DNA of 64,000 bases, taken from contig CM059441.1 of the NCBI GenBank assembly GCA_030390025.1, positions 4,774,001 through 4,838,000 of the forward strand, written 5' to 3'. The number at the start of each line of letters is the position of its first letter. Position 1 is the stretch's first letter. Under the pieces are notes generated by a model. The model was not told the DNA's origin and made no database searches. It saw only the letters and a program-made list of their open reading frames with translations. The position numbers and the translations under genes were made by a program. This document shows positions 1-64,000 of the stretch, one piece after another. This stretch comes from Squalus acanthias (lineage: Eukaryota).

Positions 1-684
1 CATGGCAGATCAGTGGAACACCCAGGAAATAGTGTAAATGGCTGAAAACAGCTATTTACAATGATTTTCTGGGAGCTCTTGCAGTCTTCTATCAAAGTTA
101 CAACAGGAGACTGGGAGAACACCTTGTGGTATTTCAGGACCCTGGTTTTCAGCAGCACTGGGTGAGGTCATTGGATTTAGCAGCACTGGAAGATGAGTAG
201 CCCTGGGCTTTGGGGAAACTGCGCTGGGGTCAATTATGATTTTTATTTAAGATTTTTGCTCAAAGCAAGATTGCAAAACTCCTTTCACCATTTTCCATTA
301 CCCCCCCACAGCTACATTAATTAGAATGTTTTCTATCTGAAAGTGTAAACAAAATACAGCTGCCCACAACTAGCCTTGGTCTTAGAGCTTTTATCCGAAA
401 GCTTGCAGAATTTCAGTTTGTTTTCTGTTTGGGGACAGAAAGCTCAGAAATCATTTTACAGCATTACAAAAGTATCTGGCAAAATAAAATATTCTGTTAA
501 CGAATATTTAGAATGTGAAAATTATGATTAAATGTCAGCCTGGAATTTAATGAACTGTCTGTGATGTCAGAGACCTCAGCCACCAGCAAAACCCATCCCG
601 CTGTCAACAAACTCATCACAGGTATCACGTGTGGAGCCCAATATAGATCCTTAGGCTAGTTGCTAGCCAGATATGTCAGTAACT

Positions 685-990
685 CCCTATCTCTTGTAAC
701 CTCCTCCAGCCCTACAAGAACTCTTTTCTCCAATTCTGGCCTTTTGTCCATCCCCCACTATTGGCGGCTGTGCCTTCAGCTGTCCTAAACTCTGGAATGC
801 TCTCCATGAACCTTTCCGCCTCTCTCCTCCTTTAAGACATTGTTTGAAAACTACCTCTTTGACCAAGCATTTGGTCACCTGTCCTAATTTCTCTTTATGT
901 GGCTCAGTGTCAAATTTTGTCTGATAACACTCCTGTGAAGTACCTTAGGATGTTTTACTACATTAAAGGCACTATATAAATGCAAGTTAT
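685..990 (+). mobile_element. L2-like LINE 3' end; related pieces at about 28105-28385 (-), 49490-49745 (-) and 52915-53215
   Basis: ggcggctgtgccttcagctg...ctctggaat...aaaggcactatataaatgcaagtt tail shared with the Deu-SINE. Confidence 0.7.
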
Positions 991-1859
991 TTTTGGTTGG
1001 CAATAGAGTCAGAAGATCGTGAGTTCAAGTCCCAATTCAGAAACTTGAATGCATAATCTAAGCTGACACTTCGGTAGTGTTTCACTGTTGCAGGTGCAGT
1101 TTATTGGATGAGACATTAATCTAGGCCTTGTCCACCCTCTCTACTGACGCAAAAAACCTCATGGTACTATTCGTAGAAGAGTAGGGAATCTCCCAGTATC
1201 CTGGTAAAATTTAATCTCTTAATCTACATCACTAAAACAGATTGTCTGGTCACTTATCTCATTGTTGTATGTGGGACTTTGCTATGTATAAATTGAGAGT
1301 CATGTTTGCCTACATAAGTGACTACACATGAATAGTACTTAATTAGCTACAAGCCAATTTGAGATGTCCTGAGGACTTGAAAGGCACTATATAAATGCAA
1401 TTTTATTTCTATTGAATAGTTGTTTTTGAATTCTAAAACAAAGCACAACTGGAAGTAAAGCCACCTTTTTTGACTCCCTCTTAACTAAAAACTGGTTGGT
1501 AACAATGTGAAACTTTACTTGAAAAATTCATTCTGCAGCTTGTTTTCAAATCATTTGGAAAAACTCAAGAAATCCTTTTGCACCATGAAAGGGTCTACCG
1601 TTCTACTTGTATAAAATCACTGATGTATGCTGGGAAATTGCGTACACTGCACTTGCTCAGACTGTGGCATTCCACATCAACTGACCGAGTAATACATCTT
1701 GGGAGAATATCAGTCCAAGTCCAAGACTTTTGAGAGAGGCGGAGGTCTTCAACTAAAAATATTAATTAACTTGCTCAAAGACAATAGTTAGAATTATTTA
1801 AAGTTGTGATTGTGACTTTTTGTAATTCCAATCAAAAATTCAGGAAGTATAATGCCAAA

Positions 1860-2066
1860 ACAATAGCAAAATACTGCGGATGCTGGAAATCTGAAATAAC
1901 AGAAAATGCTGGAAACACTCAGCAGGCCAGGCAGCATCCGTGGAGAGAGAAACAGAGTCAACGTTTCAGGTCAAGGGTCACAGACCTGAAATGTTAACTC
2001 TGTTTCTCTCTCCACTGATGCTGCCTGGCCTGCTGAGTGTTTCCAGCACTTTCTGTTGTTATTTCA
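1860..2066. mobile_element. Palindromic short element (probably Penelope-derived) with 14-bp target duplication; related copies at about 3508-3612, 24955-25143 and 54089-54296
   Basis: Inverted arms gaaataacagaaaatgctggaaacactcagcaggccaggcagcatc...; agtataatgccaaa on both flanks. Confidence 0.7.
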
Positions 2067-3877
2067 GTATAATGCCAAAGTCTGGCGAGAGAAAGATAGA
2101 TAGACATCAGTTTTCAGGAAATTCTAAATCCAGTATATTATAAAAATAAATCTATTTAGTGTAGGTTACAAATCAATGGCCACTCAGTGAACTGCAGATA
2201 TGCATATCACTCATTTACATTCTGGCTGAAAAACACTTTCTAGAATGCATATCATTTAACATTGTGATTTAAAAAAAATCATATTTGGATATTCAGACAT
2301 TCAAGAAATTCACAAGCATTGTTTTAATATTTTATTAAACTCGAGATTTTTCTTTTCTGAAAAAAATGGGAAATTCAGTAAAAAAAGGATTAAAAACCAG
2401 TGCTCACTCATTAAAAACTGTCCTGAATACTTAAATCATAGTCCTTTTATATTTTAAGTATTAATAGTTGAAAGGAATACAGTGGGCCATTTCTCTCTGT
2501 TCCAACTAAAGCCTCCATCCCGGTCTCAGTAAAGGAAATGGAGCTAAGTTGGCCTGTGAAACCAGTAAAAACATGCATCGAAAAATAATTCATAGATTTC
2601 AATTACTGTTTTCATTTGTAAGAAGTCTAATTTCCCTATTGGTAGAATTTTGGCATATTGTGAGCATAATCCTCTAAATTATACACAAAATATAAACAAT
2701 GAAAAGGTTCATTTATATACGGATTGAGAGACACTGTAATATGAAATATTTTACTTAATAAGGAATATTTTTAGTCCATGCACTATTATGTTTTAAGATA
2801 TGTAGATCCTAATTTAACTACTTATTTCTTCATGCAAAATAAAGTTTTATAAAATAAATCTAATTTTCAACGCAGATTTGTCATTATGAAACTCTGAAAC
2901 TTGCTGCCCGCTGTATTTTTCATTACCAAATAGTTTTCCTAAAAACTGCTTCCAAATAATCTTTATCTAATATGTTAAACTCTTAAGTTGCATATATAAA
3001 ATATGTTAATAGGCATTTGTTCAGCCATCAATTTTGATATCCTGTATGTGAAGCTTCTTTCATCTTTTAAAGAACGAACTTGCATTTTAAGAACTAAAGC
3101 CAAACAAAACTGCCCTTATGGAAGAAAATATATTTACAAATATTCTAGTCTACTTAACTTTAGAGATGTACTTTACATAATTGCTGCTGATAGTTCAAAA
3201 ACAGAAACAGGGCAGATTGCGGGGTAAAGAGGGGTAGGTTAGATAAATAGATTCCAACATATCTGGGTCTGTTGTGAAGAATTAGCAGTATTGCAATTTC
3301 AATCAAATTTGTGTGCAGCTTAAAGGGAAAACTGGGGTGGGGAAGATTTCCCTGGTGTACTGAAATTGTAAACCTGTTTATAAAGAATAGATTTTTGTTT
3401 ACATACCACAAAAGGAAATCTACCCCCAAATGTGTAAAATATTTTAAGCAAATGTAGCACCTTATATACAAGAGACAAAGTTTCTGACATAACCAGACAT
3501 TTGTTTTTACAATAGCAAAATACTGCGGATGCTGGAAATCAGAAATAACAACAGAAAACGCTGGAAAAACTCAGCAGGCCAGGCAACATCCGTGGAGAGA
3601 GAAAGAGAGTTAAATAATTTGTTTTTACAAAGTCAGTTATAAAGCAAAATGAAAGATAATACAGCACGGAATCTGAATTTGAACAAGCGTTTAAAAACCA
3701 TGGCAACCATAATTAAAGACCCCTTAAATAGAAGGACTTGTTCAAATCATTTTTATTGTTGTCAGATTTAAAGTATTTCTTTCCCTAGCTCTTTCAGCTA
3801 TCCATGTACTATGCACATCCCCTGACTGTGATAAGAGGCAAAGTATCTGCTTCCCTATCTCTACCAATTTTAATAAA

Positions 3878-4202
3878 TACGGGTATGGAGCTTAGTATTT
3901 CTGTTACTTGACCAGTAATCCAGAGGCCTGGACTAATAATCCAGAGATTGAGTTCAAATCTCACCAAGAGAATTTGAATTTAGTTTAAATTGGAAATAAA
4001 AACCTGTTGGATTGTTACTCATGTTCCTTAGGGAAGGAAACCTGCTGTCTACTCGGTCTGGCATATTTGTAACTCAAGTCACACACCAAAGTGGTTGACT
4101 CTACCGCTTTTTACAGTGGCCTAGCAAGCCACTCAGTTGTATTAGGGATGGGCAATAAATGCTGGCCTTGCTAGCAATGCCCATATCCCAACAATGAATA
4201 AT
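3878..4202 (+). mobile_element. tRNA-derived SINE with LINE-like tail downstream of the LEMD2 stop; related copies at about 7235-7445, 35610-35815 and 56107-56431
   Basis: gtaatccagaggcctggactaat...gagttcaaatc...gggaaggaaacctgc...gggatgggcaataaatgctggcc recurs several times in the window. Confidence 0.65.
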
Positions 4203-4442
4203 AATAATTTAAAAATCTGCAAAAAGCTGCCCTAGGGTATCCACTGATTTTCTCTCCCTTCTCATGGGGTAGTGCTTGCTACTTGCCTCCAAATGAACTA
4301 GCCAAGATCAATTGCTGTGTGGGGAACTCCAGGCACAAACACATTATTTGTGCACTGCATGGCGCAGGGTGCTAGTATGCCAACACACTGCATCACCAGG
4401 TTGGCTCCTAACTTCCCTTTGCATCTTACATCAAGTTATTTA

Positions 4443-23810
<19,368 letters not shown>

Positions 23811-24723
23811 TTTGAACGCTGGGCGACGCCGTTGGGCCGCGTCACTGCGGAGCGCGCCGAGCGCGCCGAGCATGCGCACTCGCCGCGGTTGCGGGCTCGC
23901 AGTGCGCGCGCACTCGATCACAAGGCGGCCGGAGCGCGCGCTGCAATAAAGGGAGCGCAAGTTGTCTGCGCATGTGCGGATCAGATGCCGCCCTATCTAT
24001 GGAGAGGTTCCAGTGGCACAATAGCCCTAGGCAAGGCAAGGCAGGCAGTGGAGCATCTGCTGGGTTACTGTGGTGGCATTATCAAATGTACACTTTTTCC
24101 TAAGTCTCAAAATTATAACTCAAAGTTTGCAATTAAAAAGTGTCAGATAGTGCCATTTTAAAATAAAGTCCAATACATTAAAATTTCCAGTCCTGATACA
24201 GGGTTACATCCAGGCATCTGTATCTTTCCCTCAGGGACCATGATGCGGAGATGCCGGTGTTGGACTGGGGTGGAAATGATCGAATGATCGAACGAATAAT
24301 GCCGTAAAATGGGTTTTTTCTTGGTTTATTGGAATAAATGTTATTTGTAGCATTTAATTGGATTATGATGGTGCTATGTGTTTGTACACTGGTGTTGAAA
24401 TGGGTTTTGTTTTATGTGGAGTTAACTTTGAGATTTATTATTTTTAAATCTAAAAAGTTGTGTGTATTTAAGGGTATTTGTACTGTAAACATTATTGATT
24501 ATTTGTAAAAGTAATCATTGCATTTATATTAACTAAGGCTGTTTTTAAGGCTTTAGTTTTTACTGTGATGGATGAATGTAATGGATTTACTATGTAATGG
24601 ATTTACTATGTAATTGATGAGTTGTACAGGTATTATTGTTTTTGAATAAAAGAGTTGGACTGGGGTGGACAAAAGTGAGAAGTCGCACAACACCAGGTTA
24701 TAGTCCAACAGTTTTATTTGAAA

Positions 24724-24760
24724 TCACAAGCTTTCGGAGCGCTGCTCCTTCGTCAGGTGA
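24724..24760 (-). ncRNA. Minimal hammerhead ribozyme motif (Penelope-type)
   Basis: Minus strand UCAC-CUGACGA-A-GGAGC agc GCUCC-GAA-AGCU-U-GUGA: both core boxes, stem I, stem II and palindromic stem III. Confidence 0.7.
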
Positions 24761-24767
24761 AGTCACT

Positions 24768-24805
24768 TCACCTGACGAAGGATCAGCAGCTCCGAAAGCT
24801 TGTGA
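24768..24805 (+). ncRNA. Minimal hammerhead ribozyme motif, weakened stem II
   Basis: tcac ctgacga a ggatcagcagctcc gaa agct t gtga. Confidence 0.6.
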
Positions 24806-26831
24806 TTTCAAATAAAACTGTTGGAGTATAACCTGGTGTTGTGCGACTTCTCACTTTTTTCCCTCGGGGAGATGCTGATTTTGACCCACTGGGCAAAATG
24901 GTGTCAGCCTGGTACAGTTGGGAGAACACCCACCTCCGAGTCAGAGAGACTGCAAGTTGCAGGTCAGGCAGCATCTGGAGAGAGAAGCAGAGTTAACGTT
25001 TCAGGTCCCTTGACCTTTCGAAGGTCATCAACCTGAAACATTAACCCTACTTCTCTCACCACAGATGTTGCCTGACTTGCTGAGCATTTCCAGCATTTTC
25101 TGTTTTATTTCAGATTTCCAGCATCTGCAGTAGTTTGCTTTTGTAAATTACAGGACTTGAGCACATAAGGCTAGGCTGGCAGTGCAGTGTAATACTGAGA
25201 AAGTGTTATATTATCAAAGGTGCCATTCTCGGATGAGATGTTAAGGTAGGATTCTATCTACCTGTTTATCTATCTGTCTATATGTTAAGGATCCTATGGC
25301 ACTATTCAAAGAAAAGCATGGAGTTCCCCCAGTGTCCTGGCCAACATTTCTCCCTCACTCAACATCACTGGAAGCAGATGAAATAGTCATTCATCTTTTT
25401 TATTCGTTCATGGGATGTGGGCATCGCTGGCAAGGCCAGCATTTATTGCCCATTCCTAATTGTCCTTGAGAAGGTGGTGGTGAACCGCTGCAATGCGTTT
25501 GGTAAAGGTACTCCCACAGTGCTGTTCCTGAGGAAGTTCCAGGATCTAATTGCTGTTTGTAGGATCTTGCAAAATGGTTGCCATGTTTGCTTAAAAAGTA
25601 CACTCCAAAAATAATTAATTGACTGTGAAATACTTTGGGACATTTCTGAGAAATGTAATAAGGCATAATATAAATGATTTTTTTTTGCTCACATATGTTA
25701 TATATTTCTTTAAATATGTTTATTTACCCTCATGACCAGATTATACCTGTCCCTTAATCTTGATAGGGGTGGGGAGGGGAGGGGAATAGGTCATTATTCC
25801 TCTGTTTATGGCATAAAATTAACGTGAGTTTTTTGTGTTCCTGAAACAACTTGTGTTTTATATTTAATTCAAACACCATTGGTTTGACTGCCATGGCAAA
25901 TTTATGCTATTGATATTATTTGGTAGAGACTTGGGAGGCATAAAAATAAAAAGGGTCGAATGAAGCTGATGATCATTAATCCCAATAGTGTGGGGCAGAC
26001 GCACTGAGGAGTAGCCACTGGCTTGCTTTAGTTAAATGCATCTGCTTCACATATTACTACAGATAATAGAGGAGCCCCGTAAATTAAGATAATTACAAAA
26101 AGAATTTTGTAAAAACAACAGTAGCTCTTTACAACAGTGATTACACTTCAAAAGCACTTCATTGGCTGTAAAGCGCTTTGGGACGTCCTGAGGTGAAAAG
26201 CGCTATATAAATGCAAATCTTTCTTTTTCTTTTCAATGAGGGCTTCATTGCCTCATCTGATAATGAGGCACATAAATCAGTAAGACTCCGGATACAAACC
26301 TCGTCTTTGCTGAGTTAGCAGGTCCCAGCTAAGTCACTGATAAGGACGCAACAGTTTGCTCCTATGTCTCTTGACTAGTAATGGTAAAAAAAAATTCTGA
26401 CTCCTGATTGCTGTCCAATCATCCTTGCTAGAAAGTGAGGGTGTTTGGATGTTGGGGGAGGGGAAGGGAAGGATTGGGCTCAGCTGTGATGCTCACACAT
26501 TTGAATACCCTGGCAACGCTCACTGTATGGGCTGACAGGTAGAGGAGATGATGCGGAGATGCCGGTGCAGGTAGAGGAGGATGACAGGTAGAGGAGAGAT
26601 ATGTGAGCGGGATATTGGAGAGCTGCTAGTGCCCCTGGTACCATATCTCAGCATGGGTCACTGACTTAAGGAGAGAAGGGGAGAAATGTGATGGGCAAGT
26701 TTTAAAATAATCCACAGAGTAAAGGAAAATTCAATCCAGGGCTGCTCCAGAATTGTTATAATTAATGCTGCATCAAACATATATAAGCCGAGTAATGCGA
26801 CAGTGCACAAAAGTCATAGTTACATGATAAC

Positions 26832-26837
26832 TTTATT
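26832..26837 (-). terminator. Putative MLN polyadenylation signal AATAAA
   Basis: tttatt on the + strand, downstream of the MLN stop. Confidence 0.65.
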
Positions 26838-26940
26838 AATTACTAAACATCACTATACATAAGTTTCCCACAACTTTTTATGTACAGATACAGCACTTAT
26901 GAATTATACATCGACGTTTAACCAGTCTGATTTGTTGATG

Positions 26941-26948
26941 TCATTGGT
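26941..26948 (-). CDS. MLN: MLN last coding exon (D-Q-stop), followed by a short 3' UTR
   Basis: Long T-tract + aacag acceptor, TGA at 26943-26941, AATAAA about 105 nt downstream. Confidence 0.75.
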
Positions 26949-29900
26949 CTGTTAAAAAAAAAGATTGAAATTGCTTTTAGTGTTTATACATCTTTCAACA
27001 TAATATTATCCTCACACTATCAAAGCATTAGAAATAAAGTTTGATTTTAATATAATTTTTCTGTGGAAAAAAAGGACATGTGACAATTAATAGATTTCTA
27101 ATAGTATAGATAACTTTTCTGATAGGATATATTGGTCCTAAAATGACACCATGGGATACTAGCATCTAAACTTAGATTTCCAGCATCTGCAATTTGGTTT
27201 TTACTTCATGCCGTCATCTAAAACTATTTTATGGAAGTGTTAATCTGTTTAGAATAAATGGATTCATTCTTTCACTAAATCAATTTCATATGAATGCATT
27301 GAGCTTGTATCCGATGATTTAATTTTTGGGCCATAACTTTTATGCTTTTTTGTTTTCATTTACTCATACTGATTTGCTTGAGATAGTCTCATTACTATAA
27401 TGGGAAAATTCTAAATGATGTTGATAATCACTGAAAAGCTGGCACTCTGACAGGTTTTATTTCCCATGCTTATTAGAGTGTGTCAGCTTTTACATGAACA
27501 TTACAAATATTGTTTTTCTTATAGTTGGAGAGCACAGTTATAGGAGTGGAAATTTCATAAGAGCCCGATTAAAATTTGACAGTTTTGAGACTGCATACTT
27601 TTTTTTGATGAACTTGTTCAGAGATTTTCTCAAATATTTTGAAATATACATTTATATTTTATTAAATAAATATAGAGTTTAAAGACAATAGGAGAGTTGA
27701 TTTATCATTTTATCAAAACGTTGTTAGACCTACAGTGAAAATGGTGAGGTGAACACCAATTGGTCCAAAGAGCAAAAAAAAATACATGAAGTGTTTCTAT
27801 CATTTGTGCAGGTAAGCACAAAGCTATTATGAAAGTAATTTCAAGAAACTCTCAGGAACCCTCAAAGTCATAGGTGGGTAGGAGGTGGAGGGAAAGACTG
27901 AATAAAACCTATCTTACCATTTGTGCCTTCTGACAAAATGTTATTCAGCTGCTCACCAAGGAGTTCGCCATACTTCTGAAATTGTTTGCTATTCATCTTG
28001 ATTCCAATTTCAAAAGGAACACAGAACTGTACAAAATGTATAAAGAAGAAAATGACAAAATCAGATACTAATGTTTCCTGTGAACAAATAAGCGGCCACC
28101 ACAGCAACTTCAATTTATCTAGTGCCTTTAATGTAGAAAAAAAAACTCATGGTGTTTCACAGAGGTGTAATCAGACAAATTGGACACTAAGCCAAAGGAG
28201 ATGTTAGGAGCAGCGACCAAAAGCTTCATCAAAGAGGTGGGTTTAAAGGAGATGGAAAGGCACAGGGATTTAGGGAAGGAATTCTAAAGTGTAGGGACCA
28301 GGCAGCTGAGCACACAGTTGTCAACATTGGGGCAAAGAGAAGGGCTTACATAAGAGACCAGAATCAGAGGAACGTAGAGTTCAGGTGGGCGGGTACGTGA
28401 AATTATGTGGGAAACTTGACTTGACCACTTGTAGTGTCCCTACCTCCCACCCAGCTGTGATCAGCGCACAACCGGGATTGAACCTGGGACTGTTCTGTCT
28501 TGTTTGGCTCAGCAAGTTTATCCACTGTTTAGCTGAGCTATTGAGGGGGCCATTTTACACTTATTGTGCATTCTATTCAAAAGTAATAAAATTTAAATTA
28601 AAAAAAGGTGATTCAAACTTACCACATAAACCTACAAACTTTTAGATTAGTGGTTTTTAATAGTAATGAATTATTCTGTTGCATCTGCCACAACCTACAC
28701 TATCATTTTTTATGCTTCTAGAAGATAATATTTTACAATAGTATAATTGCATAGTGTTCATCAATAGAAAAACACTGTTAAACAATTTGTTCTTATTCAT
28801 ACTACAGCAGGAATGTTGTTCTATTTTGAATGTTGGTTGATGTATGCTTTAATTTCAATTGTTGGGCACTGTAACATTTTTGGGTCTTCTCTGTTTCTCC
28901 TATTCTGGACACTTCAGCTTCTATATTTTAGATTACTCTCATAGGTGAGTCTCCGCTTCCTTCAGTCTTGAGAGTATCTTCATGGGCCCTGATATCACAG
29001 TTATCGAGGTAAGTTTCTGATAGCATACCCGGGAAAACAAATAGAAAACTTTTCTATCAATTAGCTACTAGATCTACTCTGGGGCTTCAGAGAAAAAATC
29101 TTCTGGCTTTGAAAAATGGCATAACATCACAATATCAGACCTCATTTTGAATATCAGTAGACATTTTACTAACCAACTTCTTGAACAAAAAACAATAAAA
29201 AGTCACAATCTATATAGTAAGCTACTCTTTTGTAGATAACTTTTATGTATTCAGCTTTTTCTTCTAGTAGGCTTTTCTAACTGCAGGAGCTAGCTAGTCT
29301 AACCTCCCACTCTTGAAGCTTCCAAACAACTCAATTTAACACTATTCCAGTTAGCTCAACTTCATTCAGCTGAATTCAGTTCATTAAATAGCCCCAAAAA
29401 CAGCTGCTGGAGCATTCTGGATTTGAATAACTGTCAGATATATTCAAAAATAACTGGCAGTCACACACACAACTCAGTAAATCACAAAGCATATGTTTAT
29501 TTAAAAGTGGCTTGGTTCCTCTTTACAGCCTTTCAGTTGGAAAACCAGTCCAGACTGTCCTCACAGTGTTTGTATTGATTTAAGCTGGGAGATGGATTCT
29601 GACCACAGCTGTTTTCTAAACTCCCTTTTCTCTTGTGAATGAGTTAAAGGAACCTCTTCAAGCCAAAACAAGCTGAGAATGCTTCATTATTGTCACAGGT
29701 GCCTTCAGTAAGTTCTTACCAGTGTAAATATATGTTTAAGGAAGCAGTTTGTACAAAAAACGGTACTACTATGTTTGCATTTACATACCTTTATTACTTC
29801 TTTCATGTCCTCCGTACCCAACACTTCTGATAAGCTACTTTCTTCAGATCTCTGTTGGCGGTTCACTGGCACTTTTCTCCCCAGCCTGATTCTGTCATTT

Positions 29901-30265
29901 TCCTTTGCAACAAGAAGATATTGTTAAGTGGCATTTCGATTAGGGTAAATAAATCCTAACAAAACAGATACGAGTTTCTTGGAGCAAGATTGGACTATAT
30001 CTGTATTGTAATACTATGCATTTAATGTGACCCTTGTTTCTTCAGTAGTTGTGTATTACAAAGTTTCAAAGAGCAAATGGCACAATCAGCCACTGCTTAC
30101 AACACAAAGACTCAAGTATTTAAACTGTAAAATAAGTGTTTTACATACAAGCTTCTTTTGATAATCATTTGGGCTCAGGAAACTCAGGAAGCCCTCAGTC
30201 TCTTCAGCCAGCATTGCCACGACACAAACCACCAACAGGCTTATCATTATTCGCTTGGAAACCAT
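26941..30265 (-). CDS. MLN: Prepromotilin, 115 aa, 4 coding exons
   Basis: Exons 30265-30149 (MVSKRIMISLLVVCVVAMLAEETEG FLSFLSPNDYQKKL), 29902-29789 (ENDRIRLG RK VPVNRQQRSEE...EVIK), 28026-27918 (FCVPFEIGIKMNSKQFQKYGELL...) and 26948-26941 (DQ*). All are GT-AG, 348 nt total. The signal peptide resembles motilin MVS(R/K)K...AML..TE(A/G), with a 22-residue peptide before a dibasic site; adjacent to LEMD2. Confidence 0.92.
27918..28026 (-). CDS. MLN: MLN coding exon 3 (motilin-associated peptide)
   Basis: gtacag acceptor, gtaaga donor, P-F-E-I-G-I-K-M-N-S-x-Q-x-x-K-Y motif. Confidence 0.92.
29789..29902 (-). CDS. MLN: MLN coding exon 2 (end of motilin, RK cleavage site, start of motilin-associated peptide)
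   Basis: caaag acceptor, gtatgt donor, QRSEE motif, 114 bp in phase 0. Confidence 0.9.
30149..30265 (-). CDS. MLN: MLN coding exon 1 (signal peptide and first 14 residues of mature motilin)
   Basis: Acceptor at 30274-30273, ATG at 30265, gtatgt donor. Confidence 0.92.
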
Positions 30266-30380
30266 CTTTGACCTGAAAGCAAAAAAAAAAATTATTTTCA
30301 AAGAATGAATAAATGCTTTAACCCAGATCAGTCAATCTGTATGAAAAATACACCACAGCAGTAAATAATGTATCCATATA

Positions 30381-30848
30381 GTGTCAGCTGTGGCTCAGTG
30401 GGTAGCACACTCGCCTCTGGGTCAGAAAGTTGTGGGTTCAAGTCCCACTCCAGGGATTTGAGCACATAAATCTAGGCTGACGCTCCAGTGCAGTGCTGAG
30501 GGAGTGCCGCACTGTCAGAGGTGCCGTCTTTCGGATGAGATGTTAAACTGATGCCCCGTCTGCTCTCTCAGCTGGACGTAAAAGATCCCATGGCACTATT
30601 TCAAAGAAGAGCAGGGGAGTTCTCCCCGGTGTCCTGGGGCCAATATTTATCCCTCAATCAACATCACTAAAAACAGATTATCTGGTCATTATCACATTGC
30701 TGTTCTTGGGAGCTTGCTGTGCGCAAATTGGCTGCCGTGTTTCTCACATTACAACAGGGACTACACTTCAAAAGTACTTCATTGGCTGTAAAGCGCTTTG
30801 AGGCATCTGGTGGTTGTGAAAGGTGCTATATAAGTGCAAGTCTTTTTT
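30381..30848 (+). mobile_element. tRNA-derived Deu-domain SINE (SacSINE1-like) in MLN intron 1; older copies at about 1005-1405, 7620-8025 (-) and 25150-25680
   Basis: Pol III A box (tggctcagtgggtag) and B box (gggttcaagtccc), Deu-like core (cggatgagatgttaaac...aaagatcccatggcact), L2-like tail gctatataagtgcaag. Confidence 0.8.
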
Positions 30849-31704
30849 TCCATATATCCATTCGTTCATCCAGACTTACACACAGTTCAGCAACTATAAT
30901 TGGTTGGAGATGTTAGGTACTAATTTCAAACCATGAACAATCAACATTACATTTATTTAAATATCAAATATCTTTGGGATGAATTATTGCAAATGTTAGA
31001 AAGACACACAACAAACAGATCCAGGATTTGTTTAAAAAAAAACTGTTCAGAAACACAACAATTAATTTGTACTAAAGACTTCAATAAAGTTTGATTCAAA
31101 ATTAACTGGATTTCTATGCCCACAGTAATACTCAGTTCACAGCCCAAACAGCAAAATGTTTTTCTTTCAAGTAAAGCAATCAATAGCTTCTGATCTGAAA
31201 AACAGATCAATCTTCATTCCTCCGGTGAGATTAGTTCCTAATCCTACCCTTAGAAATGACTCTTTACACATAGGTTTAAAGCTATAATTTTGAAAGGATT
31301 TACTTTTCTCTGCATTTACAGTCCCCCTCCCCCTTCCAGTGCAAATAAAAATTGCTCAGAGAATCTTGGATCTCCAGAGAAAAATTATGCACTCCCACTC
31401 CCACTCTCAAGACACTTAAACATAAATGATCAGAAGTGGAGCTCAGCACAAGCCTGTAAACAAGTATATGCAGAGCTCTCTTCTTGGCAGGATAAATGAC
31501 TACAACTTAGTAAGAACCGATACTTCAGGACAAGTCGCTGCTGTATAGATGCATCCTGAGGAAAAAGCAGCCACATTTGAGATTAAAGCAGGCGCAGGTT
31601 TATGACTTGACTATAACTCCCCATAAATGCATTCATCAAACCACATTCACATTTCTAAATCCTTTATAAAAAATACAGTACTGATATCTAAGCGCAGTAT
31701 TTAC

Positions 31705-31788
31705 CGTTGTGATTTGTTCCTAGTTGAGTTCTCTGCTGTGCAATTCTCCTTTTAAGATAGCTAGCTTGCTTGCTGGGCCTTTTATATA
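31705..31788 (-). promoter_or_regulatory. MLN TATA box (TATATAAAA, 31788-31780) and short non-coding first exon (about 31757-31705)
   Basis: TATA followed about 75 nt later by donor ACG|GTAAAT; the ATG-bearing exon has an acceptor just upstream of the ATG, which requires an upstream non-coding exon as in mammalian MLN. Confidence 0.65.
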
Positions 31789-34700
31789 GTTGGGAGGTAA
31801 TTATTTTATTGTATGGATCTTCCTTGTACCGTAGCAATATAAAGCATTGCCTTCTGAAACCAAAAAAACCTCCATTAAAATATTTAGTTTTCATAGAAAC
31901 AAAGGTGTTTCCTATTCTCTATAATTACCCTTAAAAGCACACATCCTTGAAATGCAATAAATATTAAAAATATTACTTGTAGGTTTGTATTCAAAAATCA
32001 CATTACAATGTGATGACAGTTAATGTATATTGATTGATAGATTATTCAGTTGTCCAGATTATTCAGTTGTCCAGATTTGTGCAGTATTATTTTTATGGGT
32101 TGTATTTTTTTGATAATATTAGCATTAAAGTCATTATCCAAATGTCAGTGTTAATTTCTGCTTTACTATATTTTTATTTATTACAGATTTAGCATTTTTA
32201 AAAGCCAAATCATAGGTTCAGTTTAATTTTCTAAATGAAAAATAAACCAAAAAATATTTTTCTGTCCAATTAGGAGCAATATTATTGGTAACAACATTAG
32301 TGAAAAATGTTATAAGTTAAAATCAAAGTTGTAGATTTCAAGTTCTGATAGATACCCAACAATGTTTTATTTACATTAAAAGAAACTGTCTGATCTTATG
32401 TAGGCATAGCATGCCATTGTGTGCTTCTGATATTCGCTGGATGCCAATTTCACAATTTCACTAATCTGTAAAAAAGATAAAGAAGTTTTTTCATACGCCT
32501 CCTAGGCCTGAACAATTCTATCACCTTTGCATTGATTTAAATGGATTTTGGGTGTCCAACAATGTGAAAGCGGCAGCAGAGCTCAGGTATCAGATTCAAA
32601 TACGTGCACTAAACCAACTGATGTGAGACTCCCTCCGAGAGGCCTTCTCACACTGGTTTGAGTTTTCACCCACTGCAGTATTACTCCAGCGCCATGTGAT
32701 ATTCTATTGTAAACATGCCCAGGCAATCCACCTGGGAACTTTCAAAACTTTGAATTGAATCTTTTTAATATTCTAATATTATGAGAGAATGAATTCTCCC
32801 AGCTTCTCAATTTGTTCGCAAATTGTAACCAGCGCTTATAATGATGGCACGAGTAAGGGTGCATTGATTCAATGGTGTGAAGGACTGGAATAGGCAGCCT
32901 TACCCTGCTTTGGGTCATTGATGCCAAAGCTGGTTTAAAAATGTAGCTCTCCTGAGCATGTTATACACTTGCACAGAATTGAATTAAATGTTTAGAGAGT
33001 GCAGACATTTCCACTCACACTTTCAAAACATTTAAAATTGATGATTGGAAAGGGAGCTTAGCACGTGCCAGTAACCACACACATCCAGTTCTTTCCTGGG
33101 CAGGAGAATTCCAGCCTGAGCCAAGAAATACAACTGTCAACTTCTTGGCTCGAACAGATACTTCAAACTGATAGCTGCTGCATAAATGCACTCTAAGAAA
33201 GAACAGTTATACTTGAGGTTAAAGTAAGGACAAGTTTATGATTTGACTATAACTCCTGTAAAGTCGTACTTAAAAAGTGCCCAGGCAATCCACCTGGGAA
33301 CTTTTAAAACTTTTTGTGACATCTTTGTTAATATTATGATAGAGTGAACACTCCCAGCTTCTCTCTACTAACATTAAAAATGAGCTACACAAAAAGTAGA
33401 CTTCCGCGCATGTCTCCAAGAGCATAGATCTTTTCTGGCTGACCGTACTGGGTCCTGGAAAGATATGCATCTAGCAGTCTAACTCTGGTCTTCTAGCTGT
33501 GCATTGCGGTCCACAGATACCAGCCTGAGACTGGGAGTTGCAGCATAATGGCAGCCCCAATGACCAGGCTCCCTCATTAATTGTAACTCTGGATTTCTGC
33601 ACTAATGGAGACAGATTGCAATTTATAAAAGTGAGAGTTTCCCCCATTAATACAGGTTGTTATAGAAGTGTTTAACTTTAACATACAGATCAGGAAGATC
33701 ACGAGTTTGATCCCCAACTCTGCTGTTAGCTGATAGTAATCAGATGGAAATAGAGACATTTACAATTCATCTCAGTCTTCCTGGGTTAGAGGGGGGAAAT
33801 CAGCTAGGAATTAGGCATGTGATAGCTATCCAGTAATGCCTGCTGGAAGTTCACTTGTGTCCGCAGAGGACAGGATCAATCTTGTCAATAATACCCACCT
33901 CAGTCAAATAGCCTGGTGACTGTCGAGGCTCGCGCATTAAGAATGGTCACTTGGTCAAGAAATACAGAATGATTGATACCTGTGGAAATGTACCTCATCG
34001 AGGAGTTAATGCCTTCATCAGAGGAGGAGAGAAGAAAATTGGGTGCATCATATTAGGCAGCACGCTATATGAACTGTGTAAGTGGGACAATATAGAGAAC
34101 ATTGATAAGAATCAATCAGAAAAATACTAGTTCACAGGATAGGCAACACTGACAGTTGAAGGAATCAATAAAACTAACTTCAGCTGTTTCTATAAAACTG
34201 AAATTAGATACGGAATAGACAAGTGATTATATTGAAATAAATAACTTTTGGATTCAAGGTTATTTGATAAATATTTGAATTGTTGCAAATTTTTATTAAT
34301 CAAACTACATTTCAGTGTTTAATGCTTAATGCTATGTTATTTGCAGAAGTTAAATGCATTTTTGTGTAGCCTTTTAATAGTTTATGAAATATAGCGTATA
34401 TACAAAAATACTATACTATCTCTGCAAAGTCTTTTCTAGCTGCTCCATATTGTAGTACATTCCTGTAGCTTATATTGAGTTCCATAGATCTGCTGTCAAA
34501 ACAGCAGTGTACAACCGCTTCTGTCAAGAACTGATGTAAAAATAGTGGCCTCACTAGGGAATATGGCATTCGATTTTATTACAGCATTAACAAGTGTTGC
34601 ACTGAAGGAAACTGGGAACCTCACCAAATACTCTAATGCCTTTGTAAAAATACACAAAATAATCCATCTCACTAATAACTGCAATAAATACAGGAAGCAC

Positions 34701-36439
34701 TTGGAAAAGACCTAGCTGCCATGGCTTTTATTGGTGTCACTTCAACAAATACAAGTAGATACACCAACAATATTATGTCCTTGGCATTTTTTAGTAACAG
34801 TTTGACCTTTCCAACTATCTGAGTCATGTATGATAACCTTGATATGACGTAAAGAGATTTACAGTTTGCATAAACAAGATTTAAAACAATTGTTCAGATT
34901 TTGCCATTTTAAGTAATTTAAGTAATTTTAGTGACTTCTGTTTATAAGGTAATATTTTGCCATGTTTTAGTTTATTATTTTAAATGACATCTTGCATTGT
35001 ATCTCATCTCTTGGTAAGGTCACCTTTATACTGAGTTTTATTCAGAGTTGTGTCAGTTGCAGTTGTGTGCCAGTAAGTTTTGTACATCTCTATCCTGCTT
35101 CATCCATCCCGGACTCACATTTTTTTTTTTACTTTTCTCTTTCAATAAAAACAGTCTGGGCATGATTAAAGCAATTTTAGTTTGTTGTTGTATGTATATT
35201 TTTTGAATGGTCAATAATATAGATTACTTTGTAACATTATATCAAATTGCAGTATAACAAATTGGATTGATTTTAAAGGAAGGTGATTTAAGATGAAAAG
35301 GTTATATTTAATGAATCAGAAAATGCGCAGGGTATTCGTTAAAGAAAAACAATTTTACTGAAGTTGATCGGAGTAGGCACTTTGAGCAAAGGAGGTTAGA
35401 ATACAGTAACAGGGGAACATTCATAGTGATATTTATATGGTGAGTTATTTCCTGATATTCATTGTTCACAATGTAACTCAACAGAAAAAAGGGAGCTATG
35501 TGCTATTGAAAATGAATGTCTACATTTGTAATCTAGGGTAGTTCTAACAAATAGATCACAATACTGTTCATAATATGGTCTGTCAAAAATTCTGCTGTCT
35601 TAATACGGGAACGGTAGCATAGTGGTAATGTTACTGGGTTATAACCAGAGGCCTGGGCGAATGATCCAGCGGCGGGGGGGGGGGAGTTCGAAATCCCACA
35701 CAGCAGCTAGGGAATTTAAATTGAATTAATTGAATAAAAAGCTAGTAACCATGAAACTATTGGATTGTCGTAAAAACCCATCATTAGTGAACCTAGGGAA
35801 GGAAATCTGCCGTCCTTCATTTGCAACTATCTTCAGCAGGCGCATGGGAACACCACCAACCTCCAAGTCAACACTATCCTGACTTGGAAGTATATCTGCC
35901 GTTCCTTCATCGTCGCTGGGTATAAATCCTGGAACTCCCTCCCTAACAGCACTGTGGGAGATCCTTCACCACATGGACTACTGAGGTTCACGACGGGCTG
36001 CTCCTCACCACACCCATTAGCGATGCGGCCATAAAGGCTGAGCTATGCCAAGTGCCACGCCCACCCATCCACATGAATGTAAAAAAAGGTTAACATCTAC
36101 TCTGCAATAATACTGTTATCCATCTTAATAAAATATACCACACCTTCCTATAACTGTATCATTACAAAGTCTCCTCTATCACAACCTATTCCATAGTCCT
36201 AACTCAGACTATGTTTAACTGGTCGAGTAACTATAGAACATAGCAATCTCGGAGCAGGAGTAGGCCATTCGGCCCTGTCGAGCCATGACTCCACCATTCC
36301 AACCACGATCATGGCTGATATCCCAATCCAGTACCCTGTCCCTGCTTTAATCCCCACAGTACACATATCCCACCCTAGCCCCCATAACCCCACGTATTTA
36401 ATTCCCCCTAACATATCCCCACCTATCCCCATAACCCCA

Positions 36440-36660
36440 CCATATTTAATCCCCCCCTAACACTAAAGGTCAATTTATCATAGCCAAATCAACCTAACCC
36501 ACACATTTTTGGACTGTGGGAGGAAACCGGAGCACCCGGAGGAAACCCCACGCAGACACAGGAGAATGTGCAAACTCCACACAGACAGTCACCCGAGGTC
36601 AGATTCGAAACCGGGTCCCTGGCGCTGTGAGGCACAGTGCTAACCACTATGCCACCGTGA
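36440..36660 (-). mobile_element. V-SINE (HE1-like), truncated
   Basis: Minus strand cacggtggcatagtggttagcactg...ctgtgtggagtttgcacattctcc...gggtgctccggtttcctcccacagtcc (V-domain). Confidence 0.8.
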
Positions 36661-37117
36661 CTTATGGAATCTATTTACAGCATTGCAGTACCTGTATTGT
36701 ACTGTCTCGCTGCAAATTGCACTCATTGGGTTAGTAAAGAGCCTTGTGCAATTTACTCATACCAATGCACAGAGGTTACTTTCAGCTGATATTTTGAGAG
36801 CATTAGCATGAATGTCCACTTTTTTGACACATTACAAAATGCTCTGTGTAAGTTTATAAAATTCTCGAGGTTTTTAAAACCAATTTTTGCACTGCAAGCA
36901 TCAAAAACCAAGAAGGGTAAGATTGCCTCCACACATGACATCACCCTACTCCTCTCTGGACTCAGATCGGGATCTGACTCCAGAGTTAAACTGTAACTTT
37001 TGCATCCACAGCAATATAAAAGTGGCAGTATAACTGCACCCTCAAACTCTGAATGGAGAGTTGTAAGCTCTGTCCAAGGTCCTGAACATTCTTTGTCCTT
37101 AATTGATTGAGTAGAGT

Positions 37118-37617
37118 NNNNNNNNNNNNNNNNNNNNNNNNNNNNNNNNNNNNNNNNNNNNNNNNNNNNNNNNNNNNNNNNNNNNNNNNNNNNNNNNNNN
37201 NNNNNNNNNNNNNNNNNNNNNNNNNNNNNNNNNNNNNNNNNNNNNNNNNNNNNNNNNNNNNNNNNNNNNNNNNNNNNNNNNNNNNNNNNNNNNNNNNNNN
37301 NNNNNNNNNNNNNNNNNNNNNNNNNNNNNNNNNNNNNNNNNNNNNNNNNNNNNNNNNNNNNNNNNNNNNNNNNNNNNNNNNNNNNNNNNNNNNNNNNNNN
37401 NNNNNNNNNNNNNNNNNNNNNNNNNNNNNNNNNNNNNNNNNNNNNNNNNNNNNNNNNNNNNNNNNNNNNNNNNNNNNNNNNNNNNNNNNNNNNNNNNNNN
37501 NNNNNNNNNNNNNNNNNNNNNNNNNNNNNNNNNNNNNNNNNNNNNNNNNNNNNNNNNNNNNNNNNNNNNNNNNNNNNNNNNNNNNNNNNNNNNNNNNNNN
37601 NNNNNNNNNNNNNNNNN
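37118..37617. other. Assembly gap (500 N)
   Basis: Run of exactly 500 N, a typical scaffolding spacer. Confidence 0.99.
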
Positions 37618-37915
37618 TTTCAAAACTGCCGCCATCACCTCCTCCTCAAAAACACACCCTTGACCCTTCTGTCCTTGCAAACTACCGCCCCATCTCCAAC
37701 TTCCCTTTCCTCTCCAAAGTCCTTGAACCTCCTGTCGCCTCCCAAATCCGTGCCCATCTCTCCCGCAACTCCATGTTTGAACCCCTCCAATCAGGTTTCC
37801 TCCCCTGCCACAGCACCGAAACGGCCATAACCCAAAGTCATGAATAACATTCTCAGTGACTGTGACCCTGGTGCATTATTTCTCTGTGCCCTCATTGAGC
37901 CTTTGACATGGTTAA
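37618..37915 (+). mobile_element. L2/CR1-clade LINE reverse transcriptase fragment
   Basis: LDPSVLANYRPISNFPFLSKVLE...FEPLQSGFLPCHSTETA, canonical non-LTR RT N-terminal motifs. Confidence 0.88.
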
Positions 37916-39473
37916 CCACGCCACTCCCCATGCAGATAAGGAGTTAACCATTCCATTGAGGGTGGTAGCATCATAAAAGAGAGCAATGACACTTCTGGTG
38001 AGATAAACCAGGACGAAGATGAATATGGGAAGCAGAGCAGGGCCAAGCGCAAATCGCTGAGGGACTCCTGTGTGGGTGGTGTGATAAGATTTTGTTTTTC
38101 TAGCCTGTCCTCTTCATGTTTGTTTGTTTTTACTCCATCATCCCTCTTCATTTTGAAAGCAATCCTTTTTTCCAACTGAACATCATAAATAGGTTATAGG
38201 TTTCCTATATTCAAAATGTTTCTGTATTCCATGCTGTGTGTTTCCAGCATTTTCTGGTTTTATTTCTGTATTCCATTTTATTTCTCATGACCTCTCGTCT
38301 TTTCTTCTACTTTCCCATCCTTTCCACTTTTTCCTCAGGATTAACTGCTCTGTTCAAGTTCTCATTGATGTTAAATTGCAGTGTCTAATGTGGTGAAATA
38401 CTGTTCGTGGACGCAGGATACAATAAATTCAGGTATTTGCAAAATAGGATTCCCGCGAGTTAATTGTTTCAACAACCAATTATCACTTATAGTTCCACTG
38501 TTGAAATATTTCTGCTACAAAATCAAGGCATTTTTCCAGGGTGAGATGAATGTTTGGAAAAGAACACTGGATGATAAACCAGATGACCACATGAGACTTC
38601 AAATATTCAAAATTGTGTCATTAATGTTTTCATCCAGAATGCATTCTTATCTTTATTACAGTCTTTAAAATTAGCTTTCATTTGACAATAGTTTTTTGAT
38701 TGCTTTTGCAATTATTTGGGTCAGTTTCCTATAATATTATACATATTTTGGTATGAAAACGATTTCACCGATCTGTTTCTGGCCTTGTACCTGTATCTGT
38801 TTCGGTACTGGGTCTTCCCTCTATTATCTGTTCTGCCAAGACTATGAAGCTGTAAATACTTCTCTTTCCAGGCCTGAATGAGTTCATGGCATTATATGCT
38901 TTTATGCCAATGTTCTCTGGAAACTCATTTAATGTGTGAGCCTCTATAAAAATTAGTTCCAGATTTTCACCCTTGGGATTGAACCTATGTCCCAGAATAA
39001 AGAAGGTTGTTTATTAAACTGAGCCATTGGGGAGAATCTTAACGTTGAAGGACGCTTGGGTTTGGGTGTGGGTGGGGGGTGAAGTTCGCCAAAAATGTAT
39101 TGGGAAGCCGGGTCCAATACGTCGACTTCTGTGTTTAACTCGGGCATGTTGGGCTGGTTGCGCATAACCCCCTCGGAAGAGGCGGGTTAGTGATTTAAAT
39201 ATGCTAATCGCTCAATTGCAGTGATATTTCAAACCAGTTTTAAACTTAACGACGCATCAACAGGTTTCCCGAGCTTCCTGCAACTCGCTGTTGAAACCAA
39301 GGCGAGAACACAACGGCAATTCATGGGGCTTATTAAAGGTCAGGCAAATTCTCCAATAAATACTCAGTACTCACAGCTACTTTCTTACCTACGAGTGGGA
39401 AAAGGGTTTGTTCACGGTACTTTTACTGAGAGTTTACTTTCTACACTTTGAAGGTTTTCAGAATCACATCTGG

Positions 39474-40631
39474 ATGGGTGGCACCTTGGCTGCCTTAGAT
39501 TGGACCTTGGATGAGGAGCAATATGATCATTAGCAGCAACATCAGCCTGCTGTTGACAGACCTGCAGCTGGACAGCAGAGAGGGGAGCAGTAGAGGGGTG
39601 CAGCTCCCAGGAGGCACTACCTGCGGAACACGGTGTACAGAAAGAAGCAGCGCTTCCGAAAGCTCAGGTTGTCGTGTCAGGTGGTGGCTGACATCTGCAG
39701 CCTCCTAGAAGAAGACCTGCTCCTTGCTGGACCTGGTGGCCACGCATTACCAGTGGCTGTCAACGTGACCACTGCCCTCAACTTTTTTGCCTCCGGATCC
39801 TTCCAGGGCTCTGCCGGAGACACACCCAGGATCTCCCAGTCAGCTGCTGCCAAATGCATGAGACAGGTGACTGATGGGTTGTTTGGCAGGGCTGGCAATT
39901 ATGTAAACTTGGCCTGTGATGATGCCAGTCAGAATAGGTGGCTGCTCAGGTTTGCGCTTCTGGCTGGCTTCCCACAGGTGCAGGGCATCATCGGCTGCAC
40001 ACATGTGGCAATCCAGGCCCCCCCCAGATCAACCAGGAGTAATCGTGAATCAGAAGGGATTCCACTCCATCAATGTGGAGCTGGTGTGCCACCACAGAAA
40101 AAAGATGTCTTTGTGTGTGCACAAGATTCCCAGGGAGCTGCCATGATTCTTTCATCTTGCAGCAGTCCAAGCCCCCTGACGTCTTTGGACCTGAAAGCAG
40201 ACTGGCTGCTAGGAGACAAGGGAGACCCCTTTCAAACTTGGTTGATGACACCCATGAGACACCCAACCAATGAACCCCAAGAGTTGTACATTGAAAGCCA
40301 TATGATCACCAGATATGTCATTGAGCAAGGGATCGGCATGCTCAAGATGCGCTTCAGTTGCCTGGAGAGATCTGGAGGTGCCCTTCCACTCACCGGCCAG
40401 GGTCCAGAAATGATCGTGGTGTGATGTGCTCTGCACAACATTGTGCAGCAGCGAGGATTGGAGCTGTAGGAGGAACAAGGCGCAGAGCACATATCATGTG
40501 CGGACGAATCGGAGGAGGAGGAGGAGGAGGAGGAAGAGAAGGAGAAAGATGACGATGCTAATGCAGCACCAGCCACTCACATTGCTGCCTGGGCTACCAG
40601 GGATGCCCTTATTAATGCAAGCTTCAGTTAG
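39474..40631 (+). pseudogene. Harbinger DDE transposase pseudogene
   Basis: Motifs are split over several frames (for example NQKGFHSINVELVC and RFPGSCHDSFIL lie in different frames), with in-frame stops; the first catalytic Asp of the GxIDCTH motif is replaced by Gly. Confidence 0.88.
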
Positions 40632-40938
40632 CTACCACCACTGGACCGATGTCAGAACTACATCCAATGCCCACTCTCCCCCCCAACCCCCCACCCCATC
40701 TTCCAGTGAAACTGACACAAAGCAGTCCTGCAAACAACCAAGCTCCAATTGGCCTCAATCAATTTATGTCTTCCCATTCATCAACAAGCAACTGAAAGGA
40801 CAACTTGCCACCCAGCAACCAAGAATGGGCAACATGGGAAAGTGGTGCAAATGAATAAATTTTATGTGATTCTCCTAAAGAACGGAAACTTTACAACGTA
40901 ACATTTTCTCATACACCCATGTGCATACCCTTGTGCAA

Positions 40939-42165
40939 CTACAAAGCTTTACACTTCCTCTTCCTACTGCTCCTACGTGGTGTGACCCCTGTGGCTTCAG
41001 CAGAGGTAGAGGCAGGCTGCTCAGATCCCTGCTCTGACTGCTGAGATGCTCTTGACTGACAGCCTCTGGGTTTTGGAGCCCGTGAGGGGTCCGCCAAAAA
41101 CTGCTCCACCTGCACCTGTGCAAGGGCAGACTCGGCCATTGGGAGAGGAGGCAACAGGTCGGGTACTGACTGAGGGGTGGACAACAGGTGAGAAGTAGGA
41201 GTGCATTAGGTGGAGTTCCCACTTCCATGTCCCCTTTTGCTATCAACCCTCTCATGAGCCAGCTGCACTTCACTGCCACCACTGTAGTGGTGAGCAGATC
41301 GGTGCAGATCAGTGGGGTGCTATAAGGCCAAGGCTAAGGTATCTGTCATTCTATTTAAGGCGGCAGACATGTTTGCATCCAGGGTGTGCTTGGCCGTGGT
41401 CAAGGTGTGCATGGACTCATTTGATTGCCGTGTTTGATGTTCCACGGACCTGGCTACTCAATTGATGCAAAAAGACATCATCGCAAGGCCCTGCGACATC
41501 ATCCCACTCATGCTTGAAGCAGACTGTTCCATTCTGTCTGCAGTCGTGGTCAGTGTACTTGGAAGGCCTGTCAGCAATGCTCCCCCTAATTTTTTTTTGT
41601 GCGGTCCCTTTAAAATTGCTGTGCGTACGCTGTGCAACAGCTCTTCCAGCGGCAACAGCTTGTGAGTGGCCTGCGCGAGATCTCCGGATTGATGCATAGC
41701 TACACGCCTGCGCACCTTAGGGGGAACGTTGTCTGTCGGTACATCGCAAGTTCTCTGCTGTTGCTTAATGATTATCCTTTTCATTGACGGCCCCCGGGGT
41801 ACAGCATCCGTGTCCAGCTGAGCAGAGCTTGGACAGGCCTGCTCCCTCCGACGCAGACTCTGCACTGCTGTCCCTGCCACCACCATCTCTTGCTAACCTG
41901 TGAACTGTGAGTCACCAGGTGAAAACCCAACTCTCTGTCTAACTGGACCCACCGAAGTGCGAGTATCTGAGCTGGTGCATGGTAAGCATGAGTCCTGTGA
42001 CGGTGCACCCTCAGAAGGAATCAGCTTCTCGGAGGATTCATCATCCAAGAGGTCCATCGACTGCTGGTGTATGCGTGAAGGCCCTGGCGGAGAGAAAGGA
42101 CATGAATTAGTACTGGCAAGGTAACCATGTTGCAACTTATCATTCTGAAGATGATCATATTTCAC
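40939..42165 (-). pseudogene. Remnant C-terminal exon of the Harbinger accessory (Myb/SANT-type) protein
   Basis: Fragmented Ser/Pro-rich ORFs convergent with the transposase and a basic NLS-like C-terminus; the Myb domain itself was not seen. Confidence 0.55.
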
Positions 42166-42759
42166 TCGCTGCTGAAATCAAGTCAACATGACTGAGTCTT
42201 GTATGACATGTGTGTGGATTATATCACTTTTAATTTGTAAATTTTACTCTGTAAAATATTGTTTTGTAATGGTTACACAGGAAAAAAGGTTTCTTTAATT
42301 CATTTGCCACACATTGTCGTTATAATGTCACTTCCAAAACTCGCATCACTCCGCTCTGCACACAGACTAGGAAGGTTCCAAGTTCGATTCTCGACCTATG
42401 CTGAGTTAGCTGATTTTGGTGGCAGGAGGAGTACCACCTGGGAACTGGAAGGGGAACATTGGCCAGGCTTTCCGTACCTGATCAGCAGATTTTAGTATTT
42501 TTGCCAAAAGGTTTGGTGAAAAGGGCTAAAATACAATAGAATACGTACTCGACTCATAATTTCATGGTAGGCCATGGCAGTAATGGTATCACAAACATGA
42601 ATCTTATAGTATGAGCCTTAAGAACAAGCAGCGTGCTGATAGATAGTGCATGGATGGATGGAGGCTGCCAGTATAGAAAAGGACAACAGTAAAATTACCA
42701 CAAAAATCAGGACTAATGTAATTCAAATAACATTATTCAGTCTTCCTCTTTGGCTTAGA

Positions 42760-43105
42760 GGTTACACCTATCACATGGTGTGGTACTGAGCCATAGTGAC
42801 CAGGAAGGTCCCAGGTTAGGTCCAGGCTGAGTTAACTGATCTCAACTGAGACAATGGTGGTGATTGAGCTGGTCTCAGCATGTCTGGGCTAGTGAGAGGA
42901 AAATTAACTAGGACTCACACTCTACTGACCCCTACTGAACGTGTACTTCTGTGTGAATGCAGGTTGAGGACATGATCTGGCCAAACTGTGATGTCTCTGT
43001 AGTGAAATAACCTGTTGATATTAATCATCTGGGCTCGCAAATGGAGAAAGACCAGGTGTGCAAGGTACTGAAGCGCTGCTTTGACCCGTGGAACTGTACC
43101 TGAGC
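42760..43105 (+). mobile_element. Old tRNA-derived SINE (LF-SINE-like family); related copies at about 14690-15010, 18500-18900, 26270-26690 and 33690-34030
   Basis: Recurrent diverged motif ggtcccaggtt...gctgagttagctgatctcagc...ctgtgatg...tgtacc. Confidence 0.5.
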
Positions 43106-43182
43106 ACGAGTCCGAGTATTTACAACATTTGGAATTCTCCACCCCAGAGGGCTGTGAATGCTCAGTCGTTGAGTATATTCAA

Positions 43183-43595
43183 AAGTGAGAAGTCGCACAA
43201 CACCAGGTTATAGTCCAACAGTTTTATTTGAAATCACAAGCTTTCGGAGCGGCTGCTCCTTCGTCAGGTGAAGTGAAGGAATACAGATCGGCAAAGCATA
43301 TATAGATAGAGAACAATGCCTGTGCAGCGTACAATGTCAGACGACTACAGTTAATCTATCTGACTGCCTTTTATCACATCTCGGCAGAGAGACGATCAGA
43401 TCAGTCAGGAAGACATTATATCAAAGACATAGCAAAATACAACTGAGACAATGAGGTGGGGTCACAGGGGGTCTAATGTGTCAAATGCTGCAGTCTGTAT
43501 GGAAAACCATAAACTTTAAACTTTTTACTTTTTTTTACTGGAAATCACATCTGTGAACAAGCCAACGACGACTCGAGTCTGGATGACTCTACGTC
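43183..43595 (-). mobile_element. Truncated Penelope-like insertion inside a CR1 fragment
   Basis: Starts with the same sequence as 24672 onward; flanked by the direct repeat agtatattcaa. Confidence 0.7.
43234..43271 (-). ncRNA. Minimal hammerhead ribozyme motif (third copy)
   Basis: Minus strand UCAC-CUGACGA-A-GGAGC agcc GCUCC-GAA-AGCU-U-GUGA. Confidence 0.68.
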
Positions 43596-45333
43596 AGTAT
43601 ATTCAAGTATATTCAAGACAGAGATCGATAGATTTTTGGATATTAAGGGAATCAAGGGATATGGAGATCGGGCAGGAAGGTGGGGTTGAGGTCAAAGATC
43701 AGCCATGATCTTATTGAATGGCGGAGCCGGCTTGAAGGGCTGAATGGCCGACTCCTGCTCCTATTTCTTATGTTCTTATGTAACAACTTGCATTTATACA
43801 ACACCTTTAACGTAGTAAAACATCCCACCACTTCCAAATGTCAGTGCAATTCAAAACCTATAAAGGATAGAAATCAATCCAACAATGTTTTAAAATTATT
43901 ATATCTGCTCCAGTTTGAACCTGAATGGTTATATGAGAAGTAGAAGATAAATCAGAACTGCTTTGTTATTTGCCAATAGAATAGAAACAAGTCTAATTAT
44001 ATAACGAGTAGCAAAGTTTTTGACTAACCAATGCATGTGAGCGAATTCTATTGCCCACCTAGAATACCATAAAAATGTTATATATTGGTCTTGGCTGTGC
44101 CTGTATCCGTGAACCATTCAAAACAGTGCCCCCAGGTGGTAATACTGTGGTACTGCAGGACACCAACAATAGTGATAAAATGGGATGTTTGATTTTGTAG
44201 TACAACTTTCCTTACATTTCACTAACTTAATTGATCCCCATATTTTTAATTTTTATGAATAATGTGGGATGAAAATTAAACACCGTTATTTATATTTAAT
44301 TTTTAAAGACACTGTTTTCCATGGTATTCCTGCTAGTGAGAACAGAGACTCCTCAGGTAAACATGGAGCTCTGGATCCCTGACGAGGAACTAGACCTCAA
44401 GGTGAAAAATGTTTGGTGGGAATAATGCAACAGACTGTTCAAGGAAATAGTGTTATCCCCAAAACTTCTGCACCATCATGTTCATTTTAATGTACAAATA
44501 TCAAATGTTATTAGATTTGAACATAATATTTTTGAAATTTAGGCAATAAAACTTTCCGTTAAACATTCTTTATGTATAATTTATATAATAAAATGATTTT
44601 TTTTGTACCTCAGTACAATTCCCACCCAGCCGGTACACTGTAGCAGCTTGCAATAGAATGTGTAAGTGTTGTGAAGGGTACTGCATAACCTCTTCTCCAT
44701 GAACTCTGAGCACGTGCGACTGAGCTGCTCCCTGGAGACTCCAACGTGTGAGCAGGTGGCCTGGTTCCTATCCAACAGCTAAAACAGGGTGTCTGAGCAG
44801 ATACACACTGCCAGTCTCAAAATCTTTGCTGGACAATAGTTGCCATATCGTTTCTGTTATATTAAGAATGTATTCCAAATAGCAAAACAGGGTCTGGAAT
44901 AATATCTTGTTGTATAACATTTGTACTGAATTTTCCCCAAAGAATTGATGTTATGAAGCAATACAGACACTGCAATTTTCAAAACACAAAAACAGTGTTT
45001 ACTTTAAATGAAATCTGCTACCTATTGATTATTGCACACACTTGCTCCTAGTTTACATCCCATTATCTTGGAAAATATATTACATGAGCAAAAATCCCAT
45101 TTCTGATTATTTATTACCCCATATTCAGGAGTGAGAAGTTCCAACTAAATAATCAGGGACTTTCTCATTCTTTGAGTGAACAAGGTATTTTATTGGTCCC
45201 ATGTGGTGTACAAGTGTATTATTTACTATATATTAAAGTTGTCATTTGCAGAACGCCATTCTAGTCCTGTGTCAACCTCTCTCTATGATAAATCTCATTC
45301 TAAAAGTGTCCACATTAACCTGCAAAACCTAAT

Positions 45334-46092
45334 GGGGGAGAAATTCGCTATCGCCCCGTTTGAGGCGCTAAATTTTGAAAGCTGGAAAAATTAGTGCCAG
45401 GCGCTAATCATTCTTAACTTTCGGTAAATTCAGTGTTAGCGCTCCAGGAAGGCAGTGGAGCACTAAATCAAGCGCTACCGCTTCCCTCCTGGAGCGCTAA
45501 ACCAAGCAGGGGGTGCGGTAGAGGTGCAGCGCTGCACAATGACCACTGCAGCGCTGCCGGGATCCGAGGGCTCCTTCCCTCCCTTAAAGGGAAGGGCCAT
45601 CGCTGCAGGCTCTGCATTTGAACTATCGCCCTCGTCGCCGACAGTAACCGGGATCCTCGACGATCAGCCCCGAGCACTCGAACAGAGCGCAGGGCTGATC
45701 AATCGCGCCATTTAAAAATGTTCAAAATGCACCCTAAAGGAAGGAAACACATTTCTACTGAAAACCAGCAGCCTTACCTTTAATTAGGACTCCCGAAGCG
45801 CCCGGCCTCCCGAACAACGCCTCCTGCAGCTGTCGGTGTCGTCGCCCGGCAATGCTGCAGGGGGCGGAACCGAATTTCAGGTCCGGGGCGCTAACGGGGT
45901 GCTGCGCAGCCGGATGACATCACGATCTCCGGGCGCAGGAGGGCGTGGCTCTAGGGGTTACCACCGCCGCAACCGCCAGGTGAATTTCGTGGGCGGCGGT
46001 AACATTGCCGCGCCCGGGCGGTAAGTCGTTAGCACCTCCAGGGGGCGATAACGGCACTAACAGGAGATGCTAACCAACCGAATTTCTCCCCC
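45334..46092. mobile_element. Non-autonomous TIR element (Harbinger/PHIS-like MITE), GC-rich
   Basis: Perfect TIR GGGGGAGAAATTCG / CGAATTTCTCCCCC, flanked by AAT / ATT. Confidence 0.85.
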
Positions 46093-47889
46093 ATTATACC
46101 TGTGATAGGTGTTTGCGATGTTAAAGATGTTGGTAATTTTATATATAGTTAAAATAATCTTTATTCAATCTGCATGCAGTATGGCCACCTGGTGCTGCTA
46201 CAGAGCAATTCTTGACTTTTGAAGAAGAACTTTGTCTAGGTGATCATATTACGTATTAAATATAAATAATTAGTGAAAAGGAGAAGGTAACAGCACAATT
46301 TCTACCTGTTTCTCTGTGTGCCATGGGGGTGAGGGGGAAAGATTGAGGAGGATGTTATTTTTACAGCAATGCAACGTTTGGCCACAACCTTGGTTCCTAA
46401 TGTAGCCGATATCGTGCTTCTGCCCACCCACCTTGTATTCGCCCTCACTGGCTCCAATATCCACTAGATCCTGAGCTGATTATCACACGCCACGCTGCCC
46501 CTAATCTGCACCGCCAATGGTGTGTTCGCTGTCTCCATACTACTAAAACTATATTGAAGCACGGGAGTAAGTAAAGATTTAAAAGGATGTTGCCAGAATT
46601 GAGAGGATGCAACTATCTCTTTTCTCTGGGAAAGATAAGACTAAGAGGAGACCTGATAGAGATCTTTAAAATTATGGAGGGGTTCGATATGGTGGATGAG
46701 AAGAGAATGTGAGTCCAGAACAATGGGACGTAAATATAAGATAGCAACTAACAGATCAAATAAATAAGTTAGGAGGAACTTCTTTACATAGAGAGCGGTG
46801 AGAATGTGAAACTCATTGCCATACGGAATGATTGAAACAGATAGCACTGACACATTGAAGGGGAGGCTTGATACATAGATGAGCGAGACGGGAATAGAGA
46901 GATATGGGGGAAGAATGGGAGGAGATAATTACAGTGGGAGGAGGTTCATGTGTAGTATAAACACCGGCATAGACCAGTTGGGCTGAATGGCCTCTCTCTG
47001 TGCTGTAGATTCGATGTAATTCTACGTAACAACTCAGAGGAATCAGTTTTGAATATGAATTGAGGAAAGTCATAAAGTTTATAATTATGAGCTGAGTACT
47101 GCTTATTTGCCTGCTTTAATTATAGAAAGCATCTGTTGGTTTATAGCCTTAGTCTCAGTCTGATCGAGTGTATATTCAGTCTGTCTATTGAAGAGAGGAG
47201 AATCTTATGACAGCACGTGACATATTCCAGTACACAGGCACATACTGGATCTGGCAATCGTTTACATAGATATTGGGCAGGTAAAGGCACACACTGGTTG
47301 TGGGGGATATGAGGTGCACTTATGGAAGTAATAGGTGTAACTGAATCCAATAGAATCCAATTAGGGTAAAATCCCAAAAAACTTAACCCTCAGATTGAAC
47401 AGAAAAACACAGACAGTAGCAATTTACAGGTCACTACAAGTATGTGACGAGGAGATTATCTGATCAGTTATGATGAAAGAAATATGAGAACATTCTTCCA
47501 TGATGCTCAAACAAACTTTCCACATAATGCATATAGAGTGACACAGTCAAGAAGAACATTTCTAATCATTTATATTAATTCCCTCAAAATTGCATTCTGT
47601 ACATAGAGGGTAAGATGCTTTCAGTTTGAAATTCTGATTATTTCAGAAACAGAAAGGCTGTACAAGTCCCAACTTCAACAGCAAAGCTCTTTGTAAGTGA
47701 AATGAAGCTTGCAGTAATGTTCGAAACAATGTATTATTTTGTTGCGAGACATTTTAGTGAAAGAAGCTCATTGCAGCAGAGACAAACAATTGCTGTGATA
47801 TTGCACAAACAATATTTGTCAATCTAATTAGATTCAACATATTGTTTGCAGATTTTATTGAAACTGTTAATCATCGATTCACAAATAAT

Positions 47890-48904
47890 GGGCAGAATTT
47901 GCTGTCAAAATAACAGTGAGGCTAATGGTACTATCCGTTATTTATGCAGCAATGGTACAGCAACTTCAGGTGAGGGGCAGGTGCGGGGTTAAACGCGGAT
48001 ATCCAGAAGTTACTGTCCGCATTGCGCTGCCCCACCTTTAGCTTCGCGAAAATGACATCTCGCTGTCTGCCTCACCCTTGAAATGACATCTCGCTGTCTG
48101 CCTCACCATTGAAATGACATCTCGCTGTCTGCCTCACCCTTGAAATGACATCTCGCTGTCTGCCTCACCCTTGAAATGACATCTCGCTGTCTGCCTCACC
48201 CTTGAAATGACATCTCGCTGTCTGCCTCACCATTGAAATGACATCTCGCTGTCTGCCTCACCCTTGAAATGACATCTCGCTGTCTGCCTCACCCTTGAAA
48301 TGACATCTCGCTGTCTGCCTCACCCTTGAAATGACATCTCGCTGTCTGCCTCACCCTTGAAATGACATCTCGCTGTCTGCCTCACCCTTGAAATGCATTG
48401 AATGGCATGAAGTTGCTGTATTTGCACAATAGATACGAATTAAACTCACCAGAGAAAGTCTTGTCGTTTTAAGTCTAAGTACCCTTTTAACAAAGTGATA
48501 AGTGTTAATAACTGCCAATCAACCTCTCTGGCACTGAAAATTAACTATTTCATGCGCGGAGTCTCATTCCTTCGGTTTTAATTGTTGTTGGAGATTCTGA
48601 AAATGTAAAATTAAAAATTGTTATTTTACTTTTTGTACCTGATTTGACATTGAATTAATTCACTCTAATTTACACTTCCTTCTCAGTCCTTGCACTGTTA
48701 ATTTCACAATCCTTCAATCTGATTGGTTAAGGAGATACACAATTGCTTGCCCTCTTCACTTAGGTCCCAGATGCCCAGTTTCCCTCGCTGTGACGTTATC
48801 AGCTCGCATTTTCAGCAACTTGTCATGCAAAAAATGTAAAAGCCAAACTGTGCAAGGGAAAGTCTAACTAACGTTAGATGCTCTGCCACAGCAAACTATG
48901 GCCG
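47890..48904. mobile_element. Non-autonomous TIR element containing an internal minisatellite
   Basis: Imperfect TIR gggcagaatttgctgt / acagcaaactatggccg, AAT on both flanks. Confidence 0.6.
48050..48395 (+). repeat. Minisatellite, 11 x 31 bp (aaatgacatctcgctgtctgcctcacc(c/a)ttg)
   Basis: Exact 31-bp period, no spacers. Confidence 0.97.
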
Positions 48905-50450
48905 AATGTTGTTTTTCATAAATGGGTAATGCAGAAATGTATTTTCTGCATCTTTAACTAAAGTTCATGTGTTTTCTATAAAGATTTAAAAAAATGATGC
49001 TAATATGAACAATGTTATTACCTTCAGTTGGATGCCATAAAAGGTAGCAGAATGTCATTAGCTGGACTGAGGTTAGTAGCTGTTTCAGTATAGTGTTTTG
49101 AACAAGATACAAGATGTATTCACATTGCAGCAGTGTGGGCTCATGCTACTGCCTTACTTAAACACTGCTATGAAGTAGTGAAATCACTCACAGCTATATA
49201 TATGCACACTTCCTGATGCTGAAATTTTGAAATCGATCAATTCTATTTCTGATGATATTGCATGCAAGGAACGCATTTCACAATGTGCAGTGTGTGGTGG
49301 GAAGGCAGTGCTCTATAATCACTGTAAACCAGAGTTCAAATTTGTGATAGGTATTTGACACTTCAAACCAGCTATTCCCCTGGAATTTTCAAATAGAAAA
49401 CCAATTTGAAAGTCAGAAGTTCCTGATATTTATTGGCCTTTAAATGCTGTAATATTTTAAATATGCCATGAAACTGCATTCTGTAGTTAACAACAACTTG
49501 TATTTATATAGCGCCTTTAACATAGTAAAACGTCCCGCTGTGCTTCACAGGAGCGTTATCAAACAAAATTTGATACTGAGCCACATAAGGAGATATTAGG
49601 GCAGATATTAGTAGGTTTTAAGGAGTGTCTTAAAGGAGGAAAGAGAGGTAGAGAGGTGGAGAGGCTTAGGGAGGGAATTCCAGAGCTTAGGTGCTTGGCA
49701 GCTGAAGGCATGGCCACCAATGGTGAAGCGATTAAAATTGGGGATTAAATGTAATTATACTCTGCCAGTATGTAAGCATACCGTGAACCTTTAATGCTGA
49801 TGTAGATTACAGGAACTATTGTGAAAAATTATTTCATGAAAAATAGATCCTGTCAGATCTTATAAATATGACAGGTCTCTGGTTCGAATCTGATGAGACA
49901 AAAGTCTCCTCTGTCTACTGGTTGTAAGGATTCTACCTGAAATGAGTCTAGGCAGTCTCAGTACCATTCCCAAAGTGTATAGGTCCACAGCGCAGAACTC
50001 CACCTACTTAGGTACGAATGAGCAATCAGAAGAGCCTTAGGTTTGCTGGTGTGGTAAATGGAAAAATATCAGTCACAGCAAAAAAAATGCTCTTCTAATG
50101 TTGGGTTGAGCTACATTATTGGGGCAGAGTAGAGGAAGCTAGGAGTGCTTGAATGTTGTACTGAATAATGTATTATTCCAAAATGCAGCTGTGTCCCTTT
50201 TTAAGGTCACAACGTTAAAACTGTTGTTGAGTCGACACAGCCTCAGGTCATTGCTGGATTGTCAAGGAACTTTGCAGATTGGAATGCTCAGAAGCACCCA
50301 ACATTTGAAGGTTGTTTTGTATGTGCAACAAAATACCTACATGTGCTAGAGATACCACTTTTAATATATTAAATAGCACATCATCTATGGCGTTCCTGCT
50401 CATGGTTGAGTCAGACAGCACATTGTTTTATAATAGGGCTATTATGTAAT

Positions 50451-51194
50451 GGCCCAGAAATTGATCTCGCTCTGTTCCCGCGGGGGTAAGCCTTCCCCGC
50501 GATGTCTCACCTCGCTTATGCTTTTTCTGATCCAGCTCGCACGAACTTGATGTTCCAGACATCAGCTGTGCTGGGCTTGCGTATCCCAGCGGCGTAGTGA
50601 ATTCGTGCGAGCTGTGGGATCACGTGACTCAGTTAGAGCCAATGGCAGCACACCATCTTCCATTCATAAGTCTCACAGCATGGCTGTGAGACTTATGAAT
50701 CTTACACCCCCCCAAAATAACAGCTAAACCTCAATTAAATTAAAAAAAAAACCCATCACATTAATAAAATAAGTATAGTTAATTAAATTAACCATTTTAA
50801 ATAAAAAATTAAATTTTTGAAAAAATTTAAAATCTTTTAAAAAGTTATAAAAATAAACTTACCTGTCTTTAAAGTCTATAAAAAAGATATACCTGTAAAA
50901 AAAAATTCAAAAAAATACTTAATTCACTACTTACCTTCTTAAAAGCGGGTCTTACTCCTCCTTTTTACATTTCCAAAATCTTCCCTACTTACCTGCGCGT
51001 CCAAAGCATGAAGTGCACAGCGTGCGCGCAGCCTGTAGCGCGCACGCGATGCACCCAGGCCCCGCCCCCTTTTCGGAAGAGCAATTGCCGGTTTTCAGCG
51101 CATGCGCAGGGCATGCAGAAAACCGGCAATTGGAGTGGGAATACGCGAGAGTACGCAGTGCGTACTCTCGCGTCCCGGGATCAATTTTCGGCCC
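50451..51194. mobile_element. Non-autonomous TIR element with AAT target duplication and internal palindromes
   Basis: TIR ggcccagaaattgatctcg / cgggatcaattttcggccc; AAT on both sides. Confidence 0.75.
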
Positions 51195-51368
51195 AATGTT
51201 TTGCACAATTTAGGAGTATCAGGGCCACTGATTTACCGTGACTAAATAAGTCAAATTGCGTATTTATCACGTGGCAGTCTAGGATTTTTAACAGTCTCTC
51301 CAAGGTTGAATCATACAATTCTGTCCATTTGTCAATGAAAACTGTAAATTAGTGGCCTTGATTACTAT

Positions 51369-52082
51369 GGAGTAGAGTTTCCACTTTGGGTGCAATCGGC
51401 GATTCCGGCACAAATTGCTCCCGTTTTGAAATGTGTTTTCCCCCCCACCCAAAGTTTCCACTCAAACTAATTTGCATATCGCTGAACGCAAAATCTGCTG
51501 TGAACCAGTGCAATCGGGCAGCGTTTTAAAACACTTTTTTTTTTAAAAGAAATTTTGCTTTAAAAAATTCATATATTTGAGAGTGGTAACTTGTTAAAGT
51601 TTGATTAATACAGATGAAAATGGGTTTATCACAAAAAATAAGCATTTTAAATCACAGTGTCAATCCACCACCTGTGAGTAACCAGATTTTAAATGACTAA
51701 AAATAACTTTAAAAAAATATACAAAACTATTTTCCTAGTTAGAATGGGGTCCAATAGTGAGTTCCTTAGCAAAAAAAATTTTTTTTAAATCATTCAAAAC
51801 CTATTAGGGTCCTTGCGCCCAAAAGTTCTAGCTTAATTTTTGGAGCCTCCTCGAAGGCCTGCAAATGTGTCCATTTAGCAGAAACTCCCAATGGTGATTA
51901 CTTCACCCTGGGGGTGTGGCCAGTATTGTGGGCAGGGCCTGCGTCTAGCTCTATGTTTTTGAAACTTGAGCTTCATGGAACGCAATTTGCACTTAATATT
52001 TCGCGATCTTTTGCGCCGGTTACGTCGATATCGGGGGAATTGCATAGAGAAAACCAGCGCAATCGAGCGGAAACTCCAGGCC
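51369..52082. mobile_element. Non-autonomous TIR element with TAT target duplication
   Basis: TIR ggagtagagtttccact / agcggaaactccaggcc; TAT on both sides. Confidence 0.65.
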
Positions 52083-52230
52083 TATATGTTTATTTATGTA
52101 CACTCAATTTTATCTTAGCTTTTGTAAAGCCCAAGGTACGCAGCAAGCTAGTAGGAAACCTATACCAGATAGGAGAAAGGTATCGAGGTCCTGAACCACA
52201 GGGGTTCTCCCGATCGCCTGCTGTAACTTT

Positions 52231-64000
<11,770 letters not shown>

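Follow-up and report, generated by a model that had tools for sequence, protein, structure and literature searches.

The window, a 64,000-nucleotide stretch of the Squalus acanthias genome (contig CM059441.1), carries on its minus strand a five-exon motilin gene (MLN) that adjoins a LEMD2-type gene. The first exon (31705-31855) is non-coding and was delineated by a GT donor together with contigs covering 31703-31852 (run X1) and 31715-31855 (run X4); a 203-nucleotide X1 contig joins it to exon 2. Because contigs cross a TATA-like box at 31779-31786, within the exon 1 region, the 5' end and start site of the gene are uncertain. The coding part of exon 2 (30265-30149) specifies a 25-residue hydrophobic leader (30191-30265, with its ATG at 30265) that ends in ETEG, followed by the first 14 mature residues (30149-30190), which begin FLSFLSP with the Phe1 codon at 30190 and include an internal Lys-Lys at residues 12-13. 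The leader aligns with those of named shark promotilins, a homology from which we infer cleavage of the signal peptide after ETEG. Exon 2 closes with a phase-0 GT donor, and the 246-nucleotide intron 2 (29903-30148; phase 0, GT...AAG) divides the mature peptide after residue 14. Exon 3 (29902-29789) supplies eight further residues, namely residues 15-21 and Gly22, the predicted amide donor (29879-29902), and then Arg-Lys, the predicted convertase site (29873-29878); its remainder (29789-29872) codes for pro-region with a possible second cleavage site, RQQR before SE. Exon 4 (27918-28026), placed by contig joints, encodes the motilin/ghrelin-associated peptide domain (PF04643, 38 bits against a cut-off of 22), and exon 5 (26834-26948), placed by the joint 26948/27918 in one X2 contig, holds the final two codons, the stop and the 3' UTR. 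By exon arithmetic, the precursor has 115 residues.

Splicing of the gene is seen in contigs from four public runs, which we took by guess to be RNA: intron 2 is skipped exactly in three of the four (X1, X2 and X4, from two studies), intron 3 in two and intron 4 in one (X2). These contigs differ from the MLN exons by 0 or 1 base. The translation and the contig joints thus bear out the sequence-only reading, which had placed a spliced mature peptide at 29873-30190: its coordinates were exact, and the exons, leader and Gly-Arg-Lys are present as it described them. A SINE-like high-copy repeat lies inside intron 1 (30380-30850).

About 3 kb downstream of MLN and on the same strand lies an open frame (22344-23996) that holds the LEM domain (E = 1.7e-14) of a LEMD2-type first exon. 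LEMD2 is also the neighbor of mammalian MLN. This exon contains an in-frame 36-nucleotide tandem array on the minus strand (22642-23315; 18.7 copies, 78% match) coding for 12-residue repeats rich in Ser, Asp, Arg and Tyr, as well as a 21-nucleotide Pro-Ala-Tyr repeat at 23502-23604.

MLN exons 2 and 4 are present twice on C17, the contig that holds the window, at a distance of 52 kb. They belong to a tandem near-copy that takes in both MLN and its LEMD2-type neighbor. The two blocks, each about 51 kb long (G000:C17:4760409-4811117 versus 4811618-4863421; 1-37117 and 37618-64000 within the window), are 97.5-99.6% identical, with exons 2-4 identical, and abut precisely on either side of a 500-N gap. 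Since this pattern fits two haplotypes laid end to end, the second copy probably arose in the assembly, as a haplotype duplicate; near-identical blocks that meet at an N gap make a genuine recent duplication unlikely. Elsewhere in the window, a DDE_Tnp_4 transposase fragment, presumably Harbinger-type, lies on the plus strand at 39594-40421 (E = 8e-09).

The gene is MLN and not GHRL, as the sequence-only reading had held, and its precursor layout, the tree, the LEMD2 locus and named shark orthologs agree on this. The exon 2 translation is 76-95% identical to motilin-like proteins named as such for seven chondrichthyans, reaching 95% with the promotilin-like protein of Heptranchias, and a profile search widened the set to 10 chondrichthyan species (named records in NCBI/UniRef) along with sturgeon and bowfin. 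The precursor shows the motilin succession of signal peptide, mature peptide, basic site and PF04643 motilin-associated peptide, and the mature peptide has the aromatic N-terminus (Phe1) and the length of about 22 residues (Gly22, then Arg-Lys) that are typical of motilins. In a tree of 38 precursors, which we picked from 230 and in which unnamed representatives carry our own labels, the chondrichthyan proteins, with close named shark orthologs in place of the window's own precursor, join the motilins apart from 14 ghrelins (support 100/100).

The mature-peptide model PF04644 matched neither exon 2 nor exon 3, nor the MLN locus in a genome search; genome-wide, it found no motilin or ghrelin exon above the cut-off and gave four weak matches, none of them a hormone exon, so that it is blind to the shark peptides. 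This model is non-discriminating here, because none of 14 fish motilin records lists it. The peptide has the ghrelin-type feature S/T-F-L-S-P at residues 3-7. We nevertheless rejected a GHRL identity: the first residue is Phe and not Gly, the protein groups with motilins, and the gene lies on C17 while a TATDN2-like gene is found on C20. Thus, the locus holds a real, ordinary chondrichthyan motilin. Among the database records, a Mobula protein that bears the name 'ghrelin-like' belongs with the motilins in both the tree and the alignment, and the Mustelus model has an insert of 15 residues that looks like intron 2 sequence read through.

Residues 3-7 read SFLSP in eight of the 10 chondrichthyan species and TFLSP in the other two, so that the core, far from being peculiar to this shark, recurs across the aligned chondrichthyan motilins, and the FLSFLSP start is their normal state. 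The corresponding residues are SFFSP in sturgeon and SFISP in bowfin; a table in PMC8419268 gives SFFSP for coelacanth and trout and TFFSP or AFFSP for most other teleosts that it covers. The sturgeon and coelacanth motilins depart from SFLSP at position 5 only. Positions 3, 4, 6 and 7 are hence an old fish feature, with Leu5 alone marking the chondrichthyan motilins. On the ghrelin side, Leu5 is invariant in 15 aligned sequences, and of the 146 ghrelin-type starts in the set of 230 proteins, 140 read GSSFLSP. Parsimony, applied without an outgroup, favors Leu5 as the ancestral state: a single Leu-to-Phe substitution in the motilins of bony fish would account for the pattern, whereas two substitutions are required if motilin started out with Phe5. 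Leu5 could also be convergent, a Phe/Leu exchange being one base change. The earlier proposal that the peptide keeps an ancestral motilin/ghrelin state therefore retains modest support, from parsimony and the shared core, and the FLSFLSP start was likely inherited from the motilin/ghrelin ancestor.

The pentapeptide by itself is within chance, with 0.23 occurrences of SFLSP per 51.5-kb six-frame simulation (60 simulations); it is real as a motif because it sits right behind the leader and is conserved in 10 species. Two further claims of the sequence-only reading need narrowing. Identity with ghrelin at residues 3-7 holds for bony-vertebrate ghrelin but not for the shark/ray ghrelin-like peptide, which starts GVSFHP; and the peptide does differ from mammalian motilin, the only motilin considered in that comparison, but its distinctiveness was overstated, since PMC8419268 already tabulates fish motilins that follow the pattern x-x-[ST/A]-F-F-S-P and are amidated at the C-terminus. 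Separately, a minus-strand frame reading FLSFLSPN, the first eight mature motilin residues, occurs at 427-450 and 52656-52679. It stands directly after a stop, without a leader, in a pyrimidine-rich, splice-acceptor-like stretch before CAG, and matches at 18 of 24 bases as read by eye. With FLSFLSP found in none of the 60 simulations, this second frame is an odd coincidence.

The PAM amidation signal, Gly followed by a basic site, is present as G-R-K at 22-24 of the window peptide. Across the other chondrichthyans, Gly22 is followed by a dibasic pair in 4/10 and by a single Lys in 2/10; Gly-basic is absent from the four remaining records (Callorhinchus, Mobula, Mustelus and Hemiscyllium), of which those of Mustelus and Hemiscyllium look like imperfect gene models. 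Sturgeon and bowfin motilins have GKK beginning at position 22. Eight of the nine fish motilins tabulated in PMC8419268 are given as amidated, a preprint infers amidation of zebrafish motilin (bioRxiv 10.1101/2023.06.03.543543), and zebrafish peptidomics has reported motilin-derived peptides (PMC12714231), although the passages drawn from PMC12714231 and the other cited papers contain no mass-spectrometric proof of a motilin amide. Amidation of a fish motilin is thus not new in kind.

We also searched for a ghrelin gene in the shark. Excerpts of the literature describe a shark/ray ghrelin-like peptide that starts GVSFHP and not GSSFLSP (PMC2803784), a cartilaginous-fish ghrelin paralogous, not orthologous, to the mammalian type (PMC6533539, citing Hara 2018), and a zebrafish ghrl that lies between CCDC174 and TATDN2 (PMC4797157). 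In Squalus, CCDC174-like and TATDN2-like genes are adjacent on C20 (G000:C20:10031000-10053000); the interval between them is free of N gaps, and no ghrelin exon was recognized in it. An insertion of about 6 kb, LINE-like, lies inside this interval, and a signal-peptide-like frame noticed there was discarded, as it lies in a CCDC174 intron. No motif or HMM match to ghrelin was found in 400 kb around the TATDN2-like gene, and coelacanth ghrelin as a genome query matched only the two MLN exon 4 copies. Genome-wide, the pattern GVSFHPR occurred 18 times, compared with 15 in the control, and no occurrence had a convincing signal peptide; the pattern A-G-S/T-S/T-F gave 58 matches, and 14 of those near the ghrelin core were inspected and lacked one; and a single match inspected among 100 of the 148 in a further pattern search was likewise without a signal peptide. 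Shark ghrelin was absent from the best 120 of 352 protein matches, and none was found by its N-terminus among 108 representatives. This negative result is weak, because the published shark ghrelin-like gene was missed as well, so that the search was without a positive control.

Genes for both receptors are present in the genome. GHSR is represented by its exon 1 (G000:C5, about 7.86 Mb), which matches human GHSR at E = 5e-117; an MLNR-like gene, likewise seen in its exon 1, scores 5.4e-91 against human MLNR versus 1.2e-88 against GHSR, a narrow margin. In an alignment over helices 1-5, with positions taken from excerpts of PMC10017046 and PMC12009760, the shark GHSR retains Ile4.60, Met5.39 and Val5.40, all three of them residues of the octanoyl cavity. 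Over the same helices, the MLNR-like receptor retains Phe4.60, which in human MLNR blocks this cavity (PMC10017046 and PMC12009760, in part), and has an aromatic Tyr at 3.28 where GHSR has Phe. Besides this Tyr, the MLNR-like receptor (L078:1114-1848; G000:C5, about 114.85 Mb) shows a very short second extracellular loop. Passages of the preprint bioRxiv 10.1101/2023.06.03.543543 report that synthetic coelacanth motilin binds and activates the GHSR of its own species, where its EC50 and Emax resemble those of ghrelin; they also align four shark motilins and propose that the GHSR feature is kept in Chondrichthyes. In the same passages, zebrafish and human motilins show no measurable binding to coelacanth GHSR and teleost GHSRs are barely bound by the motilins tested, so that this cross-activity is species-specific. 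In the open-access literature, we found no peptide or receptor data for shark motilin.

The sequence signals point to an amidated 21-mer as the likely product. As a convertase site, Arg-Lys with Val behind it is weaker than KR or RR, and we consider it unlikely, yet worth weighing, that the peptide is instead released at about 31 residues, by use of the downstream Arg site, or as a short form after cleavage at the internal Lys-Lys. The alignment places the QR-SE site in register throughout the family, and the site is KR or RR in five of 10 chondrichthyans, three of which are without Gly-basic, and the KK at 12-13 recurs in several species; against these points, the Gly-basic pair at 22-24 is common to sharks, sturgeon and bowfin and equals the mammalian KK site. 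A still less probable proposal, and one that we would regard as a long shot, is that GOAT octanoylates Ser3 and so makes shark motilin a second acyl-ghrelin. Of the three residues on which GOAT critically depends, the peptide has Ser3 and Phe4; Ser or Thr occupies position 3 in all 10 chondrichthyans; and a single zebrafish cell cluster expresses both ghrl and mlnl (PMC12714231, in part). But the third residue, Gly1, is here replaced by Phe. According to passages of PMC4443295, GOAT recognizes GXSFX with an unblocked Gly1; Gly1, Ser3 and Phe4 are critical, and Leu5, Ser6 and Pro7 are less important, which would make the ghrelin-like residues of shark motilin largely those dispensable for the enzyme. 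The MLNR-like receptor carries the cavity-blocking Phe4.60, the GHSR-active peptides purified from stingray stomach are of the GVSFHP type (PMC2803784, in part), and coelacanth motilin acts as a plain synthetic peptide (bioRxiv 10.1101/2023.06.03.543543, in part). The suggestion in the sequence-only reading that Ser3 may be modified is consequently not supported.

A more serious contender, though we still rate it well below an even chance, is a plain motilin that acts on MLNR only, with SFLSP reflecting shared ancestry or one convergent substitution and having no physiologically relevant action on GHSR, which would be served by the acylated ghrelin-like peptide. The genome does contain an MBOAT exon, which we take to be GOAT (in a PDB search it was a weak match to another MBOAT), and the shark GHSR keeps the three octanoyl-cavity residues named above. 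Further, the shark/ray ghrelin-like peptide is acylated on Ser3 and activates rat GHSR (PMC2803784, in part), and human motilin does not cross-react (bioRxiv 10.1101/2023.06.03.543543, in part). Coelacanth motilin, however, differs at only two of the first seven residues and is a full agonist at its own GHSR, and this in an animal that also has a canonical ghrelin. Shark motilin likely acts on the motilin receptor and, as reported for coelacanth motilin, likely on the ghrelin receptor too without a fatty acid. The dual activity raised from the sequence is therefore plausible, but it is already in print, shown for coelacanth and predicted for sharks. More speculative, and rather doubtful, is the extension that a canonical GSSFLSP ghrelin gene is missing from sharks and that motilin, the one shark peptide with the canonical core, is a main fatty-acid-independent natural agonist of GHSR and MLNR beside the divergent acylated ghrelin-like peptide. 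Should that absence be borne out, no shark peptide would come nearer to the canonical ghrelin core than motilin, shark GHSR signaling would be partly uncoupled from fatty-acid supply, and the peptide would offer ligand design for the ghrelin receptor a natural template free of an acyl group.

Our preferred reading, to which we assign a probability of roughly 0.6, joins these strands: a five-exon shark MLN gives an amidated, non-acylated 21-mer that is active at MLNR and GHSR, with an ancestral FLSFLSP start. The 115-residue precursor would lose its signal peptide and be cleaved at Gly-Arg-Lys, and the resulting 21-residue peptide, amidated and free of an acyl group, would activate the motilin receptor and also the ghrelin receptor, the hydrophobic Phe1-Leu2 possibly giving receptor entry without an octanoyl group. 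The core would go back to the common ancestor: the motilins of sturgeon, bowfin and coelacanth still have Ser3, Phe4, Ser6 and Pro7, and Leu5 has been kept by chondrichthyan motilins and by the ghrelins of bony vertebrates. The gene itself is routine, since shark motilin orthologs are already annotated and aligned in print, and amidation and GHSR co-agonism are published for related fish; SFLSP and the Gly-basic site of sharks may already be visible in the alignment of Fig. S1-S2 of the preprint (bioRxiv 10.1101/2023.06.03.543543). What the locus adds, with modest relevance to hormone evolution, is that cartilaginous fishes as a group combine the ghrelin core with the scaffold of motilin, in keeping with an ancestral ligand for both receptors. 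Shark motilin offers a ready test of the published prediction of GHSR activation.

Set beside known systems, the window gene is closest to the motilin-like proteins of other chondrichthyans (Heptranchias, Pristiophorus, Heterodontus, Scyliorhinus, Stegostoma and others), with which it shares the precursor layout and the FLSFLSP start (8/10), and in the case of Heptranchias also G-R-K. It differs from them in a few pro-region changes and in Asn8, found also in Pristiophorus, where other chondrichthyans have Ser8, but in no new kind of feature. Coelacanth motilin, listed as amidated in the part of PMC8419268 at hand, likewise has Phe1, Ser3, Phe4, Ser6 and Pro7, but has Ile2 and Phe5 in place of Leu2 and Leu5 and a different C-terminal half. 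The ghrelins of bony vertebrates resemble the window gene in SFLSP at residues 3-7 and in the PF04643 domain, and many of those from teleosts also end in Gly-Arg; they are set apart by Gly1, acylation of Ser3, a separate clade and a locus beside TATDN2. The elasmobranch GRLN-LP, as described in passages of PMC2803784, shares Ser3 and Phe4 and acts on GHSR, but it starts GVSFHP, is acylated and, in sharks, is without an amide.
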